This document shows, one piece after another, positions 1 through 64,000 of a DNA stretch of 64,000 nt. Each line of letters begins with the position of its first letter. The stretch's first letter is position 1. A program made the position numbers and the translations under genes. The stretch is from Synechococcus sp. (GTDB lineage: Bacteria > Cyanobacteriota > Cyanobacteriia > PCC-6307 > Cyanobiaceae), in the NCBI GenBank assembly GCA_047285805.1, contig JBJBCN010000002.1, forward strand, positions 192,001 through 256,000, given 5' to 3'. The notes beneath the pieces were generated by a model, which saw only the letters and a program-made list of their open reading frames with translations, had not been told where the DNA came from and made no database searches.

Positions 1-851
1 AGGAAGACGACGGAAAGATCTCATGGACCGAGGCGGCAACCATCGCGGAGCAGCGTTGGAAGCGAAAGAACGGAGGGGAGGGCTACAGCCGCACGTGGTG
101 GGAGGCGACACGTCGTGCCATCACCTTCTGCCCAGTGGGACCGGAGGAGCTTCAGCCTCGGCATATCCGCCAGATGATCATCGAGATGGAGGCCGCCGGC
201 ATGAGGCCTCAGTCCGCCTCTCAACGATGCAGCTGCCTCTCTAGTCTGCTAACTGCACTCATCAAGTCCGGTGCTGCTGACCACCTGACCAACCCATTCA
301 GCAAGGTCGATTACTCGGTCAAGAGCAGGATCCATTACAGAACCCCATCAACTCAGGAGTACAAGGCGGTGTGGCAAAGGAGGCACGAGATGCCCGAAGG
401 CTGCGCTGAGGTGCTCGAGATCCTGATCTTCAGTGGTGCTCGCATCGAAGAGGTGCTGCAAGCGAGGTACAGCGATGGGTGGATGACCATGGAGAAGACC
501 CCTGATTGGTCACCGAAGAACGCAACCTCCTATCGACGACTGCCATTGCCTGAGGGCATGGCCCTCTCTCGTTTCAGCACGCCAAGCGCTCAGGTGTTCA
601 GGAAGAAGATGAAGCGGATTGCCCCAGCAGTGGAGGAAGCGGCGTCCATGCCGCTTACTCCGCATTGCTTCAGGCACGGATGGAGAACAGCAGCCCGGAT
701 GGGTGGAGCTGACGATTACCTCAGCGAACGACTGCTGGGTCACCGGGCAGGGTTAGCCATGTCGATGACGTACGGCGAGTACCCGGATGAGCTGCTGCAG
801 CGAGAGGCCGAGAAGGTCTGGGCTGTGCTGCGTCAGTGGCTCGACAGCTGA
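1..851 (+). CDS. Tyrosine recombinase / phage-type integrase (5' truncated by window edge)
   Basis: Frame is open from position 3. Catalytic motifs FSGARIEE (R), PKN (K), HCFRHG (HxxR), LLGH and MTYG (Y). Confidence 0.9.
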   Translation, partial: EDDGKISWTEAATIAEQRWKRKNGGEGYSRTWWEATRRAITFCPVGPEELQPRHIRQMIIEMEAAGMRPQSASQRCSCLSSLLTALIKSGAADHLTNPFSKVDYSVKSRIHYRTPSTQEYKAVWQRRHEMPEGCAEVLEILIFSGARIEEVLQARYSDGWMTMEKTPDWSPKNATSYRRLPLPEGMALSRFSTPSAQVFRKKMKRIAPAVEEAASMPLTPHCFRHGWRTAARMGGADDYLSERLLGHRAGLAMSMTYGEYPDELLQREAEKVWAVLRQWLDS

Positions 852-1027
852 ATCGAGCAACAGTCGATTTGGCTGTCGGGGGTAAATCTCCTCAACAGTT
901 GATTTAGTTGCCCCATCAATCCTTTGTTGTGAAAGGTCAACACGCCTCGAGTAAATCGTCAGGACACACAAGTTGACAAACTCAGAATCTGAAGCAAATC
1001 AGCAGGAGCTTTTTGCTCTCGCTGAGA

Positions 1028-2242
1028 TTAAGTATTTGCTCCTGCCGATTTCAACTTCTTAAGCACCTGCATGCAGGTCCATTTCAGTGGTACCCACTGC
1101 GCCTTTGTCGCGAGTTGCTCCAGCAGCCCTGCTTGATCATCCAGGCCCATTGCAAGGCAGCCCCAGGCAGCGGCAATCCTGGATTTGGTGTACTGAGGAA
1201 TAGTTTCAGCCAGTGCCAGCCGCACCAGTTCGCTTCTAGTTTCAATCCTTTGAAGGCTGACCACGGCAGTGAGGTAGTAGTGCGTGACGTAATCACTCCA
1301 TAACTTGTCTTTGATTCGGTCAATCAGGACGAGTTTCTCCTCTTCTTCCATCGACATCAGGCTTGCAGCGCCACCGTATTGACGTGCTTCATCCCTGTGT
1401 TGAAGATTGTTTTCGATTTCATCGGCGTTAACGTCACAGACCCATTCCGTTCTCAGCTTTAAATTTTGTGGATTGTCCTGCAGTAATTGAGTGATCAATC
1501 CTTCGTACTCTTGAGGGACAACACAGGTTTTCCCTGGATCAACCAGTTGAAAGGCACTTCTCGCTCGTAGGGACATTGAGACCGGAGCCGTCGCTAGTGA
1601 CTCGAGTCGACTGACGTCCCCTGCATCGCCAAGATCAATGACTGCAGAACGGCGTCGACCCGCGATTGGGTCCACCAGTTGGGGAACCAAGGTATCTAAG
1701 GCTGTTGTCCTGCCATGAACCTTTGAGCCATAGGCTCTGGCTGCTCCCGACACCAGTGGATTTGGGTCTTCGTCAAAGGGCTTGATGGCATGGTCTGCGC
1801 CTTCAATTCCAAGCCGGGTATGAGCTTGGATCACGGCGCGTTTTTGGATGTCCTCTCCTCCCAGGGCCTGAAGTAGCTGATTTTGCTGCTCGGTATCCAG
1901 CTCGGAGCTGATTTTTGTGATCGAGTCCACTGCGTTGATCACAGCTGATTCATCGCTGCAGCTCAATGCTGCAAACAGAACAGGCAGTGCTTTGGGGTTG
2001 CGCCGCCGTCCCAAGGCGTCTAGGGCTTTTCTTATCGTAATCCGATCAAACAGGTTGTCAGGACTGAGTTGCGCGGCTTCGATCAGTGTGTTCAGGGACT
2101 CTTCGCTGTCACTGGCACCTAGCCTCGTTGCTGCCATGTACTTATCAACTGGTCGCTCCAGCGAGTCCGGGGCAGCCAGAATGATGCTGATCGCACGTTC
2201 CTCAGTAAGGCCTTCTACAAGATTGTCAAAACGTTCAGGCAT
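1028..2242 (-). CDS. mpeQ: HEAT-repeat E/F-type phycobilin lyase(-isomerase), MpeQ/W/Y/Z family; isomerase-type residues
   Basis: N-terminus [15 protein letters not shown]...[15 protein letters not shown]. Counted residues A100, Y318-V319-T320, Y323, T352, K353 match the MpeQ pattern as I recall it (lyase-only members carry Gly at 319). Confidence 0.75.
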
Positions 2243-2326
2243 TGATGAGCCTTTTGATTAATAGTTCCAATTAGCGATTGACTCGCCAGAGGTCAAAATC
2301 TTGGGTCGACGCGGGCTGAGATTTGC

Positions 2327-2394
2327 GCCAAGAGCCGTTGGCTGACCTTATAGCCAGATATTATCATGCCATTGCTGTGCCAAGAGGTCTTGGC
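2327..2394. promoter_or_regulatory. Two palindromic GCCAA-N6-TTGGC sites flanking a -10-like AT tract upstream of the lyase gene
   Basis: gccaagagccgttggc (2327-2342) and gccaagaggtcttggc (2379-2394); the minus strand reads atgataatat between them. Confidence 0.4.
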
Positions 2395-3044
2395 TGCCGC
2401 AGTCAGTAGTCTTCATCCTTGTTTCTGTATGTCTCTGATTGTTTTTTTATTAATCATTTGAGCTTTAGATGTTATGAGGGGGTATTAGTCCAGGTATGTC
2501 CCCCTGCTTTGCCAAGAAGAGGGGGTGGGGTACTTCGTTTTTCTTGGGGAGGGGGCACCCCTCATGGTTCGACCTGCTCCGAAACGCAAGTCGGGGTTGC
2601 AATGTGGCGAAATCCTGGCCAATCCAGTGGTATCACTCGGTTCCGACTACTAACCGAATCTGGTTGACGTCCAAGAGTTTTTTATGCATACGGTCAGTGA
2701 CCGAGGATGAGAACCATTCGCCTCGCTCGCGTTCTTAATGCCTGCGCGGCTGCGCGCGTCTTTCTTTGGTTGTCTGTTGCGCACAAATTTATACCTAGGT
2801 AGAACACTGAATATATTGCAGGAGGCCTCTGTAAGGGTCCGCAAGGGGCCTCTCGGCTTCCCTGGCGTTGGCCTGCCGTCCAACGACTACAAGCCCTTCC
2901 AGGCGTTTTTGGGCAGACCTAGTCACAGGTGCCATCTCTTGTCACTGCAGACACTAAGCGCATAAGCCCTTGCTGAGAACCCGCATCAGCACTGAAGTTC
3001 TGTGACTAGACTTGCAAGCTAACCTTGGCAGTCCAACCTCCCCC

Positions 3045-3572
3045 ATGACTGAAGCCGCCCCGCTGGAGCCCACGTTTCAACAGGCGATGGAGATCACGGC
3101 CCAGTGGCTGGCGCTCTGGGAAAACGGCGAACTCAGCGATGAGGTGATCGGCGATCGGGTTTCCGAGTTGGTGGCCAGTCGTGATGGAGCCCGGGGGTTC
3201 TTTGTGGTGTCCTTGGCTGGGGATTGTCCGTTGATGGATCGCCTGCCGGATCCGGTCGTCTTTGCCCTGCGCCAGGCCGGCGACGGGGTGGTGGACCTCA
3301 GTGCTCGCAACCTGGCCATGAGCACGGCGATGGCGCTGCACCACGAGCGCAACGCCGATGCAGTTCAGCAGGCGGGATCGGAGCGGGTTCAATCCCGCTG
3401 CACCGAACTCCTGCGGCTCATGGAGCAGGAAGCAGTGAAAGGGCGACTGGAAACCCTGCTGGAGGCCACCGAGGGCCGGGGTGAGGACGTGGCCTTCCTG
3501 AAACGCTGGGGCTACGACGCCGGTCAGACCGCTGCAATTGCTGAGGCGGTGTTGGCCGTGGCCCAAGGCTGA
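3045..3572 (+). CDS. Conserved cyanobacterial hypothetical protein
   Basis: ATG at 3045; protein-like helical sequence FQQAMEITAQWL...GARGFFV; host-like codon usage. Confidence 0.75.
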   Translation: MTEAAPLEPTFQQAMEITAQWLALWENGELSDEVIGDRVSELVASRDGARGFFVVSLAGDCPLMDRLPDPVVFALRQAGDGVVDLSARNLAMSTAMALHHERNADAVQQAGSERVQSRCTELLRLMEQEAVKGRLETLLEATEGRGEDVAFLKRWGYDAGQTAAIAEAVLAVAQG

Positions 3573-3591
3573 GTTGTTTCGAGATTGGCCA

Positions 3592-3620
3592 ACAAAAAAG
3601 CGCCCTCGAGGGGCGCTTTG
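3592..3620 (-). terminator. Intrinsic terminator between convergent genes
   Basis: aaagcgccc/gggcgcttt stem with an A-run (U-tract on the minus strand). Confidence 0.75.
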
Positions 3621-3643
3621 CTGTCTGAAGGGGTTGATCTGGA

Positions 3644-4378
3644 TCAGTCACGCCGACCGCCACCGTTGAGGGCGATCACCAGGCGCAGGATGAAGATGAA
3701 CAGGTTGATGTAGGTCAGGTACATGCTCAGCGCGCCGGCCAGGTACTGGTCGTCGCTGTAGGTGCGGGGCATCGTGTAAAAGTCCACGAAGGCTGCGCCC
3801 ACGAAGATCACGGTGCCGAAGCCGGCGATCAGCAGCTCCATGCCGCCCATGCCGAAGCCGGGCACGAAGATGCCGCCGACGATCTGGACGACCATGGCGA
3901 TCACCAGGCCGAGTATGCCCAGGCCGACCACGCCGCTGAGGGCTTGACCGACGCTGTCGCTCATGCGACGGCCCATGACGGAGGCAGCCACGAAGGTGAC
4001 GCCAGTAGCCAGGGCGGCGGTGCCGATGGCGCCGATGCCCGCGGTGCCGATGGCCAGGGCCACGATGCCGCTCAGGGTAAAGCCGGTGATCAGGCTGTAG
4101 GCCGCCATGAGCGGCAGGGCGGTGCTGTTGTTCCCCTTCAGGGCCACGTTCTGGGCCACGAAGAAGAGGATGAAGTTTCCGATCAGGGCCACCCAGAACA
4201 GAGGCATGAACCCGGTGGGGTTGCTGGCCAACAGGGCAAGGCCGCCCATGACGCCACCGGCGGTGAGCACCATGCCGCCGCCCACGTAGGGCAGCGCTTT
4301 ATTGACCACGTTGGGCCCCACGAGGGCGCTGGATTGCGCCTCGCGGATGGCCTCCTGGAAATTGCTGCTGGCCGGCAT
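3644..4378 (-). CDS. Bax inhibitor-1/YccA family membrane protein
   Basis: Seven hydrophobic segments; C-terminal ALSMYLTYINLFIFILRL motif. Confidence 0.85.
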   Translation of the reverse strand: MPASSNFQEAIREAQSSALVGPNVVNKALPYVGGGMVLTAGGVMGGLALLASNPTGFMPLFWVALIGNFILFFVAQNVALKGNNSTALPLMAAYSLITGFTLSGIVALAIGTAGIGAIGTAALATGVTFVAASVMGRRMSDSVGQALSGVVGLGILGLVIAMVVQIVGGIFVPGFGMGGMELLIAGFGTVIFVGAAFVDFYTMPRTYSDDQYLAGALSMYLTYINLFIFILRLVIALNGGGRRD

Positions 4379-4453
4379 GGCACAGAGAATGACTGGCTTC
4401 ATCCTGCCAGCGATCTCCGGGTTGTGTGCCCTTTGGGGGTGTGGATCCCCCGA

Positions 4454-5437
4454 CTAACGTCGGGTCTTGGCAGCATCCCGGGCGGCGTAGGCGGTGACCA
4501 GGCGCTGCACTAGGGGATGGCGCACCACGTCAGCGGCACTGAGCCGGCAGACCGCGATGCCCTCGACCCCCTCCAGCACCTGTGCGGCCTCGATTAAGCC
4601 GCTCAGTTGACCCTGGGGCAGATCGATCTGGGTTGGGTCCCCGGTGACGACCATCTTTGAGCCCTCACCCAGGCGGGTCAGCACCATTCGCATTTGCGCC
4701 GGGGTGGTGTTCTGGGCCTCATCAAGGATCACGAAGGCCTCGGCCAGGGTGCGTCCTCGCATGTAGGCCAGCGGGGCCACCTCGATCACGTTCTTCTCGA
4801 TCAGGGCCGCCGTGCGCTCCTGTCCGAGCAGAGTGTGCAGTGCGTCGTAGAGGGGGCGCAGGAAGGGGTCGACCTTCTGCTGAAGATCACCGGGCAGAAA
4901 GCCAAGGCGCTCTCCGGCTTCCACGGCGGGGCGGGTCAGGATCAGCCGCTCGACCTTGCGCTCCTGCAGCGCGCGCACGGCTTGAACGGCCGCCAGGAAT
5001 GTCTTGCCGGTGCCAGCGGGACCTAAGGCAAAGGTGAGGTCGTGGCGCTCGATCGCCTCGACGTAGGTCTTTTGCTTGAGGGTGCGAGGGCGCAGCAGCT
5101 TGCCGTTTTGGCTGCGGGCCAGAACCTGCTTGCTCAGTTGTTGGTGCTCCTCCCCGCGGCCTGTATCCAGGGCGGAGAGGGCGGTTTGCAAATCCACCTG
5201 GGTGACGCTCTGCCCCTCTTGCCAGAGGGGACGCAGCAGTTCAACCAGGCCGGCGGCCCGCTCCAGCTGGGTGGGGCGGCCTCGCAGTTGCAGCGAAAGA
5301 CCCCGCAAGACCAGCGAAGCACCAGTCAGGGCTTCGAGGCGATGCAGGGTCGATTCAGCTTCACCGGCCAAGGCCATTGCGGCGTCCTGGTCGGGAAGAT
5401 CGATGGTGAAGGCCGTGAGGCTTTCAGCCCCGGGCAT
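4454..5437 (-). CDS. PhoH family ATPase
   Basis: GPAGTGKT, RPAVEAGERLGFLPG, YMRGRT and ILDEAQN motifs. Confidence 0.95.
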   Translation of the reverse strand: MPGAESLTAFTIDLPDQDAAMALAGEAESTLHRLEALTGASLVLRGLSLQLRGRPTQLERAAGLVELLRPLWQEGQSVTQVDLQTALSALDTGRGEEHQQLSKQVLARSQNGKLLRPRTLKQKTYVEAIERHDLTFALGPAGTGKTFLAAVQAVRALQERKVERLILTRPAVEAGERLGFLPGDLQQKVDPFLRPLYDALHTLLGQERTAALIEKNVIEVAPLAYMRGRTLAEAFVILDEAQNTTPAQMRMVLTRLGEGSKMVVTGDPTQIDLPQGQLSGLIEAAQVLEGVEGIAVCRLSAADVVRHPLVQRLVTAYAARDAAKTRR

Positions 5438-5448
5438 GGGGGAAGGCC

Positions 5449-5841
5449 TCAGGCTTCGGTGGCTTCTTCAGCGGGAGCCTCTTCGGCGGCAGCGGCGGCT
5501 TCAGCAGCCTTGGCTTCTGCAGCTTCCTTGGCGGCCTGCTTGGCAGCAGCCTCGCGGATGGCGGCTTGCTTCTTCTGGCCGACGACCACGGAGGGACGCA
5601 CTTTCTTCTCGATCAGACCGCCGCGCTCAAGAAGGGTTTGCACAACCTCGGTGGGCTGGGCGCCCTGGGCGAGACGGGCACGGATGGCCTCGGTGTCAAG
5701 ACGGGTCTCCTTGGTGCGGGGGTTGTAGAAGCCCAGCTCCTCGAGGGGACGACCGTCGCGGCGTGAGGTGCTGTTGCAGGCCACCAGGCGGAAGCTCGCT
5801 TCCCGCTTCTTACCGAACCGCTTCAGGCGGAGCTTGATCAT
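5449..5841 (-). CDS. rpsP: 30S ribosomal protein S16
   Basis: [13 protein letters not shown]...[14 protein letters not shown]; located downstream of ffh. Confidence 0.97.
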
Positions 5842-5932
5842 TGTGGCCTTGCCTTGCTGACTGGATAAACGCGCGGTGACTCCCCAGGGAATCGCGCGCA
5901 AACGACAACAATACTCTCTGGGGTGACGCCCC

Positions 5933-7408
5933 TCAGAGCTCGCCGAAGCCTTTGCGCTTCTTGGCGGGTTTGGCGGCTTTGGGCATGCCGCCGCCACGGC
6001 CACCACGGCCGGCGGGAGCGCCGCCCGTGCCAGGCATTCCCCCCATCCCAGGCATCCCACCCATCCCGGGGAATCCGCCCATGCCCGGCATTCCGGGCAT
6101 GCCTCCACCGCGTGTCATTTGCTGCATGAACCCCCGCATCTGCTGGAAGTTCTGCAGAACCTTGTCAACATCGGCTGGGGTGTGGCCACTGCCGCTGGCG
6201 ATGCGCCGCCGCCGGGAGGGATTGGCGGCGAGCAGGTCCGGGTCGCTGCGCTCCGCCTCGGTCATGGAGCCAATCATTGCTTCGATCTTCTTGAGCTGCT
6301 CTTCGCCCTGCTTGAGCATGCCGTCGTCGATCTTGTTCATCCCCGGGATCATTTTCATGAGACCGCCCAGGGAGCCCATGCGCTTGATCAGGCGCATCTG
6401 CTTAACGAAGTCCGAGAAGTCGAAGGTGGCTTCTTGGAGCTTCTGCTGCATCTTGGCTACATCGGCCAGCTCGACCTCCTTCTGGGCCTTCTCCACCAGG
6501 GTCAGGACGTCGCCCATGCCGAGGATCCGGCTGGCCATCCGTTCGGGGTGGAAGGGCTGCAGCGCCTCCACTTTTTCCCCCGTACCGATGAATTTGATCG
6601 GTGCCCCGCTGACCTTGCGGATAGAGAGCGCCGCACCGCCGCGGGAGTCACCGTCTAGCTTGGTGAGGACCGCACCGGTGATGCCCACCTGATCGTGGAA
6701 GGTGCGGGTGAGTTCAGCGGCCTCCTGACCGATCATTGAGTCAACCACCAGCAGCACTTCATCGGGCTGGACGGCTTCTCGGATCCGGACCATCTCGTCC
6801 ATCATCGAGGTGTCGATCTGGAGGCGACCGGCGGTGTCCACCAGCACGGTGTCGAAGCCCTCAGCCTTGGCCTTTTCAATGCCCGCGGCGGCGATGGCTT
6901 CCGGCTTGGCTTCGGTGCCCAGGCTGAAGACCTCAACGTCGATCTGGCTGCCGAGGGTTTTCAGCTGGTCGATGGCCGCCGGGCGGTAGACGTCAGCGCC
7001 CACCAGCAGGGCCTTGCGTCCTTTCTCCTTGAGGTGAAGGCCGAGCTTGGCGGTGGCGGTGGTCTTACCAGCGCCCTGCAGGCCCGCCATCAAGACGACG
7101 GCTGGGGCCCCTTCTTTGCCGGCAGCAGCCAGAGGAGCGTTTTCGCCGCCCATGGTCTCCACGAGCTGCTCGTGGACCACCTGGATGAATTTCTGGTCAG
7201 GGCTGATGCCCCGCACCACCTCTTCACCTAGTGCCTTCTTGCGGACCTCTTCCACGAAGTCCTTGACCACCGGAAGGCTGACATCGGCCTCGAGCAGGGC
7301 CCGGCGCACGTCCTTAAGTGCCCCCTCGATATTGCCTTCGCTGATGGCCCCCTGACCACGCAGGTTCTTGACGGCATCTTCAAACCGTTGGGAGAGCTCG
7401 TCGAACAT
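5933..7408 (-). CDS. ffh: Signal recognition particle protein
   Basis: [14 protein letters not shown] and TKLDGD motifs; Met-rich M domain. Confidence 0.97.
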
Positions 7409-7468
7409 GGGGACGCCTGTGATGAACCGATCGTAAAAAGCGACCGTCTCTTGGGGGCGTCCGAGGGC

Positions 7469-9442
7469 TCAGTTCTTGGCGGTGGGCGTGTAGGCGACCA
7501 GCTGCCAGCTGCCGTTTTGGCGGCCAAAGATATAGGTGTTGCGCAGCGTTATCTCTGGGGTGCGGCTAAGGATCTTGCCGCCACTGGTCTTGAGTTCGTC
7601 GCTATAGGTCATCGCTACCTGGGCGGCGATGCGCACCGGTGAGCGAGCGCTGATCTTGAAGCCGGTGATGCTGGTGGTCACCGTTTCCGTGGCGTCGCGC
7701 TGGCGGTTGGCCTGGCTCTGGCGCTGCAGCCGCTGGATCTGATTGGGACGGGCCAGATCCGACAGGCTCTCGCTCGGTGCACCGCCGGCGAGGACCGCGG
7801 CTTTTTCCTTGAGCCAGACCTCGAGCAGGTCCTGCAATTGCGTGGCGCTGGGGTCGGGATTGGTCAGGGGGAAGGGGGCCGCCTGGACAGGAGCAGCCGG
7901 AGCGGCAGCTTTTGGTTGGACGAGGGCCGCGACCTTTTCGCTGCTGGCGGCTTCAGGATCGCCACCGCGGGGCTTGAGAGCCATTAAGCCTCCAAGACCA
8001 ATCACGCCGATGGCGACGGCTGCACCAACGGGCATGCCCCAGCTGGGGAGCTCTTGGATTTGCTCCTGCAGGTTGCCCAGCAGCTCGGCCAGTCGCCCGC
8101 GGGAGCCATCCCACACCTCGTCGTCGTCCTCTTGGTCCTCACTGATCTCGAGGCTGGTTGGCGGCTCATTGCTGCCCGGCAGGTCGAAGTTCGGCCAGTC
8201 GCCAAAGCCCGTGCTGGTGTCCGTCGCCGCCGGCACCTCGAAACTGGGTTTGGCATTGAACTGGCGGCCGCGGATGCGGTCCTGTTGGTCGATGTAGGCC
8301 TGGACATCCCGGTCGGCGAACCAGGCATCGAGGTTCGCGTCGACATCGATGTCGCGGAAGCCCTCCAGCACCTCGCGGGTCAACCAGTCGCGGCAGTAGG
8401 CGCAGAGGCGAGCCAAGGGGTCATCTCCCTGCTCCATCGCCCATTGCTTCAGGGCGGCGTCGGCGCCCTCATCAAAGAAGCGCTCTGCTTCATCGACCTG
8501 ACCGAGCAGAAGTTGCTGACAGGAGAGGAAGACCTCGATCCCGGGCTGTCCGCTGATCTTGAGGCGTTCGTAGGCCTCGAGGATCCGTTCGGGTTTGCGC
8601 TGGGAGAAGCCCGAGGCCGTCAGGGCAAAGCTCGCGAGGAAGTCGGCGGTGGCGGAACCTCTATCGCCCCATCGGCTGAAGAGCTCGACTTGCTCTTGGG
8701 CCGTCAGGAACTGGCGGATCTGCTTGAAGAACGACTGGAACTCGCTTTGGGGGAAGGTCAGATCGGTGTGGCCCTCGAGGCCACCGCGCTGCTGCACCAG
8801 TTGCTCCAGCAGGGCGATGCCCTGTTGTCGGGAGCTGCTGGCGGAGAGGTCGCGGCTGATCAGATCGAGCACGCGATAGGGAAGCAGTTCCTTGAGGTCC
8901 TGCTCGAGCTTGCGCCGTTGCTCGGCCTGTTGGCCCATGCGTTGCAGCAGCTGCAGGCCCTGTTGCAGGGTCAGGGCGGCCGCTTCATAGCGGCGTTGGT
9001 CGCGGTAATCCCGGGCGGTGCTCTGGCAGGCCAGTCCGGCGAGCAGGGTCAGGTCGGCTTCGCGGCTGCTGCCCAGGGCGGGGGCTTGGGGCGGCTGCAG
9101 TCCGCGGGAGGCGCTATCGAAGGCTTCCTGGGATTGGCCGGCCTCCATTAAGAGCAGAAGACCACCGACTTCCCGGGACGGGGGGATCTCCAGGGCGGCG
9201 ATGGAGCCGTTGGCGTTGTCTGCGATAGCCGTCAGTTCCCGCTCGTAGGCCTGGCGGCGAGTCTCATCGCTCAGCAGGTCGGCGCTGGCTTCGAGCAGTT
9301 CGCCTCGGGCCTGGAGGGTGTCTTGGGTAAAGCCTTGGTCTGGAACGCGATCAAGCCGATGCTGCAAAGTCCGCAGCACGCTCTGCCGGTCGGAGCTGGC
9401 ATTCACGCCGAGCAGGCGGAAGTGGTCGATCGGCAGTTCCAA
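7469..9442 (-). CDS. ftn2: Cell division protein Ftn2/ARC6 (J-like N-terminus, TM, IMS domain)
   Basis: MELPIDHFRLLGV J-like start, single TM segment, C-terminal periplasmic domain; divergent from pdhA. Confidence 0.85.
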   Translation of the reverse strand: MELPIDHFRLLGVNASSDRQSVLRTLQHRLDRVPDQGFTQDTLQARGELLEASADLLSDETRRQAYERELTAIADNANGSIAALEIPPSREVGGLLLLMEAGQSQEAFDSASRGLQPPQAPALGSSREADLTLLAGLACQSTARDYRDQRRYEAAALTLQQGLQLLQRMGQQAEQRRKLEQDLKELLPYRVLDLISRDLSASSSRQQGIALLEQLVQQRGGLEGHTDLTFPQSEFQSFFKQIRQFLTAQEQVELFSRWGDRGSATADFLASFALTASGFSQRKPERILEAYERLKISGQPGIEVFLSCQQLLLGQVDEAERFFDEGADAALKQWAMEQGDDPLARLCAYCRDWLTREVLEGFRDIDVDANLDAWFADRDVQAYIDQQDRIRGRQFNAKPSFEVPAATDTSTGFGDWPNFDLPGSNEPPTSLEISEDQEDDDEVWDGSRGRLAELLGNLQEQIQELPSWGMPVGAAVAIGVIGLGGLMALKPRGGDPEAASSEKVAALVQPKAAAPAAPVQAAPFPLTNPDPSATQLQDLLEVWLKEKAAVLAGGAPSESLSDLARPNQIQRLQRQSQANRQRDATETVTTSITGFKISARSPVRIAAQVAMTYSDELKTSGGKILSRTPEITLRNTYIFGRQNGSWQLVAYTPTAKN

Positions 9443-9583
9443 ATTGAGCTCGGATTGGCGGGAGCTAATCGGACGTGACTGTAGGCAGAGTCTTCGGTTT
9501 TGGCCGTCCTTCGTGCACCTTTTGGAGATGGACCCCGTACAGTCAGGCCAGCACCAGAGTCCCCGGAGAGCAGGACCTCAGCA

Positions 9584-10693
9584 ATGACACAGGCCGATCT
9601 TGGACAGGGCGTGGCCACCAGTGGTGCTCCCTCCTGCTCCGCCGATGTCAATCAGGTCGGCTTGCACGCTGAGCGGCTGATGAGCCTCTATCCCTCTACT
9701 CCGGCAACGGTGACGCGGGATGAGGGCCTAATGCTTTACCGCGACATGACCCTTGGCCGGCGCTTTGAAGATAAGTGCGCCGAGATGTACTACCGCGGAA
9801 AGATGTTCGGCTTTGTTCATCTCTACAACGGCCAAGAGGCCGTGAGTACGGGGGTGATCAAGGCGATGAAGATGCAGCACGACTGGTTCTGCAGCACCTA
9901 CCGCGATCACGTTCACGCCCTGAGCTGCGGCGTGACGGCCCGGGAGGTTATGAGCGAGCTGTTCGGTAAGGAGACCGGCTGCAGCAAGGGCCGTGGCGGC
10001 TCCATGCACCTCTTCTCCAAGGAGCACCACCTTTTGGGTGGTTATGCCTTCATCGGTGAGGGCATTCCCGTGGCCCTGGGTGCGGCCTTCACCAGCCGCT
10101 ACAAGCGCGATGCCCTCGGCGACTCCAGCAGCGACGCCGTGACCGCGGCCTTCTTCGGCGACGGCACCTGCAACATTGGTCAATTCTACGAGTGCCTGAA
10201 CATGGCGGCGCTCTGGAAGCTGCCGATCATTTTCGTGGTCGAGAACAACAAGTGGGCCATCGGCATGGACCACAACCGCGCCACCAGTGACCCGGAGATC
10301 TGGCGTAAGGCGGCCGCCTTCGGGATGGCCGGCGAAGAAGTCGACGGCATGGATGTTTTGGCGGTACGGGGTGCAGCCCAGCGCGCGATCGAGCGGGCCC
10401 GCTCTGGTGAAGGTCCCACGGTGCTCGAGTGCCTGACCTACCGCTTCCGCGGCCACTCCCTGGCGGACCCCGACGAACTACGGGCGGAGGCCGAGAAGGA
10501 GTTCTGGGCCCAGCGTGATCCGATCAAGCGCCTGGCGGCTCACCTGATCGAGCACAACCTGGCGACGGTTGAGGAACTGAAGGCGATCGAGAAGGAGATT
10601 GACGCCGAGGTGGCCGATTGCGTCGAGTTCGCCCTGGCGGCTCCCGAGCCCAAGCCGGAAGAGCTCACCCGCTACATCTGGGCTGAGGACTGA
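9584..10693 (+). CDS. pdhA: Pyruvate dehydrogenase E1 alpha subunit
   Basis: GRGGSMH, GDG...ENN TPP motif and [11 protein letters not shown]. Confidence 0.97.
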
Positions 10694-10703
10694 TCTCCCG
10701 TTG

Positions 10704-11618
10704 TTAAAGCCCGTGTAAACGGGCTTGCTCGTTGGCGGCCCGGAAGACCAGGCCGTGGCGCCGCACGAGGGGTTTGAGTTCGTCGTAGCCACCGCCAATC
10801 ACCGTGGCGATTGGAATGTTGCGCCGCAGGCAGCTGTCCAGCACCAACCGGTCCCGGTTGAGCAGGCCGTGGTTGCTGAGTTGGAGTCGGCCGAGCCGGT
10901 CCTCACGGTGGGGGTCAACGCCGGCGTTGTAGAGCACTAAATCAGGTTGCTCTTGATCGAGCAGGGTTGGAATCAGATCGCCAATCGCCTCCAGATAGGC
11001 GTCGTCTCCGAGGCCATCGTCTAAGGCCAGGTCGACATCGCTTTGTTTTTTGCGCAGCGGAAAGTTACTGCCGCAGTGCACCGAGAGGGTGAAGACCCTG
11101 GGCTCGTCGGCAAAGATCACGGCGGTGGCATCCCCCTGGTGCACATCCAGGTCGATCACCATCAGTCGCTGCACCTGCCCTTCGGCCAGCAGGACCTGGG
11201 CGGTAACCGCGCAGTCGTTGAAGATGCAGAAGCCGCTGCCGTGGTCGGGGTAGGCGTGGTGGGTGCCTCCGGCCAGGTGGCAGGATACACCGTGCTCCAG
11301 GGCCAGCCTGGCCGTCAGCAGGGATCCGCCCACCGCCAGCCAGGTGCGTTGCACCAAGGGGGTCGTGGCCGGTAGGCCTATGCGGCGCTGCTCAGCTGGC
11401 AGCAGCTCACCGCGGGCGAAGGCCTGGTGGTACCGGCGGTTATGGGTGAGCTCAAGCCAGCGCCTGGGTACTGGCAGCGGGCGATGGATTTGCTCGTCCC
11501 GCGCAATCCCCTGTTCCTCCAGCAGGGTGCGGAGGAGTTTGAACTTCGCCATCGGGAATCGATGGCTACTGGGCAAGGGGGCCGAGTAGGCCGGGTGGTA
11601 TACGAGCGGCAGGCGCAC
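10704..11618 (-). CDS. Histone deacetylase family protein
   Basis: GGTHHA, GFCIFND, DLDVHQGD and GGGY motifs. Confidence 0.92.
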   Translation of the reverse strand: MRLPLVYHPAYSAPLPSSHRFPMAKFKLLRTLLEEQGIARDEQIHRPLPVPRRWLELTHNRRYHQAFARGELLPAEQRRIGLPATTPLVQRTWLAVGGSLLTARLALEHGVSCHLAGGTHHAYPDHGSGFCIFNDCAVTAQVLLAEGQVQRLMVIDLDVHQGDATAVIFADEPRVFTLSVHCGSNFPLRKKQSDVDLALDDGLGDDAYLEAIGDLIPTLLDQEQPDLVLYNAGVDPHREDRLGRLQLSNHGLLNRDRLVLDSCLRRNIPIATVIGGGYDELKPLVRRHGLVFRAANEQARLHGL

Positions 11619-11627
11619 CGGGCGTGA

Positions 11628-11798
11628 TCAGTCCTCGTCGCCGTCGAACTCTTCGTCGAAGAGGGTGTCCCGCAGCAGACGGTCGACGAGCAGCCCCATG
11701 TCATCGAGCTGGAGTTGCTGCATCAGCAGCTCGAGTTCTTTGATCACCGGCTCCGAGAGCCGCAGGGTGATCGGAAGGGTGTCTTCTCCGCCGAGCAT
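11628..11798 (-). CDS. 56-aa protein, ribbon-helix-helix-like with acidic tail (absent from ORF track)
   Basis: MLGGEDTLPITLRLSEPVIKELELLMQQLQLDDMGLLVDRLLRDTLFDEEFDGDED; fills the gap directly upstream of the deacetylase gene. Confidence 0.6.
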   Translation of the reverse strand: MLGGEDTLPITLRLSEPVIKELELLMQQLQLDDMGLLVDRLLRDTLFDEEFDGDED

Positions 11799-11869
11799 TG
11801 CGGGTGAGCGCTAAGTCAACCAAGTCTGGCGGAAACGGGGCTACAAAGGAGTGCAATCAAGGGATCGCG

Positions 11870-12094
11870 ATGGCTCCGGTTTGGCTGGTGATTTTGTTTT
11901 GGTCCGGGTCCGTCCATGGCGGCACCGCCATGCAAACGCTGCCGATGAAGACCTTCGCCGACTGCCAGAAGTCCCGCGACATGCTGATGGCCCAGCTCAA
12001 GACGAGCCGGGTAAGCAAGAGCAAGGCCCTCAATAGTTTCTGCATTTCTGGATCCGAGCTGCCAGTGGCGGCAGCCTCGGTTCCCGAGTCCTAG
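11870..12094 (+). CDS. Small hypothetical protein (two Cys)
   Basis: ATG at 11870, hydrophobic N-terminus, ADC...SFC pattern. Confidence 0.5.
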   Translation: MAPVWLVILFWSGSVHGGTAMQTLPMKTFADCQKSRDMLMAQLKTSRVSKSKALNSFCISGSELPVAAASVPES

Positions 12095-13023
12095 ATCGCG
12101 GTCGGCACTCGCCGGGTGAGGTGGCGCAGCTTGCGCAGGGCCTTGAGCTCCACCTGGCGCACTCGCTCGCGGGAGACCTCGAGCATGCGGCCGATTTCAG
12201 CGAGGGTGTGGCGATCCTCGCCTTCGAGGCCAAAGCGCAGTTCCAGTACCTGACGCTCTTGGTCGGTCAGGTGCGTGAGCCAGCGGCCGAGCTGCTCCTG
12301 ATGGATGCCGCGCTCCACCTGATCGAGGGGTTCGCTGTTGGTCTGATCGGCAATCAGCTCTCCCAGGAAACTGCGGCCCTCTTCGCCATTGACCGGGGCA
12401 TCCAGGCTGGAGGTGGTGAGGGCCTGGCGCAGTAGCGAGTCGAGCTCGTCGAGGGGCATGTCCATCTCTTCCGCAATCTCCTTGCGGCTGGGCATGGCGC
12501 CGAGTTTGTGGGCAAGCTCGAGGCTGACCTTGCGGATCGCGGTCAGTCGTTCGGAGAGATGGACCGGCAGGCGGATGGTGCGGGACTGACAGGCGATGGC
12601 CCGCGTCATGCTCTGGCGGATCCACCAGAAGGCATAGGTCGAGAACTTGTAGCCGCGGGTCGGATCAAATTTCTCGACCGCGCGCTCGAGGCCTAGGGAA
12701 CCCTCCTGGATTAGATCGAGGAGCTCTAGGCCTTTGCCTTGGTATTTCTTGGCGACGCTGACGACGAGTCGCAGGTTGGCCTTCATCATCCGCTCTTTGG
12801 AGCGGCGGCCGACCCGCATGATCTTTTTCTCGTGAGTTGTATAACTGTCGCCTTTGTCTTCTTCGGCAAGCCGCATCATGGTCTGCACTTGATTACCCAG
12901 TTCAATCTCTTCGGCGGGAGTCAACAGAGGAACCCGGCCAATTGTCGAGAGGTACCAACTAATTGGATCGCTACTGCGGCGACGACTAGCGCTGTTGGCG
13001 TTGGAGCTGGCGGCGGGTGCCAT
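12091..13023 (-). CDS. Group 2 sigma-70 factor
   Basis: ANLRLVVSVAKKY, DLIQEG, GYKFSTYAFWWIRQ and region 4 HTH; no region 1.1. Confidence 0.93.
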   Translation of the reverse strand: MAPAASSNANSASRRRSSDPISWYLSTIGRVPLLTPAEEIELGNQVQTMMRLAEEDKGDSYTTHEKKIMRVGRRSKERMMKANLRLVVSVAKKYQGKGLELLDLIQEGSLGLERAVEKFDPTRGYKFSTYAFWWIRQSMTRAIACQSRTIRLPVHLSERLTAIRKVSLELAHKLGAMPSRKEIAEEMDMPLDELDSLLRQALTTSSLDAPVNGEEGRSFLGELIADQTNSEPLDQVERGIHQEQLGRWLTHLTDQERQVLELRFGLEGEDRHTLAEIGRMLEVSRERVRQVELKALRKLRHLTRRVPTAI

Positions 13024-13153
13024 GGGCTCCTCCTGAAAGGTGGGAAAAATCTCTTACGGGTTTTTTTGAAACCCTTGGGATTTCAGTAACGCTTCAGCTT
13101 TGAGATACGAAAGATCACATCACTTTTGAGACTCGTTTCCACCACTGGGCTGT

Positions 13154-14746
13154 TCAGATTCTGTTAATAACTGTGTATTGTGTTTTTCTCACAACCGCGG
13201 CCAACATTTCGGCAACCCGGCTTGGTGTGGCCCCTCCTGGGCCGTGCTGTTCGCTGGCCTTTTGACCGGCCGTGGCATGGGCGAGGGCGGCGAGCGCCAG
13301 CAAGGATCCATCGGCGGGGAGTCCGCTCGCTTGGGCCAGGGCGCCGAGCCCTCCGGCGTATCCCGCCAGGACATCCCCAAGTCCTGCCCGGGCGGCATCG
13401 GGGCAGGCGCTGCTGAGCTGCCAGCGCGCGCCCGCTGGATCAGCGATCACGCTGCGGGCCCCTTTGAGCAGTACGGCGCAACCGCTCTGCTCGGCGGCCG
13501 CGGCGCAGGCCTCCAGGGGAGCTCGCCCGGAGAGATCCGGGAAGAGCCGTTGGAATTCGCCGCTATGGGGGGTCAGCCAGGTGGGGCCGCGCCGGCTCGT
13601 TAGCCAAGGCAAGGCGGGCCGCTGGGCGAGGCGATTGAGGCCATCGGCATCGAGCACCAGCAGGCCCGGGAAGGTCTGGAGCTGCCCCCAGATCCCGTCG
13701 TCTTCAGGGTGTTGGCCGATGCCCGGGCCGAGGACCACCGCATCGACTCGCTCCAGGGCTGAGGGTGGCAGCGGACGGAGATCAAGTGATCCATCGCTGT
13801 GGCTGGGGAGCTTGGCCGCGAGAACGGCGTGGGGCAGTTGGTTCCAGAGCTGATCGGCCACCGCCTCGGGCAGGGCCGCTCGAAGGCTTCCGAGGCCACT
13901 GGCGCTGGCCCCCAATAGGCTAAGCAGGGCCGCGCCACGGTAGGCATCGCTGCCGGCCAGCAGCAGCAGGCGCCCCCGCTGATACTTCGTCGCCGCGGCG
14001 GCTCTCGTTGGCCAAGGGGCCGTGCTTAGGTCCGCTGCCCTCAGCCGCCTGGGCTGACTCGGGGGCAGGGCCTCGAGGAGCGGGGCAGGAAGCCCAAGTT
14101 CGATGCGCTCCAGCTCCCCCACCCAGGCCAGGGCCCGGTCCTGCAAGAAGCCCTGTTTGATAAGGCCGATGCTAAAGGTCCTTTGGGCGGTGGCGGCGAC
14201 GTGCCCCAAGGGCTCGCCGCGATCGGCGCAGAGTCCTGTGGGGCCGTCGATGGCGATCAGGCGATGCGGTTGCTGCCGCTCGCGCTCCAGGAGAAGTGGC
14301 TCGAGCTCACCCTCCGGCGGCCGGCTTTGGCCGATGCCAAAGAGGGCATCGATCCAGAGGGCTGGATCCCCGGGCTCGGGCGGTGCCTTCAGTTGGGGGA
14401 TCCTCAGCCAGAGGGCCTGGCGCAGGTGGCTTTCTGTGAGGGGTTTGCGCCGCTCAAAGGGGCACCAGATCCGCACGGCGATGCCGGCCAGGTGTAGCTC
14501 ACGGGCGATCACGAGGCCATCGCCGCCGTTGTGGCCGGGGCCTACCAGCACGATCGCCCCATCCGCCTGGAGTGGCGACCAGCAGTCCGGCTCCTGCAGC
14601 CGCCGGCTGACGGCCAACGCGGCCTTTTCCATCAGCGCCTCCACGGGCATGCCGTTGGCGAAGAGCACCTGCTCGAGCTCGGCCATCTGCGCGCCGCTCA
14701 CTAAGAGGTGGTCGGCGTCGCGGGGGGGCCAACAGGGCGGGGCCAA
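13154..14746 (-). CDS. nnr: Bifunctional NAD(P)HX epimerase/dehydratase (YjeF)
   Basis: GPGHNGGDG, DALFGIG, GPGIG, LTPHSGEF and GLGDVLAG; TTG start inferred. Confidence 0.88.
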   Translation of the reverse strand: MAPPCWPPRDADHLLVSGAQMAELEQVLFANGMPVEALMEKAALAVSRRLQEPDCWSPLQADGAIVLVGPGHNGGDGLVIARELHLAGIAVRIWCPFERRKPLTESHLRQALWLRIPQLKAPPEPGDPALWIDALFGIGQSRPPEGELEPLLLERERQQPHRLIAIDGPTGLCADRGEPLGHVAATAQRTFSIGLIKQGFLQDRALAWVGELERIELGLPAPLLEALPPSQPRRLRAADLSTAPWPTRAAAATKYQRGRLLLLAGSDAYRGAALLSLLGASASGLGSLRAALPEAVADQLWNQLPHAVLAAKLPSHSDGSLDLRPLPPSALERVDAVVLGPGIGQHPEDDGIWGQLQTFPGLLVLDADGLNRLAQRPALPWLTSRRGPTWLTPHSGEFQRLFPDLSGRAPLEACAAAAEQSGCAVLLKGARSVIADPAGARWQLSSACPDAARAGLGDVLAGYAGGLGALAQASGLPADGSLLALAALAHATAGQKASEQHGPGGATPSRVAEMLAAVVRKTQYTVINRI

Positions 14747-14792
14747 AACGGCACTGGCGGCTGCAGTTCCATGATGGAGAGAACAGCCACTG

Positions 14793-15992
14793 TTGGCATT
14801 GGCGCGCTTCTCCGCTGTTCCCGTTGTATCTGAGGCCTCCGTGGCGGCAACGGAGGCGGGTGCCTTGGCGATCGAGCGCCTGCGCCAGTGGCCCGGCGAA
14901 CACCGGGTGGCGGTCGGTCTCTCCGGTGGTGTCGATAGCTCCTTGACCGCGGCCCTCTTGGTGGAGGCCGGTTGGGAGGTGGAGGGTCTGACCCTCTGGT
15001 TGATGAGCGGCAAGGGGGCCTGCTGCGCCGAAGGTCTCGTCGACGCCGCCGGGGTCTGCGAGCAGCTCGAGGTGCCGCACCACGTGGTGGATTTCCGCGA
15101 GCACTTCAAGGAGCAGATCGTTGATTTCTTGGTGCAGGGGTACGAGGCCGGCGTCACACCGCTGCCTTGCTCCCGCTGCAACCGCGAAGTGAAGTTTGGG
15201 CCGATGCTCCAGTGGGCCAAAGAGGAGCGCGGCATTGAGCGGATCGCGACCGGCCACTACGCCCGGGTACGCCATGGGGACCAGAGCGAGAACGGCCGCC
15301 ACCAGTTGCTGCGGGGCCTCGATCAACATAAAGACCAGAGCTATTTCCTCTATGACCTGCCCCAGCAGGCCTTGAGTCGTCTGGTCTTTCCCCTGGGGGA
15401 GCTGACCAAGCCCAACACACGCCTAGAGGCCGATCGCCACGGGCTGCGGACGGCGCAGAAGCCAGAAAGCCAGGACCTCTGCCTGGCGGATCACCACGGC
15501 TCGATGAAGGCCTTCCTGGACGCCTACCTGCCGCCGCGCCCCGGGCAGATCGTGCTAGCCGATGGCCAGGTGGTGGGCGAGCACGACGGCATTGAGCACT
15601 TCACGATTGGCCAGCGCAAGGGGCTGGGGGTGGCCTGGAGTGAGCCGCTGCATGTCGTGCGTCTGGATGGGGCGATGAACCAGGTGGTGGTGGCCCCCCG
15701 CCGGGATGCGGCTCGCGGCGACGCGGTAGTGGGGGCGGTGAATTGGGTTTCCATCGCGCCACCCACCGAGCCGCTCGAGGTGGAGGTGCAGGTGCGCTAC
15801 CGCAGCTGCCCCCAGAAGGCCCGGCTGATTCCCCTGCCGGAAACCGAGGCCGATCGGGCGGCGGATCGCCCGCATCGCTGCCGCCTGAAGTTCGCCGAGG
15901 AGCAGTTCTCGATCACCCCGGGCCAGGCGGCGGTCTTCTACGCCGATGAGATGGTCCTGGGCGGCGGCTTAATTCAGCGCGATCACCAGTAG
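14793..15992 (+). CDS. mnmA: tRNA 2-thiouridylase
   Basis: [28 protein letters not shown] and TPGQAAVFY; exact start uncertain. Confidence 0.95.
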
Positions 15993-16222
15993 GGGTCGCT
16001 GGAGAGTTCCACCTCGATCGCTCCGCTCTTGCTGGTGGGCACGGTGGCGATGCAGGCGCGCACGGTGTTGCCGTTGACCTCGATCTCGCAGGCGCCGCAA
16101 CTTCCGCCGAGGCAGCCGGTGGGAATCGAGAAGCCAGCCTGCCGCGCGGCCTCCAGCCAGTCGGACCCCACGACCGCCTGGGTGCTGGAGCCGTTCGACC
16201 ATTGGATCTGTACCTGTTTCAT
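15983..16222 (-). CDS. Small 2Fe-2S ferredoxin-like protein
   Basis: [10 protein letters not shown]...RAC motif. Confidence 0.85.
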
Positions 16223-17697
16223 CGCAGCAGGGGCTCCAGGTTGACGTGCTGCTCGAAGGCATCGGCGAGGCGAGCGAGCAGGGCTTCCCGCTGACGGCTG
16301 TGGTGGGGTTGTCGTTCGCTGAGTAGTGGCAACCCTTTGCGCGCTCTGAGCTGGTTGAGCCAGCGCCGACGCCAAACGCCGCTCTCGAAGACCCCGTGCA
16401 GGTAGGTCCCAACAACGTTCCCCGCGACCCAGCCCAGGCCCGGTTCGGCGGCGAGGGCCGTGCAGGGCTCGAGTTCCGAGGTCGCCCCGCGGTGAAGCTC
16501 AAAGCCCTCTAGCAGGGCGGCCTCAGCAGCGTGTGGCCAGAGGGTCGGGCTGCTGCATTGGCGTAGGGCCTTGGCGTCTCCAAAGGTGGTGCGCAGTGGT
16601 AGCAGGTTGAGGCCGGCGTGGCTGGAGCCGGCACCACCTTCGAGGCCCTGTGGGTCGTGGAGTTCGCGCCCCAGCAGTTGCATGCCGCCGCAGATGCCCA
16701 GGACCGCTCCGCCCCGCTGGGCGTAAGCCGAGAGCTGCTCCCCCAGACCGCTGCTCTGCAGCGCGCCGAGGTCCCGCAGGGTTTGCTTACTGCCTGGCAC
16801 CACCACCGCGTCGGGGCTGCCGAGGTCCTGGCCAGGGGCAATCCAGTTCAGCTGGATCGTGGGCTCGGCCTCGAGGGGATCGAGGTCGGAGAAGTTGCTC
16901 AGGGAGGGGAGCTTGAGCACGGTGATTTCGAGCTCGGCTTCGCGTTTGCGGCCGCGGCGCTCGAGCAGATCGAGGGAGTCCTCCGGCGGAAAGAGTTCAT
17001 CAAGCCAGGGCATAACCCCGAGCACGGGGATGCCGGTGTTGGCCTCGAGCCAGCGGCGGCCCTCATCGAAGAGCTCGCGGCGACCGCGGAAGCGGTTGAT
17101 CAGCAGGCCGCGGATCAGGGGGCGCTCCACGGGACGGAGCAGGGCCAGGGTCCCGACTAACTGGGCAAAGACGCCGCCCCGCTCGATGTCAGCCACGAGG
17201 ATGCAGCGGGCCCGCAGGTACTGCGCCAGGCGGAGGTTGGTGAGGTCTCGGGATTGCAGGTTGACCTCGACAGGACTGCCGGCCCCTTCCAACACGAGCC
17301 GACCGCCGGGATGACTTGCCTGCAGATCGCCCAGGCCCTGGCGGATGGCGGCCCAGCCCGGCCGGAACCAATCGCGGTAATAGTTCTCGGCGCGGCAGCT
17401 GCCGACCGACTGCCCGAGGTGAATGACTTCACTGGTGCTGTCCCCTTGGGGTTTGAGCAGCACCGGGTTCATCGCGCAGGCGGGCTCAAGTCCCGCCGCC
17501 CATGACTGCAGCGCCTGGGAGTAGGCCATCTCGCCGCCGGCCTGGTCCACCCAGGCGTTGTTGCTCATGTTCTGCCCCTTGAAGGGCAGGGGCGTCTCAC
17601 CCCGGCGCCGCAACACCCGGCAGATGGCGGCCGTCATCAGGGACTTGCCGGCACCGCTGCTGGTGCCGAGCACCATCAAGGGGTTGGGGTTGCTCAA
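16219..17697 (-). CDS. cobQ: Cobyric acid synthase
   Basis: [34 protein letters not shown] and GTYLHG. Confidence 0.95.
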
Positions 17698-18071
17698 AGC
17701 CTCGGCCAGTGCTGCTTGACCCAGTGGCGCAGGCGGGAGGGGAGGCTGGCGCGGGGGATCTCCCCGGACCACTCCGAGAGGACGACTCGGCCCAGGGGTG
17801 TGAGGCGGACCCGTTCGGTCAGGCCCTGGCCATCGACCTCACGGCGGAGCACGCCGAGCTGGATGAGCCAGATGAGCAGGTCTTCGCAGTGGTTGGTGGA
17901 GAGGCGCTTTTGGCTGAGAACCGACCAATCCGCGCGGGCGGCGAGCTGGGTGCTGCTGAGGGCCTCCTGCTCGAGTTCCTCGTAAAAGCGGCGCAGAAGG
18001 GGGAGGCAGCGCACGGCCCGCTTAGCCCGGACCAAGGCCCGTTGCTCCTGCTGGCTAAGGCGGGGCTGCAT
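17694..18071 (-). CDS. Npun_F0494-like conserved cyanobacterial protein
   Basis: [28 protein letters not shown] signature. Confidence 0.75.
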
Positions 18072-18164
18072 CAACAGGTGCGCTGGGATTTGATCATTCT
18101 GGTCATCGGCCGGGCCGGGCAGCCGCGCACCGTTGCCAGAGTGGTCCCAGCTCAAGGACTAGCT

Positions 18165-18725
18165 GTGCTGCTGTTGGCCTCTGCCTCCCCCGCCCGCCGG
18201 CGATTGCTGGAGCAGGCCGCGATTCCGCACCGCGTGCAGGTCAGCGGGGTCGATGAGGAGGTCATCCACAACCTCGACCCGGCGCAGTTGGTGCAGCTCT
18301 TGGCCCAGGCCAAGGCGGGCGCGGTGCTTCAGGGCGGGATCTCTGCTGAGATTTCAGCGGTTCTGGGCTGCGATTCGGTACTGGCCTTTGAGGGGGAGGT
18401 CTTTGGTAAACCGGATGGTCCGCAGGAAGCTATCGCCCGCTGGCAGCGGATGCGAGGGGCCTGGGGTGAGCTCCACACCGGCCACGCCTTGCTTAATCCA
18501 GCCGGGGGAGAGCGGCTGACAACGGTGACCACGCGCGTCCTCTTTGCTGAGCTGAGCGACGCCGAAATCGAGGCCTATGTGGCCACCGGTGAACCGCTGC
18601 AGTGCGCCGGTGGTTTTGCCCTTGAGGGCCGCGGCGGCAGCCTGGTGGAGCGCCTCGATGGGTGTTTCTCCAACGTCATTGGTCTGAGCCTGCCCCTGCT
18701 GAGGCAGTGGTTGTGGGCGGCCTGA
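18165..18725 (+). CDS. maf: Maf family nucleoside triphosphate pyrophosphatase
   Basis: [22 protein letters not shown] and NVIGLSL. Confidence 0.92.
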
Positions 18726-18805
18726 AGCCTTGCCGAAACCCACTGTTGCCATTTTTCTTTCGCCGTAACTATCGCGAAGACAAGGCCCTCCTTACACCCC
18801 AGGCC

Positions 18806-19063
18806 ATTAAGACCTTCGCGCTTGCAGCTGCATACAGCCTCCTCGTTGGTAGCGCGCTGATGCTGAATGCCAACGCGATGGTGCCGATCCAGCTCTCGAT
18901 GGCTCTGCCGACCGCTGACCACGGACTCCTGGATGAGTAGGCCTCCATGGAGGACGCCTCGGCCCGTTACAGCCTGGAAGTGGCTGATCATGAGTCTCTG
19001 CCCCTGGAGTTCAAGAAGCCCTCGGGTCCCAAGGGCTACAACCTCCTCAACCTGAGCTTCTGA
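18806..19063 (+). pseudogene. Probable pseudogene of a small secreted protein
   Basis: Signal-peptide-like frame starting at ATT, in-frame TAG at 18938, continues to ...YNLLNLSF-TGA. Confidence 0.45.
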
Positions 19064-19125
19064 GGCGCTCAGGGATGGCAGTTCGCTCAGACCCCAGCAG
19101 AATTAAGGGATCTTCCCCTCGGCTG

Positions 19126-19542
19126 ATGGCTCGACGTTTAAGCCTCAGCTTGGCTCTGCTCGCCGCGGCGTCCCTGGCCTCGGGGACAGCCTATGCTGAG
19201 AGCCAGCCCTGCGCAAACGCCAACAGCACCGTTGAGATGTCGCTCTGCATCGCCAAGGTGCTTGAGCAGAAGGACCGTGAGCTTGCGATTGCCATGCAGA
19301 AGGTCGCGGCCGAGGTCTCAGAGATGCCAGGCGGTCAGTTCCATACCCTTTGGAAGGACAATCTGACCGGCTTTTTCAAGACGAGCGCTGATCACGAGGA
19401 TCAACTGGCGGCCTTTCAGCAGGCCCGCCGCAACGCCTGCGTTTTTATAAACTCGATCGCGTTCCAAAGCACGGGATTCGGCATCTTCGTCAGTAAATGC
19501 GAGATTCGCATGACGGATGCCTTGATGCAGTCGCAGAACTAA
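19126..19542 (+). CDS. Secreted LprI/DUF1311 family protein
   Basis: Signal peptide; C..A.ST.EM..C and Q..R...C...C pattern. Confidence 0.7.
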   Translation: MARRLSLSLALLAAASLASGTAYAESQPCANANSTVEMSLCIAKVLEQKDRELAIAMQKVAAEVSEMPGGQFHTLWKDNLTGFFKTSADHEDQLAAFQQARRNACVFINSIAFQSTGFGIFVSKCEIRMTDALMQSQN

Positions 19543-19845
19543 CGGTTCTTCGGCTCCTTGTCGAGGGCATTCATGCCCAAGAGCAGCTGCACATCTGTGG
19601 CTCATCGTGCTGAGATACTGCACTCTTTCGGGGTGCTCAGCACGAGCGAAGCGTTTCTACGAGGACCTGATTGGCCTAATCGGATGTCGCCTCGGCAGTG
19701 GTTCAGGTTGCAGTTACCTGTTTCAAGGTTTCGCGCAGTGAGGGCGCGGTTGCTTTGGTCTCCTCTTGATTGTTGAGCCCCAGATCGTGCATGCCTGAAA
19801 CGGCCTTGCGGACCTCTGCGAGTGTGTCGGGAACATCCTCGGCGA

Positions 19846-20256
19846 TTATTTCGTCGTGTTGTTCAAGGTGGCCTGCAGGGCCTTCTGCGTTTGATCCAGA
19901 TCCACCATCAAGCTGCTGATAGCCGGCGGCTGCTCGTAGGACATCGCCATCAGTGAGGCCATGAGTGGTACCACCAACTGCAGTACCAGCAGGGTGAGTA
20001 GTTCCAGGCTGGAGCGGCTGTTTTTCCCTAGCGGACCAGCACTGAGTTCAACCAGCCCAGCCTCGACCACCATTCCTGAGAGCAGGACGGGGCTGCCGAA
20101 GCGTTGACCGTTGCGTTCGGCGGTGTTCCAGTACCCGCCAGATCCGATCGCGACTGACCAGGCTTTGCACCGGAGATGGTGAATGGCTCCATCCAGGTTG
20201 CTGCCGCCGTGAACACCGTCTACCGCTGCATCCTCACCTGATAAACAGTGCCACAA
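19846..20256 (-). CDS. Hypothetical or degraded ORF
   Basis: Only the C-terminal half looks protein-like. Confidence 0.25.
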   Translation of the reverse strand: MWHCLSGEDAAVDGVHGGSNLDGAIHHLRCKAWSVAIGSGGYWNTAERNGQRFGSPVLLSGMVVEAGLVELSAGPLGKNSRSSLELLTLLVLQLVVPLMASLMAMSYEQPPAISSLMVDLDQTQKALQATLNNTTK

Positions 20257-20267
20257 AGCACCAACAC

Positions 20268-20639
20268 TTAACTCGGATCAACCAGAACGTATTTGACAAA
20301 TCGCAAGACGGCCTTGGCGGCCTCTTGGGCATTTCGGAGTTGTTCGAATCGAAGCAATCGATGTGTTCCTCCTCGTCTCTTTGATAGCGGGTTTTGCTAT
20401 TCATCCGACTCAACGCTTTGAGGTGCAGCGCCTCAAACGCGGTTGTATCGCCCCCCTGATCACGAATGGTTCTAGCGGGGCAGTGTCCCCATGGAAATCA
20501 GCAGCCCCTTGAGGGCTTTCTCGGCGGCTTGGCCGTAGTGCTCGCACGCCTGGCTGTAAAAATGCTTGGCCTGGGTAGACGCTTCAACGGCAAAGTCGCT
20601 CTGGGCTTGTCGCATCCAGGTATTTCGTCGCTGGCTCAT
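20268..20639 (-). pseudogene. HEPN-domain protein pseudogene
   Basis: WMRQAQSD...QAAEKALKGLL, then a stop/frameshift, LKALSRMNSKTRY, a second shift, AQEAAKAVLRFV. Confidence 0.7.
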
Positions 20640-21101
20640 GCTTCCGCTACGCAGAGGGTTCCTCTGGCGATAGCCCTCCCGTAAGGGGCATCTGTTCTCG
20701 CCAGTTGCAGCCAGTCCACTGCGTAGTGCGCCATAGGGTTGGCCAAGACAGCCTCTGCAAGGTGATCGGCTGTTGCTTGATACTTTTCCCGCCAAGACGT
20801 CCACGGGGTCTCAGTCCCCTTGCGCTAGTCGATCCGAACAGCTAATTCTCCGCGCCGTGATACTGCTCAGAGCAGAGGCGGTTGATGCTTGAAGTTGACC
20901 GAGCTGTTCTGCTCGTTTTCGTTCGCGGATCAGCGCGACGCTGGCGGACTTGGCGGCTGGACCGACCATGGGACACGGATATGGATGGGGACAGGCTTTT
21001 GCCTAAGGACGCTTACTGAGATGAATCCGTTGAAGTCAGATATGACGACCAGACGCTCAGACTGACGCTTGGTGCTCTGCGCCCCCCCTATGCCGATTCC
21101 T

Positions 21102-21437
21102 ATGACGGTCTCTGCCCTGCGTCGGTTGCTGCTCGCCGTGGTGTTGCTGCTGGGTTTGAGCCTGCCGCAGCCAGCCTGGGCGGATGGTGACCAGCTGTTT
21201 GAGCTGCACTGCGCGGGGTGCCATCTCAATGGAGGCAACATCATTCGCCGCGGAAAAACCTTGAAACTGGCGGCTTTGGAACGTCAGGGTGTGGCCTCCA
21301 AGGAGGCCATTGCGGCGATCGCGGCCCAGGGCCAGGGGCAGATGAGTGGCTATGCGGAGATCCTGGGGGAGGACGGTGTCCAGCAGGTGGCCGAGTGGGT
21401 CTGGCAGCAGAGCCAGGACGGTTGGCCGAGGTCATGA
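21102..21437 (+). CDS. Cytochrome c6-like protein (c6B/c6C-type paralog)
   Basis: Signal peptide, CAGCH, GGNIIRRGKTL and axial Met in GQMSGY. Confidence 0.85.
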   Translation: MTVSALRRLLLAVVLLLGLSLPQPAWADGDQLFELHCAGCHLNGGNIIRRGKTLKLAALERQGVASKEAIAAIAAQGQGQMSGYAEILGEDGVQQVAEWVWQQSQDGWPRS

Positions 21438-21438
21438 C

Positions 21439-21705
21439 CTAGAAGGCCTGTATCCAGGGGTAGACCTCGAGTGCCGTCCAGATCCCCTTGCGCCAGTAGA
21501 CGTCGTTGCAGAGCAGCTCTTCCACCTGCTGCTTGGACTCAGCCTCGTAGATCCCGAAGACGTGGCTGCTGGTCTCGGTGGGCCCTAGGGTGATCAGCAC
21601 GCCGGCGTCCTTTTGCTGTTGCAGACCGGCGAGGTGCTCTTCTCGGTAGGGGGTGCGCTTCTCGAGCGCGTTCTCGCAGTATGTCCCCCAGAGAACAAAG
21701 CGCAC
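21439..21705 (-). CDS. YciI family protein
   Basis: R.PYREEHL...GP...DVYW pattern. Confidence 0.85.
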   Translation of the reverse strand: MRFVLWGTYCENALEKRTPYREEHLAGLQQQKDAGVLITLGPTETSSHVFGIYEAESKQQVEELLCNDVYWRKGIWTALEVYPWIQAF

Positions 21706-21730
21706 GGATCAGCTGGCGTGTGCGAGCAAG

Positions 21731-22024
21731 TTACAGCCAGCCACCGGCGAAGATCGGCTGGAGGATCTTGGCGGGAAGCAGCACGGGCAGGTTGCTCGGC
21801 TCTGCGCCGGCCTTGTCGCTCCAGCGCACCTTGCAGCGGAAGGTCCCGTTCTTGACCTTGAGGACGTATTGCTGCGGGACGGCCTGCTCGGGCATCAGGT
21901 ATTGAGCCTGGTTGCAGGCGTCCACCTCGGAGATATTGGAGGTGTAATCACTCCAGCCGGCCTGGGTGGCGGTGGGGGCGAGGAGCAAGGCCGCGCCGAG
22001 GAGGATCCGGGTGCGCAGCGCCAT
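21731..22024 (-). CDS. Small secreted hypothetical protein
   Basis: Signal peptide; DACNQAQY and CKVRW. Confidence 0.55.
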   Translation of the reverse strand: MALRTRILLGAALLLAPTATQAGWSDYTSNISEVDACNQAQYLMPEQAVPQQYVLKVKNGTFRCKVRWSDKAGAEPSNLPVLLPAKILQPIFAGGWL

Positions 22025-22065
22025 GGGCAATCGTCCCCAGCGGGATTGAACTCCAGAGATTCTGC

Positions 22066-22878
22066 CTAGTGATCGAGGGCTTGGCGCAGTTGGCCGCAGA
22101 ACTGACCGGCCGCCGCGGCTATGTCCCCCTGTTGGCTGTGGCTCTCGGCCATGACTTTGACCAGGGCGCTGCCGACGATGGCGCCATCGGCGCCCCAATC
22201 GCGGACCTGGCGGGCCTGCTCGGGGCTGGAGATGCCAAAGCCAACGGCCACCGGAGTTGGCCCCATTCCTTTGAGCTGCTGCACCAGCGTGGCCACGCGG
22301 TTTTCCAGGGTGGTGCGGACGCCGGTGACGCCGGTGACGCTGACCAGATAGGTGAAGCCGCGGCTGACCTGGGCGATCCGGCCCATGCGATCGCTGGGCG
22401 TGGTGGGAGCCACCAGCAGCACAAGATCCAGTCCAGCGGCTTCGGCGATGGCCGAGAGTTTTTCGGCTTCCTCGAGGGGCAGGTCGGGCACCACGAGACT
22501 GGCGGCCCCGGCGGCGGCGGCATCCCGGCAGAAGTTCTCCATCCCGCGGTTCAGCAGCGGGTTGCTGTAGGTGAAGAGGATTACCGGAATCAAGAGCTCG
22601 CCCTTCAGGCTCTGCAGCATCTCGAGGACGCGACCCGGGGTGGTCCCGGAGCCGAGCGCGCGGCTGGCGGCGGCCTGAATGACAGGCCCGTCAGCGAGGG
22701 GATCGCTGTAGGGAATGCCCAGCTCGATCATGTCTGCACCGGCGGCCTCCAGGGCAAGGAGGGTCGAGCGGGTTTGGGTCAGATCGGGGTCGCCGGCCAT
22801 CAGGAATGGCATCAAGGCGCAGCGCCCTTCCGACTGAAGCTTCTGAAACCGCTGCTGGATAGGAGTGCTGGTGGTCAC
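22066..22878 (-). CDS. trpA: Tryptophan synthase alpha chain
   Basis: [27 protein letters not shown] and GAIVGSA. Confidence 0.97.
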
Positions 22879-22911
22879 GGCAGCGTGAGATCTGCAGCTG
22901 AGCCTATGGCC

Positions 22912-23250
22912 TCAGCCTTTACTCTCCTGGGCGAGCTCCTTCATGAGCTTTTCTTGCTCTTCGGTGCTGAGGGCGTCAAAACGCTTCAGCAGCTCTTCGT
23001 CAGTGGCCGCGTCATAACCCGAGCGGTAGCGCCGGCGCTGCTCCATATAGGTCATGTTTCCGGTCACGACCCGGAACAAATACGACCCCGTCCAGACCAG
23101 GACGATGACCACCAAGAGCGCTTGGGCGGCGATGCCAGCACTGAAGCCTTCGAAACCGGCCGCCTGGAAGCCCCAGTAGCCGATTCCGCCGATGCCAAAG
23201 ATGGCCAAGCCGGCCAGGAGGGCCTTGCCCCGCGTGATCCCCGATCCCAT
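22912..23250 (-). CDS. DUF3007 family membrane protein
   Basis: WTGSYLFRVVTGNMTYMEQRRRY; lies between ndhL and trpA. Confidence 0.8.
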   Translation of the reverse strand: MGSGITRGKALLAGLAIFGIGGIGYWGFQAAGFEGFSAGIAAQALLVVIVLVWTGSYLFRVVTGNMTYMEQRRRYRSGYDAATDEELLKRFDALSTEEQEKLMKELAQESKG

Positions 23251-23501
23251 TACTGGTTGCCCTGGCCCTGCAGACGCAGATTCACGAAGGGAGCGAAGAC
23301 GATCAGTCCAGGGAAGAAGAGGAAGACCAGCCCGTAGACCACGGTGCGCTCGATCTTGCCCATGAGGGTCCAGCGCTTGGTCATCCAAGCCATAAGGGCC
23401 AGGGGCACCGCCACTAAGTAGGCCCCGGCCAGGGCCCCATAGGCGGCCAGCACCAGCAGGGTCTCATTTGTGAGGGAGCTGAGGAACCCGGGCAGTGGCA
23501 C
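23250..23501 (-). CDS. ndhL: NDH-1 subunit L
   Basis: YL.VP...RW...[12 protein letters not shown]...APFVNLR. Confidence 0.92.
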
Positions 23502-23544
23502 GGCGATGGTGCGATGTCACAACGAATCTAAGATGGTTGGCGCC

Positions 23545-23628
23545 GGGACCATGGCGGAATTGGTAGACGCAGCGGACTTAAAATCCGCAGACGGCAACGT
23601 TGTGAGGGTTCAAGTCCCTCTGGTCCCA
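23545..23628 (+). tRNA. trnL: tRNA-Leu(UAA), intron-less, CCA not encoded
   Basis: gggacca/tggtccc acceptor stem, gcgga-cttaaaa-tccgc anticodon arm, long variable arm, ggttcaagtcc T loop. Confidence 0.96.
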
Positions 23629-23629
23629 C

Positions 23630-24367
23630 TCAACGGGCTTCGCCGTTCATCCAGCTGATCCAGTCCGCTGAGATCTCTTTTGGGCAGACGGCTTCGCACT
23701 CGAGGTTGCTGCTGCAACGGCCAAACCCCTCGGCCTCCATCGCTGCCTGCATGGCCAGAGCCCTAGAACGCCGTTCCGGTTGCCCTTGCGGCAGTTGACC
23801 CAAGTGCGCGAGCTTGGCGGCCGTGAAGAGGCTCGCTGAAGCATTGCGGCAGCTAGCGACGCAGGCCCCGCAGCCGATGCACATGGCGGTTTCAAAGGCT
23901 GCAAGGGCCTGGTCTTGCCCGATCAACATCGCGTTGCCACTCGTAGCCTGGCCGGTGTTGACCGAGCAGTAGCCCCCGGCGGCGATGATCCGATCGAAAG
24001 CCGAGCGCTCCACTCCGAGGTCTTGGATGAGGGGGAAAGCCGCTGCGCGCCACGGCTCCAACGTCACCGTCTCTCCGTTCTGGAACTGCCGGACATAGAG
24101 CTGACAGACGGTCGTCGCTCTTTGAGAGCCATGGGCCTGACCATTGACAAGAAAACCGCAACTGCCGCAGATCCCCTCTCTGCAGTCGTGCTCGAAATAG
24201 ATCGGCCTCTCGCCGCGGCGGATCAGCTGATCGTTAAGCTTATCCAATACCTCAAGTAGTGAAAGATCCGGACTGAGTCCTTGGACGGGGTAGGAGCAAA
24301 AGGCGCCCCTGGTTTGACCGTTCTCTTGTCGCCAGACCCGCAGCGTGAGGGAGAGAGTTGTGGTCAT
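23630..24367 (-). CDS. sdhB: Succinate dehydrogenase/fumarate reductase Fe-S subunit
   Basis: CREGICGSC, CIGCGACVASC and C..NLECEAVCP. Confidence 0.92.
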   Translation of the reverse strand: MTTTLSLTLRVWRQENGQTRGAFCSYPVQGLSPDLSLLEVLDKLNDQLIRRGERPIYFEHDCREGICGSCGFLVNGQAHGSQRATTVCQLYVRQFQNGETVTLEPWRAAAFPLIQDLGVERSAFDRIIAAGGYCSVNTGQATSGNAMLIGQDQALAAFETAMCIGCGACVASCRNASASLFTAAKLAHLGQLPQGQPERRSRALAMQAAMEAEGFGRCSSNLECEAVCPKEISADWISWMNGEAR

Positions 24368-26286
24368 CGGTAACTGCGGGTGCTTGGTTGAAGAGCCGAG
24401 AACAAAAGCGGTTCTTGATGGCGAATCGGCTCGGCACCGTCCTGGTGTTCCCAGGCGGCAATGTGGGCGAAGTGTTCATCTTTCCTGAGGGCTTCTCCCT
24501 CAGGGGTTTGGTGTTCTTCGCGGAAATGGGCTCCACAAGATTCCTCTCGGGCTAGCGCGTCCCGCAGCATGAGTTGGGCGAGGCCAAAGAAGTCACTCAA
24601 TCGCAGCCCCTTCTCCAATTCGACATTGGGACCCGTGGCAGTCCCAGGGATTCGCACCTGGCCTCGAAAGGCTTGCTCGAGTTGATGAACCTCTTGGATC
24701 CCCTTCTCTAATCCGCTCGCATCACGACTAATGCCGCAGCGCTGAATCATCGTCAGGCCGAGTTGACGGTGAAAGTTGTCAACGGGAATGTCGCCGTTGG
24801 TGTTCAGAAGGCTTTGGATTCGAGTTTCTGCGGCGGCCTTGGCTGCGCGGCAGGACGGATGCTCCTCGTTCACGGCAGGTGTGGGGTGACCGGCAAGCCA
24901 TGCCGTCACGGTCGCCGGGGCGATGAAATAGCCGTCTGCAAGGCCCTGCATGAGAGCACTGGCTCCGAGGCGGTTGGCACCGTGTTCTGAGAAGTTGGCT
25001 TCTCCGAGTACAAAGAGTCCTGGGATTGAACTCATCAGGTGGTAGTCCACCCAGAGTCCGCCCATGGTGTAGTGCGGAGCGGGGTAAATCTTGAGCGGTT
25101 TGGCATAGGGGTCTTCACCGCTGATGTGCTCATACATCTCCAGCAAGTTGCCGTAGCGCTTGGCAATGACATCTCTGCCGTTGTGTTGTATCGCATCGCG
25201 GAGATCGAGGTAGATCGAGCGGCCGGCTGGGCCAACGCCTTTGCCCGCATTGCAGAGTTCCCTCGCCCTGCGGGAGGCCACATCCCGCGGCACCATGTTC
25301 CCGTAGCTGGGGTATTGGCGCTCGAGGAAATAATCCCGTTCCGATTCCGGAATGGACTCCGGATCTCTGGTGTCATGGCTCTCTTGCGGAAGCCAGACGC
25401 GACCGTCATTGCGCAGGCTCTCGCTCATGAGCGTCAGCTTGCTTTGGTAAGGGTCGCCGCTTGGAATGCAGGTTGGGTGGATCTGCGTGAAGCAGGGGTT
25501 GGCAAACAAGGCCCCTTGCTCATGGGCCCTCCAGATCGCACTGGCGTTGGACTTCAGGGCATTGGTGGAGAGGAAGTAGACGTTGCTGTAGCCCCCGCTG
25601 GCCAGCACAACGGCGTGGCCGGTGTGGGTTTCGAGAGCACCGCTTAGCAGGTTGCGGCAGATGACCCCACGGGCGACGCCATCAATGCGGATCAGTTCGA
25701 CGAGATCGCGGCGAGGAAGCAGTTCAATCCGTCCAAGCTGCACTTGGCGCATCAAGGCCTGGTAGGCGCCGTAGAGAAGTTGTTGACCGGTTTGCCCCCT
25801 GGCGTAAAAGGTGCGGCTCACCAAGGATCCCCCGAAATTGCGGGTGGCCAGAGTGCCGCCGTATTCCCGGGCGAAGGGAACCCCCTGGGCCACGCATTGG
25901 TCAATGATTGAGCTGCTGATCTCAGCCAGACGGTGACAGCCGGCCTCACGTGCGCGGAAGTCTCCGCCGCGGACGGTATCCCTGAACAGTCGGCTCACAC
26001 TGTCTCCGTCAACGGCGAGGGGACGGGCGGCGTTGATTCCGCCCTGGGCTGCGACCGAGTGAGCCCGGCGTGGACTGTCGTGAAAGGTGATCACTTTCAC
26101 GCGGTACCCCTGCTCCGCCAGGGTTGCCGCCGCCGAGGATCCCGCTAATCCAGTCCCGACCACGAGGACTGTCAGCTCGCGCTTGCGCAGCGGGCTGATG
26201 AGGGGGAGTTCCTCTTTGGTGCGTCTCCAGGCGTCGCTGACGGGACCCCCCGGCAGGTGGGGATTCGGCGTGTTCATCGGGATCAA
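24364..26286 (-). CDS. sdhA: Succinate dehydrogenase/fumarate reductase flavoprotein
   Basis: AHSVAAQGG, QIHPT, SESLRNDG, HYTMGG and HGANRLG. Confidence 0.94.
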   Translation of the reverse strand: MIPMNTPNPHLPGGPVSDAWRRTKEELPLISPLRKRELTVLVVGTGLAGSSAAATLAEQGYRVKVITFHDSPRRAHSVAAQGGINAARPLAVDGDSVSRLFRDTVRGGDFRAREAGCHRLAEISSSIIDQCVAQGVPFAREYGGTLATRNFGGSLVSRTFYARGQTGQQLLYGAYQALMRQVQLGRIELLPRRDLVELIRIDGVARGVICRNLLSGALETHTGHAVVLASGGYSNVYFLSTNALKSNASAIWRAHEQGALFANPCFTQIHPTCIPSGDPYQSKLTLMSESLRNDGRVWLPQESHDTRDPESIPESERDYFLERQYPSYGNMVPRDVASRRARELCNAGKGVGPAGRSIYLDLRDAIQHNGRDVIAKRYGNLLEMYEHISGEDPYAKPLKIYPAPHYTMGGLWVDYHLMSSIPGLFVLGEANFSEHGANRLGASALMQGLADGYFIAPATVTAWLAGHPTPAVNEEHPSCRAAKAAAETRIQSLLNTNGDIPVDNFHRQLGLTMIQRCGISRDASGLEKGIQEVHQLEQAFRGQVRIPGTATGPNVELEKGLRLSDFFGLAQLMLRDALAREESCGAHFREEHQTPEGEALRKDEHFAHIAAWEHQDGAEPIRHQEPLLFSALQPSTRSYR

Positions 26287-26900
26287 CCCAGCAGAGCCAG
26301 CCAGCTGGCTGATCCGGTGAAACCAAGGCCGAGGAGGACTCCCGCCGCTCGGGCGATTTGGCGGATGACTGCAGCGTTCTGTGGTGTGAGCAACCCCAAG
26401 CTGCGCTGCGCCGATTCCCCGCCTTGGATGATGTGCAGGCTGAGGGCCAGACAGGCCACTGCGTAGAGCAACAGCGTGAGAGGAGCGTGGAGGCTTGCGC
26501 TCAACTGCATGAGTTCAAATCCAGGGGCAGGTCGCGGCAGCCTCAGTTGTTTGAGGTGGACGGCGAGGAAGAGCAGCAGGGTGATTCCTCCGATCGGTTG
26601 TAACCGAGCGCTCCAGCTCCCTAGCGGGTCCTTGCGTCGGCTCTTGAGTTGGGCGTGGTTGCCCGCTTTCCAGTTCTTCAGAGCCTTGCTCAGGCTGAGG
26701 CTGGCATGCGTGATCGCGGCAAAGAGCAACAGCCCTTCGAGCAGGGGAAGCCACCAGCTCTGGTGGAGGACGCTGGCGTAGCACTCGAACTGCAGCGGCG
26801 CGACGGGCGCCAGGCCGACGCCGATGAGATGAGCAACCAGAAAGGCCATCAGCACCAGTCCGGACCCAGCAAGGAGGATGCGGCGGACCATGGCGACCAT
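26283..26900 (-). CDS. sdhC: Succinate dehydrogenase cytochrome b subunit (single 5-TM type)
   Basis: Five TM segments with four His; adjoins sdhA. Confidence 0.85.
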   Translation of the reverse strand: MVAMVRRILLAGSGLVLMAFLVAHLIGVGLAPVAPLQFECYASVLHQSWWLPLLEGLLLFAAITHASLSLSKALKNWKAGNHAQLKSRRKDPLGSWSARLQPIGGITLLLFLAVHLKQLRLPRPAPGFELMQLSASLHAPLTLLLYAVACLALSLHIIQGGESAQRSLGLLTPQNAAVIRQIARAAGVLLGLGFTGSASWLALLG

Positions 26901-27007
26901 TGATTACCAATGAACGCTAGGCCGGTGGCCTCCGCTTCATGACAAACCTGCTGACAGCTTGAAAAGTCCTGGCCAGGCTGACCAGTGTTGAGCTATGGCT
27001 GTTGTTG

Positions 27008-27100
27008 ATGCTTGAGCTGCTCCCGCCGCTCAACGATCACAACCTCCCTTGGATCGACATGATTCACCAATCGTGGTCCACTTCGTGATCGCCAATGCCC
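27008..27100 (+). pseudogene. N-terminal fragment resembling a DUF2231 membrane protein
   Basis: MLELLPPLNDHNLPWIDMIH then a frameshift into IVVHFVIA; the rest is missing. Confidence 0.55.
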
Positions 27101-27223
27101 TGCGGATTGGCAATGGTTTGGTGAAGTCCCTCTAAGCCTCGGCCAAGGTCTCACGTTAACCACTTCTGAGGGTGATTTCAAATCAGCTCGGCGGCATCAT
27201 GGGCTCGCTTTGAGAACACGGCA

Positions 27224-28531
27224 GTGGTTCTGCGCACCCGCGACTTGATCCGCAACCTGTTGCAGTTGTCCCTGCTGGGTGTGCTGGTCGGTGTGGCCTG
27301 CTGGCCGTTCAACATGCTCGATCGCTGGCAGGACCAGCTGCTCAACTTGCTGCCCGCCTTCAGCGGAGACGAGTGGACGCCGGCGGCGTTGGCGTTGGCT
27401 TGCTCACCGCTCGTGGTCGTGCCGATGTTGCTGCTGCTGCAACGGGGGATTTGGTCGCGTGGAGCCGGCTCCGGCATTCCGCAGACGATGACCAGCATCG
27501 ATCATCCTGCTCAGGCTTCCGCCCTGCTCGGGTGGGCGCCCAGTTGGCAGCGCCTGGCCCTTTGGGGGATCGCCAGCTTGGCCCTGTTGCCGATTGGCCG
27601 GGAGGGACCCGTGGTGCAGGTCGGCGCCTCCGCGGCTCACTTTCTGCGCAAGCGTTTTCCCAATTGGTTCTACGGCTTGGGGCAGGCCGAGCTGTTGGCG
27701 GTGGCCGGTGGTGCTGGCTTAGCGGGGGGGTTCGACACGCCGCTTCTCGGGGTGGTGTTTGTGGTCGAGGAGTTCATCAGTGCCTTCTCCTCGAACTTGA
27801 TCTGGCCGGCTTTGGTGGTCAGTGGCATGGCGGCCTCCTTCAGCAACCTGGCCGGTCAGCCCATGTTTGCCTTGGGCACCGTCGGTGTTGAGCCGATGGA
27901 ATTGGCCCAGGTGCTTTGGGCCCTTCCGGTTGGATTGGTCGGCGGTCTGGTGGGGGCGGCCTTTGCAAGCTTGCTGCTGGCCGGGACACGCCGGGGTGTG
28001 GGCTTGGCGCGCCGTTATCCGCTGCGTCTTGGTCTTGGGGTCGGTGCCTTCCTCAGCCTGTTCCTGTTGGTGAGCGGCGGAACCGGTGGCGGAGACGGGG
28101 AATTGCTGATGGGCAGCCTGCTGTTTGGCTCATCTAATGGTGTGGAGTTGCCCCACGGGTTGTGGACTGATCTCCTCACCCTCATCTTTCGAATCATTGG
28201 CCCAGTTCTCGCTCTCTCCACAGGGATTCCCGGTGGATTGATTGATCCCTCCTTCACCTTTGGTGCTGCGATGGGCCAGGTGATTGCGGATCTTGCCGGT
28301 TTGCCGCAACTGTTTTTGGCCTTGGGGATGGTCGCGGGACTCTCCGGCGCGACCCAGCTACCGGTGATGTCGGTGCTTTTTGGAATCCGCCTGGCGGGTG
28401 ACCAGCAACTGTTGCCGGGACTGTTGGCGGCTTCCGTCCTGGCGGCCTATGTGAGCCGTCAGTTCGTGGCCAAGCCTATATATCACGCCCTCCATGTCCT
28501 CTACGGGGAAGCTACGAAGACGTCTCTGTAA
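27224..28531 (+). CDS. ClC family chloride channel/antiporter
   Basis: GSGIP, GREGP, FVVEE and C-terminal PIY motifs. Confidence 0.9.
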   Translation: MVLRTRDLIRNLLQLSLLGVLVGVACWPFNMLDRWQDQLLNLLPAFSGDEWTPAALALACSPLVVVPMLLLLQRGIWSRGAGSGIPQTMTSIDHPAQASALLGWAPSWQRLALWGIASLALLPIGREGPVVQVGASAAHFLRKRFPNWFYGLGQAELLAVAGGAGLAGGFDTPLLGVVFVVEEFISAFSSNLIWPALVVSGMAASFSNLAGQPMFALGTVGVEPMELAQVLWALPVGLVGGLVGAAFASLLLAGTRRGVGLARRYPLRLGLGVGAFLSLFLLVSGGTGGGDGELLMGSLLFGSSNGVELPHGLWTDLLTLIFRIIGPVLALSTGIPGGLIDPSFTFGAAMGQVIADLAGLPQLFLALGMVAGLSGATQLPVMSVLFGIRLAGDQQLLPGLLAASVLAAYVSRQFVAKPIYHALHVLYGEATKTSL

Positions 28532-29834
28532 TCACCAGTGCTGAGCGTTCCCGGGTGGCAATCATCCAGAGCCATTTGGTCAGCAACGTCAACCGGCTTT
28601 CGTTCGCGGGCATGAAGGCCAAATGGGCCAAGCCCCAGAAGATCCAGCCTAAGCTTCCGCTGAGCTTCAGGCCGCGCAGGTTTGCCACCGCAAAGAGGGG
28701 GCCGACCACGGCCATGCTGCCGAAGTCGGTGAATTGAAAGGCGGGGTTGGCCTGGCTTTGGCACTTCGCCAGGATGTCCTTTGCCACCCAGCCCCCCATC
28801 TGCACCGCCGGGCCGGCCATTCCGGGCAGGGGCTTACCATCACGGGTGTGGCCGTAGCAGCAGAGGTCCCCGATCACGCGGATCTCACTGTGCCCCTTGA
28901 TCGAGAAATCGGGTTCGACGACGACGCGTCCGCCCCGGTCCACCTCGCATCCGGTGCCTTCAGCCAGCATCTTCCCGAGGGGGGAGGCGGCGACACCGGC
29001 GGTCCAACAGATCGTGCTTGCCTCCAGGCTGGCTTCGCCATTGGGCGTCGTGACGACGACCTTGCCGTCGCTGATGTCTTTGACACGGCATCCCAAAAGG
29101 AGCTCCACTCCTTTGGATTTGAGGTGGTCCCCAGCGGACTTTGAGAGCTGGGGATCCATGGCCCGCAGGACGCGATCTCCGGGATCCACCAGGGTCACCT
29201 TGCAGTGGGTGGGATCGATCTGCATGAAGTCCCGCTCGAGGGTGTGCCGCATCAGATCGTTCAGGGAAGCCGCGAGTTCACAGCCCGTCGGCCCCCCGCC
29301 GATGACGACGACGGACTGCAGCCACTTGCGCCTTTCCAGGTCAGGGGTCTGCTCGGCTTCCTCCAGAGACTTGAGGATCTGGCCCCGGATGGTGTAGGCA
29401 TCCTCGAGGGTCTTCATGGGAATGGCTTCACTTCGCCATTCGTCATGGCCGAAGTAGCTGCTGGTGGCCCCGGCAGCCAGGACGAGATGGTCGTATTTGA
29501 AGCGGCGGTTGTTGAAGACCACCTCCTTCTCATCGGTATTGATGTCATCCACTTCCCCCATCAGAATTTGGATGTTTTCGGACTCACCCAACATCACGCG
29601 CAGGGGGGAGGCGACATCGGTCTGGGAGACCAACCCCGAGGCCACTTGATAGAGCAGCGGCTGGAAGAGGTTGAAGTTGCGTCGATCAATCAGGGTGACG
29701 CGAACGGTTTTTCCCGCCAGCACATTGGCTGCACGTAGACCAGCGAACCCTCCCCCGACGATCACCACATGGGGTGCACTTTTGAGCAGGTCAGAGGGTG
29801 GGGTCAGCTCGAGAAAGAAACGTTCGGGAGCCAT
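28512..29834 (-). CDS. Type II NADH dehydrogenase (NDH-2)
   Basis: GGGFAG, FQPLLYQVA, GGGPTGCELA and WTAGV. Confidence 0.9.
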   Translation of the reverse strand: MAPERFFLELTPPSDLLKSAPHVVIVGGGFAGLRAANVLAGKTVRVTLIDRRNFNLFQPLLYQVASGLVSQTDVASPLRVMLGESENIQILMGEVDDINTDEKEVVFNNRRFKYDHLVLAAGATSSYFGHDEWRSEAIPMKTLEDAYTIRGQILKSLEEAEQTPDLERRKWLQSVVVIGGGPTGCELAASLNDLMRHTLERDFMQIDPTHCKVTLVDPGDRVLRAMDPQLSKSAGDHLKSKGVELLLGCRVKDISDGKVVVTTPNGEASLEASTICWTAGVAASPLGKMLAEGTGCEVDRGGRVVVEPDFSIKGHSEIRVIGDLCCYGHTRDGKPLPGMAGPAVQMGGWVAKDILAKCQSQANPAFQFTDFGSMAVVGPLFAVANLRGLKLSGSLGWIFWGLAHLAFMPANESRLTLLTKWLWMIATRERSALVITETSS

Positions 29835-30174
29835 GGACCAGCGGGTGCTGGTTTCAAGCTATCTACGGTTCCCAAAGTTGGCCTAGAGCGCAAGTTTCAC
29901 TTCCGGAAGCCTTTGGGTTTGTCCCTCGCTTCAGGGGTCAACGGCGTCCCAATAAGTCATCCCAGCTTGGGGCATTGCTGGGGGATGTAGGAGAAATGGG
30001 TCGTTTCGGATGCAGGACCCGTTCGCCTTTTTGGTGGTGCTGGTTGGCCTGTTGCGGGGCGGTTGTTGGTTTTTTCAGTTGGGGCATGGAATCAACTCGC
30101 AATGGAATATCAATTCACGCAGCAGTTGCTGTGGACTCAAGATAGATCGAATTCCTTGGTGCGACCAACTACTG

Positions 30175-30852
30175 ATGACAAGCCAGCCCGTCGTAATCCT
30201 TGGTGGCTTTCTGATTGGTGTTGAGGCCTATGAGCCGATGCGCTTATGGCTTGAGGATTCCCTCAATCAGCCCGTTGTTGTCGTCCCCGCTACGCGGCTG
30301 GATTGGTTGTTGACGTCGACGGCCTGGGGTTGGCGTCGTCTGCTGGATCGCACGGCGGAGCTGTTGGAGACCGCGGCTGGGCAATCCACCACAGGGAAGG
30401 TGACCTTGGTAGGTCACAGCTCGGGCGGAGTGATGTTGCGTCTGCTGCTAAGCGCAGATCCCTGGATGGGGCGCTGCTATGGCGCCCAGCATTGCGTTGA
30501 TCGGCTTTACACCTTGGGTAGTCCCCACATGGCACTTCGGGCCACGGCGATGCGCGCCTTTGTCGATCAGCGCTGGCCGGGAGCCTTTTTTGCTCCGGCC
30601 GTTGACTACGTCGCCGTGGCGGGGGAGTTGGACTTGGCGGAGGGTTTTGACTTGAGCCGCCGGGTGGCTAAGCGCTCCTACTCCGCTATCAGCGGAGATC
30701 CGGAGGCTGCCGGCGATGGTTTGGTGCCCGTGGGTTCGGCGTTGTTGGCTGGGGCTCAGCCGTTAGTTCTGGCGGGGGTGGCCCACGGCGGAGCCTTTGG
30801 ACCGCGCTGGTACGGCACGCCGGAGGTGGTGCAGCGCTGGTGGAGGGGTTGA
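30175..30852 (+). CDS. Alpha/beta hydrolase (esterase/lipase-like)
   Basis: GHSSGG nucleophile elbow, TLGSPH, GDGLVP and a C-terminal His. Confidence 0.85.
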   Translation: MTSQPVVILGGFLIGVEAYEPMRLWLEDSLNQPVVVVPATRLDWLLTSTAWGWRRLLDRTAELLETAAGQSTTGKVTLVGHSSGGVMLRLLLSADPWMGRCYGAQHCVDRLYTLGSPHMALRATAMRAFVDQRWPGAFFAPAVDYVAVAGELDLAEGFDLSRRVAKRSYSAISGDPEAAGDGLVPVGSALLAGAQPLVLAGVAHGGAFGPRWYGTPEVVQRWWRG

Positions 30853-31080
30853 TCCAGCTGGATCAGTTCATAGGACCAGTGGCAACTCAGGGCGGCCAAG
30901 AGGCTTTGGCGATCTCCAAAGATCCGGAGCATGTTCGTTGCGTCGCTCCGCCAAGGCTGGGCCCAGCCGAGGAAGGCGCTGCGGCAAAGGATGCGACCGG
31001 GTGCGGCAAAAAGCACAGCCGGCGGTAGCAGCAGGCGGCCTGATTGCGTCAACCTGGGTGGCCCTCGCCTGATTCCAGCC

Positions 31081-31941
31081 ATGCACCGTCGCGCGCTGCT
31101 GCTGCTCATGGGTGGAGCGGCTACGTCCGCTGTTGCGGTTGGAACCAGTTGGGCCCAGATGGCGACGCCACCCCCCCTGAGCACGACCCGCTTTTTAGCG
31201 GTGGGTGATGTCGGCAGTGGCAATGTCCACCAGCGGGCCGTGGGGACTCAGATGGCGGCGGTCCATCGTCGTAAGCCTGTCGACCTGGTGCTGCTGGCCG
31301 GGGACAACATCTACCCATCAGGGGACATTCGCAAGGTTCAGTCCACCTTCCTGCGCCCCTATGCCGCGTTGCTTGAGGCCAAGGTGCCATTCCATGCAGT
31401 CCTGGGAAACCACGACATCCGCACCGCCAATGGCAATCCCCAGCTGGCCTACAAGCCCTACGGCATGAAGGGGCGTTTTTACAGCGTCCGTCGCCGCGAG
31501 GTCGAATTTTTCATGCTGGACACCAACGGCAACGCCCCCTGGACGTCCCAGTTGTCCTGGTTGCGTTCGGCCTTAGCCAAGAGCCAGGCCTCCTGGAAAG
31601 TCGTGGTGGGTCACCACCCGATTTACTCCTCAGGCCTCTATGGCAATAGCCCAGGACTGCGGGGCAAGTTGAGCTCCTTGATGCAGCGCCATGGGGTGCA
31701 GCTCTACATCAATGGCCATGAACACCACTACGAGCGCAGCAAGCCGATCGATGGCATCACCTATTTGATCGTCGGGGGTGGCGGCGCCTATCTCCGCCCG
31801 GTGATCGCCACCGCCCAATCCGCGAAGGCGGTCAGTGTTTACAGCTTCGCGGAGTTGGAGGCGGGGTCCGACAGCTTGACCATCCGGGGCTGGGATCGCG
31901 ACGGCAAGCTGATTGACAAGGGCGTGATTGCCCGGCGTTAA
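31081..31941 (+). CDS. Exported metallophosphoesterase (purple acid phosphatase-like)
   Basis: RR-containing signal; GDVG, GDNIY, GNHD and GHEH. Confidence 0.9.
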   Translation: MHRRALLLLMGGAATSAVAVGTSWAQMATPPPLSTTRFLAVGDVGSGNVHQRAVGTQMAAVHRRKPVDLVLLAGDNIYPSGDIRKVQSTFLRPYAALLEAKVPFHAVLGNHDIRTANGNPQLAYKPYGMKGRFYSVRRREVEFFMLDTNGNAPWTSQLSWLRSALAKSQASWKVVVGHHPIYSSGLYGNSPGLRGKLSSLMQRHGVQLYINGHEHHYERSKPIDGITYLIVGGGGAYLRPVIATAQSAKAVSVYSFAELEAGSDSLTIRGWDRDGKLIDKGVIARR

Positions 31942-33461
31942 CGCTGCTCCAGTCGCTCCAAACTGGGGATCAAAGCTGCTGAGGCCAAAAGCCCCAGGCT
32001 CAAGATCAGTAGGGCCGGGATCAGGGCGGCGCCCACCCGTTCATCACTGGCGTACTGATAAACCCGCACCGCCAGGGTGTCGAAGTCAAACGGCCGCAGA
32101 GCGAAGGTAAGGGGGAGTTCCTTCACTGTGTCGACAAAGACCAGCAGGCTGCCCATGAGTAAGGGGCCCCGTAGCAGTGGCAGATGAATGCGTTGCAGCA
32201 CTCCTCCCCAGCTCTGGCCGAGGGAGGTCGCGGCTTCATCAATGCTTGGCGGGATCCGCTCGAGAGCCGCGTCCAGGCCGCCTTTGGAGACCGCGAGGAA
32301 GCGATCGACGTAGCCCCAAACCAGCAGCAATAACGGCGCCAGGGCCAGGGGGCCGCCGATGAGCATTAGCGCGAGGGCCAGCACGGTGCCGGGGATCGCG
32401 TAGCCCAGCCCCGCCACAAAGGTCAGTCGGCGCAGGCCGGCGTTGGGGATCCAGCGTTTGGCGATGGAGAGCACGAGGCTGACGATTACCGTCAAGACGG
32501 CCGCGACAATGGCCAGGCCAAAGGAGCGCAGTCCGAGTTCCAGCAGTTCGGCGCTGTCTTCGCCTTGGAGTTGGTCCCAACTGAAGGCCGCCCAGACCAA
32601 GGGAAGCCCCAGGCTCAAGAGGGGTGGCGTCAGGCAAAAGACTTGGCTCAGCCAGCGTTGAGGCCCGCGCAGGCTCCAGCGCTGTTCTGGCTCACCAGAG
32701 CCGCTGATGTTCCAGCAGCGGCTCCGGCGCCGCAGGGTCCGCTCGGCGCCCACCAGTAGGCCGACGATGACCAGGGCCATCAAGGCCAGGGCAACCGCGG
32801 CTTGCGGATCCCCCTCCTGCTGCCAGCGCATCAGGATTCCCGAGGACAGGGTTGGGATTCCGAGCAGTTGCACCGCCCCGAGTTCATTCACGACCTCCAT
32901 GCCGGTGAGGGCGACCCCTGCCCCAATCGAAGGCAGGGCCATCGGCAGGGCTACTCGCCAAAAGCTTCCCCAGGGACCGACGCCGAGGCTGCGGCAGGCT
33001 TCGAGTTGGCGCTTGCCGCTGAACGAAAAGCTCTCCGTGGAGAGCAGAAAGACATAGCTGTAGGTGCTGAGCACCATCACTGCCAGCGTTGGCCCAAAGC
33101 CGTAGATGCGCTGGCCGAAGCGACTCCCAAGGTCGATCAAGGTGGCCGCCAGCAGATAGCTGGGCGTAGCCAGGGGCAGGAGTTGAGCGATCCGCAGTAG
33201 GCGGCGTCCGGGGAACTCACAGCGAGCCGTCAGCCAGCCCGTTCCCGTTCCGAGGCCCGCGGCGAGAGCCCCAACCAGCGCAACCAAGCCCAGAGTATTG
33301 CCCACCTGGAGGGAGCCTTCATCACCAAGGTTCAGGCTCTCGAGCCCCGCGCCTCCCAGGGCAAACCAGCTCAGCCAGGCCACAGGGGCCATGGCTGCTG
33401 CACAGACCAGAAGCACCCCGACGCTGAGCAGGCTGCGCTGCGGCAGTGGTCCCCGTGCCAA
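31938..33461 (-). CDS. futB: Fe(III) ABC transporter permease
   Basis: Two EAA loops (LEACRSLG, DEAATSLG); KELPLTFALRPFDFDTLA; TTG start inferred. Confidence 0.88.
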   Translation of the reverse strand: MARGPLPQRSLLSVGVLLVCAAAMAPVAWLSWFALGGAGLESLNLGDEGSLQVGNTLGLVALVGALAAGLGTGTGWLTARCEFPGRRLLRIAQLLPLATPSYLLAATLIDLGSRFGQRIYGFGPTLAVMVLSTYSYVFLLSTESFSFSGKRQLEACRSLGVGPWGSFWRVALPMALPSIGAGVALTGMEVVNELGAVQLLGIPTLSSGILMRWQQEGDPQAAVALALMALVIVGLLVGAERTLRRRSRCWNISGSGEPEQRWSLRGPQRWLSQVFCLTPPLLSLGLPLVWAAFSWDQLQGEDSAELLELGLRSFGLAIVAAVLTVIVSLVLSIAKRWIPNAGLRRLTFVAGLGYAIPGTVLALALMLIGGPLALAPLLLLVWGYVDRFLAVSKGGLDAALERIPPSIDEAATSLGQSWGGVLQRIHLPLLRGPLLMGSLLVFVDTVKELPLTFALRPFDFDTLAVRVYQYASDERVGAALIPALLILSLGLLASAALIPSLERLEQR

Positions 33462-33503
33462 TCCTTTGCCTGAGGCTGCGGCGCAAAGCCTAGGGGGCAG
33501 GCA

Positions 33504-33519
33504 TGTAATGAATGTCACA
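33504..33519. promoter_or_regulatory. CRP-family (IdiB-like) binding site
   Basis: TGTAA-tgaatg-TCACA, one mismatch to TGTGA-N6-TCACA, between divergent futB and futA. Confidence 0.55.
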
Positions 33520-33600
33520 GCCGCAGGTGGCGAATGATGGCCTCCGCTCCGAGAGGCGTCCGGCCTGGGCATAGTTCGAAGACTGCGATTCGATTTGGCC

Positions 33601-34643
33601 TTGACGTTTCGTCCTTCCATCGCACCCGAGCGTCTGGCGCTCGCTGCCCTGCTGGGCGTCACGGCCGGGGCTGCGGTGCTCACCTCCTTGGCCAGGGCCA
33701 ACAGCCAAGAAATCGGGGTGTACGCGGGGCGGCTCTATAACACCGGCAAGGCCCTCTACAAGTAGTTCACCCAGAAGACCGGCATCAAGCTGAAGTTGCT
33801 CGAGGCGAAGGATGACGCCTTGATCGACCGGATCAAACGGAAGGGCGCCAACAGCCTGGCTGATTTCTTGGTGCTGGCGGATGTGGCTCGCCTGGACAAG
33901 GCTGCCGATGCCGGGCTGTTTCGTCCCAGACGCTCCGCCTCCCTCAACCGGGATGTCCCCGCGAACTTGCAGGAGTCCAAGGTGCTTTGATTTTGCTCTT
34001 TCCCGTCTGGTCCGCGTGGTGGTGGTGAACCCCAAGGTGGTCAATCCCAGCAGCATTAGCAGCTACGCCGACCTGGCGAACCCGGCCTTGAAAGGACAGC
34101 TCTGCCTGTGCAATCGCAAGAGCGTCTTCAACCAATCCCTGGTGGCCGACCAGATGATCCTCCGGGGTGACAAGGCGGCCTCCGCTTGGGTGAAGGGCAT
34201 GAGTGCCAACTTCATCCAGCCCTATTTCAGTTCGGATACGCCTTGATCCGAGAGGTCGCCAATGGCCATTGCGGGTTCGGCTTGGTCAATTCCTGTTAAG
34301 TGGCGCGGACGCTGGCCGGCGGCAACGGTGCCTCAGACCAGACGTTGGCGAATCGGGTCAAGGTTCGCTTCCCGGATCCCGCCCACGTGAACATCACCGG
34401 TGCCGGGGTGGTCAAAACCGCGAAGAATCCATAGCCGGCTCTGCGCTTGATCGAGTTCTTGGCGTAGCCCAGTGGTGGTAGCGGTTTCGCGGAAGCCAAC
34501 TATGAATTCCCGCTGCGGCGCTTTGGCATCAACGCGGGCCTGAAGCTCTTGGGAACGTTCAAGGCTGATCGGGTGTCGGCCCAGCAGAGGGTTCCAAGAA
34601 CAAGGCCGCCGTGGCTTTGTTCTTGGCCGGCGATTGGCGCTGA
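33601..34643 (+). pseudogene. futA: Fe(III) ABC substrate-binding protein pseudogene (FutA/IdiA)
   Basis: FTQKTGI, SYADLANP.LKG, HVNITGAGV and ANYEFP blocks broken by TAG 33763, frameshifts near 33980 and 34240, and further stops. Confidence 0.88.
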
Positions 34644-34672
34644 GTCGCTCGCCCGACAACCTGAATCCACGC

Positions 34673-34702
34673 AGCCAGCCGCCCTGCGCGGCTGGCTTTT
34701 TT
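34673..34702 (+). terminator. Intrinsic terminator
   Basis: agccagccgc/gcggctggct stem followed by a T run. Confidence 0.8.
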
Positions 34703-34744
34703 GTGGTGGCGCACACACAGCGTTTGCAGTTGACAGCTGCTATT

Positions 34745-34798
34745 GAGAATCGCTTGCAAAAGTCCTTGTTTCTTGTTTATCTTGCGACGCATTCGCAA
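34745..34798 (+). promoter_or_regulatory. Putative Fur-type boxes over a sigma70-like promoter
   Basis: GAGAATCGCTTGCAA (34745-34759) and TTGCGA-cgcat-TCGCAA (34782-34798); TTGCAA-18-TATCTT. Confidence 0.55.
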
Positions 34799-34818
34799 CT
34801 AGCCCGTTTTCGGGTGTT

Positions 34819-35418
34819 ATGTCCTTCCGCTTCCTCCCTGATGTCCCCGCCAGTGCCGTGCGGATGCCGGTGGGTCAAACCGTCCTGCTGGATCCCCCAC
34901 GCCATGCCGGCGCGAGCTGCATCGAGGTGCTCGAGGGGATGGCCCGCGTCTACTGTCCCTGCGAGGAGACAGAGGGGATGACCTTGGCCTTTCTGCAGCC
35001 CGGCGATCAGCTGCGCACGGATCGGATCTGCACTGAGGGGGTGTGCGTGGAGGCGTTAACTCCACTGGTCTTCAGCAGTGACGCTGAGGCGGTCGGCTAC
35101 AACGGCTTCGATCCTGTCAATGAGTGGACCCTGCAGTTGCTGCGCATCCGCCACCTGGGTTCGACTGAGCAGCGCTTGCATGCTCTGTTGAGTCTGTTAG
35201 TGCATCGCCTGGGGCGCCGTTGTGGTGACTGGTGCGACCTGCCCTTCCGCCTCACCCATGACCGCATTGGTGAGTTGATCGGCGCCACGCGGGTGACGAC
35301 GACTCGGATGATCTCTAAGTTCCGTCAGGCCCAGTTGCTGGAGACCCCGGTGGGTCAGGGTGGTCTGCGCTTGGCGCCCGCCTTGGTGGATTCGGCCCCC
35401 CTGGCGGCGGGGTTCTGA
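34819..35418 (+). CDS. Crp/Fnr family transcriptional regulator (IdiB-like)
   Basis: LTHDRIGELIGATRVTTTR HTH; iron-gene context. Confidence 0.88.
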   Translation: MSFRFLPDVPASAVRMPVGQTVLLDPPRHAGASCIEVLEGMARVYCPCEETEGMTLAFLQPGDQLRTDRICTEGVCVEALTPLVFSSDAEAVGYNGFDPVNEWTLQLLRIRHLGSTEQRLHALLSLLVHRLGRRCGDWCDLPFRLTHDRIGELIGATRVTTTRMISKFRQAQLLETPVGQGGLRLAPALVDSAPLAAGF

Positions 35419-35421
35419 TCG

Positions 35422-35697
35422 ATGCGCTCCATGCAGGCTTCAACTAGTGCGATCGGCTCTCTCTGCGGAGAAGCCCATGCCTTGCGTGTGCGTCTCGTCC
35501 AGATCGACGCGGATCAGCGGCGCTGCCAGGCCCCTGCCCTCTGCAGACGCCTGCGGCGGGAGTCTGAGCAGCTCATCGTGCGCTTGGCGGAGCTGGGGCG
35601 CATCGCCAGCTGGCTGCAATCGGCGCCCGTGGTAGTCGATCGCCTGAGCTTGGCGCTGTTTCAGGAGTTGTGCGGGCGGCCCTTGCCCTGCTCTTAG
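35422..35697 (+). CDS. Hypothetical helical protein, probably co-transcribed with the Crp gene
   Basis: ATG 3 nt after the Crp stop; coiled-coil-like with several Cys. Confidence 0.6.
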   Translation: MRSMQASTSAIGSLCGEAHALRVRLVQIDADQRRCQAPALCRRLRRESEQLIVRLAELGRIASWLQSAPVVVDRLSLALFQELCGRPLPCS

Positions 35698-36278
35698 GCG
35701 ACCGAGGTTGGTGCGTTCTGGCCAGCGGCCAGCTCCCCGTCGATCACGAGCAAGGCGGCGGAGTCGGAGTGGCTGAAGGCGATGCGATCGAGCAGGTGAG
35801 CGGCTTGGTTTTCCGCGTCGATCTGCCCCTGGACGATCGGATCTAGGAAGACCGTGGTGCGCACGTCACCACTGCGTTCGGCCATGGCATAGAGCTGATG
35901 CAAAGAGGCGGTCACCTCCGCTTCCATCTGGAAGATGCCACGGAAGATCTCCTCAACGCTGCTCCAGCTTTGCCGAGGGGCGAGTAGCGGTTCGAGGGCA
36001 ACGGACTGGCCCCGGGCAATCAGGTAGTCGGCAAATAGTCCGGCGTGGTGCTGTTCTTCGCTCGATTCCTGTTTCAAGAACGCGCTGAAGCCCCGCAGGC
36101 CGCGCTCGGTAAACCAGATCGCCAGGGCCCAGTAGGCGGCGCTGGACTGGCGCTCCATCGTTAGGTGCTCCTTAAGGCATTCGAGCAGGTCGGCGGCCAT
36201 GGGTTGGGCCATGGCGCGCCCGGCGGGTCCCCGGGCGATGGCTTGGTCGCTGTCTCCGCGAACGATGGATTGGGTCAT
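35694..36278 (-). CDS. ftn: Non-heme ferritin
   Basis: E..SS..Y, EEQHH, MEAEVT and Q..AE ferroxidase pattern. Confidence 0.9.
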   Translation of the reverse strand: MTQSIVRGDSDQAIARGPAGRAMAQPMAADLLECLKEHLTMERQSSAAYWALAIWFTERGLRGFSAFLKQESSEEQHHAGLFADYLIARGQSVALEPLLAPRQSWSSVEEIFRGIFQMEAEVTASLHQLYAMAERSGDVRTTVFLDPIVQGQIDAENQAAHLLDRIAFSHSDSAALLVIDGELAAGQNAPTSVA

Positions 36279-36365
36279 AGCTTGCCGCGCAGAGCTGGCT
36301 TCAAGCTAAGGAATCTGCAGGGGTGTTGCAATCCGGCCCCCACAAGCGACTTGACTTGCGCAAAA

Positions 36366-36380
36366 GAGAATCGATTGCAA
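36366..36380. promoter_or_regulatory. Putative Fur-type box
   Basis: GAGAATCGATTGCAA, 14/15 identical to the box at 34745. Confidence 0.55.
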
Positions 36381-36419
36381 TAAGATGAACGCATTGAGAT
36401 CGAGCCCGATTCGCCCCTG

Positions 36420-36560
36420 ATGGCCCAATCCATTGGTCCTGCTTCTGATCTCCCGCTGCAGCCCCAGGGCAGGGTTCAGGCCTGCGCCAAGAAGAAGGGC
36501 TGCAAGGAGAAGAAGTGCTCGAAGTGGAAGGGCGGTAAGTGCCGCTGCGGTCGGGACTGA
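36420..36560 (+). CDS. 46-aa Cys/Lys-rich microprotein (absent from ORF track)
   Basis: MAQSIGPASDLPLQPQGRVQACAKKKGCKEKKCSKWKGGKCRCGRD; host-like codons (aag, tgc); downstream of the Fur-like box. Confidence 0.65.
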   Translation: MAQSIGPASDLPLQPQGRVQACAKKKGCKEKKCSKWKGGKCRCGRD

Positions 36561-36599
36561 TACCTTGCGTTCCGCTGGCTGAGTGCAGCGGCGCTGCGG

Positions 36600-37357
36600 T
36601 CTTCAGGCGGGGCTTGCTGTTTCCAGGCTTCGACGCCGGTGAGCAGGTCCGAGGCCCTTATTAATTCCGAGGCCCTTATTAATAAGGAGAAGCCGCGCTG
36701 TGGGTGGCGATCGCTCAGATGCGGGGCGAGCCGTTGTCACGCAACGGCACCCACGGCTCCCCCCAGCAGTAAGGGCACGAGCAGGAGCAGGCTCGCCTGC
36801 GGCCAGTAGCCGAGGGCTGCCAGGGCGACCAGGGCATTGACGGCAATCAGCAACAGGCTGGTGCCGCCAGCCAGGGCCATGGGCAGCCCCGCGAGAAGGA
36901 CAAGGGCCGGCACGTTGGCAAAGCCGCCGCCGACACCGGTAATGCCGGTCAGGAGGCCCACCAGCAGGCCCTACAGCTCAGCGGCCCGGCGGGGACCTGG
37001 GGTCGCGCTGGCCTGACGCAGCAGCAGCAGCCAGGAGGTCAAGAGTGCCGCGGACGCAAAGACGCTGAGTTGGACGGCCTCAGGAATTAGCCCGGCTTTG
37101 ACCCAGCTGCCGCATAGGGCCGGCAGGCTCAGGAGCAGGGCTGGTCTTGGGGCGAATTGGCTGCGGTGCAGGTAGGGCCCCATGTTCGTTAGGGCCAGGA
37201 GCATGACGACGATGAGCGAGAGCGAAACGGCCTCCACGGTGGGCAGGGCGGCACCGCTCAACAACAGAGGCAGCAGCAGGATTGAGCCTCCGGCCCCGAG
37301 GACGGAGAGCAAAAAGCCGATCAGGCCGCCCCCCGGTCCCAGCAGCAGGCTGATCAC
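36600..37357 (-). pseudogene. TauE/SafE sulfite exporter pseudogene
   Basis: LGAGGSILLLP and [13 protein letters not shown] halves split by TAG at 36971; further disruption near 36740; 3' limit approximate. Confidence 0.8.
36648..36683. repeat. Perfect 18-bp tandem duplication
   Basis: tccgaggcccttattaat twice. Confidence 0.9.
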
Positions 37358-37876
37358 ATGGAGATCCGGTTCCAGGACATGACGGTAAGCAGCCGGGCCA
37401 TCCCGCTGAAGCCGCTGACGCCAGCGAAGGTCAGGCCGGCACCCACGAACCAGGTGAGGGCAATCCAGCCAGGGGCGACGGTGTTGCTCAGGATCAGCCC
37501 CAGCAGGATCAGCGATCCCGCCGCGATTTGCACCTGGCGCATCAGGGGGAGAGGGGCTTTTTTGAGCTTGCGGATGGGGACGCCAGCCCCCTGCTAGGTG
37601 GGTAGGCCTCCTTGAAGTTCGCTGAAGGGATGGGGATGGCTTTGGGCCGATCAGTTGTCCTAGGGCGCGACGGCTGCGGTTGCGGCTCTGGCAGGCCAGC
37701 ACTAGGGGGGCCTGAGGAAGGTCGGCCCGTAGCAGGCGATTCAGTGGAATGTTGAGGCTGCCGGCGATGTGGCCGCTGGCTTACTCCATTGGCTCGCGCA
37801 CGTTGATCACGCTGACGCGTTTGGCGGAGAGTTGATCGGCCAAGTCGCGGGCGCTGATCGGTTGGGAGTGGGTCAT
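37354..37876 (-). pseudogene. Rhodanese + DUF2892 (YgaP-like) membrane sulfurtransferase pseudogene
   Basis: VINVREPME-stop; C-terminal [12 protein letters not shown]...FVGAGL.FAG intact; internal stops and frameshifts. Confidence 0.8.
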
Positions 37877-37920
37877 CGGTTGGCTGGCAGTGGAAGGACG
37901 GGTGTGAAAGCCGAGGGGAA

Positions 37921-39042
37921 TCAGGTGTTAAGGGAGCCGACGAGTGGGTAGCCCTCATCGCTCCAGCGCAGAAGACCGCCGCGGAGATTGGCGACGCGCT
38001 CGAAGCCGGCCTTGAGGAGCTTTTGGGTCGCGAGGGCCGAGCGACTTCCCGCGTGGCAGACCACGACAAGGGGGCGGTCGCTCGGGAGTTCCCCCTGGCG
38101 TTGCTCGAGTTCCGGCAGCGGGATGTTCACGCTGGTTTCGATACGGCCATCCGGGCCCTCCACTTCGTCCTCTGAGCGGACGTCGAGAACTGTGACCGCG
38201 CTGCGGTGCTCCGCCAGCCAGCTGGGGGGTAGCTCGGGCAGCCCGGCGAAGCTGCGCTGAATGGGGGCCCAGTACTGGGCGGGTTGCTCCTCGCGGGGTT
38301 GGCCCGAGCGGAGATTCCCGGGGAGGGCGATCGAGATCTTGCCCGGGTGGGGGAGCTTCATGTTGGTCATGTGTCCCACGAAGTCGCGTTCATTGGCGCC
38401 TCCCCCGAGGCGCGCGTTGAAGGCTTTTTCTTCGGCGACCGAGGAGAGCGTGCGACCGGTGTAGTCGTGGCCGGGGTAGAGCAGGCAGCTGTTGGGCAGG
38501 CTGAAGATCTGCTCGGTGATCGAGCGCCACAGGGTGTGGGGGTCTCCCTGTTGGAAGTCGCAGCGGCCGCAGCCGCGAACCAGCATGGCGTCGCCGGTGA
38601 AGGCGGCGGACTGATCGTCCAGGACATAGGTGACGCAGCCGTCGGTGTGTCCGGGGGTGCTGCGCACCCCGAGATGACGTCCGCCAAAACGCACCTGATC
38701 GCCGTGCTCGAGGGGCAGGCTGACGTTTTTGGCGCGGGCCGCTTTGGCCAGGCCGATGACACAGCCGGTCGCTTGCTGAATGAGCCAGCTGCCGGTGACG
38801 TGGTCAGCGTGGGCATGCGTGTCCAAGGTGGCCACAAGGGTGATGCCCAGCTCACGAATCAAGGAGAGATCCCGCTCGTGTTGCTCAAACACCGGATCGA
38901 TCAGTACCCCTTCGCTAGAGGCGACTTCGGCAAGCAAATAGGTGTAGGTCCCGGTTGTTGCATCGAAGAGTTGGCGATGCAGCAGGGGCTGACCGCCTGC
39001 TGCATCCCGGAGCGCGATCGGGGATGGCGCGGTGGAGACCAT
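37921..39042 (-). CDS. Persulfide dioxygenase (ETHE1-like MBL) fused to rhodanese
   Basis: THAHADH, TPGHT, GCGRCDFQ and PGHDY; rhodanese loop CHAGSRS. Confidence 0.9.
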   Translation of the reverse strand: MVSTAPSPIALRDAAGGQPLLHRQLFDATTGTYTYLLAEVASSEGVLIDPVFEQHERDLSLIRELGITLVATLDTHAHADHVTGSWLIQQATGCVIGLAKAARAKNVSLPLEHGDQVRFGGRHLGVRSTPGHTDGCVTYVLDDQSAAFTGDAMLVRGCGRCDFQQGDPHTLWRSITEQIFSLPNSCLLYPGHDYTGRTLSSVAEEKAFNARLGGGANERDFVGHMTNMKLPHPGKISIALPGNLRSGQPREEQPAQYWAPIQRSFAGLPELPPSWLAEHRSAVTVLDVRSEDEVEGPDGRIETSVNIPLPELEQRQGELPSDRPLVVVCHAGSRSALATQKLLKAGFERVANLRGGLLRWSDEGYPLVGSLNT

Positions 39043-39060
39043 GAACTCCGCTTCAGGCTT

Positions 39061-39080
39061 GTATGACTATATACGCATAA
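39061..39080. promoter_or_regulatory. Putative ArsR-family operator, copy 1
   Basis: gtatgactatatacgcataa; its reverse complement is 17/20 identical to 39713-39732. Confidence 0.6.
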
Positions 39081-39091
39081 AGCCTTTGGTC

Positions 39092-39697
39092 TTACGTGTC
39101 CTTCTTTTGCCCGAATGCTTGAACGACGGCGCTCTTGCCCTGGTGGAGGGGACCTTCTTCAATCCAGCGCTCGGTTTCCTGCAGTTCCAGCCAGGTCATG
39201 CCCTCGAGTTCCTCCTGGAGTTGCTTGGCTGTGATCAGGAGTTCCGGGTTCGGCGGGCCGCCGGTTGCATGGCGCAGCTGCTCCGGGGTGTAGGCCTCAA
39301 GAATCAGATGGCCGCCGGGCCTTAATGCGGCAACGGTGAGCCGGTGCACCAGGGCCCGCAGCTCTGGCTCCAGGTGCATCCAGATGGCGACGACAAGGTC
39401 GACACTTTCGGGTTCGGGCTTGAACTCCCGCAGGTCTCCGCAGACGCAGGTCAGGTTGACCCCCTGGTCTTGGGCCAGTTGCTTGGCTTTCTCAAGGCCG
39501 ACCGGGCTGAGGTCCTGGGCGGTGACGCGATGGCCCTTTTGGGCCAAGTGCACAGCGTTGCGTCCGCCTCCTTCCGCGAGGCAGAGCGCGTCGCCAGGGG
39601 GGAGCTTGGCCACTGATGCCCGCAGGAAGTCATTGGGTTCGGTTCCGTAGGCGTGCCCGCTCTCGCGGAAGCGCTGATCCCAGAACTCCTGATTCAT
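39092..39697 (-). CDS. Class I SAM-dependent methyltransferase
   Basis: WDQRF...YGTEPNDFL, LCLAEGGGRNA and LRPGG. Confidence 0.88.
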   Translation of the reverse strand: MNQEFWDQRFRESGHAYGTEPNDFLRASVAKLPPGDALCLAEGGGRNAVHLAQKGHRVTAQDLSPVGLEKAKQLAQDQGVNLTCVCGDLREFKPEPESVDLVVAIWMHLEPELRALVHRLTVAALRPGGHLILEAYTPEQLRHATGGPPNPELLITAKQLQEELEGMTWLELQETERWIEEGPLHQGKSAVVQAFGQKKDT

Positions 39698-39712
39698 GGC
39701 CGAGGCCAGGCA

Positions 39713-39732
39713 TAATGCGTCTATCGTCATAC
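39713..39732. promoter_or_regulatory. Putative ArsR-family operator, copy 2
   Basis: taatgcgtctatcgtcatac between the divergent methyltransferase and ArsR genes. Confidence 0.6.
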
Positions 39733-39759
39733 AGTATTGCAATGGGCGCCGCAGGTGCA

Positions 39760-40080
39760 ATGCCCTCCCACGAGTTGCTGGAGGAGTACAGCCAGTTTTT
39801 TCGTCTGCTGAGCGAGCCGGCCCGGCTGCAGCTGCTTTGTCACCTAAAGCAGGGGCCGACCGATGTCGCCTCCTTGATTGAGGCGACGGGGTTTTCCCAA
39901 TCCCACATCAGTCGTCAGCTCGGTCAGCTCCAGCGGGCTGGGCTGGTGCGCTGCGAGCGCGAGGGCACGCGCACGATCTGGCAAGCGGATGGTGACTTGG
40001 TGGATGACCTTTGTGCGTTAGTTCAGAACCGGCTCAGGCAGAGGCTTCAGGCGCAGCTGGATCAGCTCCAGTCGGTGTAA
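39760..40080 (+). CDS. ArsR/SmtB regulator, BigR/SqrR-like
   Basis: LSEPARLQLLC, SQSHISRQL HTH and a second Cys in DDLC. Confidence 0.85.
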   Translation: MPSHELLEEYSQFFRLLSEPARLQLLCHLKQGPTDVASLIEATGFSQSHISRQLGQLQRAGLVRCEREGTRTIWQADGDLVDDLCALVQNRLRQRLQAQLDQLQSV

Positions 40081-40176
40081 ACGGTCCGTTTTCTGTTCGC
40101 AATGCTTAAGCGCCCCTTGATTTCTGTTTGATCAGCGGTAATCGACGTAGGTTGGACGCCTTCGGTAAAGGGGGCG

Positions 40177-40437
40177 ATGCAGGTCACGCACCGGTCTGAG
40201 GACAAGGTCCAGATCACGATGAGCCGCGAAGAAGTCGCGATGCTCGTCGATCTCTGCCATGCAGCAGCCTTCTCCGACCTTCTTCCTCAGCGCCGCGAGT
40301 CTCAGGTGCGGGTGCAGCGCTTCGTCTGGGATGTGCAGAACACCCTCTTTGATGCGGCCCAGTCCGTCTGGCAGTCCAAGCGTCACCTGACAATGCCGGT
40401 GGCTTCCGTTTGCCGCCGCTCCTCCGCGGCCGCCTGA
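40177..40437 (+). CDS. Hypothetical protein
   Basis: SD-like aaggggg then ATG; host-like codons. Confidence 0.6.
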   Translation: MQVTHRSEDKVQITMSREEVAMLVDLCHAAAFSDLLPQRRESQVRVQRFVWDVQNTLFDAAQSVWQSKRHLTMPVASVCRRSSAAA

Positions 40438-40440
40438 GAT

Positions 40441-41664
40441 CTAAAGCCGCGCAATCAGCAGTTCAGCGAGTGATTCCGCGCTGCTCAGCGCGCCCTCGAT
40501 GCGCCCAGAGCCGTCCCCAGCCAGGCTGTCGCCGCAGAAGCCGATGGCGCTCCCCGGGCAGAGGCGATGGCTCGGGTCTAGTCCGGGAGGGGTTGGGAAG
40601 GCGGCCCCCCAGCGCATCAGTTGTGTTTGCGCTCCCGCCAGTGGCAGCCCCGTGAGATCGATGAGGGCGTCGTGCAGGGCATCGAGCACCTGGGCCTCAG
40701 CGGCGGGCGCGGGTTTGGCCCCCAGCAGTTGGGCGGCTGAGGAGCGTGAGCCGTAGACATCGAGATGGGCCGCGGCAAAGGCCAGGCTGGATTCCGCCAC
40801 CACGACACATCGTCCATCCGCGAGTGGTTGCACGCCGATGCGGCGCAATCCCCAACGCTCCTGTGCCGTAGGGGTGCATTGCAGAAGATCCCAGGGCATG
40901 GCCAGCCAAGACCGGGCAGTCTCTTGGGGAAGGGTCGCCAGAAGGTTGCAGCTGGCTTGAGCGTCGATCGAGGCCAGCTGCGCCTGGGCGGTGCTCAGTT
41001 GGGGGTCCGCGAGCTGCTGAGCGGCATGCGCCAGCGGGATCTCTGTCCAGCCAAAGACCTGCTGCCCGCGGGGATGGGCCAGAAGAGTTCCGCTCAGTAC
41101 AAGCCAGCGGGCCTCGACAACCGCTGCCCCCGAGGCGTCCTGCAGGGTCCAGGTCACACCTGCCTTGGATCGCTCCGGCTGCAGATGGCGCACGAGTGTC
41201 CCAAAGCGTCGGTTCAGTGCTCCTACCTGTTCGGCGGCCAGATCAAGCAGCCCTGCGCAAAGCCGGTCCATTCCCCCATCGCCCTGCCAGAGGCTTCCGT
41301 CACTGAAGCCATCTGCAATGGCCGGGCCGAGGCTGCGCTGCGCATCCAGGCTCTGAATGGATCCGGTAAAGGGGCGGATTGCCCCGCGTTGCTCGAGGGC
41401 CTTGACCAGGGCCGGCAGTGTCTGGGCGCGAATGTTGAAGAGCGGTGCTCCGTGGTTGATGCGTAGGCCGTCGTCCTGCCTGGAATAGCGGGTGGCGGCC
41501 CGTCCGCCGGGTCCCCGGCCGATCTCCAGCAGGTCGATGGACCCCGGCCAGCCGCGCTGACGCAGGCTGGCGGCGAGGGCGCAACCGGATACCCCAGCGC
41601 CAACGATGGCGAGATCAACGCGCGGGGTGGGTGAGGCCAACGGGAGCGACCAGGGCATGACCAT
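40441..41664 (-). CDS. Renalase-like FAD-dependent oxidoreductase
   Basis: GAGVSG, GPGGRAATR, HGAP, RWGAAFP and CGD...IEGALSS. Confidence 0.85.
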   Translation of the reverse strand: MVMPWSLPLASPTPRVDLAIVGAGVSGCALAASLRQRGWPGSIDLLEIGRGPGGRAATRYSRQDDGLRINHGAPLFNIRAQTLPALVKALEQRGAIRPFTGSIQSLDAQRSLGPAIADGFSDGSLWQGDGGMDRLCAGLLDLAAEQVGALNRRFGTLVRHLQPERSKAGVTWTLQDASGAAVVEARWLVLSGTLLAHPRGQQVFGWTEIPLAHAAQQLADPQLSTAQAQLASIDAQASCNLLATLPQETARSWLAMPWDLLQCTPTAQERWGLRRIGVQPLADGRCVVVAESSLAFAAAHLDVYGSRSSAAQLLGAKPAPAAEAQVLDALHDALIDLTGLPLAGAQTQLMRWGAAFPTPPGLDPSHRLCPGSAIGFCGDSLAGDGSGRIEGALSSAESLAELLIARL

Positions 41665-41699
41665 GCTGGGTCTTTGCTTGGGCTGTCGTGGTGGCAGGA

Positions 41700-42188
41700 A
41701 TGGATCTATCGATCACGGCCGCGGCGTTGCTGGAAGAAGAGGGGCGCGTTCGGGCGGCAGGGACCGGGATTCAGCCGACGGATCTGCTGGGGTGCTGGCA
41801 GTTGGAGCAGGTCTGGCCGAAGGGGGAGCGCCAGGCGGCCCAGTTCTCCGGTGTCCTGCTGCGGGGGCTGGCGGCGCAATTGGAAATCCAGATGCAGGAC
41901 GGGGCGCTGCAATTGCGCAACAGCGTTCGCCTTGGCGGGGTGGAGCTGTTTTTTGAGGGCCCGGGAGCACTGAAGGGGCGTCGCCCCCTGCTGCAATTCC
42001 AGTTCCTGCGCATGGGGTTGCGTGTCGCCAGCCGGCAGTGGTGGGGCCGTGCCCTACCCGCTCCGGCTCCCCAACGGATGCCCTTCTTTGCCTTGATTCA
42101 GCGTGATCCATCCGGTTGGCTGACGGCCCGAGGCCGGGGGGGTGGCCTCGCCCAATGGCGGCTGGCTCGCCAAGATGGGCCCAGTTGA
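41700..42188 (+). CDS. Conserved hypothetical protein (beta-rich)
   Basis: LLGCWQL...MPFFALI...ARGRGGGLAQW. Confidence 0.65.
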   Translation: MDLSITAAALLEEEGRVRAAGTGIQPTDLLGCWQLEQVWPKGERQAAQFSGVLLRGLAAQLEIQMQDGALQLRNSVRLGGVELFFEGPGALKGRRPLLQFQFLRMGLRVASRQWWGRALPAPAPQRMPFFALIQRDPSGWLTARGRGGGLAQWRLARQDGPS

Positions 42189-42202
42189 GCGCTGGATGGG
42201 CG

Positions 42203-42466
42203 ATGGGGTGCCCCCGCTGCGGGAGCTGGTCGGTGAAATCCGACCGAAGCCTGGGAGGCCGAATGGTTTGTGGTCGCTGCGGGACACCGCTTGATGGTGT
42301 CGCCCAGCGGGGCCGTGGTCCGATGCCGAGGTTGTCGGGCATGTCCCGTCAGCCTTGGCGGCTTGGCTTGATCGTCCTGGTGGTGTTCGCCGCACTGTTC
42401 GCCGCCTGGAATCCCCGCCAGCCGGTGCCCTCCCAACGCACCCCGGCCTCCCAGGGCTTCCTCTGA
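42203..42466 (+). CDS. Small Zn-ribbon membrane protein
   Basis: CPRC...CGRC plus a C-terminal TM. Confidence 0.65.
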   Translation: MGCPRCGSWSVKSDRSLGGRMVCGRCGTPLDGVAQRGRGPMPRLSGMSRQPWRLGLIVLVVFAALFAAWNPRQPVPSQRTPASQGFL

Positions 42467-42503
42467 TCGGTCAGGGTGGGGCCGCTGCTGCGCCCGCTGA
42501 TCG

Positions 42504-42893
42504 ATGGCCGATGCCCCTTATTTGATCGTTCTGGCTTTGCTGGAGCAGGGAGGGGAGCTGGCGATGCCCCTGCAGGGCAAGTCCTTGCGCGAGGCCCTGC
42601 CGGCAGGCGCGGACCCCGGCGAGGTGGGGCGTCAGCAGGCCTTGGATCTCCTGGTTCGGGTCTGGCAGCGCAGCGACCAGGGCGCCTTGCGTCGTGCCGC
42701 CGCGGAGCGGAGTTTGTTGCTGGTCACGGTTCCCATTGAGTCCTTGCAGGAGCAGCTCCCCGCCCTGAAGGCCCAATGGCTGAGTGACGGCGATACCGCG
42801 TCGTTGATCGCTGCCTTGAAAGAGCTTGGAGGTGGACTCTGGTCGCTGACCATGGACCATCGCCAGCCGCTGGTGTATCAGACGCTTGGGTAG
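42504..42893 (+). CDS. Conserved hypothetical protein
   Basis: PYLIVLAL...MPLQGKS...LLVRVWQRSDQG. Confidence 0.7.
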   Translation: MADAPYLIVLALLEQGGELAMPLQGKSLREALPAGADPGEVGRQQALDLLVRVWQRSDQGALRRAAAERSLLLVTVPIESLQEQLPALKAQWLSDGDTASLIAALKELGGGLWSLTMDHRQPLVYQTLG

Positions 42894-42897
42894 ACGT

Positions 42898-43113
42898 TCA
42901 GTTGTATTCGCCGGGCACGTCGTTCTTATGGACGGTCACCCGGTCGAATTTCTTGCCTGAGACCCGTAGCAGTTCATCGCCGGAGAACTCGAAGCCCAGC
43001 TTCAGTCCGATCTGGGCGACGTCATCAGCGGTCGCGGCGGCCAGCACTTGCTGCTTTAGGGGATCATCGGCTTGCAGCCGGGCCAGGAACGCCTTGAGTT
43101 GATCGAGCGACAT
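42898..43113 (-). CDS. Nif11-like leader domain protein
   Basis: MSLDQLKAFL..LQAD..LK...A..ADDV..I...GFEFS.DEL. Confidence 0.8.
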   Translation of the reverse strand: MSLDQLKAFLARLQADDPLKQQVLAAATADDVAQIGLKLGFEFSGDELLRVSGKKFDRVTVHKNDVPGEYN

Positions 43114-43148
43114 GGCAGCGCCGATGGGCGCCACAGTCTCCCAGAGCC

Positions 43149-43637
43149 TCAGAGCCAGTGATGCGGGTAGTGCTCTTCTCCCGGCTGCGGGCGGCTGTAG
43201 GCCACGGCGACCAGCATCATCACGAGTGAGCCACTGAGCACGGGCATCCAGATGAACCCGGCCTGCGCCTTAAGCAGGACCCCCAGCAAGGCCACCGCCC
43301 CGGCCGGTGGATGCAGGCAACGCAGCACTTGCCCCAGCACAATGTCCACACCCATCACCCAGGGGCCATCGCCGAAAGCCATGACGCAGCTGACGCTGAC
43401 CGCGGCGGCCACGCTGTTGCCGAACACCACATTCCGCGGTTGCGCCAAGGGGCTTGATGGGTGGCCGAAGAGCAGCACCGTCGAAGCTCCGAAGGGGGCC
43501 ACGACTAGGTGGTAGTTGCTCCAGAGACTGATCAGGCTGAGGGCCCTGATCGCGAGGAGGGGCCAATCCAGGCTCCGATGACTTGCCGCTGCTGGAAGCG
43601 GGGCTGTTAGTCCCGTCCCCGTTGACGCTCCGCCCAT
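43149..43637 (-). CDS. HPP family membrane protein, possibly degenerate
   Basis: APFGAS, SPLAQPRN and HPPAGA; N-terminus atypical. Confidence 0.7.
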   Translation of the reverse strand: MGGASTGTGLTAPLPAAASHRSLDWPLLAIRALSLISLWSNYHLVVAPFGASTVLLFGHPSSPLAQPRNVVFGNSVAAAVSVSCVMAFGDGPWVMGVDIVLGQVLRCLHPPAGAVALLGVLLKAQAGFIWMPVLSGSLVMMLVAVAYSRPQPGEEHYPHHWL

Positions 43638-43661
43638 ATCCTCTTCCAGACCATCTGCTCC

Positions 43662-44345
43662 TCAGTGCAGATAGGGATCCAGGAAGGCCAGCGGGCGATT
43701 CATGGTGGCCGAGAAGCCCAGCATCCCTGCGTCGCGGTGCTGATAGAGCAGGGCGTCGTCGGCGTCCAACAGGAAGGTGGCGCCCCGTTGGGTGATGAAG
43801 TCATCACGGGGCACGTAGGTGCGCCATTTCCCAAGCACCTCGGTCATGTTCCGCAGCCGCACCGTGGCCAGCTCAAAGGGGCGCTGGAATCCATCCCCAC
43901 CCGCCAAGCGGAAGAGCGGACTGTCGAAGCGTTGCGGTGCGGAGCGATCGCCGGCGTAACCGCGAAAGACCTCGCTCAGGGTCCCCGGAGAACCAATACC
44001 GGCGCACATCAACAGCAAACCAGGCCAAGGGCCGCCTGGGGTTTGCAGGCCGGCATAGAGGCCCAGGGCGCGATGCAGCCTCGGTTCAGCCTCCACCCTG
44101 AGATGCGCCCGGGGGAAGCCCGTGAATTGGCAGAACCGCTCAGCGCCAGCCTCATCGCCGATGCCGATCGCCAGCAGCTGGATGCTGGCTTGCTGCAGCT
44201 TGGGTAGGGCAGGGACAATGGACTGGGCGTATTCCAGTGAATCGAAATCACCGAGCTGGCTCATCAGGATGACCAGCCGTTTCGAGCCGGACTCCATCCC
44301 GGGGATCAAGCGGAGGTTGTCCAGCAGGACGTCGGGGGCGTTCAT
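43662..44345 (-). CDS. AhpC/TSA-like (peroxiredoxin-like) protein
   Basis: QLGDFDSLEYA, FQRPFELATVRL and TQRGATF. Confidence 0.75.
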   Translation of the reverse strand: MNAPDVLLDNLRLIPGMESGSKRLVILMSQLGDFDSLEYAQSIVPALPKLQQASIQLLAIGIGDEAGAERFCQFTGFPRAHLRVEAEPRLHRALGLYAGLQTPGGPWPGLLLMCAGIGSPGTLSEVFRGYAGDRSAPQRFDSPLFRLAGGDGFQRPFELATVRLRNMTEVLGKWRTYVPRDDFITQRGATFLLDADDALLYQHRDAGMLGFSATMNRPLAFLDPYLH

Positions 44346-44658
44346 GGGGAGGAGACGTTCGTCTCAACGTCTCCTCAGCCTCGCTGATGGGTGGGGCGAG
44401 ATGCACCTCGCCCTTGTTGAGGCGCGTCTGACGGAGAGAGCAGCCTCAATCCAGTGATGCCATCAATCGCGGCGGCTGGCTACGACTTTTTTTGCCGTCA
44501 CGAACTGGCGAAGTCCAAAAAAATCCGCTGGTCAGCTGACCGGCGGAGGTGTGTCTCTTCGTCAAAAGCGCAGAACCTTCCTAGGAACGCGACCTGCACG
44601 GACGCCATAGGTATTCGCTTCCGCTGCAGACTGGTGCGGAATGGCCCACTCGTCCCTG

Positions 44659-45075
44659 ATGTCTCCAGAACCGGGCCGGGCGAAGCGTGTCTCGATCACC
44701 CTGCCTCCAGATCTCTACGAGCGCCTCGCGGCCTTGGCGGAGGCGGATCGTCGCTCGGTCGCCAGCTGGGCGGCGGTTCAATTGGAGTTGGCCGTCATCG
44801 AAGCGGAGGAGAAGCTCCGGCAGGGCTGCAACTTGAAAGAGCGCCTGGCGGATGAGAGCCAGCGCTTTACGGCTTGGTACCGAGATGACTCCCTCGCCGA
44901 GCGGACCGTGAGTTCACCGATTCACCACAATGTCCAACAAACGAGGCCTGGAGATGCGTCGTCAGCGGTGGCTGCTCTTGATCGCAGCACTAGCCTTGTC
45001 TCGGAAGTCTGCTGCTTTGGATCGCTGAGATGGATGTCGGGATCGAAGAGTCCCTACCCCCCCAGGCCCCAGTAG
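44659..45075 (+). CDS. Ribbon-helix-helix (CopG/Arc-like) DNA-binding protein
   Basis: RVSITLPPDLYERLAALAEADRRSVAS; the C-terminal extension is doubtful. Confidence 0.7.
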   Translation: MSPEPGRAKRVSITLPPDLYERLAALAEADRRSVASWAAVQLELAVIEAEEKLRQGCNLKERLADESQRFTAWYRDDSLAERTVSSPIHHNVQQTRPGDASSAVAALDRSTSLVSEVCCFGSLRWMSGSKSPYPPRPQ

Positions 45076-45091
45076 CTGCTCCCTCCAACCC

Positions 45092-45499
45092 ATGACGTTT
45101 CTCGTCTCCCAGTTCCTCCTGGTCTTCACTCTCGGCCTGTTCCACCTGGTCGGGCCGCTGCCCGCGGATCTGGGGGTTCAAAGCGGTTCGCTTGCCCCTT
45201 GCCCCAGTCCGGCCCATTGTGCACGGGTGGATTGGGAGCAGAACGACCCCCAAGCTGCCTTGGACGCGCTGGTGCCCATCATCGCGGCCACGCCGCGCAC
45301 CGAGATCGTGGAGCAGGGCAATGGCTACCTGCACGCGACAGCCAGCAGCGCGCTCTTTGGTTTTGTTGACGATCTGGAGCTTTACGCCGACCCCAGCCGT
45401 GGCGTTCTTCAGGCCCGTTCGGTGTCGCGCCTGGGCGATTCCGACCTCGGGGTGAATGCCCGTCGCCTGCAGGCGCTAGCGGATCAGCTCAAGGATTGA
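45092..45499 (+). CDS. DUF1499 family protein
   Basis: LAPCPSPAHC, FGFVDDLE and SRLGDSDLGVNARR. Confidence 0.85.
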   Translation: MTFLVSQFLLVFTLGLFHLVGPLPADLGVQSGSLAPCPSPAHCARVDWEQNDPQAALDALVPIIAATPRTEIVEQGNGYLHATASSALFGFVDDLELYADPSRGVLQARSVSRLGDSDLGVNARRLQALADQLKD

Positions 45500-46055
45500 G
45501 GCGTTCCTCGAGCCAGCCCTGCTCCCGCCGCCACCGCTGGCGTTGGTGAGGGTGGCCGGTGAGCTCCAGGAGCTCGACCTGCTCGAGCTCAATCCGCACC
45601 AGTTCAAAGCTCTCGGGTTGCGGGACCTCATCGCCGAGGGCCTCGGGGAAGTGGCCCGCGGGTTTGAAGGCGGCCCCTGGCTGGGGCCAGCCCCAGAGGC
45701 TGCGCGCTCCGGGCTGGAGTTGTTGCCAGTGGTGGGCGCGGGCGTTCTGATCGCTCGCGGCGTTCAGGCTCAGGCGATGGCCCCGCAGCCGAAATTGCGA
45801 TCTCGCCTTGGGCAGCAGCCAGCAGAGCTCAACCCTGGGTTCTCGAATGAGTTCAGCGCTTTTCTCGCTGCGGCGATCCGTCAGCAGATCCAGCTGGGCC
45901 GGGCCGCCCCAGCCACGGAAGACCAGGGTTCGCACTCGCGGCGCTCCATCGCAGCCCAGGGTGGCCAACTGCAGCCAGCGGGACTGGGGGGAACGACCCT
46001 CCCGCTGGCGGGCGCCGCGCAGCAATTGCCTCCAGGGGGGTAGGGCTTCCGTCAT
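45489..46055 (-). CDS. Pyridoxamine 5'-phosphate oxidase-related FMN-binding protein
   Basis: QLAT...PRVRTLVFRG, TDRRSEK and QFRLRG. Confidence 0.85.
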   Translation of the reverse strand: MTEALPPWRQLLRGARQREGRSPQSRWLQLATLGCDGAPRVRTLVFRGWGGPAQLDLLTDRRSEKSAELIREPRVELCWLLPKARSQFRLRGHRLSLNAASDQNARAHHWQQLQPGARSLWGWPQPGAAFKPAGHFPEALGDEVPQPESFELVRIELEQVELLELTGHPHQRQRWRREQGWLEERLNP

Positions 46056-46438
46056 GCTCCTGGTTCGCAGCGGTAGCGGGCGACCTCCCCACCGCCGCGT
46101 TTGCGCTCCGCGAAGTCCGGATGGTCAGGATCGGCGGCCTGCCACCACCAGTGCCCATCCGTGTAGCTCGGGGCGCCGGCGTTGTTGGTGCGGGGCAGCT
46201 GCAGGCTGACGCTGCGCCAGGCGATCACGACAAAGGCACCGGGTACGGTTCCGCCGGCTGTGTTGGGGATCTCGGTGGCGTCCACGGCCCCTTGGTGCAG
46301 CTCCGCCGTCAACGGGTCTCCCTCGCAGACGTACCGCGCCGCATCGGCGGGCAGGGGCAGCAGCACCAGCAGCAGCGCCAATCCCAGGTTCAGCAATGCG
46401 GTCACGGCAGGGGCAGAGCGGTGTTCAGGATGGCGCAA
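46052..46438 (-). CDS. Secreted hypothetical protein
   Basis: Signal peptide; YVC...LQLPRTNNAG.PSYTDG.WWW...C. Confidence 0.6.
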   Translation of the reverse strand: MRHPEHRSAPAVTALLNLGLALLLVLLPLPADAARYVCEGDPLTAELHQGAVDATEIPNTAGGTVPGAFVVIAWRSVSLQLPRTNNAGAPSYTDGHWWWQAADPDHPDFAERKRGGGEVARYRCEPGA

Positions 46439-46848
46439 TGAGCCTTACCCTCGTCTACGACGGCGGTTGTCCGTTTTGCCGCCACTTCGCCCTGCGAAGC
46501 GAGCTGGTCGGCGGGCTCCCCGATCTGGTGATCCGCGATGGCCGGGCTGAGGACGGGCTGCGGGCCCAGTTGAAGCAACGGGGCCTGGACCTGGCACGGG
46601 GTGCCGTCCTGCTCGAGGGAGACCAGGCCTGGCATGGGGCTGAGGCCATCGCCCAACTCTGCGGTCGGCTTCGTCCGAGCGATCCCCTTTTGGCGCTACT
46701 GCGCCAACTCTTTGCCGCACCGCCCCAGGCCAGGCGCCTCTACCCACTACTGCTTTGGGCCCGTCGTCAAGCCCTGCATTGGCAGGGGCTCTTCGAGGAC
46801 CCCGATCAATCTTCCATGGTTGATCGCCGCGGGCCCTACGGTCGTTGA
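46438..46848 (+). CDS. DCC1-like thiol-disulfide oxidoreductase (DUF393)
   Basis: LVYDGGCPFC motif. Confidence 0.8.
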   Translation: MSLTLVYDGGCPFCRHFALRSELVGGLPDLVIRDGRAEDGLRAQLKQRGLDLARGAVLLEGDQAWHGAEAIAQLCGRLRPSDPLLALLRQLFAAPPQARRLYPLLLWARRQALHWQGLFEDPDQSSMVDRRGPYGR

Positions 46849-47909
46849 ACGCCCCACGCCCAGGCATGCAAGACGTCGTCCAGGCCTATTACGGCAAGGA
46901 ACTCCAGAGCACCGCTGACCTGAAGACCAGTGCCTGCTGCGATGCCGATGCGGTGCCGGATTGGTTGAAGCCCCTGCTCAGTCGGGTCCATCCGGAAGTC
47001 AGCAGTCGCTACTATGGCTGCGGCCTGGTTTGTCCGCTGCTGCTGAAAGGCTGCCGTGTCCTTGACCTAGGCAGCGGCAGTGGTCGCGATGTCTATCTGC
47101 TCTCCCAGTTGGTGGGGGCCGGCGGCGAGGTGGTCGGTGTGGACATGACCCCAGAGCAGCTCGCGGTGGCTCGGGAGTACCTCCCCTTCCACGCCGAGCA
47201 ATTCGGTTACGCCAATGTCAGCTTCCTCGAGGGCCAGATCGAGCGTCTCGAGGAGCTCGACCTGGAGCCCGGCAGCTTTGACGTCATCGTCAGCAACTGT
47301 GTTCTGAATCTCTCCACCGACAAGCCCGCTGTCTTACGCGGCATTCAGCGGCTGCTCAAGCCCGGCGGCGAGTTCTATTTCTCTGACGTCTACGTCGATC
47401 GACGCCTGCCGGAAGCGGTGCAAAGCCATCCGGTGCTCTATGGCGAATGCCTTGGCGGCGCGCTCTACTGGAATGACTTCCTGCGGATGGCCCGCGGGGC
47501 GGCTTTCACGGATCCGCGTCTGGTGAGCGATCGGCCGCTGGAGATCACCGAGCCCCAACTAGCGGCGTTGGTGGGGGAGGCCCGCTTTTATTCGGCGACC
47601 TACCGGCTCTTCAACATCCCCGAACTCGAGGACGCCTGTGAAGACCACGGTCAGGCTGTCCTCTACCGGGGCTCCATCGACCAGGCGCCCACCCGCCTGG
47701 CGTTCGACAAACACCACAGCATCGAAGTCGACAAGGTCTTCCCGGTTTGCGGCAACACCTATCGGATGCTGTCCCAGACCCGTTTCGCCCCCCACTTCCA
47801 GTTCATTGGTAATTTCGAGCGTCACTTCGGCCTCTTTGAAGGCTGTGGTTCAGCGATTCCCTTTGATCAGGACCGTGCGGTGCGCGGAGCAGCCGCCAGC
47901 TGCTGCTGA
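46845..47909 (+). CDS. ArsM-like SAM methyltransferase
   Basis: LKTSACC, YGCG, LDLGSGSG, SNCV, GECLGG and C-terminal CC. Confidence 0.8.
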   Translation: MNAPRPGMQDVVQAYYGKELQSTADLKTSACCDADAVPDWLKPLLSRVHPEVSSRYYGCGLVCPLLLKGCRVLDLGSGSGRDVYLLSQLVGAGGEVVGVDMTPEQLAVAREYLPFHAEQFGYANVSFLEGQIERLEELDLEPGSFDVIVSNCVLNLSTDKPAVLRGIQRLLKPGGEFYFSDVYVDRRLPEAVQSHPVLYGECLGGALYWNDFLRMARGAAFTDPRLVSDRPLEITEPQLAALVGEARFYSATYRLFNIPELEDACEDHGQAVLYRGSIDQAPTRLAFDKHHSIEVDKVFPVCGNTYRMLSQTRFAPHFQFIGNFERHFGLFEGCGSAIPFDQDRAVRGAAASCC

Positions 47910-48742
47910 TGGCCGCCGCGCCGGGGCCCTTCAGCGTCAATGAGCGTTGCATTGACTGCGGCACCTGCTGGCAATTCGATCCTCTGCACTTCGCCCCCAC
48001 CGGCCGCTGCGCCGAGGTCATTCGCCAGCCCGAGGGGGCGGCGGAAACGCATCAGGCTCTGTTGGCCCTGCAGGCCTGTCCGGTGGCGGCTATCGGCACG
48101 ACAGCGGAGTTGCGGCGGCTGACCCCAAGCGATGGCTTTCCTGCTCTGGTCACCCGCCATGCAGCTGGAGAGGTCTACTACTGCGGCTGGGCGTCACGCC
48201 GCAGTTTCGGGGCCAGCAGCTGGCTCGTGGTTCGGCCCGAAGGCAACGTCCTGATCGATTCGCCCCGTTGGAGTGCTCCCTTGGCTCGGCGCATCGCTGC
48301 CTTGGGCGGGCTTGCAGCCCTGGTGTTCACCCATCGCGACGACGTGGCCGACCACCAGCGCTGGGCCAAGGCTTTTGGTTGCAGCCGTTGGATTCACCAG
48401 GCCGACGCCGATGCTGCGCCAGACACGGAGCATCGGGTCCCGGGATCCGATGCGGTCACCCTCGATGGGGCGTTGCAGTTGATTCCCTGCTCTGGCCACA
48501 CGGCTGGGTCGATGTCGGTCCTCTTGGGCGAACACCGCTCGGTGCTCTTCAGTGGTGATCACCTCTGGTGGCGCCCTGAACAAGCGGTGCTGGTGGCTTC
48601 GGAGCGTTATTGCTGGTGGGATTTCCAGGAGCAGCTCCGCTCGGTGGAGCGCTTGCAGGAGCTGGATGTGACCTGGCTGCTCCCCAGCCACGGCCACGCC
48701 CACGCGTTTGCTCCCGCTGAGTGGCGCGCCGCTGTCCAGTAG
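47909..48742 (+). CDS. Ferredoxin-MBL-fold hydrolase fusion
   Basis: CIDCGTC...ACP; THRDDVADH, GHT and GDH. Confidence 0.82.
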   Translation: MAAAPGPFSVNERCIDCGTCWQFDPLHFAPTGRCAEVIRQPEGAAETHQALLALQACPVAAIGTTAELRRLTPSDGFPALVTRHAAGEVYYCGWASRRSFGASSWLVVRPEGNVLIDSPRWSAPLARRIAALGGLAALVFTHRDDVADHQRWAKAFGCSRWIHQADADAAPDTEHRVPGSDAVTLDGALQLIPCSGHTAGSMSVLLGEHRSVLFSGDHLWWRPEQAVLVASERYCWWDFQEQLRSVERLQELDVTWLLPSHGHAHAFAPAEWRAAVQ

Positions 48743-48752
48743 ACCTTGGCCT

Positions 48753-48926
48753 TTAACCGAAAAAGCCCTTGCTGTTGAGCCAGAGCCCCAAGCCCAGCAT
48801 CGGTACGAAGACAGCTCCAGCGATCTGAAGCTTGATCCGCGTAGCCGAGGGCTCCGCCTGGACCGGCTTGGCGGCTGCTTTGGCTTTGATCTTGGCTTTG
48901 GCCACGGTCTGGTTGCTGCGTTGCAT
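48753..48926 (-). CDS. Small single-TM protein
   Basis: Basic N-terminus plus a C-terminal TM; directly downstream of proX. Confidence 0.5.
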   Translation of the reverse strand: MQRSNQTVAKAKIKAKAAAKPVQAEPSATRIKLQIAGAVFVPMLGLGLWLNSKGFFG

Positions 48927-48937
48927 TGCGCTCTCTT

Positions 48938-49924
48938 CTACCGGTCCGTGGCTCCTCCCCGGGAACCGATCTCCCCTGTCACCCAATAACGCACCCGCTC
49001 GGGATGGCTCTGGAGGTAGAAATCGACCGCGGTTTGGGCCGTTCCCTGATGGGCTTGCAGGAGGACCGCGGCCAGCTCCGTATCAGGAATCCGGAAGCGC
49101 GTCAGGAAGTCCGTCACCGAAGGGGCGATGGCACTGAGGTCTTGGCGGCCGACGGCGTGGATCCATTCCGTCCCCCCAAAGGCCCGTTTGGGATCCTCAA
49201 GAAAGCGCAGCTTGTAGCGGGCGAACATCCAGTGGGGCGTCCAGCTGGTGACGATCAGCCAACGCTGCTCACGGATGGCCTGGTCCAGCACAGCAGTCAT
49301 CGCGGCACTGCTGGAGGCCATGAGGCGCATGTCCCCAAGGCCGTAGTCCTTCAGGGCGACTTGGGAGAGTTGATTGAGGCCTGAGCCGGGATCGATTCCC
49401 TGAACGTGGTTGTTGAAGCGTGCGGCGACCGAGGGTTGGCGCAAGTCGGCGATGCTCCTGAGGACTTGGGGGTCGACATAGTCTGGGACGACCCAGCCCA
49501 AGCGACCGGAGTACATCGGACCGAGGTCCAGGACCCGATCCCGGACCCGCTTCCAGTAGTCCTGATGGGTCAAGGGCAACCAGGCCATCAACATCAAATC
49601 CAGATCGCCTCGGGCCACGGAGGCGTATTGGATGCCGATGTCGGCCAGCACCCGCTCCACAGGCCAATCGAGGTGGGTCTCAATCAGCTGCTTGGCCATC
49701 AGGCTGATGACTTCGGCATCCGCCCAGGGCGACCAGCCCAGGCGCAAGGGGCGACGTGAGACTCCCCCTCCCGTTGGCTGCGCTGGAGGACCAGACCCTG
49801 TCTGGCTGGGCTCAGGCGCCCCTGGGCGCCGGCTCAACTGGACCATGCTGGCCAGGGACAGTCCGGCGACCCCCAGTCCTGCGGTGAGTGCCGCACGCCG
49901 CGTCAGCCGTGGTGCGTCACTCAT
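48938..49924 (-). CDS. proX: Glycine betaine ABC transporter binding protein
   Basis: Tat-like TRR; AWLP.TH, GIDPGSG and W.PHWMF. Confidence 0.9.
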   Translation of the reverse strand: MSDAPRLTRRAALTAGLGVAGLSLASMVQLSRRPGAPEPSQTGSGPPAQPTGGGVSRRPLRLGWSPWADAEVISLMAKQLIETHLDWPVERVLADIGIQYASVARGDLDLMLMAWLPLTHQDYWKRVRDRVLDLGPMYSGRLGWVVPDYVDPQVLRSIADLRQPSVAARFNNHVQGIDPGSGLNQLSQVALKDYGLGDMRLMASSSAAMTAVLDQAIREQRWLIVTSWTPHWMFARYKLRFLEDPKRAFGGTEWIHAVGRQDLSAIAPSVTDFLTRFRIPDTELAAVLLQAHQGTAQTAVDFYLQSHPERVRYWVTGEIGSRGGATDR

Positions 49925-50793
49925 TGGCCTCTCCTCCAATGGCTGGGGGAAAGTCCTTGGCTTAGGCGGTCCAGGATCACCGCCAAGATCACCACGGCGA
50001 TGCCGCCTTCAAAGCCGAGCCCCACATCGAGCTGCTGGATGCCACGCAGCACCACATCACCCAAGCCACCACCGCCAATCATCGAGGTGATCACCACCAT
50101 CGAGAGGGCCAACATGATCGTCTGGTTGATACCGCTCATCACGGTGGGCAAGGCGTTCGGGAGCTGCACCATCCAAAGCAGTTGAAGATCCGTGCAGCCA
50201 AAGGAGCGGCCCGCCTCCACCAAATCAGCCGGCACCTGGCGAATCCCCAGGTGGGTCAGCCGGACGACCGGAGGCATCGCGAAAATCAACGTGGCGATGA
50301 TCGCGGGAACGGCTCCCGTGCTGAAGAGCATCACCGCCGGGATCAAATAGACAAAAGCCGGCATGGTCTGCATGAGGTCCAGCGCCGGGCGTAGCAGTCG
50401 CCAAATCCAGAGCTGACGCGTTCCCAGAACACCGAGGGGAAATCCCAGCAGCAGAGCCAAGAGGGAGGAGGCCAGCACTAGGGCCAGGGTGTCCACCATG
50501 GGATCCCACAGCCCCAGGGCTAAGACAAGGTTCAAGCCCAGCAGGCTGAAGAGGGCAAAGCCACCGCCGACCAGGCGCCATCCCGCAAGGGCAACCCCCA
50601 CGGCAAACAGCCAGGGTGCCGGCAGGGCCAGGCTCCAGCCCAGTGCGCTCGCCAAGGTCTGGATGCCCTGTTGAACAACACCAAACAATCCCTGGCCATG
50701 GTTGAGCAACCACTCCACCGCGGCATCAACGCTCTGGCCGACGGGCCCGGCCTGCTCAAGGCTTGCGATGAGAGGTGAGAAGGAGCAGCTCAT
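49921..50793 (-). CDS. proW: Glycine betaine ABC transporter permease
   Basis: LDLMQTMPAFVYLIP and EAGRSFG. Confidence 0.92.
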   Translation of the reverse strand: MSCSFSPLIASLEQAGPVGQSVDAAVEWLLNHGQGLFGVVQQGIQTLASALGWSLALPAPWLFAVGVALAGWRLVGGGFALFSLLGLNLVLALGLWDPMVDTLALVLASSLLALLLGFPLGVLGTRQLWIWRLLRPALDLMQTMPAFVYLIPAVMLFSTGAVPAIIATLIFAMPPVVRLTHLGIRQVPADLVEAGRSFGCTDLQLLWMVQLPNALPTVMSGINQTIMLALSMVVITSMIGGGGLGDVVLRGIQQLDVGLGFEGGIAVVILAVILDRLSQGLSPSHWRRGQ

Positions 50794-51863
50794 CAGACAC
50801 CCTCCCGCAGGGTCTCCAGCAGCCGCCGGGGCGTGACAACACCCAGCAGCCGCTTCTGGTGATCAAGAACCGGAGTAGGCCATGGGTTCCGAGCGACGGC
50901 GGGGATGGCGTCGTTGACCAGAGATTTGGACTCAAGCGCGCCTGTGGCTTCGGCCTGGATCCACCCGTCCTGGGGGCTAAGGATCCCCAGGAATTGCCCC
51001 GATGGGTTCAGGGCGAAACACAGCTGCTGATGGCCCCGGTCCGCGGGATCTGCCCCATCGGGCAGGACCAGGGTCTGAGTGCAGGGCTCGCGGATCTGCT
51101 CGAGGTTCAGGACGGAACCCCGGTCGACGCCCTTGAAGAAGGCTCGAACCTCGTGGCTGGCTGGCGCCGTGAGCAGCTCTAGGGGAGTCCCGCATTGGAG
51201 GACCTGCCCCGATTGCATTAGCGCGACGCGATCGCCAATGCGAATGGCCTCATCGAGGTCATGGGAGATGAAGACCACCGTGCGTCGCTGTTCCGCCTGC
51301 AGATCCAGCAGAAGGTCCTGCATGTCCCTGCGGATCAGGGGATCGAGGGCGGAGAAGGCCTCATCCATCAACAGGATGGGGGGATCGAGTGCCAGGGCCC
51401 GGGCCAAGCCCACCCGTTGCTGCATGCCCCCGGAGAGTTGCGCCGGTTTCAGGTGCTGCTGCTGTCCTAGACCTACGCGCTCCAGTGCCCTTTTGGCCGG
51501 AGCCAACCGCTTGGCCCTGGGCAGCCCTGCGACTTCGAGCCCAAAGGCCGCATTGTCGAGAACGCTCCGCTGGGGGAAGAGCGCGAACGATTGGAACACC
51601 ATGGCCATGGCTTGCCGGCGCAGGCGGTTGAGTTCGCGTTTGGAGAGGTCGGACAGGTTCTGACCGCGGACTGCGACGGATCCCGAGCTGGGTTGGATCA
51701 GTCCATTAATCATCCGCAACAGGGTCGATTTGCCTGAGCCAGAGAGGCCCATGACTACAAAAACTTCGCCCGGTTCGATCGCTAGGGATACCTGCTGGAC
51801 GGCGGCAGCGGATTGGCCTGGGAATTGTTTGGAGAGGGCGTCGAGCGTGATCGCTGAAGACAC
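50793..51863 (-). CDS. proV: Glycine betaine ABC transporter ATPase
   Basis: GLSGSGKST, LSGGMQQR and MDEAFSALDP. Confidence 0.92.
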   Translation of the reverse strand: MSSAITLDALSKQFPGQSAAAVQQVSLAIEPGEVFVVMGLSGSGKSTLLRMINGLIQPSSGSVAVRGQNLSDLSKRELNRLRRQAMAMVFQSFALFPQRSVLDNAAFGLEVAGLPRAKRLAPAKRALERVGLGQQQHLKPAQLSGGMQQRVGLARALALDPPILLMDEAFSALDPLIRRDMQDLLLDLQAEQRRTVVFISHDLDEAIRIGDRVALMQSGQVLQCGTPLELLTAPASHEVRAFFKGVDRGSVLNLEQIREPCTQTLVLPDGADPADRGHQQLCFALNPSGQFLGILSPQDGWIQAEATGALESKSLVNDAIPAVARNPWPTPVLDHQKRLLGVVTPRRLLETLREGV

Positions 51864-52183
51864 GGTTCTCCGACCCACTTTTTTAAACGCTAGCCATGCA
51901 TGAGTAGGAGCGCAGGTGTGACCCATGAACTTAGGTCTTTAGCAAGTTCAAACATTTGCTCGGATGGCCTTTGCTCACTTTGATGTCGGCGACAGCAGGA
52001 CACGTGTGTTTTGCAACAGGGCCCGCTTTGCGCTGACAGCCATGGTGCTCATCGATAGGTTGCGGCCATGGCGCACTTCATGGCTTTGTGACGTGTGTCC
52101 GGAGGCCTCTTTTGAGGTGATCCCCCCAGCCCTCTTGCTGAGCTCTGAACGGTCTGCGTCTGTCAGTGGCTCCCCCGGTTTGA

Positions 52184-53056
52184 ATGACGACATCTCATCG
52201 CACCAAGACCTCGGCGGCCCATCGGCCCAAGTCCGCGGGGGCGAAGGATGAACAGCGTTTCGGTGCGGTCCCCGAAGCCGTTCGGGAGACCGATCACTAT
52301 CAACAGGAATACATCGAGCAATTTGCAGATCGTTGGGACCGGCTGATTGATTGGGAGGCCAGAGCCCAGGCTGAAGGTGATTTTTATATCCGCATCCTGC
52401 GGGAGCATGGTGCGAAATCGGTACTCGATGTCGCCACGGGGACAGGCTTCCACTCGATTCGACTCCTGCAGGAGGGGTTCGATGTGGTCAGCGCCGACGG
52501 CAGTCCCAACATGTTGGCGCGGGCATTTCGTAATGCTCGCGACCGCAACCAGCTGTTGAGGACGGCCCAGGCCGATTGGCGATTTTTGAACCGTGATATT
52601 CACGGAACATTCGATGCGGTGATTTGCCTGGGTAACTCGTTCACCCATCTCTTTCGCGAGAAGGATCGTCGTAAATCCCTGGCTGAGTACTACGCCGTCT
52701 TGAAGCACAATGGTCTTCTGATTCTTGACCACCGCAACTACGACCGCCTCTTAGAAGGTGGTGCCGCGGTGAAGCAAGGCAAGGGAACGGTGTATTGCGG
52801 AGAAGATGTTTCCGTGAGCCCTGATTGTGTCGATGAGGGCTTGGCACGCTTTCGCTACGCCTTCAGTGATGGAAGCACTTTCCACCTGAATATGTTCCCG
52901 CTCCGCTATGGCTATGTGCGCCGACTGATGCGGGAAGTTGGCTTTCAAAAGATCACCAGCTACGGGGACTATCAGCGCAGCAAGGACGATCCCGATTTCT
53001 ACGCCCATGTCGCCCATAAGGCCTACGAGACCGATGGCGATACGACGGTGATCTAG
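52184..53056 (+). CDS. bsmA: Glycine/sarcosine N-methyltransferase (GSMT)
   Basis: TDHYQQEY...WDRLIDW, DVATGTG, CLGNSFTHL and DHRNYD. Confidence 0.92.
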   Translation: MTTSHRTKTSAAHRPKSAGAKDEQRFGAVPEAVRETDHYQQEYIEQFADRWDRLIDWEARAQAEGDFYIRILREHGAKSVLDVATGTGFHSIRLLQEGFDVVSADGSPNMLARAFRNARDRNQLLRTAQADWRFLNRDIHGTFDAVICLGNSFTHLFREKDRRKSLAEYYAVLKHNGLLILDHRNYDRLLEGGAAVKQGKGTVYCGEDVSVSPDCVDEGLARFRYAFSDGSTFHLNMFPLRYGYVRRLMREVGFQKITSYGDYQRSKDDPDFYAHVAHKAYETDGDTTVI

Positions 53057-53058
53057 TC

Positions 53059-53910
53059 ATGACTCAGACGCACTTCTCCGCCTCAGAGCGCACCGCTTCG
53101 GACTACTACGACAGCGCCGATGCTGATTGTTTCTATGAAGAGATTTGGGGCGGTGAAGACATTCACATCGGCCTTTACGCTTCCGAGACCGAAGCCATCG
53201 CATCGGCCAGCCAGCGTACGGTCAACGCCTTAATCGCCTTGATTGGCACCCTCCCGCGCGGGGCCACGGTCGTTGATTTGGGTTCGGGATATGGCGGTGC
53301 TGCCCGGCGCCTCGCCAAGGAGTTCGGGGCCCATGTCGAGGCGATCAATATCTCGGCCGTTGAAAACGCCCGGCACCGTCGGCTCAACCAGAGTGCCGGA
53401 TTGCAGGACCAAATCCAGGTGCACGATGCCTCCTTTGAGGACGTTCCCCTGCCCTCAGGCTGTGCGGATGTGGTCTGGAGTCAGGACGCGATCCTGCACT
53501 CCGGCAACCGTCAGCAGGTCCTCCAGGAGGCGGCGCGGTTGTTGAAGCCAGGCGGTGTGATGGTCCTCACGGATCCGATGGCCGCCGATGGGGTGGATAC
53601 AGGTTCCCTGAGCGCGATCCTCGACCGCATTCACCTGCCCGACATGGGATCACCGGATCGCTATCTAGCCTGGGCCAGTCAGGCCGGCTTGGTCCGTGAG
53701 GTCTGGCAGGACCAGACGGCGATGTTGATTCGCCATTACGGCCGCGTCCGCGAGGAGCTTCTGCGCCGAGAGCAGGAGTTGAAGACCAAGATCAGCCAGG
53801 AGTACCTCCAGCGGATGGCCGCTGGCTTGGGTCATTGGATTGATGGTGGACGCCAGGGACGTCTGAGTTGGGGGCTGATGCGCTTCCGCAAGCCTCTGCA
53901 GGAGGCCTAA
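53059..53910 (+). CDS. bsmB: Sarcosine/dimethylglycine N-methyltransferase (SDMT)
   Basis: YYDSADAD.FY..IWGGEDIHIG and WSQDAILH. Confidence 0.92.
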   Translation: MTQTHFSASERTASDYYDSADADCFYEEIWGGEDIHIGLYASETEAIASASQRTVNALIALIGTLPRGATVVDLGSGYGGAARRLAKEFGAHVEAINISAVENARHRRLNQSAGLQDQIQVHDASFEDVPLPSGCADVVWSQDAILHSGNRQQVLQEAARLLKPGGVMVLTDPMAADGVDTGSLSAILDRIHLPDMGSPDRYLAWASQAGLVREVWQDQTAMLIRHYGRVREELLRREQELKTKISQEYLQRMAAGLGHWIDGGRQGRLSWGLMRFRKPLQEA

Positions 53911-54035
53911 TGGAATCCTTCGCCGGTGCGGTTGTGATTTTTGTGGTGGGCGGTGTCGTCACCTTGGCGACCACCGTGATGGTGATTCAGGGCCATCTCC
54001 ATTGGCGCGGCCGTGACCCGTGGGGGGAGGGCTAA
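53910..54035 (+). CDS. 41-aa single-TM microprotein (absent from ORF track)
   Basis: TAATG overlap with the SDMT stop; MESFAGAVVIFVVGGVVTLATTVMVIQGHLHWRGRDPWGEG. Confidence 0.65.
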   Translation: MESFAGAVVIFVVGGVVTLATTVMVIQGHLHWRGRDPWGEG

Positions 54036-54038
54036 GCC

Positions 54039-55478
54039 ATGGCGTTCGCTCCCATGCTTGCTGTGCAGCCGTTCTTGGCCCCAGGCCTTGCCTGGGCCCT
54101 GGTGGTCATCTTCTCGGTGCTCTGGATCGCACTCGGGGTGTCCTGGGGGCAGCGCGGCTCTGGTGATGCCGATGACTACATGTTGGCCGGCCGCAACATC
54201 GGTTTGGCCCTTAGCACCGCAACCTTGATGGCGTCCTGGGTGACCGGCAACACCACTTTGTTGGCGCCGGAGTTTGGTTATCGGAACGGCCTCTGGGGAA
54301 TGTTCAGTTACGCCCTGGCCGGTCTGGGCTTGGTCCTGTTTGCGCCATTGGCCCTACGGATCAAACACCTGATGCCCAAGGGGCGCACCAGCGGTGACTT
54401 CATTCGCCTCCGCTACGGCCGCGCGACCTGGTGGGTCTTCATGGTGATCACCGCCATCTACACCCTCGGTTTCCTGATGACCCAGGCGATGGGAGCGGGG
54501 ATCCTGCTGGAGGCCCTTTCGGGTTTTGACTACCGCCTAGGGATGGTCGTAGTGATTGGCGTCTCGACGATCTATACCCTCTATGGCGGGATGCGCGCCG
54601 TTGTGGGAACGGACTTCATTCAGTCCCTCTTGATAATGGGGCTGCTGGTTTTGGTTGCCGTGTTGGCGCTGCAGCAGTTCCCGGTTCCTGAGCTCCATCG
54701 CGCTTTGGTCGAGGAACATCCGGAGCGGCTGAATTTGCTTTTGCCGGCGGGTTTGTTGATTGCTTGGAACTCCGCCCTCTTCTCTATGGGCGAGGTCTTC
54801 CACAACAACATATGGTGGTCAAGGGTATTCTCCAGTCGTGCCTCCGTCGTCTTTAGCTCGTTCGTGCTCGGCGGCTTGGCATGGATGACGGTGCCTTTGG
54901 TGACTGGCTCCATCGGCCTGGTGGCGTTGGCTCAGTCGGTGGATTTGCCCCAGGTGAACATGCTGTTCCCGGTTGTGGCCTCCCAGTTGCTTGGGGCGGG
55001 GGGTGCGGCCTTGGTCTTTGTGGTCGTCTTTGCCTCGTTGACCTCAACATTGGATTCGCTATTGGCTTCGACGGCGGATTTGGTAGCCGAAGACGTGGTC
55101 TTCAAGCTGCTGAATCCCAATTTGAGTGATGCCCAATTGCGGCAGGCCACGCGCCTTGTGGTTCTGGGGTTGGGGCTTTTGACCTTGCTGCTGTCGTGGC
55201 CGCGCCTGGATTCCTTGGCGTCCGTTCTCTTCTTCACCGGTGCCCTTGTGGCTTCCACGATCTGGCCGGTGGCCTACGGCCTCTATTGGCGCAGTGCGAA
55301 CCGGTGGGCCGCCATTGCCGCGATGGTCTCCGGCAGTGCCGTGGGCCTGGCTGCGTATGTCCTGATCGCGCCCTACTGCGCGGCGTTGCTCTCCGCAGCG
55401 GTCTCGGCGGCGGTGATGGCTGTGGGCACTCAGTTTCAGCCCGAGCGCTTCAACTGGCTCACCTTGAAGGAGGGATAA
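54039..55478 (+). CDS. Sodium:solute symporter (SSS; DUR3/PutP-like)
   Basis: DYMLAGR, YTLYGGMRAVVGTDFIQ and TSTLDS; many TM segments. Confidence 0.9.
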   Translation: MAFAPMLAVQPFLAPGLAWALVVIFSVLWIALGVSWGQRGSGDADDYMLAGRNIGLALSTATLMASWVTGNTTLLAPEFGYRNGLWGMFSYALAGLGLVLFAPLALRIKHLMPKGRTSGDFIRLRYGRATWWVFMVITAIYTLGFLMTQAMGAGILLEALSGFDYRLGMVVVIGVSTIYTLYGGMRAVVGTDFIQSLLIMGLLVLVAVLALQQFPVPELHRALVEEHPERLNLLLPAGLLIAWNSALFSMGEVFHNNIWWSRVFSSRASVVFSSFVLGGLAWMTVPLVTGSIGLVALAQSVDLPQVNMLFPVVASQLLGAGGAALVFVVVFASLTSTLDSLLASTADLVAEDVVFKLLNPNLSDAQLRQATRLVVLGLGLLTLLLSWPRLDSLASVLFFTGALVASTIWPVAYGLYWRSANRWAAIAAMVSGSAVGLAAYVLIAPYCAALLSAAVSAAVMAVGTQFQPERFNWLTLKEG

Positions 55479-55481
55479 GTC

Positions 55482-55706
55482 ATGGCACGGTTTCGGATGA
55501 CAACCCGCTGGGCCCTCACCCTTGCCCTGTTGGCTGTGCTGATGCCTGTGGCCAGGGCGGGAGAAGCGAGCGCGCCACCGCGCTGGTTGGCAGATCTTCC
55601 ATTGCTGCAGGTTTTGATCTACGGAAGCGTTGCGGGCTTGGCTCTTTCGGTGCTGATCCTGTTGATCCTTTGGTGGAAAGAGTGGAGGCGCGGTGATGTT
55701 TGGTGA
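55482..55706 (+). CDS. Small membrane protein
   Basis: Two hydrophobic stretches, ends WWKEWRRGDVW; 3 nt after the SSS stop. Confidence 0.65.
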   Translation: MARFRMTTRWALTLALLAVLMPVARAGEASAPPRWLADLPLLQVLIYGSVAGLALSVLILLILWWKEWRRGDVW

Positions 55707-55876
55707 TCTCTAAGACTTTATAAATTCGTTGCTTGCACTTTCTTGAACCTCTGGCTAGTAATCGAGAAGGCAGGAGCAACTGAACCAAGCTTCACCGCTG
55801 TCCTCGCAGAGGCACTTCTTTTGACTGCGCTTATCAGGAGTCCTTCTCCCTGATGTCTCAGGTCTGATTTCCCGAA

Positions 55877-56992
55877 ATGGTCATCTCTTCTCCCTCTTCT
55901 CATCTTGTCTCAGAACGCTCTATGCGTTTCAAGCCGATGGGGCCAGATGTCTACGGGGCGACTTCTCCTAAGGACCTTCTTTTAGCGATTGAAGAAGATG
56001 GTGATGCACTTCATGACTTGGCCGACCAGCACGTAATATCTGTCCAACCATTCAAGGCGAATACACTGCTTCAATTGTTCCGTCTAGCCGCGAAATACGA
56101 GAGCAATCCTGAGCGCTATACCTCACATAATACACCCCTAAAAGGCAAGATTCTTATAAATGCTTTTTATGAGCCTAGTACGCGTACAAGGCTGTCGTTT
56201 GATAGCGCTTGGCATCGCCTGGGTGGCGACTCTATTAATATAACAGACCGAAGTACAACTGGCTTGGCCAAGGGTGAGTCTTATGAAGATGTTGCGCATA
56301 TGTTTAATAATTATGGCGACTGTATTGTTCTTAGGGACGGAGACTCGAGCGCTGTCTATTCGATGGCGGATACTCTTCGCATTCCGATTATTAACGCAGG
56401 TAATGGGATTGATGAACACCCCACTCAGGCAATGGCCGACCTCTATACGATTCTAAAGTGGAGGCCTTCTTTGGTTGCTTCTGAGGTCTCTCCTGGAGAG
56501 CGGGTGAGAATCGGAGTCGTTGGAATCCCAAGTCGTATGCGAACTGTCCGCTCGCTTCTGCGGATTCTTGTTAAATTTCCTCAAATTGTTGAGGAGCTTG
56601 TGCTTATACATGACCCTGCCAAAAACGCTGCCGAGGAATTGTTCGACCCCGGGCAATTGGAGGAGTTACAGCAGGTTGGAGTCAATGTGCGTTGCACCGG
56701 AGATCTTCAGGGTGAAATCCCTGGGCTTGATGTCATCTATATCAATGCAATCGCTTGGGTGGGTGATAGTTATGAGGTGCATGGTCATTCCTTCCGTCTG
56801 ACCAGAGATCTGCCGTACAAGCCAAATGCAATTGTTCTGCACCCTCTGGCTCGAGGCCCGGAGCTGAGCACCTGCCTCGATAACACCCCCCACAACTGGT
56901 ATTTCAGTCAGGCCCGGGGTGCGGTCTTCCTGCGGATGGCTCTGCTCACCTGCATGGTGGATCGCACCAACCGGGTCATGGATGTGATCTGA
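55877..56992 (+). CDS. Divergent aspartate-carbamoyltransferase-like enzyme (PyrB paralog)
   Basis: FYEPSTRTRLSF, KGES, INAG...HPTQ and HPLAR; lacks the RxQxER motif. Confidence 0.85.
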   Translation: MVISSPSSHLVSERSMRFKPMGPDVYGATSPKDLLLAIEEDGDALHDLADQHVISVQPFKANTLLQLFRLAAKYESNPERYTSHNTPLKGKILINAFYEPSTRTRLSFDSAWHRLGGDSINITDRSTTGLAKGESYEDVAHMFNNYGDCIVLRDGDSSAVYSMADTLRIPIINAGNGIDEHPTQAMADLYTILKWRPSLVASEVSPGERVRIGVVGIPSRMRTVRSLLRILVKFPQIVEELVLIHDPAKNAAEELFDPGQLEELQQVGVNVRCTGDLQGEIPGLDVIYINAIAWVGDSYEVHGHSFRLTRDLPYKPNAIVLHPLARGPELSTCLDNTPHNWYFSQARGAVFLRMALLTCMVDRTNRVMDVI

Positions 56993-57004
56993 GGAGGAAC
57001 GCGT

Positions 57005-59053
57005 ATGTGTGGAATCGGCGGTGTCTTCAGCACCACGGCGGATCAAGCCGTTGATCCCCAGCTTCTGGTCAACATGGCCGCGATCCAGGAGCATCGCGGT
57101 CCCGATGGTTTTGGCTATCGCACAGTCGATGGATGCGGAGTGGGCTTCTGCCATGCCCGCCTGTCGATCATTGACCTCAATGAGACCAGGGCACGCCAAC
57201 CGTTCTTAAGCGGAGAGCCGGGGTCGGGTGCGCGGGTCCTGATGGCCCACAACGGCGAGTTCTATGACTTCCAGCGGATTCGCGCCGACCTGACGGCCCG
57301 CGGTGTTCGCTTCAGCAGCAAGAGCGATTCCGAAATCCTGCTGCGCCTCTACCAACAGCAGGGCTTGCAGGCGACCCTGCCGCAACTGCGCGGTGAATTC
57401 GCCTTCGCGCTTTATGACGAGGCCGGAGATACGTTGCATCTCGTCCGGGATCGTTTCGGTATCAAGCCCCAGTACTGGACGATCACTCCCCAGGGCTTGG
57501 TCTTCGGTTCAGAGCTGAAGGTGTTGTTTGCCCATCCGGCGGTGGAGCGCCGCTTCACCTCGGAAGGGCTCTTCCATCAGTTGATGCAAACCATGGTCCC
57601 CGGAACCACCGCCTTTGAGGGGATCCGTCAGGTGCCGCCCGGTCACGGCATCAGCGTGCGCCGCCGCAACGGCAGCCTGCAGGTCGAGACCTGGAAGTAC
57701 TGGGATATGGACTTCCCCCGCCAGGGCGAGCGGGACAGCAGCAAGACCGAGTCCGACCACATCGATGCGATTCGTGCGGCGCTGCTCGAAGCGGTGGAGC
57801 TGCGGATGGTCGCCGATGTGCCCGTGGGTTGTTACCTCTCGGGAGGCATCGACAGTTGCTCCATCCTCGGCCTGGCCGCCGCCGTCAGCCAGAGCCCGGT
57901 CAAGGCGTTCACCATTGGTTTCGATGACGCCCGCTACGACGAGTCGCCGATCGCCAAGGAGATGGCCGACGCCACGGCGGCCGAGCAGGACGTGATGCGT
58001 CTCTCGGGTAGGGAGCTCTACGGCTGGATGGAGCGCACCCTCTGGCACACCGAGCGGACGATCTACAACACCTTGGCGGTGGCGAAATTCCTGATGAGCC
58101 GCCATGTCAACCAGGTCAACTACAAGGTGGTGATGACTGGGGAGGGCTCCGATGAGCTCTTCGGTGGCTATCCGGCCTTCCGACGCGACATGTTCCTGCA
58201 CGGTCTCCAGGACCTGCCTGAGCAGGACCGTCAGGCCTGGGAGGACTTGTTGCAGCAGTCCAATGCCCTGGTGCAGGGGGCAATGTTGGCGGCGGATCAA
58301 GTGGATGATCCGGACCTCGATGCGGTCGTTGGTTTCACCCCCAGTTGTCTCCAGCCCTGGTTGGCCTGCGCGCCGCTGGTGCCGGCCCTGCTCGCGGATG
58401 CCCATCGCGAGGCCCTCTCGGGCTATTCCCCGGGCAAGGCCATTGCCAAGACCTTGGATGCGGAACAACTCGAGGGACGCCACGCCCTCGATAAGGCCCA
58501 GTACGTCTGGATCAAGACGATGTTGGAGGGCCAAATCCTGACCTGGGGCGGTGACCGGGTCGATATGGCGAATTCCATGGAGGCGCGTCCGGCCTTCTTG
58601 GATCACCATCTGGCCGCGGCGGCGGTTCAGGTGCCGCCGGAGTTGCGGATTAAGGGGAAGACGGAGAAGTACGTCCTGCGGGAGGCCATGGCCGGTCTGC
58701 TGCCGGAGGTGCTCTACAAGCGCGAGAAATTTGCCTTCATGGCCCCGCCGGCCCATACCGAGCTCGAGAAGTGGGAGCAGATGAAGCAGCTGGCGAACGA
58801 CTATCTCAGTGATGAGGCGATCGAAGCCGCGGGACTGCTCAGCGTGGATGGCGTTCGGGCCCTCTTCGCCCGCCATGGCGACCCGGCGACCACCGATGCC
58901 GATCGGGTGCAGATGGACGCCATGATCAACCATCTTCTCGGCGCGCAGATGCTGCACAGGATGTTCATTGCCGCGGACGTGCCGGCACAGGCCCGGGCCA
59001 AGGCCGATGCCCTGGGTTGGCATCCCGCTCGGGAGGCTGCTGCCGTTTGCTGA
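57005..59053 (+). CDS. Asparagine-synthase-family glutamine amidotransferase (AsnB/AsnO-like)
   Basis: MCGI (Cys2), HRGPD, NGE, RDRFGIKP, SGGIDS and GEGSDELFGGY. Confidence 0.92.
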   Translation: MCGIGGVFSTTADQAVDPQLLVNMAAIQEHRGPDGFGYRTVDGCGVGFCHARLSIIDLNETRARQPFLSGEPGSGARVLMAHNGEFYDFQRIRADLTARGVRFSSKSDSEILLRLYQQQGLQATLPQLRGEFAFALYDEAGDTLHLVRDRFGIKPQYWTITPQGLVFGSELKVLFAHPAVERRFTSEGLFHQLMQTMVPGTTAFEGIRQVPPGHGISVRRRNGSLQVETWKYWDMDFPRQGERDSSKTESDHIDAIRAALLEAVELRMVADVPVGCYLSGGIDSCSILGLAAAVSQSPVKAFTIGFDDARYDESPIAKEMADATAAEQDVMRLSGRELYGWMERTLWHTERTIYNTLAVAKFLMSRHVNQVNYKVVMTGEGSDELFGGYPAFRRDMFLHGLQDLPEQDRQAWEDLLQQSNALVQGAMLAADQVDDPDLDAVVGFTPSCLQPWLACAPLVPALLADAHREALSGYSPGKAIAKTLDAEQLEGRHALDKAQYVWIKTMLEGQILTWGGDRVDMANSMEARPAFLDHHLAAAAVQVPPELRIKGKTEKYVLREAMAGLLPEVLYKREKFAFMAPPAHTELEKWEQMKQLANDYLSDEAIEAAGLLSVDGVRALFARHGDPATTDADRVQMDAMINHLLGAQMLHRMFIAADVPAQARAKADALGWHPAREAAAVC

Positions 59054-59060
59054 TGTTCAG

Positions 59061-59086
59061 CCCGTAATGGTCACAACCGTTACGGG
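59061..59086. repeat. Intergenic hairpin
   Basis: cccgtaatgg-tcacaa-ccgttacggg; 10-bp stem with one G-U pair. Confidence 0.7.
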
Positions 59087-59143
59087 AGCTCTGGGAGCTC
59101 TCCTCGATCGTGGGGGTGCTCTGTTAGATGTGAAGGTCTGAGG

Positions 59144-60424
59144 TTGGTTCTCTCTGCCCCGGGCGTTGGTACCCACACCACGACTGCACAGCGTCGGCCT
59201 ACTCCTAATGCGATGCGCCTGCTGGCGTCCCTGGAGGCCATGGCCGAGGTGGGACTGCAGCCCGATGGTTCGATCTGTCGCCGGGGCTTCACGGCTGAAG
59301 ACCGTCAGGGCCGCGAACGACTGAGTGAATGGATGATTGATGCCGGCCTGAGCCTGCGCATCGATGCCGCTGGCAATTTAATTGGCAGGCTTGAGGGTTC
59401 GGCCCCCAGCCTTCCAGCCCTCGTCACCGGCTCGCATCTCGACACGGTCCCAACGGGGGGGCGCTACGACGGCACCCTCGGTGTCTTGGCGGGCCTGGAA
59501 TTGGTTCGCGCGCTTCAGGACGCCTCGCTCCAGCTCCGCCACCCCTTTGAGTTGATCGTCTTTGCCGACGAGGAGTCCACGATGGTGGGCTGCAAGGGCA
59601 TGGCCGGCACCGCCAGCGCTGACCCCAGCGACTACACCACCAGCAACGGTGTGCCGATTGAGCGAAACCTGGCGCGTCTCGGGGGGGATTGGGACCGGCT
59701 TGCCAGCGCCGCCCGCAGTGATGACGCAATTGCAGCCTTCATCGAACTGCATGTGGAGCAGGGGGCCGTACTCGAGTGGCGTGGAGACAGCATTGGTGTT
59801 GTTCAGGGCGTCGTTGGCCAACGCCGTTTCACGATCCGCGTGCGCGGTCAGGCGAATCACGCCGGCACCACGCCGATGGATCAGCGTCAGGACGCTCTGG
59901 TGGCGGCAGCGCAGGTGGTCTTAGCCGTCCAGGCCCTCGCCCTGGATCATCCCGGTGATCCCGTGGCCACGGTCGGTAAGTTTGAGGTCTGGCCGAATGC
60001 CGCCAACGTCGTGCCTGGCGAGGTGCAGTGCAGCGTCGACCTGCGCGATCTCGACCCCGAGGTGTTGTCCGCATTAACCACAGAGCTGCAGCGGCGGCTG
60101 GCTGCCATCGCGGAGTCGAGCGGATGCCGCGTGACGATGGAGCCCCAGTTTTCGGTCGACCCCACCCCTGCCGCTCCGTCGCTGATGGACGCGATCGAGG
60201 CCGCTGCGATGGAGCTGGGCTTCTCGTACAGTACGTTGCCGAGCCGCGCTAGCCACGACGCCCAAGAAATGGGTCGTCGCTGGCCGATGGGGATGGTCTT
60301 TGTCCCCAGCCACCGTGGCTTGAGCCATTCCTCAGCCGAGTTCACAAGCTTGGAGCAGTGTGTGGCTGGGACGGCGGTGCTGCTATCGGCGTTCCTGCGG
60401 CTGGACGCGCAACTTCAGGGATGA
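59144..60424 (+). CDS. M20 Zn-dependent N-carbamoyl-amino-acid amidohydrolase (hydantoinase/carbamoylase family)
   Basis: GSHLDTV, YDG, DEE, ELHVEQG, NHAGTTPM and HDAQ. Confidence 0.9.
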   Translation: MVLSAPGVGTHTTTAQRRPTPNAMRLLASLEAMAEVGLQPDGSICRRGFTAEDRQGRERLSEWMIDAGLSLRIDAAGNLIGRLEGSAPSLPALVTGSHLDTVPTGGRYDGTLGVLAGLELVRALQDASLQLRHPFELIVFADEESTMVGCKGMAGTASADPSDYTTSNGVPIERNLARLGGDWDRLASAARSDDAIAAFIELHVEQGAVLEWRGDSIGVVQGVVGQRRFTIRVRGQANHAGTTPMDQRQDALVAAAQVVLAVQALALDHPGDPVATVGKFEVWPNAANVVPGEVQCSVDLRDLDPEVLSALTTELQRRLAAIAESSGCRVTMEPQFSVDPTPAAPSLMDAIEAAAMELGFSYSTLPSRASHDAQEMGRRWPMGMVFVPSHRGLSHSSAEFTSLEQCVAGTAVLLSAFLRLDAQLQG

Positions 60425-61140
60425 CTTTCTCGATCCTGGCGCGTGACCCCTCCAATGGGCGCTTCGGTGTGGCCGTCGCCACCTGCCATCTCGCGGTTGG
60501 CTCAACCGTGCCCCACATCCGTTCCGGTGTCGGTGCCGTGGCGACCCAGGCCCATGCGAACCCTTACCTCGGGATCTGTGGCTTGGAGCGGATGGAGCAG
60601 AACCGCGATGCCGAGTCGGTCCTGGCGAGCCTGCTGCGGGACGACCCCCAAATCGAGCACCGCCAACTGCACCTGATTGACGCCTGCGGCCGCACAGCGG
60701 GTTGGACCGGTCGGGCCTGCGGCCCCTACGCCGGCCATCGCTGTCATGCGGATCTGGCTGTGGCGGGAAACTTCCTCGCGGGTGAGGCTGTGCTGCTGGC
60801 GATGGAGGAGGCCTTCCTCTTGAGCGACCCCTCCTGGAAGTTGGGGCGACGCCTGCTCACGGCCCTTCAGGCCGGTGAGCAGGCCGGCGGCGATCGACGC
60901 TCCCCGCATGCCACTTCGGCGGCCCTGCAGGTCAGCGGTGAGGCGGCTTTCCCGCTGTTGGATCTGCGGGTGGACTTTGAGGACTGCGCGGTCGCATCCT
61001 TGACCCTGCTCTATGCGCGGAGTCAGCAACTTTGGGTCCAGCAATGGAGGGACGCCTTCGCCGAACTCCCGAATCCAGCGAGTCGTGCGATGAACCGGAC
61101 AGTCACCCCGTTGGTGAGGGATGACCCTTCGGTGGCTTAG
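60421..61140 (+). CDS. DUF1028 Ntn-hydrolase-like protein
   Basis: MTFSILARD...FGVAVAT...GAVATQ, AGN and GGDRR...SAAL. Confidence 0.88.
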   Translation: MTFSILARDPSNGRFGVAVATCHLAVGSTVPHIRSGVGAVATQAHANPYLGICGLERMEQNRDAESVLASLLRDDPQIEHRQLHLIDACGRTAGWTGRACGPYAGHRCHADLAVAGNFLAGEAVLLAMEEAFLLSDPSWKLGRRLLTALQAGEQAGGDRRSPHATSAALQVSGEAAFPLLDLRVDFEDCAVASLTLLYARSQQLWVQQWRDAFAELPNPASRAMNRTVTPLVRDDPSVA

Positions 61141-61919
61141 CTGATCAGGTCACGAATGACCCGGGCCCATCCCTCGCCATGGGCAGCGGGGGCCAAGAGA
61201 TAGCGCTTCTGCTCAAGGGCGCGGTGGAAAGCGGGGTGCGGGCCATCCGGCCCCGGAACAACGACGGCTACATCGGCGGCCTCCAGCAAAGGGATGTCGT
61301 TGGGGGAGTCCCCCAGCCCGAGCACCCGTGGCTTCGGGCCGCCGAGCCGTTCCTTTAGCCGTAACAACGCATCTCCTTTGCTCACTTCGGGCCCCAGCAG
61401 ATGCCCCATGCGGTTGCCTTGCACCACACTCAAACCAAGAGAGGAGGCCAGGGCGGGTAGGCGTTTCCTCCCTTCCGCGGTTGGGGGGACAAAAGGGACA
61501 CTCCAGCAGCGTCGCTGGGCTTGGGCGAGGGCTTCACCACCGAGGCCCAAGAGACGCTTCCCCTCGCTTTCGCTGAGCTCCTCCAGGGCCACGAGCCGTT
61601 CACCCAGGAGCGCCTCCAAGGCATCCAGCTGTGGCCTCAAGTGGCTGTGGTGGATGCCGAGGGCCTCTTCCCACTCCTCACCGCGGGCGTCTTCGCCATG
61701 GATGGCTCCACCGTTTTCGACGATGAAGGGATCACGAAGGCCAGCAGCGTCCCGAAAGCCCCGGACCTCTTCCGCGGTTTTGCTCGTGCAGGGGATCACT
61801 GGGATCTGTTGCTTCTGCAGCCAGCGGAGGGTCGTGCGGGCCGGCTCCCAGCTGTAGCTGTGATCCAGCAACGTCCCATCCAGGTCGGTGACGATCCACC
61901 AGGTGTTGTGACGTGTCAT
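61137..61919 (-). CDS. gpgP: HAD-IIB glucosyl/mannosyl-3-phosphoglycerate phosphatase
   Basis: TDLDGTLL, CTSKT, ENGG and GDSPND; gene context. Confidence 0.85.
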   Translation of the reverse strand: MTRHNTWWIVTDLDGTLLDHSYSWEPARTTLRWLQKQQIPVIPCTSKTAEEVRGFRDAAGLRDPFIVENGGAIHGEDARGEEWEEALGIHHSHLRPQLDALEALLGERLVALEELSESEGKRLLGLGGEALAQAQRRCWSVPFVPPTAEGRKRLPALASSLGLSVVQGNRMGHLLGPEVSKGDALLRLKERLGGPKPRVLGLGDSPNDIPLLEAADVAVVVPGPDGPHPAFHRALEQKRYLLAPAAHGEGWARVIRDLIS

Positions 61920-63652
61920 CGGCTGCTGATCCAATAGACGCCAAAGGGTTCCAGCTCCAGTTGGCGCTTGGCCTTGACCGTTCCAGCTGGATTGAGGTGA
62001 TCGATCCATTCCGGTGGAGAGGACTCACCCCATAGCGATGCCAACACGAGTGATTGGCGCGTGGCGCTGAAGTTGTGGATAGCCCACAGACGGGCTGGGC
62101 CGAGGCCACGCTCGAGGATCACCAAATCGGAGCGTCCGCTACTGAGCACCCGCATCGGGGAGTCAGGGTCTAGGGCTGAGAGGTTGCCCCGTTTTCCCAT
62201 GGCGAACTGCAGCTGGGCAATGTTGCTGCTGGCGGCCTGGCCAGGGTCCTGGAGTTGGAGCTGCAGGGCTCTGGCGTTGAACTTTGGTCGATTCAAGTCC
62301 CTGCGATGGCCGCTGCTGTGGAAGCGGGCCGTGTCGTTGGGGGCGGCCAGCAGGGCGGGTAGATAAAAGGCAGGAACCCCCGGCAGGGCCAGCTTGAAGC
62401 GCTGGCTGAGCAGAAAACGCTCCTGCTGCAATCGCTGTGGATCCCGACCGGCATCGGCCATAGCGCTCCACCAGCTGATGTTGATTTCGTAGGGGGCCTC
62501 GGTCCCATCACTGAGGCGGCGGTGGCTGATCAAGCCGCCCCGTTGTTCACAGCCCGCCAGGAGGTGGTGAAGGCGCGGCTGATCCATCAGCCCCTCCAGT
62601 GGCCGCAGACCGACACCGTCATGGCTGGCGCTGAAGTTCAGCAGGTTGGTCCCCTTGGGTAGATCCGGCCAACCGGCCAGCCAGCGGTTGAGGAGATCGC
62701 AGCGCTCGCTCTGGCAGGCCTCGAGCAGCAGCGGGGGCAGGGGGAAGTTGTAGGCCAGGTGTGCTTCCCGACCGGATCGCAGATAGGAGAGGTTTTCCTC
62801 CTCCGGGACGTTCGTCTCAGTCACCACGGCCCCCTCAGGGGCTTGGTCCTCCTGCAGCAGTCGTAGCACTTCGACGATGGCGTGGGCTTGGGGCCGGTGA
62901 ATGCAGCTCGTGAAAGGTTCCTTCCAGACGTATCCCACGGCGTCCAGCCGCAACCAGCCGACGCCGTGGCGGAAGAGGCGTTGCATCAGGTGGGCGAAAT
63001 GACGCAGCACCTCGGGCTCCTGCCAGTTCAGGTCTATTTGGTCTGGGCCGAAGGTGGTCCAGACCTGCTTGCGGCCGGCCAGGGGACTGATCAAGGGCGA
63101 GCTGCGGGGCCGAACGACTTCCGACCAGCAGGGATCGGGGCTGGCCTGCAGGATGCAGGAGCTTCCGGGGTCAGTGTCTTGGAGGCATTGGTGCACCCAG
63201 GGGTGCGAAGCCGAGACGTGGTTCAGGACAAGGTCCGCCATGAGGAGACGTCCACGGCTCAAGGCCTCGAGGTCTTCCCAATCACCAAAGCGTGGCTCGA
63301 GCTCCTCGTGGCTGGAGATGGCAAAGCCCCCGTCGCTGCTGGATCGCAAAAAGGGCAGCACATGGACGATGGAGGAGAGGGCGCGGAGCGGGCCATCCAA
63401 CAGTGCTTTCAGCAGGGGAAGGCTGGTGCGATCAGCATCGATGACCGAATCGGCGTAGCAGATCAGCACACAGGTCGCATTGCACCAGGGCCGCTGCGGC
63501 TGGGTGTGCATCTGCGCACCGATTCGGCCGGACTGCAGCAAATGAGACGACAAGCTTTCGATGTCGTTTGAAGACTGCCCTGGGTAAAGACCGCCAAGCA
63601 ACAGTTCCAGCTGTTTCTGCCGGTCGAACCCAACCACCAGCACTCCCATCAC
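61916..63652 (-). CDS. GH13_18 phosphorylase, glucosylglycerate-phosphorylase type
   Basis: DLVLNH, RLDAVGY, TETN, SHDGVG and PYEIN. Confidence 0.82.
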   Translation of the reverse strand: MMGVLVVGFDRQKQLELLLGGLYPGQSSNDIESLSSHLLQSGRIGAQMHTQPQRPWCNATCVLICYADSVIDADRTSLPLLKALLDGPLRALSSIVHVLPFLRSSSDGGFAISSHEELEPRFGDWEDLEALSRGRLLMADLVLNHVSASHPWVHQCLQDTDPGSSCILQASPDPCWSEVVRPRSSPLISPLAGRKQVWTTFGPDQIDLNWQEPEVLRHFAHLMQRLFRHGVGWLRLDAVGYVWKEPFTSCIHRPQAHAIVEVLRLLQEDQAPEGAVVTETNVPEEENLSYLRSGREAHLAYNFPLPPLLLEACQSERCDLLNRWLAGWPDLPKGTNLLNFSASHDGVGLRPLEGLMDQPRLHHLLAGCEQRGGLISHRRLSDGTEAPYEINISWWSAMADAGRDPQRLQQERFLLSQRFKLALPGVPAFYLPALLAAPNDTARFHSSGHRRDLNRPKFNARALQLQLQDPGQAASSNIAQLQFAMGKRGNLSALDPDSPMRVLSSGRSDLVILERGLGPARLWAIHNFSATRQSLVLASLWGESSPPEWIDHLNPAGTVKAKRQLELEPFGVYWISSR

Positions 63653-63705
63653 TCCCCCCAGATATCGGGCAGCTGGCTGATGAGTGTTGTCGCATTGATT
63701 ACTGC

Positions 63706-64000
63706 ATGGACTTCCAGCAAGGACTAATCACTACGGTTCATGACTACGGCTTCTCGGGGGCGGACCCGCAGTTATTCCATCAGCAGTTGCATGATCGGCC
63801 GACGGCTCTGCTGCTCCCCTGCTTGATGGAGGAGTTCCGCCGTCCGGCATTGCGCCTGATCCGCGAGGTCTTGTCCGGGTTGGAAGGACTGCAGTCGCTA
63901 GTCATCGCCCTGGCGGCGGATTCCGTGGAAGAGGTCTTGGAGGCCGAGGCGTTCTGGGCGGAGATGCCATTCCCCGTGCATGTGCACTGGACCAACGGCC
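63706..64000 (+). CDS. gpgS: Glucosyl-3-phosphoglycerate synthase (3' truncated by window edge)
   Basis: MDFQQGLITTVHDY...LLLPCLMEEF.RPAL; divergent from the phosphorylase and phosphatase genes; absent from ORF track. Confidence 0.8.
   Translation, partial: MDFQQGLITTVHDYGFSGADPQLFHQQLHDRPTALLLPCLMEEFRRPALRLIREVLSGLEGLQSLVIALAADSVEEVLEAEAFWAEMPFPVHVHWTNG

Follow-up and report, generated by a model that had tools for sequence, protein, structure and literature searches.

Gene content of the locus

Within the stretch of DNA analysed here (the window, 64,000 nucleotides of contig JBJBCN010000002.1 in the Synechococcus sp. assembly GCA_047285805.1), a gene for a protein resembling aspartate carbamoyltransferase (ATCase), which we call the pseudo-ATCase (pyrB2), lies in an operon with neighbours involved in solute metabolism (Table 1). 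A divergent betaine ABC transporter is followed by two betaine methyltransferases, a 41-aa ORF, a Na+ symporter, a 74-aa ORF and the pseudo-ATCase, after which come an AsnB-like amidotransferase, an M20 carbamoylase, a DUF1028 gene and, in convergent orientation, HAD and alpha-amylase-family genes that are putatively the glucosylglycerate genes gpgP and gmgG. The operon here sits between genes for betaine synthesis and uptake and further solute genes, and the overlap of the 41-aa ORF with the stop codon of the second methyltransferase ties it to betaine synthesis in this lineage. At other Synechococcus loci, too, a comparable ORF comes before the symporter.

Table 1. Features of the pseudo-ATCase locus, in window coordinates.
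Feature	Position	Strand	Basis
Betaine-type ABC transporter (OpuAC, permease, ATPase), divergent	48938..51926	-	Domain search
Glycine/sarcosine and sarcosine/dimethylglycine methyltransferases (betaine synthesis), in the same direction as the operon in this lineage	52184..53910	+	Profiles
41-aa hydrophobic ORF; its start codon overlaps (TAATG) with the stop codon of the second betaine methyltransferase	53910..54035	+	ORF reading
Sodium:solute symporter	54039..55478	+	Profiles
74-aa hydrophobic ORF without a Pfam match, separating symporter from pseudo-ATCase	55482..55706	+	ORF reading
AT-shifted mosaic patch: spacer and 5′ three quarters of the pseudo-ATCase gene	55707..56750	+	Composition and synonymous-site comparison
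Pseudo-ATCase (pyrB2), 371 aa, ATCase fold, ~47-aa conserved N-terminal extension	55877..56992	+	Profile, alignment and structure-model evidence
STRT 101-104, carbamoyl-phosphate loop (E. coli S52-T55)	56177..56188	+	Motif and alignment
R222 (E. coli R167), alpha-carboxylate binder, invariant	56540..56542	+	Alignment; role from accessible part of PMC4581275
NAIAW 290-294 for TRVQK: R229>A, Q231>A; N290 at the OTCase D231 position	56744..56758	+	Alignment; roles from accessible part of PMC4581275
HPLA 322-325 for HPLP	56840..56851	+	Motif, alignment and accessible part of PMC4016543
AsnB-like glutamine-dependent amidotransferase, 682 aa	57005..59053	+	TIGR01536, 411.9 (cut-off 267.1)
M20 N-carbamoyl-amino-acid amidohydrolase (pydC), start codon uncertain	59144..60424	+	TIGR01879 over cut-off
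DUF1028 protein, conserved Thr2, candidate amidase	60421..61140	+	Domain search, conservation
HAD phosphatase and alpha-amylase-family gene, convergent	61137..63652	-	Domain search

For the symporter gene in the same position in strain HK05, the best KEGG match is DUR3 (PMC9948718, accessible part). The AsnB-like protein keeps Cys2, HNGEFY, SGGIDS and TGEGSDELF, each present in at least 95% of the covering loci (76 loci), and it falls outside the AsnO family, since its TIGR03104 score (288.4) is under the cut-off of 570.1. The M20 protein scores highest with NF058540 (ErtE, an N-carbamyl-glutamate hydrolase model), at 423.9, below the cut-off of 520. The DUF1028 protein presumably has an Ntn-hydrolase fold.

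Several searches gave negative results. No carbamate kinase (arcC) exceeded its cut-off in the genome, no dihydroorotase or other pyr gene was found among the neighbours read, and no Ngg acetyltransferase/ligase gene among the window neighbours. A scan for sigma-70 promoters returned 0 sites against 2.3 expected, terminators occurred at chance level, and there is no NtcA-like box in the window, including the replaced spacer described below. Elsewhere in the genome, a second AsnB-like gene (604 aa, C2:451431-453245) adjoins a Clp-type chaperone gene outside the operon, and a different contig (C3:600945-623335) carries the urease, urea transporter and nitrate/nitrite genes; in strain RS9907, the cluster is near the nitrate genes.

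A carbamoyltransferase with an altered acceptor pocket

A preliminary description of this gene proposed that its product keeps the carbamoyl-phosphate site of ATCases and has lost the site for the aspartate side chain. The gene is an intact frame, and a profile search finds both OTCace domains in its product. The nearest solved sequences and folds are those of ATCases, and the structure model (mean pLDDT 86.5) matches PALA-bound ATCases with TM-scores of 0.87-0.89 over the target. The protein scores below every NCBIfam carbamoyltransferase cut-off, the best being TIGR00670 (192.9 against 236.95), and its NF002032 score (180.2, cut-off 263) does not reach the PyrB threshold. The alignment with E. 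coli PyrB begins only at residue 48, and thus the N-terminal extension, previously put at about 50 aa, is real; G27, P31, L35, E40 and L45 are invariant among 66 sequences, helices are modelled at 32-37 and 42-48 with pLDDT of ~90, and the ~47 residues are predicted to form a conserved and folded element.

The same genome, which is 100% complete, has a separate canonical pyrB with RLQKER (C3:202738-201818), the presence of which had been proposed as a check, and an argF (C2:167277-166366). We also considered that the pseudo-ATCase could be a pseudogene, which is ruled out by the open frame, the invariant residues and a dN of 0.10 against saturated dS.

Taking E. coli PyrB (from NC_000913) as the reference for residue numbering, S52, T53, R54, T55, K84, R105, H134, Q137, R167, P266, L267 and R296 are kept, including all the carbamoyl-phosphate residues (S52-T55, R105, H134, Q137, P266 and L267), and the motifs STRT, KGES, HPTQ and RT were located at residues 101, 132, 181 and 222. 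The changes are T228>N290, R229>A291, Q231>A293, K232>W294, E233>V295, P268>A325, G166>M221 and D162>I217. The RxQxER motif, found in all known ATCases according to the accessible part of PMC4581275, is absent here (A291, A293), with INAIAWVGD in its place (residue 289). HPLA stands for HPLP (residue 322), HPLP itself is missing, and a motif search agrees with the earlier observation that the SMG and HCLP motifs of ornithine carbamoyltransferases (OTCases) are absent. Other features of OTCases and putrescine carbamoyltransferases, namely the DxxxSMG loop, the Lys or Gln in FxKxSxRT and scores above the family cut-offs, are likewise lacking. The stretch around R229 and Q231 aligns without gaps (YMTRVQK in PyrB, YINAIAW here), and phmmer alignments to plant and Pyrococcus ATCases give the same correspondence for the 240s loop.

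In a set of 121 proteins (the query and the best 120 of 2120 matches), position 291 is A, S or T in 113, 6 and 2 proteins, and position 293 in 118, 2 and 1; an attempt to refute the loss by looking for Arg or Gln aligned with R229 and Q231 failed in 121/121. Among 119 loci, of which a few are duplicates, NAIAW occurs in 117 and NTIAW in 2, while HPLAR occurs in all. Because positions 291 and 293 hold A, S or T in every protein and the motifs are fixed across the loci, the pocket changes are attributable neither to chance nor to decay. Judged by its sequence, the pseudo-ATCase is a real and conserved protein, different from ATCase, and a further member of a family that has already been published.

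In the accessible part of PMC4581275, R229 and Q231 hold aspartate's beta-carboxyl group and R167 and K84 its alpha-carboxyl group, and D231 of OTCase binds ornithine. The pseudo-ATCase retains R167 and K84, which had been overlooked. As these are kept and R229 and Q231 are lost, the pocket would take an alpha-amino acid whose alpha-carboxylate is free and would lack a clamp for a beta-carboxylate, and carbamoylation would come first, before any amidation of that carboxylate. An acceptor other than aspartate is therefore well supported by the lost residues, the separate pyrB and the scores under the cut-offs, and the gene context is compatible with the suggestion of a neutral or longer amino acid. 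The amide nitrogen of glutamine, for instance, is as many bonds from the attacking amine as the alpha-amino group of ornithine and would be expected to reach N290. M221 and W294 add bulk (G166>M and K232>W), so that the pocket is not necessarily larger.

Relation to published families

Barba et al. (2013, PMC4016543, accessible part) defined pseudo-ATCases by HPLA together with AIA/AIS/SIA motifs (their Table 1) and described a marine subgroup from Synechococcus WH 8102, Nitrosococcus oceani, Rhodopirellula baltica and Kangiella koreensis. These share with our protein STRT, HPTQ, HPLA, AIA/AIS/SIA and a genuine pyrB elsewhere, as well as a Na+ symporter on one side, an 'asparaginase' on the other and an adjacent carbamoylase, and we see no difference in kind. 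In the accessible part of that paper, activity was tested only for an unrelated Rubrobacter enzyme, and no function is proposed for the marine subgroup. Its Table 1 assigns HPLA/AIA to group 1 and its text and Fig. 5 assign the marine proteins to group 3; together with the H(T/S)LP motif given for ureidoglycine carbamoyltransferase (UGTCase) in the accessible part of PMC4581275, this makes the labels look swapped. Compared with PyrB, the fold, the carbamoyl-phosphate site, R167 and K84 are the same, whereas RxQxER has become AIAW, HPLP has become HPLA, D162 is lost, an extension has been added and the score is below the cut-off. UGTCase (Rxyl_2847) is likewise an ATCase-derived paralogue with an altered 240s loop, but its H(T/S)LP motif, its carbamate kinase and allantoinase neighbours and its catabolic role, as given in accessible sources, have no counterpart here.

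The cluster has also been reported as pyrB2-asnB-pydC. In the accessible part of Dore et al. (2023, 10.1101/2022.08.17.504260, PMC10119275), it is found in most Synechococcus of warm waters depleted of nitrogen and phosphorus and in a fifth of HLII Prochlorococcus, particularly in the Red Sea. These are the same genes, in Synechococcus and some Prochlorococcus, and they are read there as an alternative pyrimidine synthesis or as nitrogen recycling. The motif signature and the gene cluster are thus already published, and what is added here is the salinity-regulated presumed orthologue, the co-occurrence with ggpS and the position of the operon next to betaine genes in the window.

Distribution and variation of the cluster

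Pseudo-ATCases form one tight cluster, with more than 50% identity and an invariant pocket, and in a tree they are a clade (support 0.99) apart from the RxQ-bearing ATCases. Judged by record titles, the named carriers are mostly marine or saline; in a draw across the phylum, only 3 of 301 genomes matched, all from the family to which the window belongs. Among 80 named loci (the best 80 of 129), the AsnB-like gene is present in 77, M20 in 65, DUF1028 in 53 and the symporter in 49, and the three loci without AsnB are explained by sequence that ends within 33 bases downstream. Betaine genes lie beside the cluster in only one of these 80 loci, so that this adjacency is lineage-specific, and of the loci whose 8-kb upstream flank is complete, 18 of Prochlorococcus type lack the symporter.

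In Ectothiorhodospira mobilis, an isochorismatase-family hydrolase occupies the DUF1028 slot. The same is true of 13 of 30 short loci from its family and of two metagenome loci, and in another locus (L080) an amidase-family gene comes next; these non-homologous enzymes could each be a candidate remover of an amide. A MarR regulator lies upstream of the cluster in three gammaproteobacterial loci (L033:5227-5763, L078:5331-5933 and L079), and one genome of the window's family (G517) has two pseudo-ATCase copies (C1:2535827 and C1:1682796).

More distant relatives were also observed. A sister clade of ~355 aa (P0129, P0132-P0144, P0149, P0152 and P0168; loci L121-L123) keeps the N-terminal extension while STRT, K84 and HPLA are eroded, and is probably catalytically dead; AsnB, M20 and the symporter are absent nearby in the three of three loci read. 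Six active-looking relatives (P0123, P0124, P0126-P0128 and P0137), one of them from Actinophytocola, have the 240s loops NSLIW, NSIAF, NALVP, NVIAP, NSIAY and NSLTN, and may use other acceptors.

In this genome, the spacer and most of the gene form an AT-shifted patch, with a GC3 of 0.45, whereas L001, the nearest relative with a name, has 0.82. Its synonymous sites are saturated (pS 0.88; 0.18-0.29 in the flanking genes), and the protein it encodes is still closest to the L001 lineage (84%). The patch is common to genome G382 (GC3 0.49, 96% identical) and is not found in G324 or G392 (0.81). It looks like an allele replacement or the effect of local mutation pressure, under purifying selection. 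A search of viral contigs found no relative. In metatranscriptomes, 15 runs had shares of 0.05-0.10. In four runs, contigs of relatives span 27-28 of 30 bins and leave the patch barely covered or uncovered; such contigs show neither transcription nor its level.

Salinity, nitrogen and the cluster

Synechococcus RS9907 has been studied by RNA-seq at 18, 36 and 50 PSU (PMC12834511, accessible part). SynRS9907_02955 is the presumed orthologue of the pseudo-ATCase, to judge from how it is annotated and from its place in a run of symporter, small gene, ATCase, AsnB and carbamoylase. The overall salinity list of that study, which comprises 188 genes (6%), includes it. In the accessible low-temperature sheet, whose ordering is unstated, ggpS is entry 2, SynRS9907_02955 entry 9, asnB 35 and pydC 52; this list comprises 51 genes according to the text and more than 71 rows in the sheet. 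In the soft clustering of the same study, membership together with ggpS is only 0.50, and the canonical pyrB belongs to that cluster at 0.75.

We renormalised the raw counts by 48 genes, namely 23 of 25 methyltransferase rows (two with zeros were dropped) and 25 rows from one part of the table, with rows for nitrogen-island genes, very low counts, DnaK and sigma factors excluded. On this basis, SynRS9907_02955 changes by a log2 of +1.33 at 36-50 against 18 PSU (2.5-fold lower at 18 PSU), with all six low-salt samples below all 14 others. The corresponding values are +1.12 for the symporter, +0.67 for asnB (at 20 °C only) and +0.23 for the canonical pyrB, and the largest among the 48 reference genes is +1.10. 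From 36 to 50 PSU, SynRS9907_02955 is flat, whereas ggpS rises 3- to 4-fold, and the response at 18 PSU may be general stress for a marine strain.

Gene distribution is also linked to salinity. Among 22 genomes of the genus, all 7 carriers have ggpS and only 1 of the 15 non-carriers does; betaine methyltransferases are present in four, all of them carriers. In a draw of 141 family genomes with at least 95% completeness, ggpS is over its cut-off in 29 of 30 carriers against 19 of 111 non-carriers, counts in which kin are not independent, so that Fisher values exaggerate the association; the co-occurrence may only mark marine descent. In an HK05 salinity study (PMC9948718), the cluster is annotated and no expression rows for it were found in the searchable supplements, and the cluster terms were not found in the accessible main text of a paper on the salinity divide (PMC9361551).

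With regard to nitrogen, strict matches to GTA-N8-TAC, which we take to be the NtcA-type consensus, lie upstream of the gene in 7 of the 23 Synechococcus loci, in 2 of the 12 Prochlorococcus loci and in 1 of the 7 loci of Cyanobium type, which are related to one another and were counted with no chance control. Boxes are located 141-164 bases upstream of the aligned gene start in L001, L007, L015, L025, L027, L028 and L077, and none was found upstream of M20 in the loci scanned. The SynRS9907_02955 transcript has correlations of -0.21, -0.09 and -0.05 with nrtP, nirA and amt. M20 and DUF1028 of RS9907 are up ~20-fold in two of 20 samples, both with high nrtP and nirA, but two other samples with high nrtP show no such rise, and nitrogen control of the breakdown arm is thus only a hint.

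A possible route to N-carbamoyl-glutamine 1-amide

In the synthesis of the solute NAGGN, the amino group is capped and the carboxyl group is then amidated by an AsnB-like enzyme; these genes are accompanied by one for a hydrolase and often by a MarR gene. By analogy, a route encoded by the present cluster would parallel this logic, with differences: the cap is acetyl in the NAGGN pathway (Ngg, AsnO) and would be carbamoyl here, a peptide ligase is lacking here and the amidotransferase is below the AsnO cut-off. Since the alpha-carboxylate would be free at carbamoylation, the lost clamp excludes aspartate and the obligatory partner is an amidating enzyme, an N-carbamoyl amino-acid amide is a likely product, which would probably protect against salt. 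One such compound is N-carbamoyl-glutamine 1-amide (CGA), for which PMC1224877 gives the structure and Ectothiorhodospira marismortui as the producer, and which was described in 1991 (Galinski and Oren). A carbamoyltransferase and a carboxyl amidotransferase would supply its two caps.

We infer the direction of the pathway, the order of its steps, the acceptor and the product as follows. The pseudo-ATCase would carbamoylate glutamine (or glutamate) at the amino group, and the AsnB-like enzyme would then amidate the alpha-carboxyl group at the expense of ATP, yielding CGA. The Na+ symporter would re-import CGA, the DUF1028 protein (in other taxa, the isochorismatase- or amidase-family enzyme) would take off the amide, and the M20 hydrolase would remove the carbamoyl cap, with recovery of the nitrogen. 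We give even chances to the proposal that the pseudo-ATCase and its AsnB-like partner make the osmolyte of E. marismortui from glutamine (or glutamate). The narrower claim that pyrB2-asnB is the missing CGA biosynthesis, comprising a glutamine carbamoyltransferase, a new activity, and an alpha-carboxyl amidotransferase, is a tentative one to which we give slightly less than an even chance.

In E. mobilis DSM 237, a run of MarR, M20, isochorismatase-family hydrolase, pseudo-ATCase and AsnB genes lies beside sucrose synthase, and its pseudo-ATCase is 58% identical to ours, with the same pocket. PMC1224877 treats the producer E. marismortui as E. mobilis, and PMC7824335 lists E. marismortui, in which CGA was shown, apart from DSM 237. 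Of 55 genomes from the family of E. mobilis, 49 carry the gene, and the reviews consulted name only E. marismortui as a CGA producer, and therefore the presence of the gene in kin of the producer is weak and unspecific evidence. Rhodopirellula baltica, a carrier of a pseudo-ATCase (PMC4016543, accessible part), counts against the CGA reading, as 800-MHz NMR across salinities reports glutamate, sucrose, trehalose and mannosylglucosylglycerate and no CGA in the accessible part of PMC3694870. In stress arrays of this species (PMC2754498, accessible part), the neighbouring gene RB13300 is in the salt-up list and RB13301, the pseudo-ATCase, is not listed. Full-text literature searches, outside which most subscription papers and theses lie, found no published gene assignment for CGA and no link of these genes to it, nor did the literature searched contain an assay of any member of the marine group.

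Alternative readings

It is also possible, although rather unlikely, that the same two-step chemistry acts on another acceptor (Asn, Ser, Ala, Gly, Met or similar), yielding an N-carbamoyl amino-acid amide not described before, which would act as a solute or as a store of nitrogen. Gene context, transcription in RS9907 and co-occurrence with ggpS would fit this equally, the new invariant residues M221, W294, A291 and A293 could shape a small or hydrophobic pocket, and the lack of reported CGA in R. baltica agrees with it. Glutamine is favoured in that CGA is the sole natural solute of this kind met in the literature searched, that M20 scores best, if under cut-off, with a model for N-carbamyl-glutamate hydrolases, and that a family so tight, with an invariant pocket, is likely to share one acceptor throughout, E. 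mobilis included.

The remaining readings depart from synthesis of a solute. UGTCase, which acts on allantoate, offers a precedent among pseudo-ATCases (PMC4016543, accessible part) for a catabolic role in which a ureido compound is taken up through the symporter and phosphorolysed by the enzyme, releasing carbamoyl phosphate. The DUR3-like symporter, the nitrate neighbours in RS9907, the NtcA-like boxes (the 7 of 23 Synechococcus loci included) and the nitrogen-poor niche fit a nitrogen store or scavenging equally well. We nevertheless find nitrogen scavenging improbable: the genome has no carbamate kinase over cut-off, a carbamoylase that works by hydrolysis is already part of the operon, the gene found most regularly beside the pseudo-ATCase encodes an amidotransferase that spends ATP and has its motifs intact, the RS9907 transcript fails to track nrtP, nirA or amt, and the 18 Prochlorococcus-type loci do without the symporter. 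A role as an alternative carbamoyltransferase of aspartate or beta-alanine, in making or recycling pyrimidines, suggested in the accessible part of Dore et al. (2023) and in keeping with the database names and the ATCase-like sequence and fold, is more improbable still, and we would be very surprised if it were correct. The pocket, which lacks R229 and Q231 in all 121 proteins, argues against aspartate and hence against that reading, as do the scores under the ATCase cut-offs and the canonical pyrB; no pyr gene was found among the neighbours read, and the amidotransferase would have no place in such a route.

Implications

Databases name this family aspartate carbamoyltransferase. If the proposal that it makes CGA is true, the pathway for a solute described more than three decades ago would be closed, and glutamine carbamoyltransferase would be a new activity in the transcarbamylase family. 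A solute with four nitrogen atoms, overlooked so far, would then be synthesised, taken up and recycled in many marine Synechococcus, in some Prochlorococcus and in most Ectothiorhodospiraceae; its synthesis would be linked to salt, and it would be mobilised as a nitrogen store. Some of the most abundant phototrophs of the ocean would contain an unmeasured nitrogen-rich metabolite, with an expected mass of [M+H]+ 189.098.
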